Assembly (NCBI RefSeq): GCF_000142905.1
Contig: NW_013657628.1
Coordinates: 179,614 to 243,613 of the forward strand
Source: Thecamonas trahens ATCC 50062
Lineage: Eukaryota; Protista; Apusomonadida
DNA: 64,000 bases
Direction of reading: 5' to 3'
Shown: piece after piece, positions 1 to 64,000 of the stretch
Numbering within the stretch: the stretch's first letter is position 1
Layout: each line of letters begins with the position of its first letter
Translations under genes and position numbers: made by a program
Notes under the pieces: model-generated
The model's database searches: none
What the model saw: only the letters and a program-made list of their open reading frames with translations
What the model was told of the DNA's origin: nothing

Positions 1-128
1 CCCCCCCCCCCCCGGAGCCTTTTAAAACATCATCACTCAACTCGTATTTATCAAACTCCCCCCCCCCCCACCCCTCCCTCCCCCCCCCCCCCCCCCCCTC
101 CTCTTGCCCCCTACCAGCCATTGATCAA

Positions 129-1388
129 ATGGCGAGTGATCCCACGACGACCACGCCCACCACGACGACCATGCCCACCACGACGACCATGCCCACCACG
201 ACAACGGAACCTACCACGACGACGACCGCCAGCACCAATGCAGTGGCTGTGGATGACCCTATCCCGCCACTGGTCACGGTGACGGCAGCTGCAGGCACGG
301 CATTGGCTCGGGCAGAGGCACTGGCGGCGGCGGCGGCTGCAGGCGATGGCACCCATGGAGGGACGCTGTCTAAGCGGGCGGCGAAGCGGAAGCGGCGGGC
401 GGAAGAGAATGCGGCGCGAAAGGCGGAGAAGCGAAAGATGCAGAAAATTCGGCGGAAGGAGCTGCGGAAGCGGGCAAAGTTGCTCGGCAAGGAGGTGCCA
501 TCGGCCAAGCCCGGCCCATGGAGCGACAGCAAGCTGACGGGCGTGACGGTGGTTGTGGACCTGACCTTTGATCGCCTTATGCGCCCGCACGAGATCAAGT
601 CCATGACCAACCAGCTGATGCAGTGCTACGGGAAGAACAGGCGGGCACCGGCACCGGCTACTCTCGTCCTCGCCGCCCCGGACGATCCGGCCGAAGCGCC
701 GGTCATCGAGCGGCTGCACAACACCATGCAGATCGTGCCCAAGAATGGGTGGGGCCTCTGGTCGCCACCGCCGGGCAACGAGCGCACCTCGCTCAATGGG
801 TTGTACTTTGCTAGGGGCCCTGATCTGCTCTCTGCCCTCGCCGAGGACGACCTCTCGTCGCTGGTCTACCTCACGCCAGACACCGAGAACGACATCGATT
901 CGTTTGAAGTCGGCAAGAAGTACATCATCGGCGGCTTTGTCGACAAGAACAGGTTCAAGGGCATCACCGCCGAAAAGGCTGACACGCTGGGCATTGCTAA
1001 AGCCCGCCTGCCCATTGGCCCGTACATCGCCCAGGGCTCCCGCCAGGTCATCACCGTCAACCAGGTCTTTGAGATCATCCTCGCCTTCCTCGAGCTTAAC
1101 GACTGGGAGGCCGCCTTTTTCCGCGTCGTCCCCAAGCGCAAGCGCGCTCCCGGAAGCTCAAGGGCCGCCCCTGCTGCCGCCCCCGCCCCTGCTGCCGCCC
1201 CTGCTGCCGCCCCTGCTGCTCCTGCCGCTGTCGCCACCGCTGCCGCCCCTGCTGCTACCACTGCCGACCCTGCTGCTGCTCCCGCTGCCGCCCCTGCTGC
1301 CGTCCCCGCCCCCGCCCCCGCTCCCACTGCTGCTTCCGCGGCCTCTCCCCCAGCCACTGCGCCGGCTGCCATGGACGAGACATCGTAA
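129..1388 (+). CDS. TRM10: tRNA (guanine-9-N1)-methyltransferase, Trm10/TRMT10A family (SPOUT)
   Basis: Motifs VVDLTFDRLM..EIKSM..QL..CYG.NRR, LVYLTPD, YIIGGFVDKNR, ARLPI and VITVNQVFEI..W..AF..V.PKRK. Thr-rich N-terminus and Ala/Pro-rich C-terminus are low complexity. Confidence 0.93.
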   Translation: MASDPTTTTPTTTTMPTTTTMPTTTTEPTTTTTASTNAVAVDDPIPPLVTVTAAAGTALARAEALAAAAAAGDGTHGGTLSKRAAKRKRRAEENAARKAEKRKMQKIRRKELRKRAKLLGKEVPSAKPGPWSDSKLTGVTVVVDLTFDRLMRPHEIKSMTNQLMQCYGKNRRAPAPATLVLAAPDDPAEAPVIERLHNTMQIVPKNGWGLWSPPPGNERTSLNGLYFARGPDLLSALAEDDLSSLVYLTPDTENDIDSFEVGKKYIIGGFVDKNRFKGITAEKADTLGIAKARLPIGPYIAQGSRQVITVNQVFEIILAFLELNDWEAAFFRVVPKRKRAPGSSRAAPAAAPAPAAAPAAAPAAPAAVATAAAPAATTADPAAAPAAAPAAVPAPAPAPTAASAASPPATAPAAMDETS

Positions 1389-1409
1389 CACTCATGGTTT
1401 ACACAGCGC

Positions 1410-4400
1410 CTACACCAGGACGTCGCCGACGCCGAGCTGCGACTTGTAGAAGAGGACAAACTTGCGATCGCCCCGGACCTGCGAGTGCATGAGGTGGTGG
1501 TGCGAGAGAGGGCGGGCGTCGACGAGGGCGGTGAGCTGCGGGACAACGTCGACGATGGCATGGGCATGCAAGGTGGCCGGACGGCGGAACGGCGGCGACG
1601 GCGGGTCCGAGGGAGTCACGCCTGCGATGGAGAGAAAGGCGAGGAAGAACATCGAGGTCTTCTGCTTGGAGCCGTGGCGGAGGTAGTGGGTGTGTTGCGG
1701 CATGACGTGGGCCTTCTCCATCAGCTCGTACGCAGTGTTGACTACGACCTTGGCCACCGAGAGCGCCTCCTTGGCCTCGAGCGCATTGATGGTGTCGAGG
1801 ACAGAAACCTCGGTCAGCCACCAGCCGCCCAGTTTGGACGGGATGACATCGCCGACGACCGTGTCCGACGGTGGCGGCGCATCGTTGCCGTTGACGTCGA
1901 TCCACCCGTGGGTGTGCTCCGGCACGGCGTGCATCCGCGCCTCCAACACCTGCAGCTGTGCCCAGACGTAGCCGTAGTACATGTGCAGTCGCTTGAAGAA
2001 CGCCTCGGCCAGAGCCGGCTCGGCAGGCAGCAGGACCGACGGATGGTACACTTGCGCCAGCCGCAGGAACGCCCGGAACACAAAGGCCTCGTCGGTGTGC
2101 CGCAGGCCAAGGTCAGCCAGTCGTGTTGCCACCGCCTCGCCGCTCCGCCGCAGCATTTCCACCGTCTCGGGCCCGGCTGCAGTTGCCGGGGTGACTGCGG
2201 CTGCCGGAGCGTCAGCCTCGCTCTCCCCCGGCGTCTCAGCCGACTCGTCGGCCTCCAGCTCGATAGTGAGAACCCGGACGGCGACGTCGACAACCTCGCG
2301 ATACGTTGCGCGCGGCACGTCGTCGGTGACCATGGTCAGCAGGTCGGCGCCAAGCGCCACGGCGTCGACCTCAGCCAGAATGTCATGCTTGAAGAATGAG
2401 GAGAGCACCCGCTTGGCGGCACCGACAAAGGCATCACCCGGCCCGCTTCCGTCCATAAACGCCGTGTGTGCAGCACGAAGGCTTTGGGTCAGCTCGGCCT
2501 GGTTCTGGATCGAGCCGACTTGGAAGAGCGACGAGAGGTCGAGACTGGCGCTTGCGTTGTCGGCACTTGCACTCGTTGCGCCTGTCGAGTTGGACTGGTT
2601 GAGATCCTTGAGCACCACTGACCGGTACGACGCCGTCGAGCCGCTTGCCGTGCCCGATGCCGAGACTGAGCCGTTTCCGCTTGCAGTCGCTTCCACCGGC
2701 TTGGCGGCTTCAGCCGCAGGGCGGGTCTTGCGCGGCGACGGCTTGAGGGCTAGTTGTTCAAGCCGCTCACGCTCGGCAGCGGCGACAACTGCAGCCACAG
2801 CAGCAGCAGCTGCGGCGGCGGCGGATGCCGGTGAGGAGGCGGGGCCGGGGTTGAGGTCGGTCTGGGCCGGGTGGGTGGGCGCGGGCGTGGATGCGGGCAT
2901 AGGTGTAGGCTCAGGGGCGGGCGCGGATGTAGGCTCAGAGGCGGGCGCGGATGTAGGCTCAGAGGCGGGCGCGGGTGCAGGCTCAGGGGCGGGCGCAGGG
3001 GCGGGCACGGGTGCAGGTGCAGGCTCAGGGGCATGCACGCCGTGCGGATTGCGCATCGGCTCGGGCGCACTGTCGAGAAGCGGCGCTGAGACAGGATGGC
3101 CGCCAGTGAGCGCGCCGTTGACAGGTGCCAGGGCAAAGTCTGCCGAGCCGATGGCAGCCTCAAAGATGCTGCCTGTGCTTGCGGGCACCATGTCGCCGGT
3201 GTCCGAGACCGACGGCGATGGTGAAGGCGACGGCGACGGCGACGGGTCGATGCTGCTGTCCTCCGGCTTCCTGTGCTTGCGGCGCTTACGGTGCTTGTGC
3301 GACGAGTGCGACGAGTGCGACGAGTGCGACGAGTGCGACGAGTGCTTGTTCTTGTGCTTGTGCTTGCTCTTGTGAACAACCCGAACAGATGACGAGACGA
3401 CGATGCCATCGGCGTTGAGGTCTGCTGACGGAGTGTACTCGACGAGGCGTGCAGCCGTTGATGACGACGGCTGGCGAAGGGCAGACTTGTCGAGCGCAGC
3501 AGGGGTCAGTGGTTTGCCTGTGGGGAACAAGCTCGTGCTGTCGGTGCTGGTGTTGGTATCAGCGCCGGACGGCTCGGCGCCGGCCGGGTTGGCAATCTGC
3601 AGTGCTGCCGGAGCCTTGGAAGGTGGCGAGGCAGGCGGAGGGGAGGCAGGCGCAGCCTGCGCCCGTGGTACATACTCGACAAGCAGCGCATGAACAGCGC
3701 CGGCGATGGAGGCAAAGTGGCGCTCAAAGGTGACCGGCTCGCTGGGCGCAGTCAGCTCGTTGAGTTGAAAGAGCGAGAGGTCCATGGGGATGGCAGCGAG
3801 GCCCTCGGATGCGGCGGGGACCTGGACCAGGATGTCCCTGCAGTCGAAATCAGCCATAAACGCCCAGCGGTGGTAGTACTTGTCGAGGTCGAGAACAGGC
3901 GCGGGACCATCAAAGGCATCGGCGATGAGCTCAAACAGCATCTGGCCCGAGAGGGCAGCACGGAGAACAGCACGAGCACGAACAACGTCCTTGGCATCCC
4001 TTGGCAGATCATCAACCTCGGCACGGACGCCTGCGGCTCTCTCCGATGCTGCCAGGAGGGTCTTGAGCATAGCCCAGAGGGGATCGATGCGGAGTAGCCG
4101 AGTCCGTGATGAGCCAGCCTTTAAGCCGTGTCGCAGAATGGCCTCCAAAATGGCTTCCAAAGGCGAATACACAGGATGTGTCCGAGTCAGTCGCTGTTGC
4201 ATTCGCCTGTCACCACCACCACCACCACCACCACCTTGTCCGTCTCCTCCATCATTGGCACATGCCGAGCCGCTCGTGCCTCCGCTCGTCACCGGCTTGC
4301 TGGTCGACGTGGAGGAGGTGCTGGTGGTGCCCATGGCGAGGACGACCAAGTTGACTGCAGAGGAAAAGGTCGAGAGGAGCGACTCGCGCGCACGCTCAGC

Positions 4401-4421
4401 ATCATGTCCACCACTTGCCAT
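1410..4421 (-). CDS. RUN-domain protein with long low-complexity linker and uncharacterised C-terminal domain
   Basis: RUN-like motifs LEAILRHGLK, RARAVLRAAL, LDKYYHRWAFM. Start placed at ATG 4421 (MASGGHD) because the ORF upstream is C/CA-rich leader sequence. Confidence 0.7.
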   Translation of the reverse strand: MASGGHDAERARESLLSTFSSAVNLVVLAMGTTSTSSTSTSKPVTSGGTSGSACANDGGDGQGGGGGGGGDRRMQQRLTRTHPVYSPLEAILEAILRHGLKAGSSRTRLLRIDPLWAMLKTLLAASERAAGVRAEVDDLPRDAKDVVRARAVLRAALSGQMLFELIADAFDGPAPVLDLDKYYHRWAFMADFDCRDILVQVPAASEGLAAIPMDLSLFQLNELTAPSEPVTFERHFASIAGAVHALLVEYVPRAQAAPASPPPASPPSKAPAALQIANPAGAEPSGADTNTSTDSTSLFPTGKPLTPAALDKSALRQPSSSTAARLVEYTPSADLNADGIVVSSSVRVVHKSKHKHKNKHSSHSSHSSHSSHSSHKHRKRRKHRKPEDSSIDPSPSPSPSPSPSVSDTGDMVPASTGSIFEAAIGSADFALAPVNGALTGGHPVSAPLLDSAPEPMRNPHGVHAPEPAPAPVPAPAPAPEPAPAPASEPTSAPASEPTSAPAPEPTPMPASTPAPTHPAQTDLNPGPASSPASAAAAAAAAVAAVVAAAERERLEQLALKPSPRKTRPAAEAAKPVEATASGNGSVSASGTASGSTASYRSVVLKDLNQSNSTGATSASADNASASLDLSSLFQVGSIQNQAELTQSLRAAHTAFMDGSGPGDAFVGAAKRVLSSFFKHDILAEVDAVALGADLLTMVTDDVPRATYREVVDVAVRVLTIELEADESAETPGESEADAPAAAVTPATAAGPETVEMLRRSGEAVATRLADLGLRHTDEAFVFRAFLRLAQVYHPSVLLPAEPALAEAFFKRLHMYYGYVWAQLQVLEARMHAVPEHTHGWIDVNGNDAPPPSDTVVGDVIPSKLGGWWLTEVSVLDTINALEAKEALSVAKVVVNTAYELMEKAHVMPQHTHYLRHGSKQKTSMFFLAFLSIAGVTPSDPPSPPFRRPATLHAHAIVDVVPQLTALVDARPLSHHHLMHSQVRGDRKFVLFYKSQLGVGDVLV

Positions 4422-4655
4422 GGGTATGGGGTGGTGGAGTGGAATGTGTGTGTGTGGTGGGGGTGGGGGGTGGGGGGGGTGTTGGGGGTACGGAGGGGAA
4501 CGGGAGTGTGGCGGCGAGTCACGTTTGGCGAACGTGACTGGCTCGTGGCAGGCGCCAGCGGCATGCTGGGTGACGACGAGGCGATGGGGATGGAACGAAT
4601 AATGGAAAATCACGTAGAATTATGTGTGTGCGGGGAGGGGGAGAGGGGGAAGTGT

Positions 4656-6464
4656 CTACGCAAAGAGAACGAGAAGCGAGGCAACAAAGGCGACGGCAGC
4701 GACGAGGAGCGGCTGCGCGGCGAGGCCAAGGGTGGCAGACGACTGAGCGTTGATGTTGGCATCAGCTTGCGAGCGGTCGATCTTCGACTCGGGGTCCCAC
4801 GACCACGAGGTCTCCGAGGTCTGGAATGAGGCGTAGGTGCAGACGTACTTGGCGGTGCCGACGTTCTCGGAGAGGGTGTTGAGGAAGTCGGGCTCGGAGC
4901 GCCAGGCAGAGGTGATCTCGCCGCAGTCGGAAGGCGCCGAGACAGCGACGTCGAATTCGGCGCCAGCGGCGGTCTTGGCCTTGGGCGCAAAGCCGATGGA
5001 GCCGGCACCAACGGTCAGAGTCTCCGAGGCCGAGTTGGCAGTGCCGGCGGCGGTGGCCGAGGCAACGACCATGCGGACGCCGAGAGCCTCGCCGGCGGCA
5101 AGGGTGATGCCAGACGAGGTGAGATCGCACTTGGCATCGTACGGCTGGTAGCGCTTGTTGTTGGACGGGGCGTCCCACTCCTCGGCACCAAAGTAGCAGA
5201 TGTACTTGAGCGTGCCGCCGTCGACGTTTGAAGTCAGCTCCCACTTGTTGATGGTGACCGATGTGTTGGCGGCGCCGGTGGTGGTCACAGTCGAGGAAGA
5301 GAAGCCGACGTTCGAGACGGCGGTAAAGGTCGGGGCAGTGCCGGTGCCGGCCACGTACCCGTTAGGATGCTCCGACGTCTTGTACTTGAAGACCGAGTCG
5401 AGGAGGACAAAGAAGGCCGCGCCACGGTAGCCGGGCATGCCATTGTTGTTGGCATTGGAGATCGAAGTACCGGCGTTGGCAATCATGTACGCCGAGCCGG
5501 TGAAGAACGGCAGAGTGGCCGGCATGCCAAAGCCACCAGAGGAGTAGAACAGGAAGGCCCTGAACTGGATACCATCAAAGGCGTTGGCGGCGGCCTGCGA
5601 CGAGCCCGAGGCAAAGGTGGGCGCCATGTCGAGCTCGGCGCGGACGTAGAACGATGAGAACGAGATGGCCAGGCGGTAGGTGCAGGTCTCGGAGCAGGTG
5701 TGGCGGTCAGTAGCCGGCCACCAGCAGTCAAAGATCTGAGTGATGCCCGGCGTGATGAGCTTCTTGCCGGTGGCATGGTTGCCCTCGACGCACATCCCGC
5801 CAGCCTTGGGGTTCTCAGAATCGCGAGTGTCGAGCCCAATGACCCAAACACATCCAGCCTCGGCACCGCAAGAGCACGACGACGAGTGCTTGTCGCAGTC
5901 GGACTGCGCCCGCGAGGTGACAGCTGTGGTTTTGGGCGGTGAGGTGAGTAAAAGGAAAAAAAAGGGAGGTGAAAGTGGTGGAGCGGGAAGAGGGGGAAGA
6001 GGAGGAAGGGCAGATAGAGGAAGGAGAAAAGAAGAGTGTATGAAGAGGTGGAAAGTGTGCAAATGGTAATGGTAGAGGGGGGGGATGGAGGGAGGGGAGG
6101 GGATGGGAAGGAGGGAGGGGGAAAGAGGGAAGGTGAGGACGGAGAGAGGATGAAAAAAAAAAGTGCAAGTGCGAAGAAAAGAGGAAGAAGAGGGGAAGAC
6201 AGGGGAAGTGGGGAGGGGGGAAGTGGGGGATGGGGAATGTGGGGCTGTGTTGGAAGGGATGGAGGAGGGAGGATGGAGTGTGGTGCTGTGGTGGTGCTGT
6301 TTGGTCTGCGTACAGTGCTCGGGAGTGGCAGCCATGGCGGAGGCGATCTTGTCCGACAACTCATTCTTCAACGCGGCGCGAACGTCATGCTCGGACGGGG
6401 TGTACGTGGCAGCAGCCAAGGCAGCAAGGCCAAGGAGTGCAAGAACAAACACAGCAGCACGCAT
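4656..6464 (-). CDS. Secreted, probably GPI-anchored surface protein; 2 exons (6464-6314, 5923-4656), about 472 aa
   Basis: Signal peptide MRAAVFVLALLGLAALAAA, Cys-rich segment (CDKHSSSCSCGAEAGCVW), C-terminal SSA plus hydrophobic tail. Intron 6313-5924 (390 nt): GTACGC...TACTCAC...ACAG, frame preserved. Confidence 0.8.
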   Translation of the reverse strand: MRAAVFVLALLGLAALAAATYTPSEHDVRAALKNELSDKIASAMAATPEHCTQTKQHHHSTTLHPPSSIPSNTAPHSPSPTSPLPTSPVFPSSSSFLRTCTFFFHPLSVLTFPLSPSLLPIPSPPSIPPLYHYHLHTFHLFIHSSFLLPLSALPPLPPLPAPPLSPPFFFLLLTSPPKTTAVTSRAQSDCDKHSSSCSCGAEAGCVWVIGLDTRDSENPKAGGMCVEGNHATGKKLITPGITQIFDCWWPATDRHTCSETCTYRLAISFSSFYVRAELDMAPTFASGSSQAAANAFDGIQFRAFLFYSSGGFGMPATLPFFTGSAYMIANAGTSISNANNNGMPGYRGAAFFVLLDSVFKYKTSEHPNGYVAGTGTAPTFTAVSNVGFSSSTVTTTGAANTSVTINKWELTSNVDGGTLKYICYFGAEEWDAPSNNKRYQPYDAKCDLTSSGITLAAGEALGVRMVVASATAAGTANSASETLTVGAGSIGFAPKAKTAAGAEFDVAVSAPSDCGEITSAWRSEPDFLNTLSENVGTAKYVCTYASFQTSETSWSWDPESKIDRSQADANINAQSSATLGLAAQPLLVAAVAFVASLLVLFA

Positions 6465-6854
6465 GGTTTGTGAACAAAGTCAACTGGTCAGCCAACAGAG
6501 TCAGATGTGTCTGGTGGTGGTGGTGGTGGTGGTGCGGGGGCAGTGACTCCTCAGCCGTGTTCTGTGCCCGCAATGACTACGTGTCGTTGCGCAACGGTCT
6601 CCACCACCACGTGTGTTGAGCACGTGCCCATGCCCCTAGCTGACAGGCACAGCGTACTCATACTGATCATCGGCCGCATGATGCCGGAGCATGACGGGTT
6701 GGTCATGACCGATTCCGGGCTTGGATGGCTGATCTAGTGGCGGAGAGGCCATTGCGGTGGAGGTGGCCTTTCGGAGGCTCTAGAGGTGGCCACTTGGAGG
6801 CTCCGGAGGCTCGCCCACGGGCACGAGGCGACTTGTCTCTCAGGTGGCAAGGAG

Positions 6855-8117
6855 ATGCTTACACGACGGATTGCGAGTGCGGCCGGGTGCGGCGTGGTGG
6901 TGGGCGTGGCTTTGGGCGTGGCTTTGGGCCGGGTGCTGGCGGTACGGGCGGTGCGGGCGAGCATGGCCAAGCTGGAGGCTGCGTCTGCACGACGGAGCGC
7001 ATCGGTGGCTGCGCTGGCGGCCAAGGCCGGGAGCGAGCTAGAGACAGCGAGTACGATGGTGGCAGGTGAGGGGCGGGTCAAGATCCATGCGCTCGAGCCC
7101 GAGTCTGTGGTCCTCGCCTCACTGCCGACTCGGGTGGCTGAGGGCGTGGTCATCGAGGTACCCTCGTGCGACAAGGAGGTGGTCATCGATATCAAGGTCG
7201 ATGCCGAGACCGGCGCTGAGCTGTCGGGCAACAAGGTGCGTAAGCTGGAGTATTTGATGGCGGACGCGGTGAGGAGCGGTGCCACACATGTGGTGACCAA
7301 CGGTGGCGCGCAGTCAAACTTTGCTCGGGCTACGGCGCTTGCGGCGCGCCGGCTCGGCCTCACCCCGCTCATGCTGCTGCGCCAGCCCGGGCCCGGGTCG
7401 AGCATCGAGGCCGAGGAAGCCAAAGGCAACTTGCTGCTGATGCGGCTGGCTGGGACTCGTATTGGTTGGATGCCGCGTGATCTGTTCTCCGAACCGGCAC
7501 GGCGGATGGAGGCCATGCGTGCGCTGGGCGCCGCCGAGGGTGCTCGCGACACGACGTACGTGGTGCCGCAGGGCGGATCGAATGCACTCGGCTCGTGGGG
7601 CTACGTCCGCATGGTGGCCGAGCTCCTCAACGCCGAAGGCGGGTGCCGGTACAAGACGCTGGCGCTGGCGGTGGGCTCGGGCGGCTCGTTTGCTGGCGTT
7701 CTGCTTGGGCGGGCGCTGCTCGGCCTCACTGACTCGCTGCAGGTGGTTGGCGTGCCGGTCTGCGACGACGCGGCGTTCTTCGACAAGGTCATTGCGCGGA
7801 TTTTTGACGAGTTCAACGCTGCCCATGCTACGCAGCTTGTGCCGGGACCGTACACTCTGCTCGATGGCTACGTGGGCAAGGGCTACGGCATCGCCTATCC
7901 CGAGTCGATGGCGGTGCTGGCGTCGGTGGCTCGGAAGGCAGGACTTGTCCTCGACCCGGTCTACTCGTCTAAGGCCCTCTATGGAGTGGTGCACGCGGCA
8001 GCAACCGGAAAGATCGCACTTGCAGAGCCGGCGTGCTTTGTTCATACGGGCGGCATCTACGGGACGCTGGCGCAGGGCGAGGGAGCGCTGGCGGCAGCCA
8101 ACGGGCGCGGGCAGTGA
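6855..8117 (+). CDS. dcyD: PLP-dependent D-cysteine desulfhydrase (ACC deaminase/D-CDes family) with N-terminal hydrophobic anchor
   Basis: LSGNKVRKLEYL (PLP lysine), GGAQSN, PQGGSNALG, GSGG, LDPVYSSKA, HTGG. The YS/HT residues match D-CDes rather than ACC deaminase (YE/HL). Confidence 0.85.
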   Translation: MLTRRIASAAGCGVVVGVALGVALGRVLAVRAVRASMAKLEAASARRSASVAALAAKAGSELETASTMVAGEGRVKIHALEPESVVLASLPTRVAEGVVIEVPSCDKEVVIDIKVDAETGAELSGNKVRKLEYLMADAVRSGATHVVTNGGAQSNFARATALAARRLGLTPLMLLRQPGPGSSIEAEEAKGNLLLMRLAGTRIGWMPRDLFSEPARRMEAMRALGAAEGARDTTYVVPQGGSNALGSWGYVRMVAELLNAEGGCRYKTLALAVGSGGSFAGVLLGRALLGLTDSLQVVGVPVCDDAAFFDKVIARIFDEFNAAHATQLVPGPYTLLDGYVGKGYGIAYPESMAVLASVARKAGLVLDPVYSSKALYGVVHAAATGKIALAEPACFVHTGGIYGTLAQGEGALAAANGRGQ

Positions 8118-8147
8118 GAGCAGGCGGCCGGCTACCCAAGGTTGTGG

Positions 8148-9978
8148 TCACCAGACTGCACCGCGGCAGCGGGCGAGGTACTGGTACGGCGAGGAGGCCA
8201 TGTTCTTGGCAATGACATCCATCCACTCTTCGCGCTCCTCAGAGGACGAGGCCGCCATGAGCAACGACTTGTGATGGCCCTCCTCCATCTTTCCGCCGGT
8301 CCGCTTGCCGGTCTTGATCTTGTCCTGAGTCGGCGAGTAAATCTCAAAGGCGTGCGGCTTGACGTCAGAGAGGCGGAGGGCGAGCGACTCGAGCGGAAGG
8401 ATGCCCTTGGGCGCCGGGTCCTCCTCTGACTTGAAGTAGTAGAGGCAGTGGCCAGTGAGGACAAAGTAGCGCCGGCGCCAGGTCGGGATGCGGCCGCCGC
8501 GCTTGCGGAGGTAGCCCTTCTTGTTGGCGTCGGCAAAGGTAGCGGCGGTCTCATCCTCGACCTCCATGGCGATTGGGTTGGCGGCAATGTCGTCGTAGAG
8601 CGCGGCGAGGAGCTGTGTGTCGACGTCAGAGCCACCGTCGATGCCGCGGAGCCGCGAGGAGAACTCGTCCTTGGTCATCTTGCGCTTGATTGACGGGTTG
8701 TGCAGGTCCGTCTGAAGCATGATGAGGGCAAAGGCGAGGATGTAGACCGTGTCAGCGTTGGCAAACAGGCCCGGGTTGTGGGTCACGTAGCGGGAGGCAA
8801 ACGACTCCATGAGACGATCGATCTTCTGGGCCTCGCCCGGCAGCCGGAACGTGGCCAGAAACATGCGGAGAGCCTCGAGGACCGAGAGGTCGGCGTAGTC
8901 AAACAGCTTCGAGAACGCAGTGACAACCTCGTCGATGCCCGGCTTGTCCGAGCCGAGATATGCGCCGATCTGCGACTTTTTGAGGCCCGGGAGCTTAAGC
9001 AGCCACCCTGCGCGCTCCTGCGGCGAGCCTCCGTCAGCAAACAGGCCGCGCTCCTCCATGTACTGCCAACACTCGGCCGGCTTTTTGTTGAACCGCTTGG
9101 CAGCGTTGGCCAGCAGCCGCTCCTTGGTGTGGAGCGAGGAGCCGTCGTCGACCACTTCGGCTATGCTCAACCGTGAGCCAGTCACACCCATGGCCGCGGC
9201 GCCGATCATAGGGCCGGCATGACGGTCCTGACTTGCGACCTCGGTGCTGGGTCCGTCGTCATTCAGGTACACCAGACCGTCAGAGGTAGCCTCGCGCTCG
9301 GCCTGCGACGCCGCAATAACGAGCGGGCGACCGAAACGGTCGCGCGAGATGGTGTCTTTGCGGGTGCCTGGCTTTCGGACAAGAACATACAGATCGCTTG
9401 AGCCGTCAACCGGGCGAGTCAGCATCGGATGCAGGTCCGACGACGACGAGATAGATCCAAGCGATGAGGTTGCCTCGTCGTCTGAGCCCAAAGCCGCTTC
9501 TAAAGCTCTGGCCTCTTCTTCTGCACGGATTTCCTCTTCCATCTGCAGCCATACCAACGAGTCATACCCATCAGCGTCACCAGCCCAGCCCCATCAGGCA
9601 TCGATCCATGTCCCCCCCCCCCCCCACCACCACGCAACACGCCATGCCACCATCCCCAGCCGACATCACCAATGTTCGCCATGTGCAACGACACCGACCC
9701 CCCGTCCCACCAGCACCAGCACCAGCACCAGCACCAGCACCAGCACCAGCACCAGCACCCATACCCATAGACACATATACATACACACCATAAGTCACCC
9801 ATACCCATACCCCCCTCCCCCCCCCCCCCCCCCCCCCTTCCCACCTCTCGCACCTCTCCCACCTCTCCCAGGTTCGTACCGCAGCGATTTCAGCGTCGAG
9901 CGAGGAGACGTCCTTCTGGACGCGGTCATATTGGGTGCGGGCAAGGAGGCGCTGACTACGGGCCACGTTGACGTCCAT
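8148..9978 (-). CDS. Cytohesin-type Arf GEF (coiled coil + Sec7 + PH); 2 exons (9978-9880, 9542-8148), about 497 aa
   Basis: Sec7 motif FRLPGEAQKIDRLME and LAFALIMLQTDLHNP; PH motif KGYLRKRGGRIPTWRRRYFVL...WM. Phase-0 intron 9879-9543 GTACGA...TGCAG. Start ATG is less certain. Confidence 0.9.
9709..9756. repeat. (ACCAGC)8 microsatellite within the cytohesin intron
   Basis: Read directly from the sequence. Confidence 0.9.
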
Positions 9979-10281
9979 GATCACTCTCTCCACACAAGGT
10001 GATGTTGATGATGATGATGATGATGATGATGTTGGATGTGAGGGAGAAGGGAGAGAGACTCAGCCGTAGTGCTGTCCGTGGCCGTCAAGTCACCTCTCTG
10101 CCAAGCGCGCAGTCGGCGGCGACTCACTGTGGCTGTAGAGAGAGGTGACTCGATCGTCGCCGAGAGGACGTGATCACCGGCCGTGAGGATGCAAGAGCTG
10201 ATTGCAATGAAGGTCCGCTTGCGCTTTGGTAATACATAGAACTCCATCTATTCCAAGTTTTCGGTTCCAGAACAAAGTAAT

Positions 10282-10659
10282 GCCTATAGTAGGGGGCTTC
10301 AAAGCTCCCGTTGTGCGCGTACAGTCACAGAAAACGCTCGGGAGCCGGGGCGACTCCAACTGCCCTTGCTCGTGCCCACCATGACCATGGGGATCGTCCC
10401 TCTTTCAGCGGTATGAAAAGCAACACTATGCGGATCAAAATCGTGTGTGAGCTTGCTTGACCCTGCCATGGCCTATAGTAGGGGGCTTCAAAGCTCCCGT
10501 TGTGCGCGTACAGTCACAGAAAACGCTCGGGAGCCGGGGCGACTCCAACTGCCCTTGCTCGTGCCCACCATGACCATGGGGATCGTCCCTCTTTCAACGG
10601 TATGAAAAGCAACACTATGCGGATCAAAATCGTGTGTGAGCTTGCTTGACCCTGCCATG
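10282..10659. repeat. Direct tandem duplication of a 189-bp unit (2 copies, 1 substitution)
   Basis: Copy 1 10282-10470, copy 2 10471-10659. Both start GCCTATAGTAGGGGGC and end GACCCTGCCATG; the only difference I found is CTTTCAGCGG vs CTTTCAACGG. Confidence 0.95.
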
Positions 10660-11044
10660 GCTAGTGCGGGCTCGAGGATGGCGTCAGATCTCGCGAGGCA
10701 ACGTTCGAGCTCAGCTTGCTCGACCAGCTCGTCGCTTCAACCACCGACAGCCACCAAACGCCCCCCCCCCCCACGCCCCCCCCCACCCCCAATACGTGGT
10801 GTGGTTAGGTAAGGCAGATCCGACGTGAGAAGGTCCGATCCTGACTTGAGCCTTTGCGGCAGGCGGCGCGCGCGCCGGTTGCGGCTCAACGGGCACAGGT
10901 GAGAAGTGCAGAGGGATAGGCTGGAGTCTGACCACATCTCTACAGAGAGCCCCGCTCGCGCATAGTGGTACGCAGGCCACGTCTGCACCTCATCACCTGG
11001 CAGAGAGTGTGCAGAGTGCAGGTTGGAGCAGGAGCGGTGAGAGC

Positions 11045-12943
11045 ATGTCGCGCAAGCTGCTGTACCCGGGGACCAAAGCCGACCGGCTGCACTACGTCAC
11101 CATCCGATTCGTGCCACTGTTGGCGGTCGGAGTGTGGCTGCTGTGGCCGCTCTACGCACCACCGACGCTTGATCACGCGGCACTGACCGATACGAGTCGA
11201 CCCGAGCCCAAGGCATCGTTTTGGCTCTATCTCACCGGCTTTGCCTTGCCGTACTCGCTCACAGCGTCGGCTGTCGGCTACGCGCTCTACGGCCTTGTCC
11301 TCCCGCTGCCATCGATGCGGATCCTCCTCCCGTTGGCCGTCGGTGTTTCACTGCTCGACAGTGGGCTGCGCGCAATGGCGTTCCTACTCGAGTGGTCACC
11401 GTTGAGCATCGTACTACCGCTCTGCACTATTCCGGCCTCCATTCCGTTCTTCCTTGTCCTTGGCTGGCACGCGTACTCACGCGGGCAAGATCGTCACGCT
11501 GTAACTGAATGGCTCTCGGCCCGTAACGATCGCACGGCCCATCTCGTCGACTTTCTCTTTCGGAAAGACATCGCCCCCTCAGGCTCGCCACATGCTGGTG
11601 CTGTGGCCGCGGGTGCCGCCAGCGCTGCTGATGCTGTTGCAAGACATGCGGCGGGCTCATCGTCCGAGACCACAAGCTCGGGGCCGGGATCGTACTCGGA
11701 CGCGTACGAGAGCACCAGCCCGTCGGCATCGGAAGCACAAGAAGTTATGTGGGTCTCCGACTGGGATTCCAGCGGCTCCAGCAACGGCCGCTCAGAGATT
11801 CTCGGCGGGCCTGTCCGGTCGGGATCGTCGTCGCCGGAGCCTACCGTCGAATCGTATGCAGGCACGGAGTCGGAGTTGGACCTGCGGTCGGGATCATCAT
11901 CACCGGACGAGTACACGGTGATGAGCGAGAGCTCGCGATATGTTGCCGATAGCAGCGCGGCGTACCGTGCTGCAGCCGCGGCTGGGCGGCGGCGGCAGCG
12001 ACAACGACTGGCGCGTGGTGGAGAAAGCAGCAGCATCAGCACTCAAGACGGATTGGAGGCCTTGAAGTGGAGCGAATATGCCGAGGAGCACTCGTTTGTG
12101 CGCACATTTCTGTGGATGGCTGCGTTGCTTGTGGTCATCCTGGTCACGTACGCCTTTTGTCAGGTCTTCACCGCGTTCTTCATCGAGCTCTCACGCGAGT
12201 CTCTGTCGGCCACCACACAGGCTCTCTTTGTCTTTGCCTTTTCGGTCCCGCTCCTCCTCTTCAAGACGCTGACCAAGTTTGTGGTCGGCAAGTTTGATGC
12301 AGTCCACGAGGCCGACATCAAGCCTGTGGCATTGTACACCATGGACCTGTTCTTCTTCGTCTTTCAGCGCAACCTGTTCCTCGAGGTCGAATCATACGCG
12401 GTCATTCTGTTTGTCAACGTCTACGATGTCCTCGTTGACGTGGTTGTGTACGGACTCCTTGCGTCGCGGCCGTCACACCGGGTCCAGTCGTGGTTCGCGT
12501 CATCAGTGCAGTCGGTCCCGTGCCTCGGCACTCTCGTCCCGCGGCCGGTCTCTTACGAACTCTTTGTCCAGCAGTCGATCATGGACTTTTTCTTCTACGT
12601 AGTCGCTGAGACCATGTCACTCATTGCCTTTGGCAGCTACACCGTCCTCCTCCACTACTCGCATAACGCGCCGGGCTATCGGTTCTCCGAGCGCGATGGC
12701 GTGGGCCACGACGATGAGCTGCCACGATTTGTGGCATACATGTTCATCACCCTCGGCTTCTCCATAATCTCGGTCCTCCTCATCCGGTACCTGCACTCGC
12801 GGGCGCTCAATGTGACTTCGTTCGAGGTCGGCGCCCTCGTTCTCCGCGCCCCGCGTGTCCGGCTTGCCCTCGTCCTCGTCGCCATTCATGTTCTTCAGGA
12901 TCTGTATCTTGCCATCTTCAAGCTCAACTTTGCCGCGCCATGA
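11045..12943 (+). CDS. Uncharacterised multi-pass membrane protein with a central Ser-rich loop
   Basis: Long ORF with typical codon usage; about 4 N-terminal and about 7 C-terminal hydrophobic segments around an S/E/G-rich loop. Confidence 0.75.
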   Translation: MSRKLLYPGTKADRLHYVTIRFVPLLAVGVWLLWPLYAPPTLDHAALTDTSRPEPKASFWLYLTGFALPYSLTASAVGYALYGLVLPLPSMRILLPLAVGVSLLDSGLRAMAFLLEWSPLSIVLPLCTIPASIPFFLVLGWHAYSRGQDRHAVTEWLSARNDRTAHLVDFLFRKDIAPSGSPHAGAVAAGAASAADAVARHAAGSSSETTSSGPGSYSDAYESTSPSASEAQEVMWVSDWDSSGSSNGRSEILGGPVRSGSSSPEPTVESYAGTESELDLRSGSSSPDEYTVMSESSRYVADSSAAYRAAAAAGRRRQRQRLARGGESSSISTQDGLEALKWSEYAEEHSFVRTFLWMAALLVVILVTYAFCQVFTAFFIELSRESLSATTQALFVFAFSVPLLLFKTLTKFVVGKFDAVHEADIKPVALYTMDLFFFVFQRNLFLEVESYAVILFVNVYDVLVDVVVYGLLASRPSHRVQSWFASSVQSVPCLGTLVPRPVSYELFVQQSIMDFFFYVVAETMSLIAFGSYTVLLHYSHNAPGYRFSERDGVGHDDELPRFVAYMFITLGFSIISVLLIRYLHSRALNVTSFEVGALVLRAPRVRLALVLVAIHVLQDLYLAIFKLNFAAP

Positions 12944-14087
12944 GCCATTCATCTCGCCTGTCATGATGCGGTCCACTCGTACGACTCGGCCGCCCGCAGC
13001 CGCCCACTCCATCAACGGTGAACTTGTCCACTTGACAGACCTGTCCACCAGGCTTTGGAGGCGACGTCTACGATGACAGGCCCGCATACAGATCATCAAA
13101 TTGCCCATTCTTTCCCCCCGCATCCCCCCGCATACGTCAGCCAGTTTCGTCACGACCTCGCCGGGCGGCCTTCCCGCGCGGGCGACTCGAGGCGCGAGCG
13201 GGGATTTTAGCCATTTGCGTTCATCGTGCCAGCATTGACCAGATGCACCAGAGCCGGCACCGGCGACAGGCATGGCCACGGGGAACAATGGCGGTTGTGG
13301 CCGAGATAGGCAAGCTTGCGAGCGTAAAACGCTGCGGGATGGAATGTACATTCCTCGCTCGACCCAGTCTCGACATAAAGTCGGTCTCTCGCTGCCCAGG
13401 TGCGGAGGTAAAGACTTGTTGTTTTGTGGTACATTTGCTTGACGGTGCGGAGATGATGGCCAGGTCTGACCATGACGGTCATGGGGACAGGAAATGCCCC
13501 GCGAGTCAACCAACACCATATCAATTAGGGTAGAGTGCATGTCATGGCTTAGGGTGGGTGTATGCCCATGGAAGCGAGCTCTTGAGCAAAAAAAGGCGGG
13601 AGAACAATATGGCAGGCTTCTGCGGCCCCAGACCGACCCGTACTTCGGGTGCGGCGCATTAGGGCCGCAGCAAAGCCCGCGATGACCGCTTTGGGAGCAA
13701 GGGGATGTCAGTCGTTGACGGGGCGTGGACTGCCATGCGGAAGCGGATCTAGAGGATAGTAAGCGGTAGAGGCTGTGGCAGTGGGTAATGCGCATCCGTA
13801 CACATAAACGGCCTGGAACTTAGTACCTCCGTCTGCTTCTAGCCTGCCTGACATGGCTTGATGACCCCAATTACGGTTGGATTGCCTCACCCGGTGCGGA
13901 GCCTATCCAATGAACGATAGTGACAGGTAGTGAGCACGAGGGTGTCAGTTTTTGCTGAAGCGGCAATTAGTACCAATTAACGCTGGCAATCTCAACGTCG
14001 CACAGCTATCGCCAATTTTCCGACCTGCTACACCCAGCCAAGTACAAGCCCGCTAGCACCAGCCAAAGGCCGTACGTGCCCACAAAC

Positions 14088-15827
14088 ATGCAGACCGACA
14101 CGCAACAAGATGCAGAGGTCGACCACCGTCATGCCAAGCGCATGCGCACCCTTGACGGCGCCGTAGTAGCCATGCAAGGGTTCTCAGCCCGCCGTTTTGA
14201 CGGCGAAGCGACCGCATCTGCGGCCCAAATGCGGACAGACACACCCGGGATGCGCGTCTCTGTCAACAAGGACGACATCACTAGAGGCATGGAGACCCGT
14301 CCCTCACCGGGGGGACCGCTGAATGCGCATACCCCTGCCATCCCTGAGAACTCGAGGGAGAGCTCGCGGAAGCGGCCTCGGTCGCCTGGGCAAAGTGGCT
14401 CGGAAGACGACACACCACAAACGTTTGTTGACATGCCAAACGTTTCTGGTCGCGGTAAGTTGTCAAGTTTGGACCACACTCCCAAGGTGACGCCCACCAT
14501 TAACTCGTCCAGCAACTCGTCCAACAACTCGTCGTCGTCCAAGTCCAACACGGAGTCACCTCAGGAAGGATCTGACCCCCCGTCGGACATGCAAACATTT
14601 TCGTCGTCGTCGTCACGCGAGGCGGAAAGCTCCGGCTCCGCCGCCTCACTTGGTAAGCGCCGCACGGTCAACCACAAGCGGCGACTTTTCGATGCCAAGG
14701 TGACAAAGCTACTTCGGTCTTGGATCGACGCCCACAAGGCCGACCCGTACCCGTCGAGCGCTGAGCTTGATGAGATGTCCGAGTCCACGGGCCTGAGCGT
14801 GGCCCAGCTTCGCCAGTGGTTCGCCAACGCGCGCCGCCGGACTCTCAAGCCATCGCGCAACTCGGGTAAGATGCGGTACCGCTCATTGTCGACAGAGTCG
14901 TCTTCGTCGTCGTCACTCCTGGGCATGACCTCGGGCATGCCTGGCCAGAACTACTCAGTCATGATGCCAGGAGCGCAGTTCGGCCACTACCCGCAGATGA
15001 TGTACACCTCATCGCAACTCCATGCTGCGGCCATGCAAGCGCAGGCCCAGGCTCGAGCCGCCCAGATGCACGCCAACCAGTGGGCCCAGCGCATGGCCAT
15101 GTACAACGCCATGGCTGGTCCCCAGTCGCACATGCCGCCGTCGATGCCGCCGTCGATGCCGTCGTCGATGCCGCCATCGATGCCGTCGTCGATGCCGTCG
15201 TCGATGCCAACCACCTCGATGCAGCCTCTCTCCATGACCGGCCCCATGCAGGGTGGCGACCCGGTCATGCAGCGCCTCCAGGCTCTACAGGCCCAGCAGA
15301 ACATCCTTTCGAGGATGCAGTCACTGTCGGGCAAGCCTGGTGCCGTCTCGTCTTTGCAAGCTTCCATGCCCGTGATGCCCTACGGCAATGTACAGGTCCA
15401 GAGTATGCAGGTCCAGAGTCAGCTGGGCTCACAGCTGACCCAGCTCCAGGCCCAGATGTCGTCGTCGTCCATGCAAGGTCAGATGTCGCAGACCCAGATG
15501 ACAACCTCGCTGTCGCAGACTCCCATGCAGCTCACCTCCATGTCGCAGACCCCCATGGCGGCCTCGATGACGACCTCGCTTCCTCAAGCTCAGATGATTC
15601 AGGCTCAGGCCGCTCAGGCCGCCCTGGCTGCCCAGGCCGCGCAAGTCCAGGCCACCCAAGTCCAAGTCTCACAAGCTCAGCCGTCGCAGCCGCCGGCAAC
15701 GCAGGCCCAGTCCGACCAGGCTCAGTCCAGCAAGCCTCTGGCCAACCCACAGTCAGACTCGTCGAGTGATGAGCCTACTGCGCCAAAGTCCCGCGAAGCC
15801 AACACTCCTGAGCAGGTCTCCCCGTAA
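14088..15827 (+). CDS. TALE-class homeodomain transcription factor with Q/M/S-rich C-terminus
   Basis: KRRLFDAKVTKLLRSWIDAHKADPYPSSAELDEMSESTGLSVAQLRQWFANARRR contains the PYP loop extension and the WFxNxRRR recognition helix. Start uncertain; a GTACGT donor-like motif lies at 14072. Confidence 0.9.
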   Translation: MQTDTQQDAEVDHRHAKRMRTLDGAVVAMQGFSARRFDGEATASAAQMRTDTPGMRVSVNKDDITRGMETRPSPGGPLNAHTPAIPENSRESSRKRPRSPGQSGSEDDTPQTFVDMPNVSGRGKLSSLDHTPKVTPTINSSSNSSNNSSSSKSNTESPQEGSDPPSDMQTFSSSSSREAESSGSAASLGKRRTVNHKRRLFDAKVTKLLRSWIDAHKADPYPSSAELDEMSESTGLSVAQLRQWFANARRRTLKPSRNSGKMRYRSLSTESSSSSSLLGMTSGMPGQNYSVMMPGAQFGHYPQMMYTSSQLHAAAMQAQAQARAAQMHANQWAQRMAMYNAMAGPQSHMPPSMPPSMPSSMPPSMPSSMPSSMPTTSMQPLSMTGPMQGGDPVMQRLQALQAQQNILSRMQSLSGKPGAVSSLQASMPVMPYGNVQVQSMQVQSQLGSQLTQLQAQMSSSSMQGQMSQTQMTTSLSQTPMQLTSMSQTPMAASMTTSLPQAQMIQAQAAQAALAAQAAQVQATQVQVSQAQPSQPPATQAQSDQAQSSKPLANPQSDSSSDEPTAPKSREANTPEQVSP

Positions 15828-16333
15828 TTTGACCTTCGTTGCTAAACCAATCACTTCCAACTGTTGCTGTCTCCACGGCCGGCTGTCCGTCGCGGCACAA
15901 TGTCGTCGGTGTTTCTTGTACCATCTGGTCAGCGGCCGCATCGGCAATTGGTCCGTCTGCGAGCCCTACACATGGTGACAGGGTGCACCAAAGCATCTAG
16001 CCGCAACCACAACCACGCGTCACCTCTACCTTGCCACCCGCATTGCTGGCTATGGCCTAAACACCACCAATTCCTCCCACAGAGGCTGCCGACAGGGAAG
16101 CTTCTCGCGCCGAAACAAATTGGCCAAATACCCGCATCCTCACTCACACCCAAGCATCGAGCACTCTCTCGACGGCTAACCCCACCCTACACGCTAATTC
16201 ACGCGTGTCGACAATATTCTGTTTCTTCCCCGTCTCGAGCCCTTGTCTACTTGGGCGGAGCGGTTGTGTTGGTCTGGACCCGTCGAGACGACAATGAGCC
16301 ATCATCGGCCAGCATCAATCAAGTGCCAAACCG

Positions 16334-17192
16334 CTAGCTGAGACCGGCCCGGCCGTGGTTGAACCGCTTAAAGGTGTAGCCGAGGAACGGGTTGACGCCC
16401 TCGGAGAGGCGGAGGACTGGGGCTGCGGCGTCGGCCCGCGAGTGCTCGGGAATCTCATAGTCAAAGTACGAGGTGTCGATGGGCGAGGCAAGCTGCGGGG
16501 TGAACGGCGCCTTTGCCGAGCGGATGTTGTCCCAGTCGACGCCGGCAAAGAACGGGTGATCCTTGAACTGCTCGATGGACTTGAAGCGGTCCTCGGGCGC
16601 ACAGACGAGGTTGCGGATGAGGTCCTGCGCCTCGGGCGTGACCGAGGCCTCGGGCGGGAACTGGAGCGTCTTCTTGTGGTTGAGGATCTTGTGGTAGGTC
16701 TCGGACGAGTTGCGCGAGCAAAACGGCGGGTAGCCGACAAGCATCTCAAACATGATGACGCCGAGTGACCACCAGTCGGCCTCAAAGCCGTACCCGGTCC
16801 GCTGGAAGACCTCGACGGCAATGTAGTCGGGAGTTCCCACGGTGGAGAACGCGAGCTTGCGGCGGTTCTTCTTCCACGTCATCACCCGCCCACCGTGGGT
16901 GGCGAGCGCGTCGGCATCCGACCCGTCTGAGTCGGAGCCCTTGCCCTTGCCCTTACCCTTGCCCTTACCTTTGCCCTTACCCTTGCCCTTGCCTTTGCCA
17001 CGGGCGTTGCTGCTCTCGCCCGAGTCGACGAGCTGGCCATGGCCAGAGCTGCCGGGTGTGGCGAGGTCGGCGTCCGACTCGTCGTCGCCCTCGTCGCGAG
17101 TAAACGACTTGAAGAACCGGGTCGAGTGGGCAGAGCGAAAGCCGGTACAGAGGCCAAAGTCGGAGAGCTTGAGGTAGCCGTTACGGTCGATG

Positions 17193-17223
<31 letters not shown>

Positions 17224-17833
17224 TGTAGCCCATGCGGTGAATCGAGTCGATGGCGCATGCAATCTGGACCATGTAAAACCGGGTGACGTCCTCGGGAAAG
17301 ACATCGTAGTTGATCAGCATGGTCATGAGGTCGCCGCCGGGCACAAACTCCATGATGAGGTATAGGTGGGCCTCGTCCTGGAACGAGTAGTAGAGAGTGA
17401 CCACCCAAGGGTTGTCTGCAGCCACAAGAATGTCGCGTTCTGCCCTGACATGAGCCACTTGCTCCTTCTGCAGCATGTCTGCCTTGCGCATCTTCTTCAT
17501 GGCAAAGATCTCGCCCGACTCGACCATGCGGACGAGGCGGACCTCACCAAAGGCGCCACGGCCGATGACCTTGACCGTCTCAAAGTCCGACTCGGAGAGC
17601 TTCCGCCTCCTCTGGCGGGTATACTCTTGCTCACGAACAGCAAGGTCGTTCCGCAGCTGCTGCTGCTCAACCTCGGTCAGCCTCAGCTTGACCATGTTCT
17701 TCTCCAGCTTCTTCCTCCGCTCCATGCGCTCAAAGTAGGCGACGGCAATGTCCTCGTAGTACTGCTCCACGAACATCTTGGCCGCCTTGGACTTGTCACG
17801 CGTCCACTTGGACGCAGTCGGCACAGACGCCAT
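16334..17833 (-). CDS. STK38: NDR/STK38-family AGC kinase
   Basis: N-terminal MOB-binding region, [37 protein letters not shown], long insert before [12 protein letters not shown], hydrophobic motif FLGYTFKRF. Confidence 0.93.
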
Positions 17834-18339
17834 ATGTAGTGCGTGTGTGTGTGGTGGTGGTGGGGGCGGGGGGAAGGGAATGGGGGGGGGAAAAGGGGGG
17901 GGGGGGGGGGTAGGGTAGGGGGTGGTACGGGTACGGGGGCCAGACACCCGGGGGGGGGGGCTATCCCGGCAAAGGGGAAAAAAAGGGGGATCTTAAAAGG
18001 TGGGGGGGGGGGGGGGGGGAGGGGAGGGGGGGCATGGGGGCGATCGTGGTGATTGGGAGGGTGGTGGTGGGATGGGAATGGGGGATGGTGTTGTGTGTGG
18101 TGGGAGGAGGGGAAGGGGGGGAGGGAGTTGGTGTAGTAGTGATGATGGTGCTCATGATGGTGAGGGATCGGGAGGGGAGGGAGGGCGGGAGGGGGGGCGG
18201 ATCCCCCTTGACACGGGCACGTCGGCGAGGACAATGAGTTGGCGGAGGAGGAGGAGAAGGGAGGAGGGAGGGAGGAGGAATGGCCACAGTTTGACTACCA
18301 TATCACTCTCTCACACACCACCTTTGAGAGGTACGAGCC

Positions 18340-21300
18340 ATGAGCGACCACATGCTGTTGTGGCCCGACATGGCGGTGTGGGAGGCTATGGTGAGCAGAC
18401 GAACCGAAGCCATAGCTCTGGTCACCGCCACCACCACCACCACCTCCTCCTCGCTGCACTCCAGCAGCTCAACTGAAGCAGCCAGTGCTGATGGAGGAGA
18501 TCGAGGCGCTGGAGATGGAGCTGGGAGCGACGGTGATGATCACATCTCTCGAGCAGATGTCGGAGCGGTGGCGCGAGCAGCGGCTCGGGTGGCGGCGTTA
18601 GAGGCTGAGTATGTGGCAGCGCTGGACGAGCTGGTCCACGTAAGCAAGGCCATTGGGGCTGATGTTGCCGGAAACGCGACTGAGGCTCGCACAGGCGATG
18701 AGGAGAGCGCGTCGCATGATGGTGCGAGCCGGGTCGCTAGCGAAGAGCTTGTTGCCCACTTTGCGCGGCTGGTGCTCGGCGCAGATGCGACGTCGCCGCC
18801 GCTGGCGGTGCTCATCACGCTTCTGACCCGAGTCGAGGACGTGTGCGTGAACAGGGCGCTGACGGCGGCGGTGTTGGCGGTAGCCGAGGAGACGCCGGAC
18901 TTGGACGCCATTATCCGCAAGCTCATCTGCGAAGAGGTCTACGCTTCCGGATCGCGACACCTCCTGTTCTGCCGATTCAAGCCGGTCTCCATGCTGCTGG
19001 AGGCATTTGTCGACGCCCGCTGCGCTCCGCTGCTGGAGGCGTGCGTGGGGCCGATTGTGGCCGACGTCACTGTCGCGCCGGTTCCGCACTTTCTGCCCGG
19101 CCGGGCGCGTTCATCGTCGCTGACCTCGGCCGAGCTGGCACGCAATGATGACTCGGCCGACTCGCAGCTGGAGGCCTCGGTCCTCTCATGGTCGCTTCGC
19201 CTGCTCGACACTGTCACGCTCTCGGCCCACTTGGTGCCTGCCGCGGTTGTTGGCCTCTTTGTCCACCTCCGCGCCACCATGGCCAAGCAGTATCCGGACC
19301 AGCCGGCGCTCCATGTTGCGCCTGTTGTTGTCGTCCTCCTCCTCCGCTACTTGGTCCGTGCCGTTGCCGATCCGGCGGGCTATGGCCTGATTGACGCTCG
19401 GCCATCGCCCGGTCAAACCCGCGTCTTGCGCGCCGTCGCCCGCAAGTTCCGTGCCTTTATCACTTGGTTTCTCTGGCGCTCAAATCCGTCACTTGACGAT
19501 CTGCTTCAGCCCTCGTTCGATGCCATCACTTCGTTCTTCTCTGCCATCTCGCTGCCTTCCGGCCCGCTTCCGGAGCCGCCGCGGCTGGACCCGGGCCGTC
19601 TCGCCGACCGAGTGGTCGAGGCCTGGCGGGTAGGCAGAGCCGGATGTCCGACTGCGGTGTGCAGCTTGCGGCACGGCGCGGTGCTCGCGCTCGGCGCAGA
19701 CGATGCACACCCAGCCGACGCCATCAATACCCTTGGGCTCGGGCTCAAGGTCTCGGACGTCAGCGTGTGCACCCGCAAGGCGCTTGGCACGTTCCATCAG
19801 GTCTGCCTCCGCAAGTGGCCGATCCTCCGCACCGGACTCGAGCTCCGGCTGCCGACAGTCAAGCCGCTGCGCGAGGTGGTGGAGGCGCTGGCGGCCAAGC
19901 CCGGTGCTTTTGGCGCGGCTTGCTCTGGGCGCGGTGCCGAGCCTGACTCGCCGCACCTCCTTGTGCCTGCCCTCCCGCTCCATGATCTCGTTGCCCGCAT
20001 GAAGCGGCCGGTCTTGCCGGACGTTGCGCTTAAGCTCGACGACGACAAGTCCTTTACAGGCGCGGCGCTGGTGGCCTGGATCCAGGTCCACACCTCTCAC
20101 GGCGAGCACTACTACGCGTCCAAGGTTGCGCAGGAGCTCCTTGATGCGCGGCTGGTGTACAACGTCAACAATGCATCGGACAGCATGTTCTCGCCCTCGC
20201 CCGAGACCCAGTACCGGTTGCAGGAGGACGAGCCGGCGCGGGTCCTCAACCGGTTGGCCATCTTTGACAGCACGGCGCGTGAGCCACTGCAGGTTGCGCG
20301 CGCGCTCGTTTCTGCTGCGCTCGTCCTCTTTGACCACTTTGGCAATATGCGCGGCGACGTGCTGGCACGGCACCTCAAGGTTCTACGGTCATCAGCGGCC
20401 TTTCGCGCCTTTGCGCTCGCCACCACCGAGCTGCAAGGCGTGGTGCTCGATGGACTCACATCTCAGGAGCGGACTGCTTTCTACATTAACGTCTACAACG
20501 TGGCTTACATGCACGCGTCGATGATCTCGTTGCCGCCGTCGTCGCCGCCGTTGCGGGTGTCATACGAGAAGAAGGTGTCGTACCAAATCGGCCCGCTGGG
20601 CGTGGTCTCGCTCTTTGAGATTGAGCACGCGCTGCTCCGGGCGGGTGCGCCGGCAACGCCGCTCATCGCCAAGTACCACGGCTCGTTTCCGCGGTATGAC
20701 GAGTTTGAGCCTCAAGCCGCGTATGCCTGTGAAGCTTTTGAGTCGCGGCTGGCGTTTGCGCTCTCGCACGGCTGCCTCTCCTCGCCGCTGGTGTCCAGCT
20801 ACTCGGCAAAGCATCTCTCGCAGGAGATGTACGATGCGACAGCGGCGTATGTGCGCGAGAACGCGGTGCTCGACGTTCACAAGCAGTCTGTGACGGTTCC
20901 GGGCTACATGCGGACGTATGCGTGTGACATCGGCACGTCGCACAAGGACATCCTCTACTTTGTCCTGCAGTACGCGTCGCCGGCGATGCGGGCTTCGCTG
21001 CAGTCAATGATCCACTCGGGCCTCACCATTAACCTGCTTTTTGCGCCGGACTCGTGGCATGCCTACTACTCGGTCTCGGTGAGCAACGCCGTCCTGCCAT
21101 CTGAGCCACAGGGGGCCGTGACGAGCGGGTCGGCCTCAGCCTCGGCCTCGGGCTCGCCCCCGGACGCCGGCTCGGGTGTCCTTGGGTACTCGCTTCATGA
21201 TCCGCGCCCGCCCAAGGTGTATCGCGGGACCGGCAGCACTTCGCCGCGCGAGATCGAGGCGTTGGACGTGGCCGCAAGCGCGGCAACCAACGCGGGTTGT

Positions 21301-21894
21301 CCGGAGCTCATCGGCACATCGTCGCTCTTTACTCCAGCCATGCTCTCGTCGCTCTGGTCGTGGATCCCGCGACGCTACACCGACGACACGTTTGCGCTTG
21401 TCTTCCAGACCCAGCGTGACGGGTACAACATGGAGACGCTGCTGCGGCTGGCTGACAACCTCTCGCCGCTGGTTCTCGTCCTGCAGACTACCCGTGGCGC
21501 GGTCGTCGGCGCCTACCTCTCGACAGGCTTTGAATCCTCGTCGACAGGCTCATTTTCTGGCTCGGGCGAGACCTTTATCTTTTCGCTTCACCCAGACATG
21601 CGCAAGTACACGTGGCGGCCCGGCCGGCCGGCGCACTTTGTCCGCGTCACCGACGCGCAGATCGCCGTCGGTGGCGGTGGCGGCGTCAACGCCGGCTATG
21701 GGCTCTGGATCGATTCGGAGCTCTTGCACGGCGGCTCAGTTCGCTCGCGGACTTTTGCCAATGACCCACTCGTTGCGCCCGACACCCACTTTGAGTGTAC
21801 CAGCCTCGAGCTCTGGGCCTTCTCCACCGAGCTCCCGGCCCATGTCCTCGCCGACGTCCTCGAACGCATCACCAGCAACAGCCCAAGCCTCTGA
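18340..21894 (+). CDS. Multidomain protein: degenerate RasGAP + DEP + DUF547 + TLDc
   Basis: RasGAP-like LLRYLVRAVADPAGYGL; DEP-like FTGAALVAWI...AQELLDARLVYNV...YRLQEDEP; DUF547 AFYINVYN...LFEIEHALLR...FALSHGCLSSP; TLDc FQTQRDGY...GAVVGAY...GSGETFIF...LELW. Confidence 0.8.
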   Translation: MSDHMLLWPDMAVWEAMVSRRTEAIALVTATTTTTSSSLHSSSSTEAASADGGDRGAGDGAGSDGDDHISRADVGAVARAAARVAALEAEYVAALDELVHVSKAIGADVAGNATEARTGDEESASHDGASRVASEELVAHFARLVLGADATSPPLAVLITLLTRVEDVCVNRALTAAVLAVAEETPDLDAIIRKLICEEVYASGSRHLLFCRFKPVSMLLEAFVDARCAPLLEACVGPIVADVTVAPVPHFLPGRARSSSLTSAELARNDDSADSQLEASVLSWSLRLLDTVTLSAHLVPAAVVGLFVHLRATMAKQYPDQPALHVAPVVVVLLLRYLVRAVADPAGYGLIDARPSPGQTRVLRAVARKFRAFITWFLWRSNPSLDDLLQPSFDAITSFFSAISLPSGPLPEPPRLDPGRLADRVVEAWRVGRAGCPTAVCSLRHGAVLALGADDAHPADAINTLGLGLKVSDVSVCTRKALGTFHQVCLRKWPILRTGLELRLPTVKPLREVVEALAAKPGAFGAACSGRGAEPDSPHLLVPALPLHDLVARMKRPVLPDVALKLDDDKSFTGAALVAWIQVHTSHGEHYYASKVAQELLDARLVYNVNNASDSMFSPSPETQYRLQEDEPARVLNRLAIFDSTAREPLQVARALVSAALVLFDHFGNMRGDVLARHLKVLRSSAAFRAFALATTELQGVVLDGLTSQERTAFYINVYNVAYMHASMISLPPSSPPLRVSYEKKVSYQIGPLGVVSLFEIEHALLRAGAPATPLIAKYHGSFPRYDEFEPQAAYACEAFESRLAFALSHGCLSSPLVSSYSAKHLSQEMYDATAAYVRENAVLDVHKQSVTVPGYMRTYACDIGTSHKDILYFVLQYASPAMRASLQSMIHSGLTINLLFAPDSWHAYYSVSVSNAVLPSEPQGAVTSGSASASASGSPPDAGSGVLGYSLHDPRPPKVYRGTGSTSPREIEALDVAASAATNAGCPELIGTSSLFTPAMLSSLWSWIPRRYTDDTFALVFQTQRDGYNMETLLRLADNLSPLVLVLQTTRGAVVGAYLSTGFESSSTGSFSGSGETFIFSLHPDMRKYTWRPGRPAHFVRVTDAQIAVGGGGGVNAGYGLWIDSELLHGGSVRSRTFANDPLVAPDTHFECTSLELWAFSTELPAHVLADVLERITSNSPSL

Positions 21895-21996
21895 TGTGAA
21901 CATCAGCCAAGTTTGGAGACTCTGATCGAGCGAGTAGCATATTCCGTCGCAATGAGAGTAATGTTGTCTCCTGATGCAGGTGGGCGTTGGGGGGCT

Positions 21997-23604
21997 ATGG
22001 CGGTGGGTGGGTGGTTGGCCGTCGGCTGGGGCCACCCGTCTCGGCCATTCGTCAGTGACCACGATGAACTCGAGCCAGGCGCCGGGGCCAAGGCCAAGTA
22101 CGGCGACCTTGTTGTGCTCTTTGGCGGACGGCGCATGCTGTATCCCATCATCCTCTCCCAGGGAGAGACAGTACACGTCAAGGCCGGGCTGTTCCACCAT
22201 GACGATGTCGTGGCCAAACCCTTTGGCACCATTGTACGCAGTGGGTGGCACTCGAGCCGGAGCGGGAGAGGGGAGGATGGATGGGGAGGAAGGGGCAGGG
22301 GGCAGGGGGCAGGGGCAGGGGCAAAAGGATGCGTTTTAATAAAGGCTAACTGGGCTTTGGTATCGGTAAAAGAAAAAGCCGACGGGACAAACATAAAGAC
22401 TCTCGANNNNNNNNNNNNNNNNNNNNNNNNNNNNNNNNNNNNNNNNNNNNNNNNNNNNNNNNNNNNNNNNNNNNNNNNNNNNNNNNNNNNNNNNNNNNNN
22501 NNNNNNCCCACCTCACCCCCTCCTCCCCCTCCTCCCCCTCCACCCTTCCCTCCCTCCTCCCTCCCTCCACCCTCCTCCCCCTCCCCTCCACCCCCTCCAC
22601 CCCCTCCTCCCCCCTCCCCCTCCCCCTCCCTCCACCCCCCTCACCCCCCTCACCCCCCTCACCCCTTCCCCTCCGCATAGATCCGCTCGCGCAAGGCCCG
22701 GGAAAACTACCTGCATCTGCTGCGGCCGACGCCCGAGCTGTGGACTCTCTCGCTGCCGCACCGGACTCAGATCTTGTACACGCCCGACATCTCGCTGGTC
22801 ACCTCCAAGCTCCTCCTTGCTCCAGGCTCGGTAGTGGTCGAGTCGGGTACGGGATCGGGCTCGCTCTCGCACGCTCTCGCACGGACGGTCGCGCCGGGTG
22901 GGCATGTGTATACCTTTGAGTTTCACGCCGGCCGCGCCGCCACTGCCACTGCAGAGTTTGTCGCCCATAGCATCGCAGACGTGGTGACATGCACTCAGCG
23001 CGACGTGTGCGCCCACGGCTTTGGCCTCCCGGGCATCGGCCTCGAGCACAACTACGCCGACGCGCTGTTTCTCGATCTGCCGGCCCCGTGGTCCGCCGCC
23101 GCCGCCGCCTACAACGTCCTCAAGTGCGAGAGCATCATGTGCTCCTTCTCGCCCTGTATTGAGCAGGTCCAGCGCATGTGTGTCAGGCTCCGCGAGCTCG
23201 GCTTTGTCGATATCCACACCGTCGAGAACGTCCACATGCCGATGGAGGTCAAGGAGCGCCAGCTCTCGGTCCCGCCCTACCTTGCCCACGGCGCCAAGCG
23301 CGCCGGCGACGACGCCGGCTCTGACGACGAGGCCTCGTCCACCGCGCCCAAGCGGACAAAGAGCCTTGACGGCTCCGTCCGCCCCGCCTCGCACTGGGCC
23401 GCCCGCAACTTTGCCAAGATCGGCGGCCACTCGGGCTACCTCACCTTTGCCCGCAAGCCTGTCGACGCTGCACCCACTGTCCCGGCCGACTACACCGACC
23501 CGCCTCTGGCTGGCGCCCCGGCTGCTGCTACTACCACCACCACTGCTACCACTACCACTACTACCACTGCTGCGTCCTCTGCCCAGGCAACATCAGACCA
23601 ATAA
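21997..23604 (+). CDS. TRM61: tRNA (adenine-58-N1)-methyltransferase catalytic subunit; 2 exons (about 21997-22233, 22681-23604)
   Basis: Spliced product reads ...KPFGTI|IRSRK...LLRPTPELWTLSLPHRTQILY, then VESGTGSGSLS, FLDLPAPW, FSPCIEQV, GHSGYLTFA. Intron 22234-22680 GTACGC...ATAG spans an N gap. In-frame ATGs also at 21952 and 21961. Confidence 0.92.
22407..22506. other. Assembly gap (100 N) inside the TRM61 intron
   Basis: Run of N. Confidence 1.
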
Positions 23605-23726
23605 CATCGTCGCATCCATCGCACCTGCCTCTCCCGCGGCTCTACCTCGGCTGGCGTAGCTCAACCAATCTCTCGCCTCCCTCCCCACCCTCACGCACAC
23701 ACATGGATTCGATGCAGTCGAAGCTG

Positions 23727-24645
23727 TTAACGGTAGGACTTCTGGGCACGGGCGCGGGCCGACGGACCGCCGAACTTCTTCGGCTCGCAGCGGCGGGGGT
23801 CCGACACGATGAGCGACCGGTCGTAGTTGACGAGGATGTTCTTGATCTCCGACTTGGAGGCCTCATCGACGTACTTGGCGTAGTACGCAACAATGGCACG
23901 CGAGATGGCCTGGCGGATGGCGAAGATCTGCGCCACCGAACCACCACCCTTGGTGCGGACACGGATGTCGACGCCGGCGAACCGGGCCTTGCCCAGCAGG
24001 AGCACCGGCTCGTAGAGCTTGTAGCGGAGGATCTCCGGGGCCACGAGGTCAAGCGGGGCGCCGTTGACCTTGATGAGGCCCTTGCCGGCCTTGCAGTAAG
24101 CCACGGCGGTTGCGTTCTTCTGCATTTGTCCTCCCATGTTCCTCCCGTGAGTGCCTGCCACCTCCTCCTCCGGTTGCTGCTGCTGCCATGCCCGTCCCCC
24201 CCTGGCCCCCGGCTCCTCCGCCGCCGACACACACAAAATTGCCGGAAATCACTCGCCCCGTCGCCCTCCTCCTCCCGGCCCGCCTCGGCCCGGGTATCTG
24301 CGCCACTTGCCACGCTACCCGCCAAACACACTGCGCAAACATGCCACTAGCCGTGTGCGGCTGCGGGGGGCTGTGCGCTGCTCCATGCTCGCCCTGCTCG
24401 CCGCTCCATGCCGCCGCCAATGCCGTCGCTCCGGACGGGCGGCCATCGCGACGCAAGCACGGCGACGGAGCAGCTGGACGGCGGGGGGGGGCGCAGCGAG
24501 GAACAGGGAGCAGGCAGCAGGAGAGCAGGGGGCGAGGGGCGCACCATGGACTAGTACATGGGGTGGGAGGGGGGGTGGTAGCGCAGGGCGCTTTGCCCGT
24601 GGCGGTACGTACCTTGCGGCCGAAGACCTGCACAGACTGGACCAT
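23727..24645 (-). CDS. RPS16: 40S ribosomal protein S16 (uS9); 2 exons (24645-24613, 24119-23727), 141 aa
   Basis: [11 protein letters not shown]|[20 protein letters not shown]...[24 protein letters not shown]. Intron 24612-24120 GTACGT...ACTCAC...GCAG. Confidence 0.97.
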
Positions 24646-24850
24646 GTTGATTAATGCAGAGTGGTGTGAGTCCTTAACTCCCCAACACTTTGGCCACTCG
24701 CCCACCGTCTTCATTTTTCCCTGCCACCAACTGACCGACCGACTCTCCGACCGAGTCACGGCTCGGGCCGACCGAACTAGAGGGGGGAGGGGAGATGGAT
24801 CTTGCTGGATAGTGTTACTCGCGCGGGCGTGCGTGGGATGACGATAGGAG

Positions 24851-27800
24851 CTACACGCGGATGACCATGACCGAGATGTTGTCACCAGAGCCGAGCTGGT
24901 AGGCAAGATCACGGACGCGCGAGGCGGCGCGAGCGCACGGGTCCGGGCCGGGCGCGGCGAGCTCGGCGAGGATGGTGGTCATGGCCTGGCCGTCCGAGAG
25001 CACGTCCCACACGCCGTCGCACGCGAGGACGAGGACCGAGCCAGAGAGGCCGTCGAGCTCAAATGGGCCAGTGATGTCTGGGCAGAGCGAGACGTACGGC
25101 TTGACATAAAAGTCGCCGATGGCACGCGAGACGGCAACAATGTCGTTGACCCGGCACTCGTCGCCGACGTACCCGCCCTGCGAGCGAATGCGGGTGCGTT
25201 CGTCGGCCGACTCGGGCTTGTGGTCATGCGAGAGGCGCTTGATAAAACCAGACGAGGCCTCCAGATGCGTCCACGGATAGTCGGGCGGCGGCTGGTGCTT
25301 GTGGACCTGCGCCACTGGCCCGGTCGAGCCAAGGACCGCGCCCGACGGGAGGGCTGGGACCCAGAGAACCGCGCGCGAGTCACCGATGTTCGCAATGTAC
25401 AGCTTTTTGGCGACAGCAAGCGCCATGACGCCGGTCGAACCGACAAACTTAAGCCGCGGCATCTTGCGCAGCCGCGCCTTGATGGCCGACTTGAGTGACG
25501 ACTCGGTCTTACGGAGCGCGTCCGAGAGCAACGTGGCCACGGCTTCAAACTGCGCCGTGGCCGAGCCCTCGAGCAGCGCTGGGCGCCCGTCGTCGCGGCG
25601 CATGGCCGTCACAACGTCTGGCAGCGTGTCGGCCGCAAACTTGGAGCCAAACGAGCCGCCGTGCCCGTCAAAGACGCCAAACAGATCGACCGGCGAGCCG
25701 TCCGGCTCGGACCACAGCTGCCAACCCACGAGCAGAGCATCCTCCATCGACTCGCGGACGCCGACCATGTCGGCCGTGCCGAGCTCAAACCGCGCTGCAT
25801 GCTCGTTGAGCACCACCGGATCGAGGAGCTCGCCAACCAGGTTCTCCACACCCTGCATCGGCTTGGCCTCGGTCGGCGCGCCCGGGTTGTGCTTCCAGTG
25901 CACCACGCCGTCGGCGGCCGAGAGCAACGCGGACGGCATGGCGTCGGCGGTCAGTCTATTGTGCTCGAGGTCAAGGACCTCCAGCGGGGCCGTCAGTCGC
26001 GAGCCCATGAGCGCAGTAATCTCGTTCCGCGCCGCGTATACCGCTTCTAGCCCCGGATGCGTGAGGACCCACGAAGGGAGCGAGGTCAGCGCGTTGCCCG
26101 AGACAACCAACTCGCCGAGCGAGACAAGCTTGGAGAGGTTCGGCAACGCCACAAGCTCGTTGTCGCCGACATGGAGCTTCCATAGCGACGAGAGTGAGAG
26201 GACCTTGGACGGCAGGACCCGGATGGTGTTGCACGGGACTGAGAGCTCCTGCAGCCGCTTGCACGCAAAGAGCTCCACAGGCAGCTCCTCCAGCGCGTTC
26301 ATGCCGGCCGAAAAGACGCAGAGCGAGTTCTTGAGCTTGCCAATCGACGGAGGAATCGACACCAGCTGGTTGTCGGTCACGTCAAGCAGCAGCAGCCTCG
26401 GCAGCGAAAATAGGACCTCGGGAATGGCACGGAGCTTGTTGGAGACAAGCGAGATGGTGGTAAGCGACGGAAGGAGCCGCGACCGCTTGGCGTTCTTCAG
26501 CTGTGCCGGCGAAGGCGTGGCAAAGCCGGTCAGCTCGTTGCGGTCGGCGTTAAAGTCCTTGAGCGCGTCGAGGTCAAAGAGTGAGGCCGGGAGCTGCTGG
26601 ATCTTGTTGTCCGACACATTGAGCTTGAAGAGGACCGGGAGCTGCGAGAGCATGTCCGGCAGCTCGACAAGCGCGTTGTTGCGGAGGTCCAGCACACGCA
26701 GCGTCAGCAGCGACGCCATCGAGGCAGGCAGCCTGGTGAGCGCGTTGTGCGAGAGGTCCAGCAGCACCAGGTGTTCAAAGCCCGACGACCAAGGCACCTC
26801 GGACACGTCTGCAATCTCGTTCTTCGACGCCTGCAGCCGCGTCAGCGACCGCAGGCCCACCAGCGAGCTTGGCAGCGACCGCAGAAAGTTGCGCTCCAAA
26901 TCCAGAATCTCCAGCTTGTCCAGCGAGCTCATCGCCGCTGGCCACTCGGTCAATGCGTTACCCACGAGCTCAAGCGACGTGAGGTTGCTCAGCAAGCCCA
27001 GCTCCGTCGGCAGCTCTGTGAGGTCATTGTACGAGAGGTTGAGCGAGGTCAGCCGCAAGAGTGAGCCGATCGACGCCGGAAGCCGCGAGAGCTGGTTGCG
27101 ATCAAGCCGGAGCGAGCACACCGTCGCCTGTGCCTGCGTCGTGCCCAGCTCCGCCGGCACGCTCTCCAGCGCAAGCTTGGAGTAGTTGGCGTCCTTGGCC
27201 ACCTTGATCAGTGCCAGCGGTGTCGCGTCACCCACCTGCGGCGACTCGGCACGCGGCGTCTGACGGCCACTGCTCGCCTTGGAGCTCGCGGCGGCGGCAG
27301 CACCAGCGCCGCCAGCTGCTGCAGTCGTCGCTGCTGCTGCCGAGCTTGCCGACGCCGACGCCGCCGACGCCGCCGCCGACGACGACGACGAGGAGGAGAC
27401 TCGTGAGCTCGGTGCCGAGCCAGCTCGCGGCGTCCCGGGCCTCGATGACGCTTCCGCCGGGTCGGCAAGCAGCATTTCAAACGGCGGCAGCCGTGGCGAC
27501 GCCGAGCCAAGCATCTCAAGCAAAGCCAGAAGGTAGGCAGCAAGTGGCGAGGTAAAGGCAAAGACAAGATTCTTGCCGTGGGCCTGAGCCCAGGCCGAAG
27601 GTGGAGCGAGGACGGCGGCCGGCGATGAGACAGTCACCAGCAGCAGCGATGTCGGGTCCAGAAGCGGCCCGGGCTCGACCCGCATGTCAACATCGGGCGA
27701 GCGCATGTCCAGCATGTACTCGATGGGTGCGGCCGAGGCCTTGGGCGCTGGCACTTCGAGGAGGATGGTGTCGGCGTTGACACCGAGGCGGGCAACCGGG

Positions 27801-28711
27801 AGCTTGAAGCGTGACATCGACGAGCGCTTGCGCTTGGCAAGCGGGAGCGCTGCGTCGGGCGAGGAGGAGCAGAAGAACGCGTAGTTGAGATGGCGCGAGA
27901 CCGACTGCAGTGTGTGCAGGTAGAGGAGCTTGACCAGCAGCGGGTGGCGGAGGGCGTGCTTGCGGTGCTCGGCCAGAATCTTCTTCTCCCATGAGCCACG
28001 CTTGTAGCCCTTACCGGAAACAACCGCCGCCGGCACCATCGAGTCGACGCCTGCGCCAAAGAAGCCCGGCAAGTGGACGGCCGAGTTAAAGTCGCCGTAC
28101 GCCACGTGGGCGTGCATGCCAGCGAGAGCCACAGCCATGGACGACGGCACAGCCACCGCCGACGACAGCACCAGGGCCACAGCCTCACGATAGGCCGCGT
28201 CAACCACGCGCGCGTCCTGCGAGTGCCACAACTTGCCGGGTGCCAGCGGCGACCGCGACAGCCGCAGCACCGGCACCGAGAGCACCGGCACCGCCATGGC
28301 CGTCGCCGAGTCGCCGCTCCTGCTGCGCACCGCCGCCGCATCGGCCAGCATGGGCCACACCTCCAGAAGCTTGGCCAGCACAAGGTCTGCCGGCAGCGGA
28401 AGCGCCAGCCGCTCTCGCCCGAGCTCGCTGCCGTCGTCGTCCAGCGCCCAGAGGGTGAACGGCCCGTCGGCGACATGGCCTCCTGCGCCCGGAGCCTCGC
28501 CCGCCGCAGCCGCAGCCTCGCCCTCGGCATCTTCGCCAGCAGCGCTCGCATCCGTAACCGCCGCAGCCACCGGAAGGGCTATCTTCTCCGCCAGCGCCGC
28601 GAGCAGCGCTCCGACGGTAGTGGCGGGGCCGAGGGCGAGGCTCTTGGCTGTCCCGTCGACAAGGAGCACACGCACAAACCGCGGAACGCCACTCCCGTTG
28701 CCACCGTTCAT
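24851..28711 (-). CDS. FERM (talin-like) + LRR + PP2C phosphatase
   Basis: F1 FVRVLLVDGTAKSL..TTVG; F2 ALAGMHAHVAYGDFNSAVHLPGFF...WEKKILAEH; a long run of LxxLxLxxNxL repeats; intact PP2C motifs RESMED, DGHGG, ANIGDSR, DHKP, LACDGVWDV, GSGDNISV. Confidence 0.88.
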   Translation of the reverse strand: MNGGNGSGVPRFVRVLLVDGTAKSLALGPATTVGALLAALAEKIALPVAAAVTDASAAGEDAEGEAAAAAGEAPGAGGHVADGPFTLWALDDDGSELGRERLALPLPADLVLAKLLEVWPMLADAAAVRSRSGDSATAMAVPVLSVPVLRLSRSPLAPGKLWHSQDARVVDAAYREAVALVLSSAVAVPSSMAVALAGMHAHVAYGDFNSAVHLPGFFGAGVDSMVPAAVVSGKGYKRGSWEKKILAEHRKHALRHPLLVKLLYLHTLQSVSRHLNYAFFCSSSPDAALPLAKRKRSSMSRFKLPVARLGVNADTILLEVPAPKASAAPIEYMLDMRSPDVDMRVEPGPLLDPTSLLLVTVSSPAAVLAPPSAWAQAHGKNLVFAFTSPLAAYLLALLEMLGSASPRLPPFEMLLADPAEASSRPGTPRAGSAPSSRVSSSSSSSAAASAASASASSAAAATTAAAGGAGAAAAASSKASSGRQTPRAESPQVGDATPLALIKVAKDANYSKLALESVPAELGTTQAQATVCSLRLDRNQLSRLPASIGSLLRLTSLNLSYNDLTELPTELGLLSNLTSLELVGNALTEWPAAMSSLDKLEILDLERNFLRSLPSSLVGLRSLTRLQASKNEIADVSEVPWSSGFEHLVLLDLSHNALTRLPASMASLLTLRVLDLRNNALVELPDMLSQLPVLFKLNVSDNKIQQLPASLFDLDALKDFNADRNELTGFATPSPAQLKNAKRSRLLPSLTTISLVSNKLRAIPEVLFSLPRLLLLDVTDNQLVSIPPSIGKLKNSLCVFSAGMNALEELPVELFACKRLQELSVPCNTIRVLPSKVLSLSSLWKLHVGDNELVALPNLSKLVSLGELVVSGNALTSLPSWVLTHPGLEAVYAARNEITALMGSRLTAPLEVLDLEHNRLTADAMPSALLSAADGVVHWKHNPGAPTEAKPMQGVENLVGELLDPVVLNEHAARFELGTADMVGVRESMEDALLVGWQLWSEPDGSPVDLFGVFDGHGGSFGSKFAADTLPDVVTAMRRDDGRPALLEGSATAQFEAVATLLSDALRKTESSLKSAIKARLRKMPRLKFVGSTGVMALAVAKKLYIANIGDSRAVLWVPALPSGAVLGSTGPVAQVHKHQPPPDYPWTHLEASSGFIKRLSHDHKPESADERTRIRSQGGYVGDECRVNDIVAVSRAIGDFYVKPYVSLCPDITGPFELDGLSGSVLVLACDGVWDVLSDGQAMTTILAELAAPGPDPCARAASRVRDLAYQLGSGDNISVMVIRV

Positions 28712-28944
28712 GGTTGTGGGAGGTGGGGGTGGGGTGGACGGGGGGGGAGGGGGTGGGGGGGTGGGTCGGGTGTTGGTCGTTGCCAACGTCTCCGCGTCTC
28801 GTCTCGCCTGGCTGGTTGTTGGGTTGGTTGGCTGGTGGGTTGCCATTTTGGGCGTTTTGACTCGGTTGCGATTTTCCTGCTGCTGGCCACATCGGCCATC
28901 GGCCATCGGCCGTAGTGGGGAGGAGGGGGGGGGGGGGCGTGTAT

Positions 28945-31900
28945 TCATGTGTACTCGAGCGCGTCCGAGTCCGCGCCGTAGATGGGCTTGAGAAGCGATG
29001 AGAAGCGTGGGCCGTAGGTGGCGGCGGCGACTGTAAAGGCAGTGGAAAAGGAGGTGCGGGAGAGCGTGGCCGAGGCGGCGGATGCGGCTGCATCAGGGAG
29101 GGGGACAAGGGTGAGGACAGCAGCGCCGGAGCCGCGGGCACCCGAGAGGAGGTCAGAAATGGCAGCAATGAGCTCGAGATGGTGCGGGGAAGGCAGCGGC
29201 GAGGAAGAGGCGGCAGCCTTGTCGAGCAAACTCAGCCACTGGGCTGCGAGGGCGAGGCGGAGACGATCGTCGGCGGCGAGCGAGGCGACGGTGACGGCGG
29301 CGGCGGCGTGAAGGAGGACCAGGCCGCGCGAGGTTTCGCTCTCGGTGTGCTTGCCGAGGGCAAGCCGCGCGGCGTCGGCGACAAGGACCAATGTGCCGCG
29401 TAGGAAGAAGATGAGCTCGCGCCGGCGCGAGCCGTGGGCGCCGTGCGCATCGCGGGCGAGGCCGTGCGCGAACAGGCGGAGTGCGTTGACGGCGTCGCGC
29501 TTCGAAAGTGCAGTCAGCCCGGCAAGCAGCGTGGCCGAGGTGTTGCAAAAGCTGGCATAAGCGGTGCGGAGCTGGGTGACGACGGCAGGCTGGAACGAGG
29601 CAAGGTCGGCATCGTCGTGGCCGGCGGCGTGGAGGGCGCACGAGAGGGCGCTCAGCGTGTCAGCATCAGCGTTGAGAGCGGTGCCGGTGATGGCGTGGAC
29701 GACCTTGGCAGCGATGGCATGCTTGGCAATGTCGGGCATGCCTTCCAGGGCAAGGAAGAGCGGGAACGACTCCAGGCGCTCGTCCTGGATGGTCGAGTGC
29801 TGGGACATGCCCATAGCAAGATTCTCAAGCTCGGAGGCAAACGCAGCGACAAACGCGGTGGTCTTGCCTTCGTCGAGCTCTGGGGATGAGGCCGCCGAGC
29901 CGGGAGCGGTGACGGCAGCGGTGGCAGCCAAAGATGCGTCTGTGGTAGCCTGGGCGCGAGCGACAGCGGCGGCTTGGGCCTCGGCCAGAGTGGGCGGTCC
30001 ATAAGCAGGCGAGTCGGCGGCACCGTCAGCGTGCTCGGCATCCCACTTGGCCATCTCGGCGACGAGTTCGGCGTTGTCAGCCTCGACCAGGTCTTGCAGC
30101 TTGGGCGGAACGACCGAGGTAAAGTAGGCGTGGGAGACGGCCTTGGGTGAGGCAATGAGCCGCGAGATCTCATCGCCTACAAGCGGGCCTCCAGCGACGG
30201 GCGAAGCCGGAGTGGGTAGCGCGAGCGCGCCCGAGGCCGACGACGCAGTGGAGGCCATTGACGACGACGGGCCAGCCAGCGGCTTGCCCGGCAAGTTCTT
30301 GTCGCTAGAGGCGTCGACGTAGAAGAGGCAGTACGCGTTGGTGCCCGAAGTGTCACCAAACGAGTCGGCCCAGACCTTGTCCTCGTCCACGACGGTGACG
30401 GTGGCGTCGTTGAAGTTGTACCACTTGTCCTCGGTCGGCTCGTAGACGAACGACCAGTAGTGGCCCGACTGGGCGCCACCCGAGTGGACCAAGACTGAAT
30501 GCAGCCGGTAGGGATGGTCGGTCATGTGGGCGTAGACTTGCTCGATCTGATCTTCCAGGACCGAGATGGACTCTTCGAGCTTGGAGACGGCAGCAACTTC
30601 GGCGGTGAGAGCACGCTGGAAGAAGGCCTTCATGGCATCGAGCTCGGGCGCCGGCGGCGCACCGACCGGGCGCGGTGTGTCCGACGTCAGCTCGTCAAGG
30701 TACGACAGCGACCCGCGCAGCAGCTGCTGAACCGGCATCTTGGCGTCGCCGGCCGGAAAGCTAAGGTAGCTCTCGAGCTGGGCCTTGAGCGAGGTCCGCT
30801 GTGCCTTGAGCCCGTTGGCCTGCTCGCGGAGCTTGGATGCAGTGGCGGCGTTGGACGCGTGGTAGCGGTCCATATACAGGTACTTGGGGAACGTGACCTT
30901 GGAGTTGAGCTTGATTCGCTGGCCGACCGCGGCGTTGTAGACGACACGGCGGAGCTGGATTGCGACAACGGGCGGAAACTCTTCAAACATGGTTAGTTCT
31001 TCGGCATCAGTCGTGTGGCCGGCCGGCGAAATGTACCCGGAGATGGTCGACGGCGCAGTGTACTCGTCGAGGGCGTCGTAGATGTTGTCTGCGAGCGGGA
31101 CCATGATCTCTGCAAACGACTCGGTGCTGACCGACTCGAACGGGGTGCCGTCAGCCTCGTTCCCGCGGCGGACAGAGACGACCTTTCCCTGAAAGAGCGC
31201 ACGGATGACATTGGCACGTGACAGGAGCTGCTGCTGCTGCTCGGCGGGCGGCGAAGCAGCCTCTGTTGAAGCACCGGCGGTCCGAGCGGCAAAGTCAATG
31301 TCAAAGGCCTCCTCGAGCCGCTGCATGAACCGCATGTGGAACTCTTGTGCGTCCTGCTGGGCGCCCATGGAAATAGGCTTGCCGTCGGCGGCGAGCAGGG
31401 TGTTCATGACTTTGCGGACGTCAAGGGCCTTGCGCGTGGTGAGCGAGAGGAAGCCAAAGAGGCGCTGCATCTCCTGCACAAACCGCAGCGCGTTGGTGGC
31501 CGTGTCGTCGGAGAGCTCCATGGCGTCGAGAATGGCATAATCCTCAGGTGCCGGCTCGAACGAAAGAACGGCGTAGCGGAGGACCGGGAGGTGAAAGTAG
31601 GTCTGCATGAGCGAGTTGACGTAGCACGTGTTCCCGATGTTCTTGAGACCAACCGGCAGCGACGGGTCATCGCGGACGCGGTCGTGCGGATTGACAGCCT
31701 CCATGGCAATGGGATCATACCCGGGCTTGTCCGCCAGTGAGGCCTCGATGGCCCTCGACAGCGCCTCGTCCTCGGTAGTGACCTTGCTCCCGCCGGCGGC
31801 GTCCGAGGCGGCAGCGCCTGCCCCGCCGCCCTGGCTTTCCTTCAGCGACTCTGCGATGGCTTTGTTCAGCTGCTCCTCCTCGATGCTCGGCCTGTTGGCT

Positions 31901-32353
31901 GGGCCGGCGACGGTGGTGCCTGCGCCGGCCACGCTGCCAGCGCCTGTGCCTGCTCCACCCATGCCAGCCAGCGCGCCAGCCGCAGACGCCTCGCGGGCGT
32001 CAACGCCTGCCGAGGCGCCGCCCGGCGGTGCGCTACCATGGCCGCCGCCATTGCCCTCGACGGGCGAGGTGCGCCCGGCAACCGGCACCGCTACATCGTC
32101 CATGTGGGCAAAGTGCCACTCGATGGCCCGCTCCACATTGTTCCCGCCCTTCTGTCTTGTGGTCTGCGGCGTGAGTGCGACCTGCGACCTGTCGGAGGCG
32201 GGGAGGCGGGGAGGGGTGAAGGAAGGAAGGGGAGGGGGAGGGGGATGGCGCGGGGTCGGACGGACAGCGTACCTCGAGGGCAGTGACGGCCCGGGGTTGG
32301 GAGAGGCCCATCTCTATGAGGGTGCGGATGCCTTCCTCGTTGGCCTCGCTCAT
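28945..32353 (-). CDS. Ubiquitin-specific protease, USP25/28-like (UBA + 2 UIM + USP); 2 exons (32353-32273, 32151-28945)
   Basis: UBA LIEMGLS...ALE|KGGNNVERAIEW; UIMs EEEQLNKAIAESL and EDEALSRAIEASL; Cys box GLKNIGNTCYVNS, QQDAQEF; His box HSGGAQSGHYW, WYNFND. Intron 32272-32152 GTACGC...ACTCAC...ACAG. Confidence 0.9.
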
Positions 32354-32501
32354 CTGGTGCTTGGCTCGCCCGACAGGTGTGTCGCTTCTGGGCTTGGGCC
32401 AGTGGTTGCCGCGGCGGTCGCCGGCGGTTTGTGCCAGTGCCGGCGCCGTGCCGGTACAGGGGAGGAGGGGGGGGGGGGATAGGTGATTTGATGTCATTTG
32501 G

Positions 32502-34293
32502 TTACGTGGACTTGGGGTAGATGAGGGCGATGACAAGCCAGACGGCGGCGACCGCGTCCGGGTAGGTGGCAACCGAGACGCGAAGGCCAAACTTGGCGCG
32601 CGGGTGCGGGGATTGGATGATGGAGGCAGCGACCGGTGAGTCGAGGAGGGCAGCCCAGATCGGGGCGGGCGAAGGCGACTTGAACTGAATGGGGAATGCC
32701 TTGAAGACCGAGCCGCGCGGAACGTGGGCGCGGACGGCCTGCTGGAACTCGGCGTTCCCGGGGACAGCGGCGCCGGCGAGGCGCTCCAGCTCATAGGTGG
32801 CGAGCGCAGGCTCGAGTAGATGTGAGAGCGGGTGTGACCAGACGGTTGAGAGGCCAAGCTCGCGACGATAAGACTCGAGGCGAGCGGCAACGACTGTCTC
32901 GAGGCCCAGCGCCGCATCGATGGCGTCCATGGGCGACGGGAGAAGGGCCGTGCGCGCAGCCGGACGCGAGGCCGCCAGCACGTCTGGATCCATGGCGGCC
33001 CAGTGGTCAGGGTTAGTCACATCAAACGCTGTGGTGGCGACCGCGTCCGAGGCCTGGGCGTTGGCATAGAGCTGAGTGTTGTTGAAGAGTGTGCCAACAG
33101 TGGCAAAGAGGGCGGAAGTATCAGGCGAGGTGAGGTCGTCGTGGGCTTCGCCCGAGAGCACATCCCAGAAGACTGGACCGGCACCGGTGGCGGGCGAGTC
33201 AAGAGTGACCACCCATGTGTAGGCGCCAGCCGGCCCAGTACCAACGGCGACGTAGGCGTTGAGGCCAAAGCCGAGGAAGAGCGAGGCGAGGAGGAGGGCA
33301 AGGTCGTGGATGGCACCCGCGCCCTGGGCAAGGACGCTGGCGGGCGCATGCCAGATCTCGGCGCGCTCGCCGCCGACGCGGAGGGGGCGGACGTGGTGAA
33401 GGAGGGCAACAAAGCGGGCGGCGGCCCGCGGCGAGCCGAGTAGCCGGCCGGCCGGCAACGGCGTGACAAAGGTCGAGACCGGGCGGGAGACGCCGGCCTC
33501 ATTTTCGGCGAGGACCTTGACGACTCGGTGACGGTGGACATCGCGTGCAGCGAGATACTCGCGCCACCACTGTTTGGCGTAGATGAGGAAGGCCTTGTCA
33601 GCCTGGGCCTCGCGCGTGCGCTCGTCCTTGAGCGCCTTGCGGAGCTCGGGCTCCTGTAGCAGGCCGGTGCACGCAAACGGCGGCGAGACCGAGAGCGCAA
33701 CATCGAGGAGGCCTGCGGTGACCGATGCACCCTCGCCGACACCGCGGAGCTCGAGTGAGGCCTTGTCGCGGACGGCGGCGAGGACGCCGCGCCACTCGAG
33801 GTCGTACGCGCCGATGACGGTGCGGACGGGCCCGGGCTCGACGCCCTGAGGATCGACACGCACAACAGCAATGTGGACGCGCTCCGCCAGGTGGAGCAGG
33901 GCGTGTGGCGGGCCAGCCGGCAGCGGGAGCTCGAACAAGGTATCAAAGCCCGGTTCAACGGCAGCAGGCACCGGCTGAGACGCGGCGCGGAAGCCGTTGA
34001 ACGAAGCCTCGACAACAAGTTGCGGGCCATCGACCGCGGCTTCAAACCCAATGTGCTCAATAAACGCCGCGCCCGACGACACCGCCAGCCGTAGCAGCCG
34101 CGGCGGCGGAGTCNNNNNNNNNNNNNNNNNNNNNNNNNNNNNNNNNNNNNNNNNNNNNNNNNNNNNNNNNNNNNNNNNNNNNNNNNNNNNNNNNNNNNNN
34201 NNNNNNNNNNNNNGGGGAGGGGAGGGGGGGGGGGAGGGGGAGGTGCGTACCCGGGGAGTGTACCGCAGCATCTACTGCTGAGGATATGTCCAT
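32502..34293 (-). CDS. CEP76: Centrosomal protein CEP76 (C2 + transglutaminase-like); 5' part interrupted by an intron and an N gap
   Basis: FLIYAKQWWREYL, VKVLAENEAG, AGRLLGSPRAAARFV, LFLGFGLNAYV, FKAFPIQF. Putative first exon 34293-34264 (MDISSAVDAA) followed by GTACAC; the acceptor is lost in the gap. Confidence 0.88.
34114..34213. other. Assembly gap (100 N)
   Basis: Run of N. Confidence 1.
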
Positions 34294-34506
34294 GGTGCAG
34301 TATTAGGGGCGGGGGAGGGGGGAGGAGGGAGGGGGGGGAGGAGGGGGGGGAGGCGGGGAGGGACGAGTGCGTGATGGGTTGGCGCGACGGGAGACGGGCG
34401 GCCGTCGAGCGGCCACCTACCAGGCAGGGGCTGTGGGTGTGGGGTGCGGGTGTTGAGAGGTAGACAATGAACGATGAATGAGTTTAGGGTGTAGGGTGGT
34501 ACTGTC

Positions 34507-36315
34507 CTACTTCATCTCGGTCCCGTCATCGTCATCGTCGGAGGCGTTGTGATGGACGGCGCCCACGAAGAACTGGAGGACGATAAAGGCGATAAAGTAG
34601 CCAGCGATGGCGAGCGAGACGATGACGTATGGCGCGGCGCCCCACTCTTTGGCCTTCATGCCGAGGTAGACGTTGATCATGGCAAAGAGTGAGAGGAAGC
34701 GGCCGAACCACCAGTGGAGGATGTCCGGGAAGATGGGGGTACCCTTGCGGTCGGGCGACCACATGAGGTTGGCCAGCTCGCCGAGGATGGGCTCGAAGAA
34801 GGTGACGATGACGATGAGAAGGCCGATGATCTTGTGGGCCTTGTTCTCGCCCTTAAAGTCCTCCTGGGTGAACCAGATGGCCATGCCAAAGGCGGCAAAG
34901 GTCATGAGGACAGCGAGCCACTGGGTGACGCGGTGAACGCGGAACCACCAGACGCCGAGCGCGTCCTTGAGGTAGCGGGCGGTAAGGATGCCACCGGGGA
35001 TCATAAAGATCCAGGCAAGGATCATGAGCCAGGCGTGGGCCTTGATGATGCGCTCACGGAGATTGTCCTCGGTCACCTTGCCGGTGAAGAAGTTGATCTT
35101 GATCTCGGACGTCGACGTCGACGCGTGCTTGGACGGCAGCGAGAGGGCGGTACCTGCGCCACCACCGGGCGTCGCCGACCCGATGGCCCACACAATGTTG
35201 ATGTCTGAGTTGGTGATGACGGCGTCGCCGGCCTCGTTCGTGTTGAGCGCCCGCACAAACTCGACGGTCATTCGCCCGCCGACTTCGGCGCCGGCCACGG
35301 CCTGGGCGTCCTGCTGGGCGTCAGCGGCGGGTGCGGCGCGGCCGGATGGGTTCTGCCGGTCGGAGACGATGTAGCCGCCGCTGGCGGCAGTCGACGCGTA
35401 CGCCATCAGCACATCGCCGGGGCCCATGAGGCCGGGGCGAGTGGTGAAGCAGACAGCAACCCAGCCGGCGGTGCCGGACTTGGACAGCGACATGGAGATG
35501 ACATTGCGGACCGTATCAACCTTGAACTTCATCACAAAATCGCCGTCGGCATAAGTAAAGGCGTCGGTAAGGTCGACGGCGGCGGACGACGGTGGAGGCG
35601 GCGCGGCCGGCGGCGGCGGTGGCGTGCACACTGCCGTCGTGGTGAAGTCGATTGAGAACTTGTTGTAGGCGCCAGAATGAAAGTCGCTTGAAACCGGCGG
35701 ATCCGATGGGTTCGACGTGCTCATGGCAAAGGCCATGGCGTTGGAGCCGGTCCCGGCCCACGTCAAATCCTCACTGTCGGCAGGTGCATCGAGCGCCTTG
35801 GTCCATCGAGCCGTGAGCACGCCGCCGACGCGCTCGACCGCGCGGTTGGTCAGTGAGTTGGTTGAGTCGATCGAGATGACCTCGTTGCCGGCTGCCGAGC
35901 GGAAGCCGTCCAGCACCTTGGGCGTTGTGCCGTCGAGAAAAGCAAAGGCAAAATCGCCACCCGACATGGTTCCGCCTGAAAAGCGGGCGAGACCAAGCCA
36001 GCCGGCGTCAATGGGTGCCGAGATAGCAAGGTCGACTGTCGTGGCGGACGTTTTGTTCCAGTACACCTTGATGTCGAGCAACTCGTTCACCCGCTGGCAC
36101 TCCATGCCGTCGCTCAGTGCTCCATGGGCGGGGCCTGTACCAGCCATCGGTCCCAACCGGCCGTGCAGAGTGAGTCAAAAAAACGAGCCTTTCGATCGCT
36201 CCTTCCGCCCTCTGGTCCACGCGCCCTGACTCGCCCTCGTCCACGTACCTGCTGCCAACACAGCCACGAGCACGGCCAGGCATGCAATGCCAACCACGCG
36301 CCGGGTTACGATCAT
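34507..36315 (-). CDS. DOMON-DOMON-cytochrome b561 protein (FRRS1/SDR2-like ferric reductase); 2 exons (36315-36249, 36134-34507)
   Basis: Signal peptide MIVTRRVVGIACLAVLVAVLAA; two DOMON domains (GWLGL..GTMSGGD; GWVAVCF..LMGPGD); four b561 histidines AHAWLM, FRVHR, AHKIIG, LHWWFGR. Intron 36248-36135 GTACGT...ACTCAC...ACAG. Confidence 0.9.
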
Positions 36316-36923
36316 CTCGAATCCTTTGAAGCAGGAAGCAGAGGCGAGACGTGTACCAAGCGTAGGGTCTTTCGCCCCGTGCAACAGGTTGAAAAGCTAG
36401 GCTCAGGCATCATGTCGTCAGCCAGTTTCGCGCCTGGCGCTGGCCAAGGCATGAGAGATGATGGAGATGGAGAGAGAAGGAAGAGGTTAGAGGGGAGGGG
36501 AGGAGTGATGCGGAGGAGGAGGGGAGGAGGAGGAGGAGGGAGGAGGGAGATGGCGAATACAGACATCCCCGCAGTCGATGAGGAAGCAGTGGGAGGTTCG
36601 GATGGCATCCTGCACACCTGCACATGTAGCATGCAGGTAGAAGGGTTGCGGCGTGTTAGTAGTGATGATGACAAAGTGTGGTGCAGTCGCGGGTTGGCAA
36701 GCGGTGCAAACTCACGGGTGGCTGCGGCAGGCGAGGGGAGGGGGTGCTCTGACGTATGTATCGGGCTGGAGTAAGAAGGTACGAGGTGCTGAGCCGGCGT
36801 GTCATGTCTGCCAGATATGTTTGTCTACACCGTGGTGGTAAGCAGCTTTTGAGCTGCGCGATCTAGCGAGCGAGCGGATGAAGAAAGTTGTTCGCTGCCT
36901 GGGCGACGCAGTTGGTCGCACAT

Positions 36924-37523
36924 CTAGTGGATGTTGCGGACCACCTTTTTCATCAACGGGGTCTTAGACTCGGCGAGGGCAGCCTCGAGGACAGAGGTGA
37001 GGTGCTTCATGTTGGCGTAGTCGAGCTGAAGGACAACCGAGGGGTGTGCCGCGTCCTTGAGCTGCAGCTCGAGGTAGTACAGCGGGTTGACCATCGAGTG
37101 GACGGAGCGTGAGGCGAGCTGGACGTCGAGGCGCCACGAGGCGTGGTGCAGGCGTGGGAGGGTCATGGACAGTTCGGCCTGGACCAGGCGAATGTTGTCG
37201 ACCTCGGCCAGATAGAGGGCCAGCATGGCGTCCTGGAGGCCGGTTGGCCAGGCCATGGGTGCCAGACACTCGCGGAACTCGGCCTCGGTGAGGCGGAGCT
37301 TGGCGGCCTCGGAGAAGAGGAAGCACAGGCCCTCGACCGAGGCCTCCACAACATCGACAGCCACGCCGAGCTTACTGGCGGCTCCGGCAAAGACCTTTGT
37401 GTTGGCGCCGTGCTTGAGGAACTGGACGGCAAGGGTGCAGAACTGGTCGACCGCCGCCGACGGGAGGCCCGCCAGGTGGGCGAGGTCGGTCTTGAGCTCG
37501 TCCTTGAGGACAAGGACAGGCAT
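36924..37523 (-). CDS. COMMD2: COMM domain-containing protein 2
   Basis: LAHLAGL..AVDQFCTLAVQFLKHGANTKVFAGAASKLGV...VEGLCFL; COMM domain WRLDVQLASRS...LQLDYANMKHLTSVLEAAL. Confidence 0.9.
   Translation of the reverse strand: MPVLVLKDELKTDLAHLAGLPSAAVDQFCTLAVQFLKHGANTKVFAGAASKLGVAVDVVEASVEGLCFLFSEAAKLRLTEAEFRECLAPMAWPTGLQDAMLALYLAEVDNIRLVQAELSMTLPRLHHASWRLDVQLASRSVHSMVNPLYYLELQLKDAAHPSVVLQLDYANMKHLTSVLEAALAESKTPLMKKVVRNIH

Positions 37524-37550
<27 letters not shown>
37524..37550. repeat. (TG)n microsatellite directly upstream of the COMMD2 start codon
   Basis: Read directly from the sequence. Confidence 0.9.
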
Positions 37551-37554
<4 letters not shown>

Positions 37555-37816
37555 TTAGGGTAGGGGTGGAAGGGTGGTAGGTGAGGGGGGTGAGGTGGGG
37601 GTGTGAGGGGTGGCTGGCTCGTGACTGGTTGGTTGGCCTGCGACTGGTTAGGGAAAGTGGGAAGTGGGGAAGGGGAGGGGGAGGAAGGGGGGGGGGGCGG
37701 CCGGAGGGCGAGCGGTGGGTGGTGGGGAGGGGCAGAGGTGGGAACGTTCGGGAACATGACCTTTGTCCAGGCCACTCGTCCCACCACACACACGCACAGC
37801 CACACACACGCAAAGG

Positions 37817-38529
37817 ATGGCACAGCAGGGCGCCACCCTGCAGAACTTCAACAATGAGCTCGTGAAGAGTACGTGGGTGGCAAAGGGTTGCGGCCGGCGG
37901 CCGCCGTTTGCGGCGCCGAATTTGCGCGCGCTTTGCCGCCGCCACACGCCCGCCGGCGGGGGTCACCGGGCGCGCACTGCTGCACGCAGGCTGCCGGCAG
38001 TAGAGTAGAGGGGGTAGAGGGGGGTAGGGGGGCTGGTGGGTGGCGGTGGGTGTGGGTTGGGGTGATGGCAGGGGCGCTGCATGCGGCAGTGAGCGACTCA
38101 CGGGCGGCGGGCGGCGGGCGGGCGGCGGCGGGCGGCGGCGGGATGGATGTAGGTATCGAGGAGCTGCGCGAGAAGCGCGAGCAGATCTCCCGGGCGATCC
38201 TCAAGGAAGAGGAAGAGAAGGCAAAGATCTCGAATGGTACGTCGGGAGGATGAAACAACAGTTAGGGGAGCACGAGGAAGAGAAGACGGGCAGGGTGGAC
38301 TCATGGTGCTTGACTTGCTGGCGACGGCGGCGCAGACCTGCGGATCCTGACTGAGCGACTGTCGCGGATCAATGAGTCGCTTGCGCGCAAGATCTCGGCG
38401 CGCAACGAGTACGACAAGACCATCCAGGAGACGGAGCAGGCGTACATGAAGATCCTGGAGTCGTCGCAGACGCTGCTGCATGTGCTCAAGCGCGAGACGG
38501 TCAACCTCAACAAGCAGGTCGGCCAGTGA
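37817..38529 (+). CDS. SSNA1: SSNA1/DIP13/NA14 microtubule-associated coiled-coil protein; 3 exons (37817-37868, 38153-38236, 38336-38529), 109 aa; not recovered as one ORF in the track
   Basis: Spliced: [109 protein letters not shown]. Both introns are GTACGT...AG. Confidence 0.95.
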
Positions 38530-39003
38530 GCGGCTGCCCTCTTGCGGCCCATGTAAAGAAATGCGTACACTCGTCCGAGGCTGTTTTGGCCACCCATGTC
38601 CGGGACGAGATGTCATCGCGGGCGGGCACGGTTGATCCGATCGACAAGCCATACGTGCCGTGACAACAAAGCGGAGCAGACGATGCCGCTGGGAGAAGAG
38701 AGGAAGAGCGAAGAGTACGTGAAGTGCCAGGCAGCAAAGATACACATGTGGGGAGCGATGTCGGTCATCGGCTATGGCGAGACAAGCGACAAGTACCGAA
38801 GTTACCCGTCTGAGACTGGTTGGTTTCTCGCCGATAATTCATGTTCTGCAACAGATACAGTCTATCCAGCTTGCTCAAGTCATGAACACAACTCCCGCTT
38901 GTTGTTGATGTGCTGTATAGCATGGACGATCAAGTCCTTGGCGCGTTGTGCAGGGGTTTCCTTCAAGAGCTTCCTCCGCCTGCTCCAGCAGAGGGCTTTA
39001 GGC

Positions 39004-39142
39004 AAATTGTAAAATATTTCAGTATTCGTAAATATATTTGATTATATAGATTCAAAAATAAAAACGGTAACAAAAACGCTTCAATCATATAATTAAATAT
39101 TTTGAATAGATTTGTTTATTTTATATAAGTATATAGTTAAAT
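39004..39142. other. AT-rich island (about 16% GC), probable mitochondrial DNA insertion (NUMT)
   Basis: 22 G+C in 139 nt by manual count, with sharp borders in a GC-rich window. The origin is inferred, not demonstrated. Confidence 0.55.
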
Positions 39143-39712
39143 GGAGGCACGTCGGTCGGCGTCCGGCAGCTGTTGAGTTGGGCCTAGCTTCCGTCACCCC
39201 CCACAGCTTCGCTCTCCATTCCAGACCTCATCAGGTAGCTTGATCGGCAAGCTCTGAACAGCTTTGATCTGTTGTCGACGTGCAGATGGCTCTGCGTGTG
39301 TGAATCAGTGTCGGAAACCGGCCAGGTGGAGCTTCCGCTGGTGCTGGGTCCGAGTCCGGAGATCGCGTTTCTTGCTGGGGCCACTGGCTCCTCCTGCCGC
39401 ACCACTCCGCACCACTCCGCTCTTACACGTGCTCTGTCGCCTGTGGATGGCAAAGACCAGTACGCATGCCCCCCCCTTCCCCTTCCCTTCCCTTCCCCCA
39501 TCTTCCGCTACCCTTCGCCGTTTCTTCTTCTCTTCCCCCTCCCTCTCTCCCCTTCCTTCCACCTCCTTCTGCCAGCCTTTCTTCCATTCGCACCACCACC
39601 TCACCCACCCGCCCACCCCCTTTCGACCGTAGAACGCGTAGCACTCCCGCACAACAACGAGCGGCCGGTAACACACCCGTCGACACCCTCATCCCCCCCT
39701 TTTTCTCGCGCC

Positions 39713-40963
39713 ATGGCATCTGGATCGTCTGCAGGCTCTGGACCGAAGATCGAGATCCTGCGGATCCCGCCGTTCTCGTACCTGCATGTCACCGACTCGA
39801 ACACCAACGTGACGCGGGTGGTGGAAGGCCCGCAGACCTTTACCTGCATGGACCACGAGGTTGTAGTACTCGGCCCGGTGCCGATGGTAGCGCTTCCACC
39901 GCGGCACTTTTGCATCGTGTCGAATCCGGTTGTCCGCGACGGCGCGAGCGGCGCCGTTGTCTTTGACGGCCACCACCAGGCCAAGCTGCGCCACGGCGAC
40001 CGCGAGGTCCGGCTGGCGCGCGACTACCCGGACCCATTTGCGCTGTATCCGGGCGAGGAGCTGACGCCAAAGACCATGATTCCGCTACAGGTTGTGCCCG
40101 AGAACACGGCCCTGCGCCTGCGGGCCACGCGCGACTTTACGGACCGCCTCACCGAAGACGCGCCCGTCGCGCGCTGCGCCGGCGAGGAGTGGCTCTTCCG
40201 CGGCCATCGGACCTACTATCCGCAAGTTGAAGTGGAGATTCTCGACACGCTCAAGGCTGTTGTCCTCGGGCCCAACCAGGCGCTCCGCCTGCAGGCCCGC
40301 AACTCGACGGTCGACTCTACCGGGACCGCTCGCTCTGCCGGCGAGGAGTGGCTTGTCCTCTCCGAGGGCGCGTACTTGCCGGACGTCGAGGAGATCGTGG
40401 TCGGCGTTGTCGACGCCGTCGTCCTTACCAACACCACCGCCTTGCACCTCCGGGCTGAAAACGACTTTACCGACGTCTACGGTGTCGAGCGCAAGACTGG
40501 CGACGAGTGGCTGGTGACCAAGGCCATGCGCGAGATGCACATTCCGGGCGTTGCCGAGCACGTCGTGAGCGTCGACGACCTCATCACCCTCGCCAACGGT
40601 GAGTACGCTGTCGTCAACGATCCCGTCGATCTCGAGTCTGGCGAGCCCGACATCGGCGCCCAGCGCCTTGTCCTCGGCCCAACCTCGTTCTTCCTCCAGC
40701 CTGGCGAGCGCCTTGATGACGACGTTGGCATCGGAACGGCCTGCGTTCTTGGCGAAGAGGAGGCCCTTCTCCTCACCGCCCGCTTCAACTTTACTGACGA
40801 TGCCGGCGTTGCCCGCCGTGCCGGCGATCGCTGGCTCTGGTATGGCCCGGGCTCGTACGTCCCGCCGCCCGCCGTCCGCATCCTCGCCCGCAAGCGCGCC
40901 CTCGTCCACATCGAGGGCTGGCTCAACGCCTTTTTCTGGCTCACTACCCACTCGTTTGCCTGA
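39713..40963 (+). CDS. Major vault protein-like, N-terminal repeats only (416 aa)
   Basis: RIPPFSYLHVTDSNTNVTRVVEGPQTF, LRHGDREVRL, PFALYPGEEL, repeated ALRLRA..DF...R.AG(E/D)EWL..G.Y.P. Possible upstream mini-exon 39447-39459 (intron 39460-39632, GTACGC...GTAG) joins in frame. Confidence 0.9.
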   Translation: MASGSSAGSGPKIEILRIPPFSYLHVTDSNTNVTRVVEGPQTFTCMDHEVVVLGPVPMVALPPRHFCIVSNPVVRDGASGAVVFDGHHQAKLRHGDREVRLARDYPDPFALYPGEELTPKTMIPLQVVPENTALRLRATRDFTDRLTEDAPVARCAGEEWLFRGHRTYYPQVEVEILDTLKAVVLGPNQALRLQARNSTVDSTGTARSAGEEWLVLSEGAYLPDVEEIVVGVVDAVVLTNTTALHLRAENDFTDVYGVERKTGDEWLVTKAMREMHIPGVAEHVVSVDDLITLANGEYAVVNDPVDLESGEPDIGAQRLVLGPTSFFLQPGERLDDDVGIGTACVLGEEEALLLTARFNFTDDAGVARRAGDRWLWYGPGSYVPPPAVRILARKRALVHIEGWLNAFFWLTTHSFA

Positions 40964-41121
40964 CCGCCCGCCCTCCCGCTCAGCCTCCATCCGGATTGTG
41001 CCGTCGTGCAGGAACTTTCCGAATTGAATTCTACCGCGCCCTGCCCTGACGACTGGGGGGGTACCAGGCTGCCGGGTGAGCCCCCTCCCACCCCACCCCA
41101 CCCCCCATACGCCCTGCAGAC

Positions 41122-44100
41122 ATGTCGTCCGAAGGGTGGACCCGCGTGGGCAAGGGCAAGCGCAGGGCCCGCAACAGAGCCCGCTCGGTCTCGGCCCGCC
41201 TCCCGCCGCACGACGCCTCTGTGCGCGCCAACCCGTACGCCGGCATGCCCGACCCGGACGCTCCACCCGACCCGGCGGCAGCATCCCCGGCGAAGAGCCC
41301 GCCACCCAAGTCGCCGGCTGGCTCGCCGCCAGCCATGCTACGGTCGGCTGCACCTGCACCCACTGCTGTACCCGCCGCCCGCGTCGGCCGCGGCGCGGCT
41401 CCAGAACTCGCGCGCGGCTCAAAGAGCGCCGCCTCCGCCCGGGCGAGCGGGCGGCGGGCGCGCGGGAGCGAAGAAGACAAGGACCACTGGCGGCGGTTCC
41501 AGATGCTAATCGACTCGGTCCACACCTCGATCGACTCGCTGTACCAGCTTTGCGAGGTCCGCGAGTCGGTCGACGAGTGCGAGGAGGTCGCCCGGGTCCT
41601 CGCCAAGTCGTCGGCCGACTTTGACCTCCTTGTTGACCGCATCCGCAAGCAGACTGCGCATCAGAACGAGCCCAAGGCTAAGCCCATCTCGTGGGACGTC
41701 CGTGGTGCATACGTCTCCAAGACTGCACCCATTTCGTGGGCGAACATCGTCCGCAACCCGCTGGCCGCATCCGCCGCCGCCGCCACTGTCGCCGCCGTCG
41801 CCGCGCAGGCGGCTTCCCCGGCTGGCTCCAAGGCCAAAGCCAAGGCCAAGGCTAAAGCCAAGGCCAAGGCCCAGACCAAGGCCAAAGCCCAGGCTGCTGC
41901 TAATGCCAGCTCGCCGCAGCACAGCCCCAACCGGATGCGCTCAGCTCGCCGCACGCTCGATCTCTCGCCGTCGGCCGTCAGCTCTTCGGCCACGGCCGAC
42001 CGCTCCACTTCACCACGCACGGCGAAGGCTCCGTCCGAGCCGCTGCCCGATCTTGAGCTTGAGGCCTCGTCAGAGGTCTCACCCGAGTCTGGCTCGGGCA
42101 AACCAGAGACCTCGCCAGCAGCGGCACCGCTCTCCGGATGGAGCGACGACGACGAGCTGCCGACGGGCGAGTTTGACCCTTTCCAGGAGTTTGCTGCTCG
42201 GTCAGGCAAGCTTGCATGGGCCGACTACACCTCGCCGCAGTCGCCAACCCGTGGACGCAACCTCCACCGCAAGCTCTCGTCGCCCGAGCGCAAGAAGCGC
42301 AACCCGCACGAGGCCGCACGTATTGCGGCCGAGAAGCAGGCACGGGCACAGGAAGCCCGCGAGCGGGTCGAGCAGGAGAAAATCCTTCGGGCGCGATCAC
42401 ACCACAACGAGCGCGTCGCCGCACACCGTGAGCTCGAGCGGCAGCGTGCGCAGGAACGCGCCGCCCGCGCCGACGAAAAGCAGGCCAAGGCTGCGGTCCT
42501 ACGCGAGGAGGCACTTGCCGCCAAAGTCCGCAAGGCTCAGGCCGAAGACGCCAAGGTCCGGGAGAACGCCATTGTGCGCGAGCTCTCCGAGGCTGCGTCG
42601 CGGGCCGAGCTGCAGCGGCGGTTGCTCCGCGACGAGGCCCGGACTGCCGAGCTCCGCGCTAAGAAGGAGGAGAAGACCAAGGCCAAGCGCGCCAAGGACG
42701 CGGCCAAGAAGCGGATCGTTGGCGCGGCTGGGCCGGGTACGGCCCCGCTCAAGCCCAAGATCTGCCGAGTCTGTGTCAGTGACCTGCCAACACCAACCAA
42801 GGCCTCCATCGCCAAACATCTCAAGTCGCAGGCCCACGTCGTTGCCGCCGCCCGCCTTGCGCTCACCGACGGAGACATGATCAACTCGCCTGTCGTCGAC
42901 GCCCGCACCGCCCTGCTCTCACTCACGGCTGCCGAGCGCGAGGCCCGCGCCGCCCGCGCTCAGGCTGGGCGCAAAAAGGGCAAGAAGCTCCGCGCCGCTG
43001 CCGCCGCCATACGACTCTCGCCGCACGGGCTTGAGGCTGTCATCGCCGCCGCCTGCCGTGCCGAGTTTGGTGCCATGCCACCGGCGCCAAAGAAGACCTC
43101 CCTCACCCCGCTCGCCAGTGCGTTGCGCGAGTTTGTAGCTGCTGCCGAGCGCGGGCGCGCCCTCACCGCGCTCGACGTTCAGAGCGGCTTCCATGCCGTC
43201 CGCCGCGTTGCGGCGCTGTACTCACTACCGTCGGTGCGCGGCTCGACGTCAGGCGTTCACTTTGAGGCCTGGTCGCGGCTGGTCACCTCGGACGGTGTCA
43301 TTTTTGCGCTCCTCGACATCATTGCCCTCAGCAATGTTCCGCCCTCAATCTTGGGTCTTTCCTCGGTCGTGCTCCTCGAGGCTATTCGGGCCTCTCGCCA
43401 CGTCAGGCTTGCCATTCTGGCGTCAGGCAAGGCGTCGGCACTCGTCCGTGCTACCATCACGCTTGTCTCCAAGACGCTGGTGCCGAGCGAGCTCGAGACC
43501 GCAGCCTCCCTCGTGTGCGCGTTCACCATCCTCTGCTCGGCGCGCGACAGCGCTCCTGAGCTCAGCGACGCTGCGTCTGCCGAACTTGCGGGCAAGCTCG
43601 ATCCCGACGACGCGGCAGGCTTTGCAGAGCTCGAACCGCGGATCCGGCGGCTTCGCACCAACCTCCTCAAACAGGCGGTCCACATGCAGGCTGTTGAGGC
43701 CGTCGTCGACTGTATGATGACGTACGGCGAGCTGACGTTTAGCTCGCCGCCCTCGCCCACCACCGCCTTTGTCATTCGCGCGCTGCAGATGCTCAACTCT
43801 CTCGCCGGCGCGGCGCGCGACACGGCCGACGACGACGGCTCATCCGGCTCGACTGTCGTCCGGTCGCTCCTCCTCACTGCGTTCCAGCAGGCTTCAGTCC
43901 CAGCGCACATGGTCACGTTTCTCAACTCGATCCTCCTCCGCGCTGGCCCTCTCGAAACCGCCGACTCCGTGCCGGCGCTGTCGCCGGCGACACTCACCGT
44001 CTTTGAGCTCGCGCTCCGCCTCATGAACACGGTTGCGGCGTCGGACGCGGTCCTCGTCCAGACCGCGCTCACCGAAGAGTCGCTGCTCTCGCGACAGGAG

Positions 44101-44589
44101 GCCGTCCACATGTTCACCAACCTCTTTGTCTTTTGCACATCGGCTGGCTCGTCGGCAGAGATGCTCCTTGCCGAGCTCCTCCTGCTCATCGGCTACTACG
44201 CGGCGTTCAATTCTGATGCACAGGAGGCGCTCGCCACCGGCCGCCGCCCCACCTTGCTTCAACGCATGACCACGTTGCCGTTCAAGTACTTTTCGTCCCC
44301 GGCGCTCCGTCCCATCCTCCTGCCCTCACTCGTTGCCGCCGTCCACAATGCCCCGCTCTCGCTCTCGCTCCTCAAGGAAGAGGTCTCACCAACGCTACTT
44401 GTCCGCTTCCTCGTCGAGCTCCGCGACGGCTCATTCCCTGCCGACGCCAAAGAGTGGCGGTACAACCCGCTCGCTCGGTTCCCAGAGTCAGAGATCGAGC
44501 GCGCCATCACGTTTCTCGACCCCGAAACTGCCTCCTCGTCGTCAGCGTCGGCATCGGCGCCGGCGCCGGCGCCGTCGTCGTCAGAGTAG
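41122..44589 (+). CDS. SCAPER: SCAPER-like protein (S-phase cyclin A-associated protein in the ER)
   Basis: N-domain SIDSLYQLCE..SVDECEEV..DF, ISWDVR; LHRKLSSPERK; coiled coil; C2H2 finger CRVC...HLKSQAH; C-terminal G..PTLLQRM..LPFKYFS..L.PSL. Confidence 0.85.
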   Translation: MSSEGWTRVGKGKRRARNRARSVSARLPPHDASVRANPYAGMPDPDAPPDPAAASPAKSPPPKSPAGSPPAMLRSAAPAPTAVPAARVGRGAAPELARGSKSAASARASGRRARGSEEDKDHWRRFQMLIDSVHTSIDSLYQLCEVRESVDECEEVARVLAKSSADFDLLVDRIRKQTAHQNEPKAKPISWDVRGAYVSKTAPISWANIVRNPLAASAAAATVAAVAAQAASPAGSKAKAKAKAKAKAKAQTKAKAQAAANASSPQHSPNRMRSARRTLDLSPSAVSSSATADRSTSPRTAKAPSEPLPDLELEASSEVSPESGSGKPETSPAAAPLSGWSDDDELPTGEFDPFQEFAARSGKLAWADYTSPQSPTRGRNLHRKLSSPERKKRNPHEAARIAAEKQARAQEARERVEQEKILRARSHHNERVAAHRELERQRAQERAARADEKQAKAAVLREEALAAKVRKAQAEDAKVRENAIVRELSEAASRAELQRRLLRDEARTAELRAKKEEKTKAKRAKDAAKKRIVGAAGPGTAPLKPKICRVCVSDLPTPTKASIAKHLKSQAHVVAAARLALTDGDMINSPVVDARTALLSLTAAEREARAARAQAGRKKGKKLRAAAAAIRLSPHGLEAVIAAACRAEFGAMPPAPKKTSLTPLASALREFVAAAERGRALTALDVQSGFHAVRRVAALYSLPSVRGSTSGVHFEAWSRLVTSDGVIFALLDIIALSNVPPSILGLSSVVLLEAIRASRHVRLAILASGKASALVRATITLVSKTLVPSELETAASLVCAFTILCSARDSAPELSDAASAELAGKLDPDDAAGFAELEPRIRRLRTNLLKQAVHMQAVEAVVDCMMTYGELTFSSPPSPTTAFVIRALQMLNSLAGAARDTADDDGSSGSTVVRSLLLTAFQQASVPAHMVTFLNSILLRAGPLETADSVPALSPATLTVFELALRLMNTVAASDAVLVQTALTEESLLSRQEAVHMFTNLFVFCTSAGSSAEMLLAELLLLIGYYAAFNSDAQEALATGRRPTLLQRMTTLPFKYFSSPALRPILLPSLVAAVHNAPLSLSLLKEEVSPTLLVRFLVELRDGSFPADAKEWRYNPLARFPESEIERAITFLDPETASSSSASASAPAPAPSSSE

Positions 44590-44605
44590 CACCTGCTTCC
44601 CAACG

Positions 44606-45586
44606 TCACATGCTCACGCTCGCTCCGGCCTCGCTTGCCAGCGCTGCCCATGACACAAACGCAACTCGAAAGCCCTCGTCGCGCAGCAGCGCCAGGTACG
44701 CGTCCAGCTCGGCATAGCCGCGACTCGGATCGGCCGCCAGAAACTCGGCCGACGAGAACCAGGCCTCTTGCACAACTCGAGGCGCCGACGGGGCGATCCG
44801 GCAGCCAGGCATAGTGTAGCCAAGATCCTCAAACTGCGGCGCGATGACCTCTGCGTACAGGCCCTTGCCCTCCTGCAGATAGCCCCACGAGCCGATGTAG
44901 GCGTCAAAGGCGTCGTTCATCATCCCGTTCTCAACTTCGGCAAAGAACATGTTGCGCGAGTCCTGGTGGGCGGCGATGTGAGCCTTGAGACCGTCGTTGT
45001 CGAGTGTGAGGATGTCGGTCTCAAGCTTGGCCCTAGCCGCCCGTCGCAGGCCGCGCGATGAGCGCGCAAAGTGGGCGGCGTATTCGACGGCCATCGCGCG
45101 GGTGATCTCCGGCTCGCAGCTTTCCCACTTGTCGAGCACGCCCCGGCCGGCACCGTAGACAAAAATGCCGAGCGGGGAAAGGAGGACGTCAACCATGTTG
45201 GCACCTGTCGGGTTGGAGAGGAAGCCAGAGTTGGCGGCGGCATCCTGGACTGCGCCGATCATGTCCTCGGACGAGATGAGGTTCGGCACATTGATCGGCG
45301 CCTCGTCGTCGTTGTCAAACTCGATTGGATGGGTGTGAAAGGTGTACGCCGCGTCGTCGGCCGCCGTGTCCGCCACCGTGTACCCGTCGGTTGCGTATCC
45401 ACACCGCGCCTCGGCCTCGACCTGGCTCGTGGCCATCGCCACCGTCCCGTCGCCGGCCACCTCGAGCACGCCGGCCAGCTCGACGCCAAGCTCCTGCGAC
45501 CGCACCCACATCCCGCGCAGCGCCACCAGACACGACCTGGGGAACGTCAGGCGCAGGCCCGAGGCGCCGCTGCCGCCATCTGCCAT
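44606..45586 (-). CDS. Stand-alone JAB/MPN+-like metallopeptidase, 326 aa
   Basis: ExxG (VELAGVL), HxH (FHTHP) and SxxD (ISSED) in JAB order, followed by the strand pair DVLLSPLGIFVY. Confidence 0.65.
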   Translation of the reverse strand: MADGGSGASGLRLTFPRSCLVALRGMWVRSQELGVELAGVLEVAGDGTVAMATSQVEAEARCGYATDGYTVADTAADDAAYTFHTHPIEFDNDDEAPINVPNLISSEDMIGAVQDAAANSGFLSNPTGANMVDVLLSPLGIFVYGAGRGVLDKWESCEPEITRAMAVEYAAHFARSSRGLRRAARAKLETDILTLDNDGLKAHIAAHQDSRNMFFAEVENGMMNDAFDAYIGSWGYLQEGKGLYAEVIAPQFEDLGYTMPGCRIAPSAPRVVQEAWFSSAEFLAADPSRGYAELDAYLALLRDEGFRVAFVSWAALASEAGASVSM

Positions 45587-45788
45587 GTCGTGCCGAGAGA
45601 TGTCCTGCTCCGCCGGAGGCAGCAGCCCAGCTGCCTGCGTCCGCTATCTGTGCCCGCTGCCGATGGCGAGCCCACACTTCTCCGCCCGACAGGCACCGCT
45701 CGCCACCCTCCCCCCCGCCGCCCACGCCCACCCGGCACTTGACCACGCCCTCCTCCTCCCCTCCCCCCCCCCCCCCCCTTCCTCCACT

Positions 45789-48700
45789 ATGTGGGGCCAG
45801 CGGTTCCCCGCACGGGCATACCGACAGGCGCGCGAGGTTGTGTTGTGCTCGGCAAAGTACCGCCCGCTGCTACTGCTTGTGCTGGCGTGGCTGGACGGCC
45901 CGGGCCTGGCCCTGGCGGCCCGGGTGTGCCGGCACTGGGCGACGACGGTGGCCACCTCTGACTCGCTGTGGCGGCGGCTGTATGTGCGGCACTTTGCGCG
46001 GACGCTGCCGCTGTCGGCGGCGGGCCTGCCCGGTGGGAGCGGCAGGCCGGGCGCGGCGGCCATGCGCGAGGTCTACACGGCGCGGTACGCCGAGGAGCGC
46101 GAGTGGGTCCGCACACCGCTGCGCCACCTGGAGCTACCGCACCCGCTTGCCGGCCAGCCGGCCGTGGCCGTCCTCCTCGCTCCGCCGCCCAAGTCCGACC
46201 TGATCCTCATCGGCGCCCACGGCACCATCTGCGGCTATGCCGCCATCCGCGCCTCGCTCTCGCTCATCGCCAACCGCGGCCTTCCGCCGCCGACCGTCGC
46301 CTTCTCCACCGGCTATCCGCTTGCCTGCGGAGCACTCTCGCCGGGTGGCGAGGTGCTAGTGGTTGGCGGCTCAAAGCTCGCCAAGTGGGATATCTCGTCG
46401 ACGCTGCCCATGTGCGTCGCCGTCTTTGTTGGCCACGACGACGCCGTCACCGACGTCGAGCCAGCCTGGTCGGCTCGCAACGATCTAGGCCTGCTGCTCT
46501 CGGCATCGGTCGACAAGACCGCTCGCCTGTGGGACGGCGCCACCGCTGCTTGCCTTCGGGTCTTTGGCGGCCACGCCGCCGGTCTCGAACGCATCTCCTG
46601 GCTGGCCTCGGCCGAGGCCTCGCACTTTGTCACGGCAGGCAACGACGGCGTCCTCCGCGTGTGGCGCGTCGACTCGGCCAAGTCGCTACTCTCACTGCCA
46701 TCGTCCAAGGGCCTGGCTCGTGCCTGGGCTGTCTCGCCTGGGCCAGACTACTTTGTCTCGGGCCACTCGGACGGCAACGCCCGGGTCTGGCGCCTGGACT
46801 CCACTCGCGGCTCACCGGCTGTCGACGTTGTCCTTGTCGGCCATCGCGCCGGCATCACTGCTCTCCAGGTCTCAGGCTCCAAGCTTGTGACGGCGTCAGA
46901 CGACGGCTCGCTTCGGGTTTGGCGCCTGGCTGCGCTGGGTGACTCGGCTCGCTTTGCGCCTCTGCATATCATGGCTGCACACGCTTCTGGTGCCGAGAGC
47001 ATGCGCAGCTCGAAGAAGCAGCCGAGCCCGCCAAGCGGCCCGCGACCACCGCGTGGCCCCGCGCCGCGGCCGCCACGCGGCCCACGGCCGGCCCGCGGTC
47101 CGGTGGTTCGGCCAACGCACGGCGCCTCGACAGCGCTTCCGCCGCTCACTACCCGAGGACTGGCGACTCGGCGGCCCGAGTCGGTCTCAGCCAACGTGTT
47201 TACCGCTTCCGAGTGGTCTCAACTCGCGCTCGAGTATCCGGACATCCGCGCCGAGGTCGAGACGGTGCGCGGCCAGGCAGGCAAGGCCAAGTGGTCGCGA
47301 CTGCGGACCATGCTCCGCTCCTCGGTCCTCACCACCATCAACGACCGCGTCCTCGAAGCAAAGCACTGGCTCCGCATCTCTACCTCGGCGACTCCGCAGG
47401 ACTACATGGACTACCTCACTCGATGGCAGCGCGGCGATACCGAGCCCTCGTTTGCGCTCCAGGCCGAGGCACGGGCTCAGTTCCGTCCTCGGCCTGGCGG
47501 GACCGCACACGGTCCACGGGCGCGGGCCCGACTTGCCGCCTCCATTCGCGAGCAGCGCCGAGAGGCGGCAGCGGCTTCTCGCGCCGCCCGCGCCGAGGCC
47601 GCTCTTTCGAACCCGGTCGAGCTGCCGCGGTCGGGTCTGTCGTCGGCCACCGTGGCCGAGCGTGCGCTGCGGAGGAAGCAGAAGGAACGCGCTGAGCGGA
47701 GCCGCCAGCGTGGGCTGCTCTCCACCCGGTGCTTTGCCTTTAAGCCATCGCTGGCTGCAGCGGCACTCAAGGCTGCATCGCAGTCGTTCAAGGCGCTCGA
47801 GCCACAGAGCCGACAAAAGCCGGGGGCTGTCCGCAAAGGTGATGGCCACTCTGCTCTGCGGCAACTCTCGCTCTCGACCCTGTCAAGCTCGACCACCGCC
47901 TCGTCAGAGTCGTGCGACTTCAACACGGCGTTCATTGCCTCGGTTTCGTCAACCAAGCCGCGGCCAGCGCCGACAGCGGCCCATCAGCTACGGTCGCTAC
48001 GACGACGGACATCGATCTCAGGCTCGCGGTCGGGGTCACGGTCTGCGTCGCGGTCGGAGTCAATCTCGCGCCCTTCGTCTCGGGCCGGGCTCGACGCGCC
48101 TGTCCGGCCACCAGGGCCGGTTAAGACGTCGACTGCGCCAGATCTGTGGGCTGCCGCCGGAATGGCAGGCCCGCGAAGGGGTTCGACGCCGCGCGAGGCG
48201 ATGGTTGTACCACAGCTGGCGGTCAACATTGTGCCGACCGAGTCGGCTGCTTCGACGCCCACGGGCTCGTGGGGAACCAGCGGTGGACTGCAGCGAAGCA
48301 GCCCGAAGCGGCGGCGGCAGCGGCGGCGAGCGCAATCGGTCTCGGGCAAATCGGGGCGACGAGCGAGCATGTCGTCTACGTCGTCGTGCACCCGCGATGA
48401 CACCAACCTGCTCTCGCCACGAAGGACCAAGAGCACAAAGGCGCAGGTGCGGCGAGCAAGCTTGGCTGGCGCGCTCACCTCGCTTGCACCGCGGCCGTTT
48501 GACGACATTGCTGAGGCCACCTTTGAATCGAGCATGGCAATGGCCAACGTCATGCTACAAAGCGTCCGCGAAGTGCATGCGGACTCGCAGACGACGCTCG
48601 ACAGCTCGGCCAGCTCGTTGGCCTACTCAAACCTGGCCGCCTTTTCGCTGAAAACAAAGTCTGGCACGTCGTCGTCAAGCTCGAGCTCCTCCTCCAGTTC

Positions 48701-49208
48701 GGGATCAGGCTCGGGATCGGACTCGGGGTCGGACTCGGGGTCGGACTCGGGGTCGGACTCGGACTCGGGCTCATCGACATCAGACTCGAAGACCGAGTCA
48801 ACGCGGGCGGACCTGACCGAAACGACGAGTATGCAGACCGAAGGCACAGATCTGGTCTTCCAGGTCCGCCCGCAGGTGGCACGGATGCGGACAGTGGGCA
48901 AGGGCGCGCTTGAGGTTGACCACGGCTCGCTCTCTGAAGTGGTGTTTGATCCGCGGGCGACGACCAACGAGCGCGATGTCGACAAGTACTCGACACGACT
49001 GCACCGCGACCGCGTGGCGTGGGCTGCGCGGACGATAGTGCTCGGATCCCCGGTGTGCGCCATGGCGTTTGAGGACAACGTGCTGGTGGCGTCATGTATC
49101 GACGGCTCTGTCCACATCCTCGCGTTCAAGCCCCTGCACGCCATCGACTACGCCGACGACGAGGACAGCGGGCAAGGGCGGTTCCCGTGGCATTTGGTCA
49201 CGACGTAG
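45789..49208 (+). CDS. F-box + WD40 protein with long disordered insertion
   Basis: F-box-like VLAWLDGPGLALAARVCRHW...LWRRLY; WD repeats GHDDAV..SASVDKTARLWD, GHAAGL..TAGNDGVLRVW, SGHSDGNARVW, GHRAGI..TASDDGSLRVW; a further blade near the C-terminus (VCAMAFEDNVLVASCIDGSVHI). Confidence 0.82.
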   Translation: MWGQRFPARAYRQAREVVLCSAKYRPLLLLVLAWLDGPGLALAARVCRHWATTVATSDSLWRRLYVRHFARTLPLSAAGLPGGSGRPGAAAMREVYTARYAEEREWVRTPLRHLELPHPLAGQPAVAVLLAPPPKSDLILIGAHGTICGYAAIRASLSLIANRGLPPPTVAFSTGYPLACGALSPGGEVLVVGGSKLAKWDISSTLPMCVAVFVGHDDAVTDVEPAWSARNDLGLLLSASVDKTARLWDGATAACLRVFGGHAAGLERISWLASAEASHFVTAGNDGVLRVWRVDSAKSLLSLPSSKGLARAWAVSPGPDYFVSGHSDGNARVWRLDSTRGSPAVDVVLVGHRAGITALQVSGSKLVTASDDGSLRVWRLAALGDSARFAPLHIMAAHASGAESMRSSKKQPSPPSGPRPPRGPAPRPPRGPRPARGPVVRPTHGASTALPPLTTRGLATRRPESVSANVFTASEWSQLALEYPDIRAEVETVRGQAGKAKWSRLRTMLRSSVLTTINDRVLEAKHWLRISTSATPQDYMDYLTRWQRGDTEPSFALQAEARAQFRPRPGGTAHGPRARARLAASIREQRREAAAASRAARAEAALSNPVELPRSGLSSATVAERALRRKQKERAERSRQRGLLSTRCFAFKPSLAAAALKAASQSFKALEPQSRQKPGAVRKGDGHSALRQLSLSTLSSSTTASSESCDFNTAFIASVSSTKPRPAPTAAHQLRSLRRRTSISGSRSGSRSASRSESISRPSSRAGLDAPVRPPGPVKTSTAPDLWAAAGMAGPRRGSTPREAMVVPQLAVNIVPTESAASTPTGSWGTSGGLQRSSPKRRRQRRRAQSVSGKSGRRASMSSTSSCTRDDTNLLSPRRTKSTKAQVRRASLAGALTSLAPRPFDDIAEATFESSMAMANVMLQSVREVHADSQTTLDSSASSLAYSNLAAFSLKTKSGTSSSSSSSSSSSGSGSGSDSGSDSGSDSGSDSDSGSSTSDSKTESTRADLTETTSMQTEGTDLVFQVRPQVARMRTVGKGALEVDHGSLSEVVFDPRATTNERDVDKYSTRLHRDRVAWAARTIVLGSPVCAMAFEDNVLVASCIDGSVHILAFKPLHAIDYADDEDSGQGRFPWHLVTT

Positions 49209-49252
49209 TACACGACAGCGTTTTAAAGGTGGCCTGCAGAATCGAGGCACGG

Positions 49253-51124
49253 CTACCCGTGGTAGACCGAGGCCTTTGTGCGGCGGTGGTCGCCGAGCGA
49301 GACGTCACGCTGCAGCTCGCGGGCGAGGCGGCGCTCGTAGGCCTCGCGCTCCTCGCGCATGGACTCGTATTCGCGGCGCTCGCGCTCCTCGGCGCGGTCG
49401 CGTGCGGTGGCGCGCTGCTCGGCCTGGATGAGAAGAGCGCGCTTGTACTCGCGCTCCTTGGCGAGCTTGTTTGCGGCCTCTTGTGACTCTGCGACCTTTG
49501 CCATCTCCATCTCGCGCTCCAGGCGCTCGCAGGCGAGGACCTGCTCGCGGCGCTCCTCGGCCTTGCGGGCGAGCTTGATGGCAATCTGCTGGCGGCGGGC
49601 CTCGAAGACCTCGGCCATGAGCGCCTCGCGGGCACGGGCCTCTGCATCCCACTGGGCCTGACGCTTGGCCCACTCGACTTCGAGCTGCTCGGCGCGCATG
49701 CGGTCGAGCTTTGCATCGTTGGCGGCCTCACGCTCCATCTGGCGGAGCAGGTGGGAGCGATACTCGAGGGCCTCGGCCTTGAGAGCGAGGCGGGTGGCAG
49801 CCTCGCGCTCCTCGACGCCCTTTTCGGCCTCGACGAGGTCGTTGATGATCTTGATGTCGTTCTCGCGCTCGCGGCGGGCCTCCTCCTGGCGACGGGCAAG
49901 CGAGAGCTGGTTGTAGTAGTCGAGCTCGGCGCGGCGGTCTGCGGTCTGCTGAGCGTGCAGGAGCTTGCGGCGGTCTGCGGCCATGGCGTCGAGCTCCCAC
50001 TGTTGCTGGAGGAGGGCAGCCTCTTCAGTCTTGATGGCCTCGGCGGCGGCCTTGCGTGCCGCGTGCTCGGCCATCTGGTCCTCGAGAGTGCCCATCATCT
50101 CGCGGGTGAGCATAGCGGCGCGCTGGCGGTCCTGGACCTCGCGCTCGATCTTAAGCTGGCGGTTGGCCTCCCACTGGGCAGCATACTCGGCCTCCTCCTG
50201 GAACCGGGCCTCACGCTGGCGGGCCTTGATTTCGAGCTGCTGCTCGCGCTCAGCGTTGACCATCTGCTGCATCTTTTGCGACTTGAGGTGGCGGATCTCG
50301 TCACACTCGGCCCGCCAGCGGCGGTCCATCTGCTCTTGCGCAAACTTGGCCCGCTCATCCTCACGCTCCTCACGCAGCTGTTGCGCGCGGGCGCGCATGC
50401 GCTCGATCCGCTGCTCGGGCGTCTCGTACGTCAGCGCGATCTCCTCGCGGAGAACCTGCTCTTCCTGTGCGTACATCTGCCTCAGCTTGGCCTTGCGGGT
50501 CGCCAGCGCCTCATCGTCGGCCTCCTTCAACGAATCGTACGTTCGCCGCACGTTGTTGGTCCGGATCCGCTTGTTTGTCCGCTGCTCAAACTCCGCCTTG
50601 AGCTGTGCCTCGTTGAGGTAGTTGACCTGTGTGGGGGGAGGGATGAGAGTGAGTTGGGCGGAAAGGGGGGGGGGGGGAGGGGTAATGGCTATGGGCAGAC
50701 TCAGCAGACCAGCAGCCATGGCCCATGCGGGGGGGGGGTGGGGGGCAGCAGACCAGCAGCCATGGCCAATGTCCCCCTCCTCACGCCGCTCCCGCCTTCC
50801 CGTCCAACACCCGCTCTCCCGACTCGGAGCTGGACATGGGTGCAGGGAGGGGGGGGGGGAGGGGGGGGCATAGTAGCGTGGAGGTGATGGTGCGTGTAGC
50901 AGCAATGGGGAGGGCAGCATGCAGTCGGTGTGTGGGGCGCCTGCCCCTTGCCCTTGGCCGACCCCAGGTCCTCCTCCTTCTCCCGCCAAAGGCCACAAAC
51001 GGCTCACTCACTCGGGCTGCGCGCGCACATTGTGTCTGGCTGGACGTACCTTTTCCTGGTGGGCACGGATGGCATCCTCACGCCTACGCCGCTGCTCAAT
51101 GAGCCGGGACGGGACGTAAGCCAT
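49253..51124 (-). CDS. CFAP53: Cilia- and flagella-associated protein 53 (CCDC11; TPH coiled coil); 2 exons (51124-51050, 50626-49253), about 482 aa
   Basis: MAYVPSRLIEQRRRREDAIRAHQEK|VNYLNEAQLKAEFE...ETPEQRIERMRARAQQLREEREDER..AQEQMDRRWRAECDEIR...W..E..AR..LM.EV. Intron 51049-50627 GTACGT...ACTCAC...ACAG. Confidence 0.85.
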
Positions 51125-51650
51125 AGTACTCGCTCTGTGTTGGGCTTGTGTGTGTGTGTGTTTGTAGGGGGTGGGGTGGGGTGGGGGTGGGGGGGGGGGG
51201 GGGACGAGCTATGTGTTGAGGTCGCTCCGTCACGCAACGTGCGTTGGTTGGCCCGTCTGTTTCACTCGCAGTGACGGTTGCGACGGGTGAGCGAAATTGT
51301 GGCCTTTGGACGCACATCATCGGCCAAACCATACATGGGCAGACGCACGATCACTGTGGTGAGGGTGGACAACGGCTCCCATCATCTTCATCTTCCCAAC
51401 CACCACCACCGATGTGTACCCGACATCGTGACCGACCTCGTTCTCGGCAGCAACCTTCCTGGAACTCGTTCCGGATTGTCGCTTGAGACTTGGGGTTGAC
51501 CCCAGCAGGGGGATGGTCAAGGCGCTGAGGGCTGTGATGATGGGAACGTTTTTGATGGGGATGTGCTGCCGCAAGACTGACGCCCGTGACCGGTCTTCTC
51601 GAGGCCCTCTTCCTACCGAGGTCCAAGGCCGGACCAGAAACCAGATCAGT

Positions 51651-53273
51651 TCAGATCAGCACGCCCCATGGATGCCTCTCGCTTCCATCCAGGACGTATT
51701 TCGGCTCTTGCAATGTTGACAGGACAGTGCACTGGATGCTCAGATCGCGGGAGAGGATCGTGCATGCTGCGGCGCTCATGGCGAAGAGGCTGCATCCAAG
51801 CGGGAAGAAGAGGACGCTGGCCGAGATCGAGGTGGGATTCTCGGCCTTGGCGGCAGCAAGCGCGGTAAAGACGAGCAGTGGAGCTGGGCCGCACGTTGCC
51901 CACACTGCCCAGAATCCTCCCGGCTTTCTCCTCCTGTACGCGCAGTACCCGCCGGCTTCAATCGCCAGCATGCCGAGCATTGGAGCTGTAAAGAAGCCGA
52001 GCAGCGGCGCGAGTGCTATCCACCACGTCCACGCCACCACCTCGCCAAGTCGTAGTGCCAGAAAGACGACGCCGAGCGGGAGCAACACGGCTTGGATCGC
52101 GGTCGAGGCCACCATGCTTGCACCAACCCACCGATCCCGTCGCCCGTGCCAGTTCCGGACGCGCCACACACCGTCGCCTCGCCAGAGAGCTACAAGGGTG
52201 ATGAGGGCCGCAAGCGTCATCAGGTACAGTGGGATGAGAACTACCGGCCAGCTCCAGGTCACGATACCGTCGGCGCGGAGTCCGACCGCCGCGATCCAGC
52301 TGGCTACCACGACGCAGACTGCTGTCACCATCGCCTCGGCCACCAACCAGCTCACACCCATCCTCACGTGCTTCGACTTCCGCGCAATGTACCACTGCTG
52401 AATGGGAGGAATGCACGGTGGGATGAGGCTCACTGTTGCCAGCGGGAGCAGCACCACCCACCATCCTAGCCTGATCATGCCACCCATCTTGCCCATTGCC
52501 AGCACAACCGTCAGCCAGATCAACGCAAGAGTTACGCCAACAACAACGCACTTTGCCAGAGTCCTACGTCGCTTGATCTCCTCGTGCTGGCGCCTCTTGA
52601 TCAGTACCGCACTCTGCGAGGCAAACCCCTGGGCCGCCTGGCGCCGCTTCGTCGCCAGCAGATCAATCCGGTTCTGCGCGCGTTGCTGCTTGCGGGCGCG
52701 CATAAAGCGGGCGGCGTAGCAGTGTCCTTTCTCGTGCTGCATCGGCTCTATGCATATCTGCGCCATGATCGAGGTCCGCGGCGGTGCCGGAGCCATGCCT
52801 ACAGCCACGATCGCCGCTTGCATGCCATCCCAGCTGAGGAATGGCTGCCACAGCCACGGCTCCCGCGACCACTTCCGCCAGCGCACGCTCACTGCGCTGC
52901 AGCGCACAAGGGAGATGAGATCAAGGTGCGCGAAGATCTCGACCATCAGCTCGGCGGGAAGTTGTGCAATGGTGACGTTGCCGGTCGCGACGTCGGCTTC
53001 CGCATCGCACTCATCGTCGCTGTCGACAAAGAACTCGTCCGCACTCTCGCCCCGGCCTCTGCTTGGCAGCCCCCCCTCCAGCATGCCGGCGATGGCATTG
53101 ATGCGAGACGGGACTCGGATCTCGAGGTAGAGGGCATGTCGACGGACAGGACACGCCGGGTACTCTCCCCGGACTAGCAGCCCCTCGTCCGAGTCCAAAT
53201 CTGAAGAGTAGCTGTCAGGCAGCTCACCGAGCTGTGGCGCGCGCAGCGTGGGCTCATCGCAGACGCGCAACAT
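51651..53273 (-). CDS. F-box + TMEM185-type multi-pass membrane protein (paralogue 1)
   Basis: F-box IAQLPAELMVEIFAHLDLISLVRCSAVSVRWR...LW; four TM-hairpin repeats, e.g. GLRADGIVTWSWPVVLIPL and ALRLGEVVAWTWWIALAPL. Start uncertain (53273 or 53430). Confidence 0.82.
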   Translation of the reverse strand: MLRVCDEPTLRAPQLGELPDSYSSDLDSDEGLLVRGEYPACPVRRHALYLEIRVPSRINAIAGMLEGGLPSRGRGESADEFFVDSDDECDAEADVATGNVTIAQLPAELMVEIFAHLDLISLVRCSAVSVRWRKWSREPWLWQPFLSWDGMQAAIVAVGMAPAPPRTSIMAQICIEPMQHEKGHCYAARFMRARKQQRAQNRIDLLATKRRQAAQGFASQSAVLIKRRQHEEIKRRRTLAKCVVVGVTLALIWLTVVLAMGKMGGMIRLGWWVVLLPLATVSLIPPCIPPIQQWYIARKSKHVRMGVSWLVAEAMVTAVCVVVASWIAAVGLRADGIVTWSWPVVLIPLYLMTLAALITLVALWRGDGVWRVRNWHGRRDRWVGASMVASTAIQAVLLPLGVVFLALRLGEVVAWTWWIALAPLLGFFTAPMLGMLAIEAGGYCAYRRRKPGGFWAVWATCGPAPLLVFTALAAAKAENPTSISASVLFFPLGCSLFAMSAAACTILSRDLSIQCTVLSTLQEPKYVLDGSERHPWGVLI

Positions 53274-53478
53274 ACAGGCAGGCCGAGACTGGCTCCGTGA
53301 GCAGACGTTGCGGCCCACGGGCTGATGCAAGCGAGTGTTGGTCCAGTGATTGCCAAGTGCGCGCCGTTTTGGGGTTGGGCGGCAGCGTGGAAGCCGTCGT
53401 CCATTTCTGCTCAAGGCCCGCGCGAACATGTGATCTCGGGTAGACCGGGAGTGTGAGTGTACTGTGCAAGAGTGAGGG

Positions 53479-55200
53479 CTACAGGACAACCACGGGGTTG
53501 GCTACCTTGGCCAGCCGCTGTCGATTACTTGAGAGACGAGTGGGCGGAACGAAGGTAGCGCAGAGGCCGAAGACCATGGTAGGGTAGAGCGGGACAAAGA
53601 GGACAAAGGCCGAGAAGGCGCCGGGCTTGGCTGCAAGAGCGGCGACGAGGGTAACAAAGACAAAGAGCGGGAGGGCAAAGGCCAGGCAGGTGGCAAAGTA
53701 CGTACCCATCTGGGAGCTGCCATCAAAGTAAAGGTCGATCTCGTAGCCGATGAGACCGATGACAGGGACAGCCATCGCGATCAGGAGCGGAGCAAAGACC
53801 AGCCACCAGTTCCACGCCACAGTGCCGTGGAGTTTGAGGCCAAGGAAAACAATAAAGGTAGGCAGAGCGAGGGCCATGGTGGTCGCCGCCATTAGGGTTT
53901 GGATGCCTGTCACGCGATGCCAGCCCGAGTCGTGCAAGGTTCGATCCCAGCCGACGTCGACACACCAGGCGCAGTTGAGAGCGAGAAAGCCCATGACGAG
54001 GAGATAAATGGGAAGCAGGAGAGCAGACCAGGGCCAGGTGATGTCACCTTCGACGCGTGCTCCGATGGCCACAACCCAGCCGGCGACTGCCAAGGCCAAG
54101 CAACCCGCCAGGCTCTCGCTCACCACCCACCAGCGGACGCGCCTCGGCTTGTGGTTCACGCCGATGTAGAACCGGTCGATGGTGCGGGCGAATGGGAGGA
54201 GGAGGACCACAAGCTCGAGCGGAGCCAGGACGAGCGCCCAGTGCAGCGAGATAAAGCCATCGATCTTGGCTGCCATGAGCATGACTAGAGTCCAGAGCAG
54301 CGCCATTAGCAGCGGGAGCGCCAAAGACATCACCACCGTCTCGCGGTAGCGCTCGCGGAGCGACTGGACGGTATGAACGTTGGGCTGGGAGCTGCGGCAG
54401 ACCTTCTGACGACACTCCCGCTGTTTCCGTAGGCGATGCGCTTCGGCAACCATCCGGCGCTGGCTGAGCAGATGCAAGACGAACTCGCGTGGCGACTTAC
54501 CGGCAGTCAAGGAGAGGTTCGGGTGGGAGGTTGCCACGCTGTTCGGAATGCGCTCCATCCTGCTCACATTCAGTTCAAACTGGAGTTCGCTAAGCTTCGT
54601 GATGTGCTTCCAGAGCGACGGATCGCTCGCCCAGTAACGCCAAGTCCGACACACTCTTGTCGCGCTCAGCAGGCCGCCGAGATCCAGGTACGAGAAGATG
54701 AGCAGCAGCAGCTCAGCGGGCAAGTCTTGGACGGTGGCAATTGCGGGCGAGGCAGCACTCTCTGTCCTGAGCAATCCAAGCTCAACATCGCCGCAGCCGA
54801 CACCCGAAGAGGTCGACGCAGCGCTGGCGGAACGCGCCAACCCATGACTGCCGTCTCGGCCGTCGTCGTCATCGTCATCATCATCATCAGGATCAAACCC
54901 GATGACCTCGGCGGTCTGGTACCAGGGCGGGCGGTCAGATGTGTCTCGCGCAGTGGAAGGCATGAGACACGCAAGCGCTTTCCGCGGCACAACAAGATTC
55001 AGATGATGCGGAGGCGGCGGAGCAAGCACAGCTGGGAGATGGGCCAAGACCAGGTCCTTCTCATCGGTATCGAGCGAGCATGAGCTCTCGGTCACCGACG
55101 CCGACGCCGAGCTCGCTACAGGCAGCGAGCGGGGCAACGAGGCGAACGACGGCGAGGCTGACGACGAGGCTGACGACGAGCCCGCGCTCAAGTTCCTCAT
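53479..55200 (-). CDS. F-box + TMEM185-type multi-pass membrane protein (paralogue 2)
   Basis: F-box VQDLPAELLLLIFSYLDLGGLLSATRVCRTWR...LWK; repeats AKIDGFISLHWALVLAPL, ARVEGDITWPWSALLLPI, LKLHGTVAWNWWLVFAPL, AKPGAFSAFVLFVPL. Confidence 0.85.
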   Translation of the reverse strand: MRNLSAGSSSASSSASPSFASLPRSLPVASSASASVTESSCSLDTDEKDLVLAHLPAVLAPPPPHHLNLVVPRKALACLMPSTARDTSDRPPWYQTAEVIGFDPDDDDDDDDDGRDGSHGLARSASAASTSSGVGCGDVELGLLRTESAASPAIATVQDLPAELLLLIFSYLDLGGLLSATRVCRTWRYWASDPSLWKHITKLSELQFELNVSRMERIPNSVATSHPNLSLTAGKSPREFVLHLLSQRRMVAEAHRLRKQRECRQKVCRSSQPNVHTVQSLRERYRETVVMSLALPLLMALLWTLVMLMAAKIDGFISLHWALVLAPLELVVLLLPFARTIDRFYIGVNHKPRRVRWWVVSESLAGCLALAVAGWVVAIGARVEGDITWPWSALLLPIYLLVMGFLALNCAWCVDVGWDRTLHDSGWHRVTGIQTLMAATTMALALPTFIVFLGLKLHGTVAWNWWLVFAPLLIAMAVPVIGLIGYEIDLYFDGSSQMGTYFATCLAFALPLFVFVTLVAALAAKPGAFSAFVLFVPLYPTMVFGLCATFVPPTRLSSNRQRLAKVANPVVVL

Positions 55201-55607
55201 CGAGTGCGGTCGGCGTGCCGTGCGTGAGGGTGTGGCGGCGAGTGCTCACTGCCCCCGATTCGGCGCGACAGGCGGCTTTACGCTTGGTTTCGTTGCCGAC
55301 CAGCTGCGCCCAAACGGGGGAATGGCCTGTAGCGGCTGCGAACGAAAAGAAGGAAATACGCATCGATCTCAGGACTCGTGCTGGAGAGTCATCGCATGTG
55401 GTTCGGACGCCGACCGACAACTGTCATGCGCGTTGTCGCCAACGTCGGTGCTGTCGTGATGCCTGCTATTTGCTGACGTGTGCAAAGGGGGGGGAGCTCG
55501 GCCTCGGCCTCGGCTCGCCGGGCCTCGACGGCTGGCGGTAAGTGTGGCTGGTGTGCCATGACCTGCCCTCACCGAGATATCTCCATGCCCAGATCACACA
55601 CTGATCG

Positions 55608-55712
55608 ATGGCGACGGTCATGGTGTTGGCCATGGCGTTGACCAGGGCGGTGGCCAGGGTGGTGGCCATGGCGGCGGCCATGACGGCGGCCATGGCGTTG
55701 GCCAGGGCGGCG
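55608..55712. repeat. Degenerate 12-bp minisatellite (consensus about ATGGCGGTGGCC, roughly 9 units)
   Basis: atggcgacggtc atggtgttggcc atggcgttgacc agggcggtggcc agggtggtggcc atggcggcggcc atgacggcggcc atggcgttggcc agggcggcg. Confidence 0.85.
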
Positions 55713-56064
55713 ATGGTTGGTGCTCGTCAGCCGAAACCCAATCGGCATCACCACGACCCGCCCCGCTCGCCTACACCCTCTATCCTCCGCATGCTGCACA
55801 CCGCGATCACACCAATGAGCACATAATCCCATCTAACCACAATGTTTCCCCTTGCCCTTCCCCTTCCCTCCTCCATCCCCACCCGACAGAGGTTGGACAA
55901 GCTCCAACGCGACACGTTGGCGCAACACTGGTGCTCGTCAGCCGTCATCTGCCGAACAGCGGGCGACCAACCGAGAACGACAGCCAGAGACACCCGCCCC
56001 CCCTCCCCCCCCCCACGACCTTCCCGGCAGTGTCTCTTCGAGCACACCCCTCTGTTCAAACACA

Positions 56065-58141
56065 AGTACGCACCCTTGCACCCCCCCGTCACCCGGCCGT
56101 CTCCCTCTCTCTCTCTCTTCCCCACTCACCCCTCAAACCCCCTCACTTTGTGCCCCATGGCTATACCCATGCCTCGGGACGGGACGGAATGATACCAGTG
56201 CTGCGCGTTGGATCGATTTTTGTGGGCGGAGCAGCGCGTCAGACGAGCGCCGTTGCTGGGCGCGGAGCGGCGGCTGCTGCTGCTGCGGCTTCTACTGCCG
56301 GAGGGCTTGCTGCCTCGAGTGGAGTGCGGAGTGTGCATGTTCCGGCCAAGGAGTATGAAATTGTGGACCACAAGGTGGACGCTGTGGTGGTGGGTGCCGG
56401 TGGCGCGGGTCTCCGGGCTGCGGTGGGTCTCCAGGAGGCCGGCCTCAACACCCTCTGCGTCACGGCTCTCTTCCCGACGCGGAGCCACACGGTGGCTGCG
56501 CAGGGCGGAATCAACGCCCCGCTGGGGTCGATGCACGACGACGACCCGCGGTACCTGTTCTACGACACTGTCAAGGGCTCGGACTGGCTCGGCGACCAGG
56601 ACGCCATCTCGTACATGGCCAACACGGCTGTGGACGCGGTCATTGAGCTCGAGAACTACGGCGTGCCATTCTCGCGGACTGCCGAGGGCAAGATCTACCA
56701 GCGGCCGTTTGGCGGGCAGTCGCTGGAGTTTGGCAAGGGCGGACAGGCGCACCGGACGGCGTGTGCGGCTGACCGGACTGGGCATGCCATGCTCCACACC
56801 CTGTACGGTGCGGCGGTCAAGGCCGGCGTCGACTTTCACGTCGAGTCGTTTGCGCTGGACCTCATTATGGACGATGCCGGCGAGCGGTGCCTTGGCCTGA
56901 TGACGATGGACATGGAGACCGGGGTCCTGCACCGGATTTCGGCTGCGGCGACGGTCATTGCGACGGGCGGGTACGGGCGTGCGTACGCGTCTTGCACCTC
57001 GGCGCACACCTGCACCGGCGACGGTGGCGCCATGGTCTCGCGGGCCGGCCTCCCGCTCTCTGACGTCGAGTTTGTGCAGTTCCACCCGTCGGGCATTGCC
57101 GGCGCCGGGTGCCTCATCACGGAGGGTGCGCGCGGCGAGGGCGGCTACCTGCTCAACGCCGACGGCGAGCGGTTCATGGAGCGGTACGCGCCGACGGCCA
57201 AGGAGCTTGCGTCGCGCGACGTTGTCTCGCGGGCGATTACGGTCGAGATTCTCGAGGGCCGCGGCTGCGGCCCGAACAAGGACTACGTCCACCTGCAGCT
57301 CTCGCACCTCCCGCCCGAGGTGCTCGCGGAGCGGCTGCCGGGCATTTCCGAGACGGCGGCCATCTTTGCCGGCGTTGACGTCAACCACGAGTCGATTCCG
57401 ATTGTGCCGACCGTCCACTACAACATGGGCGGCATTCCGACGAACCACCGCGGCGAGGTGCTGACCAAGCGCGGCAACGACGACTCGGCGGTTGTGGGCG
57501 GCCTGTTTGCGGCCGGCGAGGCCGCGTGCGCCTCGGTTCACGGCGCCAACCGCCTCGGCGCTAACTCGCTCCTCGACCTCGTGGTCTTTGGCCGCTCGTG
57601 CGCACACCGCATCGCCGAGATTGTCAAGCCTGGCCAGGGCGGCCCGGCGTTCGAGTCGGACAAGGGCGACAAGGCCATCGACTCGCTTCACGAGCTGCGC
57701 TACGCCAAGGGCGCAACGCCGACGTCGGCCATCCGTGCCCAGATGCAGAACACCATGCAGAACCGCGCGGCCGTGTACCGGACGCAGGACTCGCTCGCCG
57801 CTGGCGTCGGCGAGATGGCCGAGGCCTGGAACGCCTACAAGGACATCGGCATCACTGACCGCTCGCTTGTCTGGAACTCGGACCTCATCGAAGCCCTTGA
57901 GCTCAAGAACCTGCTCACCTCGGCCGTCCAGACCATCAACGCCGCCGAGAACCGGAAGGAGTCGCGTGGTGCCCACGCCCGCGACGACTTCCCAGACCGC
58001 GACGACGAGAACTGGATGAAGCACACCCTCACCTGGATCGACGAGGATACCGGCAAGGTCTCCATCGACTACCGCGCCGTGTCGGACAAGCCGCTCTACT
58101 CGGAGTTTGAGCCTGTCCCGCCCTCCAAGCGCGTCTACTAA
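56065..58141 (+). CDS. SDHA: Succinate dehydrogenase flavoprotein subunit, mitochondrial; start codon probably split by intron 56066-56198
   Basis: [26 protein letters not shown] (covalent FAD His), [50 protein letters not shown]. Confidence 0.97.
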
Positions 58142-58251
58142 ATCCCCACCGCCCTTCCGCCCCCTCAACCAATGACGCCCGTCTCCGCCACCCAGCCTAG
58201 CCAAGCACCGAGCACCTTGCCCTATCTGCACTCCACTCCCAGGCACCTACG

Positions 58252-59711
58252 ATGGACGACGAAGACCTCTACGATGTACGCCCCCCCCGTCTCCACCCTC
58301 TCCCCCCATCCCACCGCCCCTTCCCCATACCACCGCCTCTTCCCGGTCCCAGCGCCCCGCCCCTTCCCCGCTCCGCCGCCAGCGCCGCCACCTAGCCCGA
58401 GCCACTGCACCCTCCCCCTCCCCCTTCCCCTCCCCCTCCCCCTCCCCCCCTCTACCATGACTCTGCTCTGCTCGTCTCCTTCTCTCTCTCTACGACACAC
58501 ACACTCTCTTTCTGGTTGGCTGCTTCGACTGGCTGTCATGGCCATGCCCGTGGAGCGGTCAGGAGTGAGCCAGCATGTCGCGCTCGTTCTTGTCGGCGTT
58601 AGCCTGGCAGCCCACGGGCAAAGTGATGGCTGTGCTGATGGCTGGCTGTGCTGATGGCTGGCTGTGCTGATGGCTGGCTGTGCTGATGGCTGGCTGTGCT
58701 GATGGCTGGCTGTGCTGATGGCTGGCTGTGCTGATGGCTGGCTGTGCTGATGGCCGTCTCCTCATGGGCGTAGTGGTGGCCACGCTGATGGCTTGGCTGC
58801 TCATGGGCGTAGAAGCAAGTCCCACACTCACCTCCCCTATCTGAACGTGTGCAGGCCATTCTGCTGGGTGGGAGTGGTCCTCCTGACGGCGGAGATCCAG
58901 CCGCCGCTACATCGGCCGCAGCTCCGGCGACAGGAGACGCGGTCGCGACAGCTGCCGCGTCTACAGCAGCAGCTCCGGGATCGGACGCAAGTTCTGGCCC
59001 AGTCGAGAGCGGCGCTGCTGCTGTAGAGGAAGGCGTACCGGCGCCAGGCGCTGTGGTTGCTGTGCTGCCGGCTGATGGCGGCCTGCCGCCGCCGCCGCCG
59101 CAGCTCCAGGGCCGCACGCGGCTGTACGTCTCGAATGCACAGTGGTGGACGGCAACGGCTGACATCGAGACGGCGCTGAAGGCACTGGCGCCGCTGGCCG
59201 ACGAGATCACGTCGTATGAGCATCCAAACTCGGGAAAGTTTACCGGCATTGTCCACGCCGACTTTGTGTCCGATGCTGCGGCCTTTGCCGCCTTTGAGGC
59301 AGCCTCGGCCGCACCCATTGTCCTTGACGGCACCACGCTCACCGTGGCTTACGACTACCCGCACGCTGGGCCGAGCGGCATCCCGCCGCCGCACTTGCAT
59401 CCGCCGCCGCAATTGCTCCCGCCGCCGCAGCCGCTTCCACCGCCGCCGGACCACTTTCACCATGGCTACGCGCCGCCGCCGGCCGCGGCCCGGTCTCTGG
59501 CCCCGTCGTCGGTCCACGACCGGCTGGGCTCGGGTTCCGGCTCCCGCCCGCGCTCGCGATCCCGCTCGCGCGAACGTGACTACGCGCGCGACCGCCACGG
59601 CGACCGCGACCGCCGCGACCGTGACCGTGACCGCCGCGATCGTGACCGTGACCGTTTCTCTGACCGCGACCGCGATCGCGGCCGTGATCGTGGCCGCCAG
59701 CCTCCCGCCAA

Positions 59712-59753
<42 letters not shown>

Positions 59754-59811
59754 AAATCGCAGACGCCGCAACCGTCGCGGAGGCAGGCGGAGCAGAAACA
59801 ACAACAATTGA
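58252..59811 (+). CDS. CPSF6: Cleavage factor Im large subunit (CPSF6/CPSF7-like; RRM + Pro-rich + RD/RS tail); 2 exons (58252-58275, 58855-59811)
   Basis: MDDEDLYD|AIL; RRM LYVSNAQWWTATADIE...YEHPNSGKFTG; RSRSRSRERD and (RD)n tail. Intron 58276-58854 GTACGC...ACTCAC...GCAG. Confidence 0.8.
58634..58754. repeat. 16-bp perfect tandem repeat (GCTGATGGCTGGCTGT) x7.5 in the CPSF6 intron
   Basis: Read directly from the sequence. Confidence 0.95.
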
Positions 59812-60003
59812 TCATTGATCTGCACTTACCTGGCCCCCCTTCCTCCCTCTCTCCCCCCCCCCCCCCCGCTGCGGGCTAAACACTGATTGTCCTCCTACTT
59901 CGCCAGCCATAGCCATCCGGCCCTGTGTCCGCAAAAATGATTGCTCCGACTGACATCCGCAGCCAATCGCCACTTGCCATTGCCACCCAACTCTCGCGCA
60001 AGC

Positions 60004-63000
60004 ATGTCTCAGCTCCCGCGCCAACCCACACCAGGACCTGCCGGTTCCTGCACCGTCATTGCCACAGGCTCCCGCTATGAAGTGCAATCGTTCTTTGGCT
60101 GCCGCACATGCGGCCTCACCGGTTGCTACGGTACGCCCATCCCCCCCCCCCCCCCCCGGGGTCCCCTTCCCCCCCCTCTTGCCGTGTCGTCCCGCACGTG
60201 TTGCTTTTCATTGCTGTTTCTTTTCGCCTAGGCCCTCCAACTTGTCAGCCACTGCAGGAGCATGTGGACCGTGTCGTTCGACAAACACCCCCAAGGTACC
60301 ATCTCCATGCCTTTAGTCACCATCGGCTACCATTTTGAGTGTCATTGGTGGCGAGAGTCGGTTGTCCATGGCCAGGGCGATGACCGCTCCATCGTCGCTT
60401 TCACGCCCTTTTTCGGCTGGTGTGCTAATTTTTCGCAACCCGTGATCCTTTCCACCTCCTTGACCATGCCCACACCACCACCTCTACCACGGCGTGCAAG
60501 CCAGTCATCGACCGTTTGAGCTTGCGTAGACAGCCGTATGACTCTTGTTGTCACCGCCACCTACTTTCCGCACTCCTCCAGTGACCACCTCCCGCGAAGC
60601 CCTCCCTCCCCCCCTCTCCTGTCGTCCCCCACTAGGGCGACGACACGCTGTTGATCGATCAGGCGCAGGACTCATGCACGTGATGTATTTTCGGATGGTA
60701 TATGTGTGTGTGAACAGGAGCGTGTGCTGCGTGTGCGGAAAAGTGCCACGCCGGGCATGATCTGACCGAGCCGCGCGAGACGCGGTGCTACTGTGACTGC
60801 GGGTGGCGGGCGCAGTACGGCGAGGAGGCGTACACGGGACAGGCGCCGTGCCAGTGCGTGGTGTGGAAGGAGGCGACGTTTGCCGACTATCGCGCCAAGG
60901 CCGAGGAGAAGATTGCCAAGCGGCAGGCAGAGCTCGACGAGCTGCTTGCGGTGGAAGGGGTTGTTGCGAGCACGGTTGCGCTCGAGGTGGACTGGGCCTC
61001 GTTTGAGGGAGCGGCGAACCCGATCAAGACCTGGCCGTACATGACCAACGACTGGTACCTGTACCGGTGGATTGTGTACGCGCTCAAGGAGCTTGTGGAG
61101 CAAAACTCTGACGGGGCGGAGAAGCTGCGGACGCTGTCATCGATCCGGCTTGTGCACGCGAACCCGGGCCTCCCGTCTGAGGAGCGCGTTGTTGTGGTGG
61201 ATGGCGTGGCGACGTTCACGGCGTCGTACTGCTGCTACTGGCACGCGATCGACCGGTCGGACGTGACCGAGGGCCTTGTGGTGGCGCTGGGCATCTGGAG
61301 CGGCTTCCGCGACACGCTGTATGCGGCGGCCGAGGAGGTGTCTGGGCAGATGGGCGGGGTGCCGATGATCACAGACCTTGCGTCGTTTGACTACGAGGGC
61401 GAGGAGCCGCTTGCGTCGCGGCGCAAGGCCAAGGCACTGACGTGCGCGTCGATGTGGCGTGGACAGCGGGCGTGGGGCAAGGTTGCGGACGCGCGGCGGT
61501 GGGCGTCGAACCCGACGGATGAGGAGCTGCAGGCTGCGTTCTCGGGCGGCGTGGTGTACCACAACAAGCACTTTGTGCAGTGGGGCCCGGACGAGAACGG
61601 GTACACGCCGGGCTTCAAGCGGCTGTACACGGTGGACTACGACATTGTCAACAAGATGTTCCACGTGTACGATGTGTGCGAGAAGAACTTTTGGCAGTGC
61701 AACTCGTGGTACGACATTGGGTCGCTGATGTCGCAGGTGCTCTCGCTGTACCGGCTGGGCGAGTTTGAGACGATGAGCGAGGCGCAGCACAAGGCCAAAA
61801 CAGAGCTGTTGGAGGCGGTGTGTACCTCGTCCAAGGTGCGGTACGAGGGCGACTTTACCTGGCTCCGGCAGATTCTGGCGTACCCGTGCTTCTACCCCAA
61901 GGACAATCACGACCGGCGTGCGACGGCCATCCAGATGGCGCACATCAACTCTGCGGCGTACCGGGAAAAGATTCCGGAGGACACGCGGCTTGTGGAGGAG
62001 CGGCGGCTGCAGGCCAAGGGGCGCGATCCTGCGAGCCCCGAGGTGTGTGTGGCGTCGTTCCTTGTGGTCAAGGTCTCGTTCCGCGGGATGAAGCAGGAGC
62101 GGCTGATTATGGTGACGGATCGGGCAACGTACTCTGTGGTGCCGCGGTTCAAGGGCTCGCCGTTCAAGTCGAAGATGCACCGGATCTCGCATGCGTACTA
62201 CGGGACGCAGCACATTGGCAAGGCCGACTGGCACACGATGGGCGCGCCGCCGATGCCGTCGCCGCCCAAGGTGGTGACCAAGGCCAAGTCGATGGCGGCG
62301 TCTGCGGGCGGGGCGGTTGGCTCTGCGGGCGGGGCTATTGTGTCTGCGGCGCGGTCGCTTGTGGAGGACTCCCCATCTGGTGGCGAGGCCGGGATGGCGT
62401 CTGGCCCGTTCAAGGGGCCGATCTGCGCGCTGCGGTATGCGTCGACGCGGCTGGCTTCGGACGAGAAGCCGCCGCGCAAGTTCAAGTTTCCGGAGATTCC
62501 GGACCTCAAGGGCAAGATGCTCTCTGTCCTGAGGTCGATCATCGACGCGATCAAGAGCCTCTCGCTGCCGTCGATTCCCAAGCCGCCGATGCCGTCGCTC
62601 AAGATCCCGAACTTGCTGGACATGCTGCGCAAATGCAAGCCGTCGATGCCGTCGATGCCGTCGCTCTCGGAAGGAGCTGGAGCGAGCACGATGACGGCGA
62701 GCGAGGCTGCGGCCGAGACGGACGCCGGCGACTCGTCGCAGTACTCGTGCGCCACGGGCGTGTCATCTGCGGCGCAGGACTCGATTCCGGACATTGCGGA
62801 TGGGCTCGGCGACAAGGAGCTGCCCGAGGTCGAGTTTGAGTGGCCGGACCTCAACCCTGTGCACATGCTGGAGAAGATTGCGGAGAAGATCGAGGCGTGC
62901 GCCGAGTTTGTGATGGAAATGCCGTCCAAGCTAGGCGTTGTGGGCGTTCTCCACGCCTTTGCCAAGTCTGCGGCCAAGGCGTCGGGCCTGGGCGCGATCT

Positions 63001-63770
63001 CGCTGCCCAAGCCGAGCCTCTCTGCGGCGGGCGCTGTGGAGCTCATCCGCAAGACGCTCGATGGGGTGGCGGGCATTCCGGGCCACATCGGGTCGATGCT
63101 CGCCAAGATGGCCGAGGAAGCCAAGTCGTGGTCGCCGGTCTCGATGCCGTCGATGCCGAAGCTCGGCGTCGGCGCGCTTATCCGCAAGATCATTGCGCTC
63201 TTTGCCTCGATCGAGCTCCCCTCGATCGACATCAAGTCGCACTTTCCGGGCATCTCGCTGCCCAAGCTCCCGTCTGTGGCTATGCCGTCGATGTCGATGC
63301 CCGGACCGATGAAGAAGATAGGGGCATGGGTGTCGGGCCCGGTCCGGCCGGAGCACGTCGAGTACGTCCTCATTCCGACGCTGCCCAAGCGGTGCTCGGG
63401 CGCGTCGCGGTACGCGTGCTGGGAAATGGCGTGGGTCATTGCCGGCGCCGCGGCGGCCTTTGCCGAGTCGTCGGTCGTCCCGCCATACGAGGCCGACGTT
63501 CACATCACCACCACCATGACCTCGGGCATGTACAACAAGACCCTCCGCTCGCTGCTCCGCGAGGGCAAGGTCTCTAAGCCATCGGGCCAGGGCGACGCAC
63601 TCTCGACGGACGAGGAGTCTGCCATCGAAGGCCCCGAGTCGGCCGCTGTCGCCTACGCCGCGGCCGCCGAGCGTGCCCGCGCCGCCCTCGCCGAGCAGCA
63701 GGCGCTCACCCAGCAGGCCGCCGCCGCCCAAGAGGCAGCTGCCGCCGCTGCTGTCGAGGCCTCGGCCTAA
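60004..63770 (+). CDS. UBR-type zinc-finger protein with PH-like (hSac2/TH1-like) C-terminal region; 2 exons (60004-60130, 60718-63770), about 1059 aa
   Basis: Splicing restores a UBR box: CTVIATGSRYEVQSFFGCRTCGLTGCY|GACAACAEKCHAGHDL...CYCDCG...CQC. Intron 60131-60717 GTACGC...ACAG. PH-like segment VVKVSFRGMKQERLIMVTDRATY. Confidence 0.8.
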
Positions 63771-64000
63771 TGACAAATGTTGGGGCCTCCTGCTGCCGTA
63801 CAGGCCATTTCAAAGCCTCATAATGATGGCTCGTCTTCTTTTAATACTCACAATTCCATGCAAGTGACGGCTGCGGTGCGATGTGTGCGGGCGATGTGTG
63901 GTGTGTGCGTGGTGTGTGTGGTGTGTGTGCGGTGTGTGCGAGTTGGTGCATCGCCCTCTGCCTTTCGACACACCTCACTCTGTCACAGCCAGCAAGCTCA

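What the first reader, a model, noticed from the sequence alone, without database searches (positions are those of the whole stretch)
39713..40963. Cap-less major vault protein paralogue: repeats only, ending in a hydrophobic tail
Seen: a clean 416-aa ORF that follows MVP closely through about seven N-terminal repeats, then diverges at YVPPPAVRILARKRA into LVHIEGWLNAFFWLTTHSFA-stop. Only 158 nt separate it from SCAPER, so no downstream exon can supply the rest. Established: canonical MVP (about 850-900 aa) has nine repeats, an SPFH-like shoulder and a long cap helix needed for vault assembly. Inference: this protein cannot form a standard vault. It could be a distinct mini-MVP, for example a membrane-tethered vault adaptor, a waist-binding regulator (repeat 1 is kept) or the subunit of a different ring assembly. 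The intact frame argues against a decayed pseudogene.
Basis: partly seen in the sequence, partly recalled or inferred. Interest (0 to 1): 0.8.

Follow-up and report, generated by a model that had tools for sequence, protein, structure and literature searches.

The report
Cap-less short vault protein, conserved
This is a real, selected gene of the protist Thecamonas trahens for a half-length vault-shell protein. It belongs to a widespread, barely studied family whose other members end in a membrane anchor, which makes the family a candidate for the unexplained attachment of vault particles to the endoplasmic reticulum.

Summary
Window 39713-40963 (+) is an intact 416-aa ORF with MVP repeats R1-R7 (Pfam Vault E 9e-65), no shoulder or cap, and a 20-aa aromatic tail. 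A SCAPER-like ORF starts 158 nt downstream.

The organism is Thecamonas trahens, where NCBI already annotates the gene as "major vault protein" (447 aa). The genome also has three full-length, intronless MVP genes.

It is neither a pseudogene nor an artefact:
- Two relatives, one on a metagenome contig and one from a transcriptome, stop at the same place with the same tail.
- dN/dS against the metagenome orthologue is 0.14.

The tail is not unrelated sequence. It is the first beta-hairpin of repeat 8 in the version typical of a large "MVPshort" family (at least 60 clusters at 50% identity). That family occurs in Amoebozoa, a breviate, Rhodelphis and a green alga.

Most members continue into a C-terminal transmembrane helix, often ending in -EL or -DL. 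One is Dictyostelium DDB_G0282033, which is enriched near vaults in published proximity-labelling data. Thecamonas and its two relatives lack that helix.

Only a supplementary table has listed MVPshort. I found no description of its membrane anchor. Function is inferred, not shown.

The parts
39713..40963 (+). Complete ORF of the short MVP paralogue (416 aa plus TGA stop)
   Evidence: It is 100% identical to the annotated Thecamonas trahens 'major vault protein' P0001 over its whole length.
39746..40900 (+). MVP repeats R1-R7 (residues 12-396)
   Evidence: Pfam Vault and Vault_2. phmmer to PDB MVP chains, query 12-397 against MVP about 6-384. AF2 model with pLDDT 80; top Foldseek hits are murine MVP R1-R7 crystals 3GNG and 3GF5, TM 0.74-0.82.
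40901..40960 (+). Conserved 20-aa tail: a short-family version of the first R8 hairpin followed by an aromatic stub, with no transmembrane span
   Evidence: AF2 predicts strands at 398-400 and 406-408. On a 16-aa position-specific profile it scores +15 bits against TM-type short MVPs and -31 bits against canonical R8. The tail is conserved in P0002 and P0003. Best hydropathy is 0.66.
39447..39459 (+). Upstream mini-exon used by the public gene model (MAKT...)
   Evidence: Read by eye against P0001. The orthologues start near the ATG at 39713, so this extension is optional. The joined model was not built or searched.
39460..39632 (+). GT...AG intron of the public gene model, holding a long C/T-rich tract
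   Evidence: Sequence. Translation from 39635 matches P0001 residues 6 onward.
40964..41121 (.). 158-nt spacer between the stop codon and the next ORF
   Evidence: It shows no MVP similarity in any frame.
41122..44589 (+). Neighbouring SCAPER-like gene (context only)
   Evidence: Pfam SCAPER_N, E 1.7e-13.

Best explanation
This is a functional gene for an MVPshort-family protein. The protein is a rigid all-beta rod of vault repeats R1-R7, capped by the first hairpin of repeat 8, and ends in a short aromatic tail.

The family looks like an old side branch of the major vault protein. In most lineages the hairpin runs straight into one C-terminal transmembrane helix, often followed by a few residues ending in -EL or -DL. 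That is the layout of a tail-anchored ER membrane protein with its repeats in the cytosol.

Thecamonas and its two closest relatives have lost the helix but keep the hairpin and an F-F-W-type stub under purifying selection.

Inferred, not shown: the rod uses the same surfaces as canonical MVP (the R1 tip and the lateral repeat faces) to dock onto or join the barrels built by the three full-length MVPs. In helix-bearing relatives this would tie vaults to the ER or nuclear envelope. In Thecamonas the stub would give only peripheral membrane binding or binding to a partner. Without the shoulder and cap helix, the protein cannot close a vault by itself.
For: Shown:
- The ORF and its domain content.
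- Three intact full-length MVPs elsewhere in the genome.
- Orthologues of 422 and 407 aa that end at the same position, one from a transcriptome and marked as a complete ORF.
- dN/dS of 0.14-0.15 with dS about 1.1 against the metagenomic orthologue.
- At least 60 clusters (50% identity) of R1-R7 plus hairpin plus hydrophobic helix, and about 20 clusters without the helix.
- 17 of 60 helix-bearing representatives end in [DE]L, with a median of 9 residues after the helix core.
- The Thecamonas tail scores +15 bits on the short-family profile and -31 bits on the canonical R8 profile.
- Trees with all short forms held as one clade are better than the free quick trees and are not rejected (p-AU 0.98 and 0.82).
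- The AF2 model of Dictyostelium Q54T29 (pLDDT 93.6) shows a beta rod, a hairpin at 387-396 and a helix at 399-419.

Indirect support for a vault link:
- Q54T29 is significantly enriched in MVPA-TurboID labelling (6 unique peptides, log2FC +1.09, q 4.7e-7).
- The same paper reports ER- and nuclear-envelope-bound vaults and says that no membrane-binding motif is known for the vault.
Against: - This protein has no transmembrane span, so membrane association here is conjecture.
- The free trees do not resolve where the apusomonad trio sits. One quick tree puts it inside a helix-bearing clade (SH-aLRT 93). Another puts it outside the main short clade (95).
- The TurboID enrichment is modest, and 529 proteins were enriched in that experiment.
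- The ligase sits at the MVPA cap, far from where a docked R1-R7 ring would lie.
- I have no expression data for Thecamonas itself.
As I recall, not checked here, the isolated murine R1-R7 fragment behaves as a soluble piece rather than forming rings.
Confidence: 0.78

Rival explanations
1. Independent truncation. The apusomonad gene lost its C-terminal half on its own and only resembles the amoebozoan short MVPs by convergence.
For: The site-heterogeneous quick tree places the apusomonad trio outside the 57-row main short clade (SH-aLRT 95). Truncated MVPs with a TM tail did arise separately at another boundary in bdelloid rotifers, as R1-R9 plus TM.
Against: The cut is at the same point, and the hairpin is two residues shorter than the canonical one in the same way. 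The tail scores +7 to +18 bits on a profile built without apusomonads and about -30 bits on the canonical profile. Constrained monophyly gives better likelihoods than the free trees.
Confidence: 0.12
2. Vault-independent role. The R1-R7 rod acts alone, for example as a decoy or scaffold for proteins that normally bind the vault repeats, or as an ER-surface spacer in relatives, without ever contacting vault particles.
For: The protein lacks every element known to drive shell assembly. The Dictyostelium homologue is only twofold enriched near MVPA. Short forms are very diverse.
Against: Every named species I could check that has a short form also has canonical MVP: Thecamonas, and Dictyostelium and Mastigamoeba. 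The R1 N-terminal motif is highly conserved in the family.
Confidence: 0.25
3. Pseudogene or dead remnant of a partial duplication.
For: Long ORFs arise easily in 64% G+C DNA; many spurious ORFs overlap this locus.
Against: dN/dS is 0.14 over 413 codons at dS about 1.1. There are no frameshifts despite about 50% divergence from the paralogues. The stop position and tail are conserved in two other organisms, one seen as a transcript.
Confidence: 0.02
4. Assembly or gene-model artefact: the real gene continues into shoulder and cap exons elsewhere.
For: None beyond the unusual length.
Against: There is no R8-to-cap homology anywhere in the window. All three MVP_shoulder matches in the genome lie inside intact full-length ORFs. 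Independent assemblies give the same end.
Confidence: 0.02

Closest known systems
Canonical major vault protein (rat, human, murine MVP; PDB 4V60, 9BW5, 3GF5; Pfam Vault, Vault_2, Vault_3, Vault_4, MVP_shoulder)
   Same: Repeats R1-R7 are about 50% identical and have the same fold. The conserved N-terminal R1 motif is kept.
   Different: It lacks most of R8, all of R9, the SPFH-like shoulder, the cap helix and the cap ring, so it cannot form the closed 78-mer shell.
MVPshort homologues with a tail anchor, e.g. Dictyostelium discoideum DDB_G0282033 / Q54T29 and Acanthamoeba castellanii 'major vault protein alpha, putative' (477 aa)
   Same: Same R1-R7 content, same truncation point and same shortened R8 hairpin motif.
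   Different: Those proteins continue into a hydrophobic helix of about 20 residues at the extreme C-terminus, some ending in -EL or -DL. The Thecamonas protein stops after an aromatic stub.
TM-less short MVPs of Amoebozoa and others (Pelomyxa schiedti 458 aa; Cavostelium, Filamoeba, Lenisia, Rhodelphis, Chloroparvula transcripts)
   Same: They end 5-25 residues after the hairpin. Several share an F-F-W type aromatic cluster at the same position.
   Different: Many of them add a basic cluster after the aromatics, which Thecamonas lacks. On the trees they are scattered, so the helix may have been lost several times.
Membrane-bound SPFH cages (flotillin, erlin, prohibitin, stomatin, HflK/C)
   Same: They are relatives of the MVP shoulder domain that sit on membranes through N-terminal anchors, and they fence off membrane patches (discussion of PMC13100048).
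   Different: The short MVPs have no SPFH domain at all. Where an anchor is present, it is C-terminal.

Membership tests
Canonical MVP (vault shell subunit) | Tandem MVP repeats | tested here: met
   Pfam Vault E 8.7e-65 and Vault_2 E 4e-27. Match to R1-R7 of solved MVPs.
Canonical MVP (vault shell subunit) | SPFH-like shoulder domain (PF11978) | tested here: not met
   No hit in the protein. The only three genomic PF11978 matches lie in other, full-length genes.
Canonical MVP (vault shell subunit) | Long cap-helix coiled coil and cap ring | tested here: not met
   The protein ends 20 residues after R7. There is no homologous DNA in the window.
Canonical MVP (vault shell subunit) | Assembly into 39-fold half-shells | not testable with these tools
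   No multimer prediction or experiment was available.
MVPshort (truncated MVP homologues; Table S3 of PMC12547018) | R1-R7 only, ending within the start of R8 | tested here: met
   The same extent is listed for DDB_G0282033, which covers TbMVP1 residues 6-414.
MVPshort (truncated MVP homologues; Table S3 of PMC12547018) | Short-family version of the post-R7 hairpin, two residues shorter than canonical, followed by an aromatic run | tested here: met
   +15.0 bits on a profile of 42 TM-type members against -31.1 bits on a profile of 95 canonical MVPs.
MVPshort (truncated MVP homologues; Table S3 of PMC12547018) | Grouping with other short forms in an R1-R7 phylogeny | tested here: inconclusive
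   The free quick trees disagree. Trees with all 65 short rows held together are better than the free trees, with p-AU 0.98 and 0.82. The careful search did not finish.
Tail-anchored membrane proteins | A single hydrophobic helix of about 20 residues within about 40 residues of the C-terminus, with no N-terminal signal | tested here: not met
   The best 19-aa Kyte-Doolittle mean in the last 70 residues is 0.66, against 2.0-3.1 in helix-bearing relatives. AF2 predicts strands, not a helix, in the tail. For comparison, Dictyostelium Q54T29 has a predicted helix at 399-419.

The most novel reading that the evidence does not exclude
MVPshort proteins are the missing membrane anchor of the vault. 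In this reading, tail-anchored R1-R7 rods form a ring in the ER or nuclear-envelope membrane. Through their R1 tips they dock one canonical half-vault. TM-less versions such as the Thecamonas protein would be soluble or peripheral competitors or regulators of that docking.
Probability: 0.2. Interest if true: 0.9.

Novelty: new variant of a known kind. Interest (0 to 1): 0.68.

Why it matters
Vaults are among the largest and most conserved particles of eukaryotic cells, and their function is still unknown.

A 2026 cryo-tomography study (PMC13100048) found that some vaults sit on ER and nuclear-envelope membranes at a fixed barrel height. It stressed that no membrane-binding motif is known for the vault.

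The family to which this gene belongs supplies such a motif in plain sight. It is a vault-repeat rod that in most species ends in a tail anchor, with an ER-retrieval-like C-terminus in some. The Dictyostelium member is present and enriched in that study's own proximity-labelling table, but the text never mentions it.

This turns an open structural puzzle into a simple knockout-and-count experiment in an established model organism.

The Thecamonas gene adds a natural variant in which the anchor has been removed but the rest is kept under selection. That makes it useful for separating the membrane-binding role from the repeat-binding role.

Tried and rejected
- Remnants of R8, R9, shoulder or cap in the window: tblastn with all three paralogues found nothing.
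- A transmembrane-coding remnant after the stop codon: none in any frame (read).
- Synteny with the metagenomic orthologue: its contig has a poly(A)-polymerase-family gene upstream and no SCAPER downstream, so this was uninformative.
- Pseudogene reading: rejected on dN/dS and conserved ends.
- 'Careful' maximum-likelihood tree of 79 rows: it did not finish in two 300-s runs. I used quick trees plus AU tests instead.
- Literature searches for a described tail-anchored or transmembrane short MVP found nothing relevant. The only mention is the 'MVPshort' column in Table S3 of PMC12547018.
- My first automatic classification of tails mislabelled many canonical fragments and was redone. About 30 remaining 'no-TM' entries are contig-end or frameshifted fragments and were left out of the trees.
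- R1 waist-contact residues: I recalled them only from memory and saw that they vary even among the three full-length Thecamonas paralogues, so I drew no conclusion.
- The joined two-exon public gene model was not built or searched. The exons were read separately.

Full report
**Observation**

The window has 64% G+C, and many long spurious ORFs overlap this locus. The ORF at 39713-40963 (+) stands out by homology rather than by length alone.

- Pfam gives four Vault and two Vault_2 stretches (E 8.7e-65 and 4e-27) and a weak Vault_3. It finds no MVP_shoulder.
- phmmer against all solved structures aligns query residues 12-397 to MVP residues about 6-384, which is repeats R1-R7 (E 2e-107). The best hit is the crystallised murine R1-R7 fragment 3GF5.
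- An AlphaFold2 model (mean pLDDT 80.4; R2-R7 mostly 80-95, R1 poorly predicted from a 14-row alignment) has 3GNG and 3GF5 as its top Foldseek hits, with TM 0.74-0.82.
- The ORF ends in TGA at 40961-40963. The next ORF starts 158 nt later and carries SCAPER_N.

**Organism and genomic context**

The word-indexed protein search returns a 100%-identical, 447-aa NCBI protein named "major vault protein [Thecamonas trahens ATCC 50062]", so the gene is already annotated.

The extra 31 residues of that model come from a 13-nt upstream mini-exon (39447-39459) and a GT-AG intron (39460-39632). I read this by eye against the protein. I did not build or search the joined model. The two closest orthologues start near the ATG at 39713.

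The 28.7-Mb assembly has exactly three MVP_shoulder matches. Each lies inside an uninterrupted full-length MVP ORF of 875 to about 1015 aa, on contigs 46, 40 and 9. All Vault-repeat matches fall in those three genes or in this one.

The short protein is 48-50% identical to each of the three across R1-R7. It stops aligning where they continue into R8. tblastn with the three paralogues finds no R8, R9, shoulder or cap-helix remnant anywhere in the window.

**Is it a live gene?**

Two close relatives exist.

- P0002 is 422 aa and 76% identical. It lies on a 4.1-kb marine-metagenome contig and also on a second contig from another sample.
- P0003 is 407 aa and 66% identical. It comes from a EukProt transcriptome and is marked as a complete ORF.

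Both end within one residue of the Thecamonas stop, and both carry the same tail pattern: A-L-x-H-[IV]-E-G-W-[LM]-N-x-F-[FY]-[WF]-[LI]-T.

Codon alignment with the metagenomic gene gives dN 0.16, dS 1.1 and dN/dS 0.14-0.15 over 413 codons. Together these results exclude a pseudogene, a misassembly and a missed downstream exon.

**What the tail is**

Many other hits of 400-530 aa have the same layout. A profile search of 1.8 billion representatives gave 413 hits at E up to 1e-30, and I examined the best 150.

- About 60 clusters at 50% identity consist of R1-R7, a conserved segment (consensus K-A-F-I-Q-L-E-P-L-N-L-Y-I-F) and then a strongly hydrophobic stretch at the extreme C-terminus.
- The conserved segment corresponds to the first hairpin of canonical R8 (consensus K-A-I-P-L-D-E-N-E-G-I-Y-V-R-D) but is two residues shorter.
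- 17 of 60 helix-bearing representatives end in [DE]L, for example -KEL, -QEL, -DEL and -KDL. I would expect about 1% by chance (my estimate from typical residue frequencies, not computed). The median is 9 residues after the helix core.
- About 20 further clusters stop soon after the hairpin. Several have an F-F-W cluster and some have a basic patch.

To ask which type the Thecamonas tail is, I built position-specific profiles of the 16 residues after R7. One profile used 42 helix-bearing short proteins with no apusomonads. The other used 95 canonical MVPs.

| Protein | Short-family profile | Canonical R8 profile |
|---|---|---|
| Thecamonas | +15.0 bits | -31.1 bits |
| P0002 | +7.2 bits | -29.9 bits |
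| P0003 | +17.7 bits | -27.6 bits |

(All.) The tail is therefore the short-family hairpin, not random divergence.

Its hydropathy is 0.66 for the best 19-aa window, against 2.0-3.1 in helix-bearing members. AF2 predicts strands at 398-400 and 406-408. Together these show that this protein has no membrane-spanning segment.

**Who has the family**

Cluster look-ups name the following.

- Amoebozoa: Dictyostelium discoideum (DDB_G0282033 = Q54T29, 420 aa), D. citrinum, D. firmibasis, Heterostelium, Ceratiomyxa, Gocevia, Paramoeba, Flabellula, Cavostelium (which has both a helix-bearing and a helix-less form), Filamoeba, Stygamoeba, Acanthamoeba, Balamuthia and Pelomyxa.
- Other groups: the breviate Lenisia, Rhodelphis, and the green alga Chloroparvula.

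The D. discoideum protein ends in a run of about 19 hydrophobic residues. Its AF2 model (pLDDT 93.6) shows the beta rod, a hairpin at 387-396 and a helix at 399-419.

**Phylogeny**

- On R1-R7 columns, a quick LG+G4 tree of 125 rows nests the apusomonad trio (support 100) in a 35-row clade of helix-bearing forms (SH-aLRT 93). It does not group with Thecamonas's own full-length genes.
- A quick site-heterogeneous tree of 79 rows leaves the trio outside the main 57-row short clade (SH-aLRT 95).
- The deep backbone is weak in both trees, and the careful search did not finish.
- AU tests do not reject a single clade of all 65 short-type rows. The constrained trees are actually better than the free ones: lnL +118 with p-AU 0.98, and lnL +32 with p-AU 0.82.

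I conclude that a single old origin is the best-supported reading but is not proven. Helix-less forms are scattered on the trees, so the helix was probably lost more than once.

**Literature**

- Zavrelova et al. 2025 (PMC12547018) list an "MVPshort (truncated MVP homolog)" column in Table S3. It includes DDB_G0282033, two Mastigamoeba genes and diplonemid genes, with no characterisation.
- None of my full-text searches found a description of a transmembrane or tail-anchored short MVP.
- Geissler et al. 2026 (PMC13100048) report that 1.4% of Dictyostelium vaults stand upright on ER or nuclear-envelope membranes. About 50 nm of a 75-nm particle is visible, and the membrane-side cap is unresolved.
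- In the same study the enclosed membrane patch is thinner, with a thicker ring at the contact. [quoted passage not shown]
- Their Fig. 5D source table contains Q54T29 with 6 unique peptides, log2 fold change +1.09 and q 4.7e-7, flagged significant. MVPB is at +7.49 in the same table. The main text names only MVPA and MVPB.

**Mechanism: what is shown and what is inferred**

Shown:
- The domain content of the protein.
- Purifying selection on the gene.
- The family's architecture and its spread across lineages.
- The predicted helix in relatives and its absence here.

Inferred:
- Helix-bearing members are tail-anchored ER proteins with the rod in the cytosol. This rests on the helix position, the short luminal stub and the -[DE]L ends.
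- The rods contact vault barrels.

One attractive model is a membrane-embedded ring of short MVPs that pairs, R1 to R1, with one canonical half-vault. By my rough recollection of rat vault geometry (not computed here), a half-vault plus an R1-R7 ring would stand about 47-53 nm tall. That is close to the reported 50 nm, but the published average of 14 particles cannot discriminate.

The proximity signal is weak support for three reasons. It is only twofold, 529 proteins were enriched, and the ligase sits at the far cap.

For Thecamonas the anchor is gone. The conserved aromatic stub may bind the membrane interface or a partner, or the protein may act as a soluble competitor for R1 or lateral contacts. 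I put about 0.9 on "real, selected MVPshort-family gene" and about 0.35-0.45 on "acts on vault particles".

**Verdict**

The gene itself is already annotated, and the family has been listed once in a supplement. The new findings are:
- the recognition that the family is built around a C-terminal membrane anchor;
- that the odd tail here is the conserved R8 hairpin of that family;
- that apusomonads keep an anchor-less version under selection;
- that the Dictyostelium member already appears in vault proximity data.

Another agent of this scan has already followed up the UBR-finger MVP on contig 9 (finding s1-749532). The present locus had not been followed up.

Noticed in passing
L014:1899-4946 (+) = G000 contig 9: One of the three full-length MVPs carries an N-terminal extension of about 170 aa. 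It holds a Cys/His-rich, UBR-box-like motif. Another agent of this scan has already followed it up (s1-749532).
   Followed up: partly
window 60696-61007 (+): tblastn with the N-terminal extension of the contig-9 MVP (residues 10-112) hits this stretch at E 6e-9. It overlaps the start of a 970-aa ORF at 60858-63770. This is possibly another UBR-type zinc-finger gene. The stretch as given contains a stop, so the gene model needs work.
   Followed up: no
P0119, P0120 (Adineta steineri and A. ricciae proteins, 530 and 552 aa): These bdelloid rotifer MVP homologues run through R1-R9 (Vault_3 and Vault_4 present, no shoulder). They then end in a strongly hydrophobic C-terminal stretch. This looks like a separate invention of 'vault repeats plus membrane tail' at a different boundary.
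   Followed up: partly
P0135 (696 aa, metagenome): This is a short-family MVP whose hairpin is followed by about 300 residues of unrelated sequence rather than a helix. It is probably a fused gene call.
   Followed up: no
window 39470-39620 (+): A C/T-rich tract of about 150 nt lies just upstream of the ORF, inside the annotated 5' intron. A similar C-rich run precedes the SCAPER-like ORF at about 41080-41118. First-stage notes on this window also mention C-rich leaders.
   Followed up: no
same genome, another contig (earlier finding s1-746565): A first-stage note describes a 'minimal vault-like protein' with short repeats, an SPFH shoulder and a coiled coil. My PF11978 search found only the three full-length MVPs, so that gene is probably an ordinary SPFH protein. 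I did not look at it.
   Followed up: no
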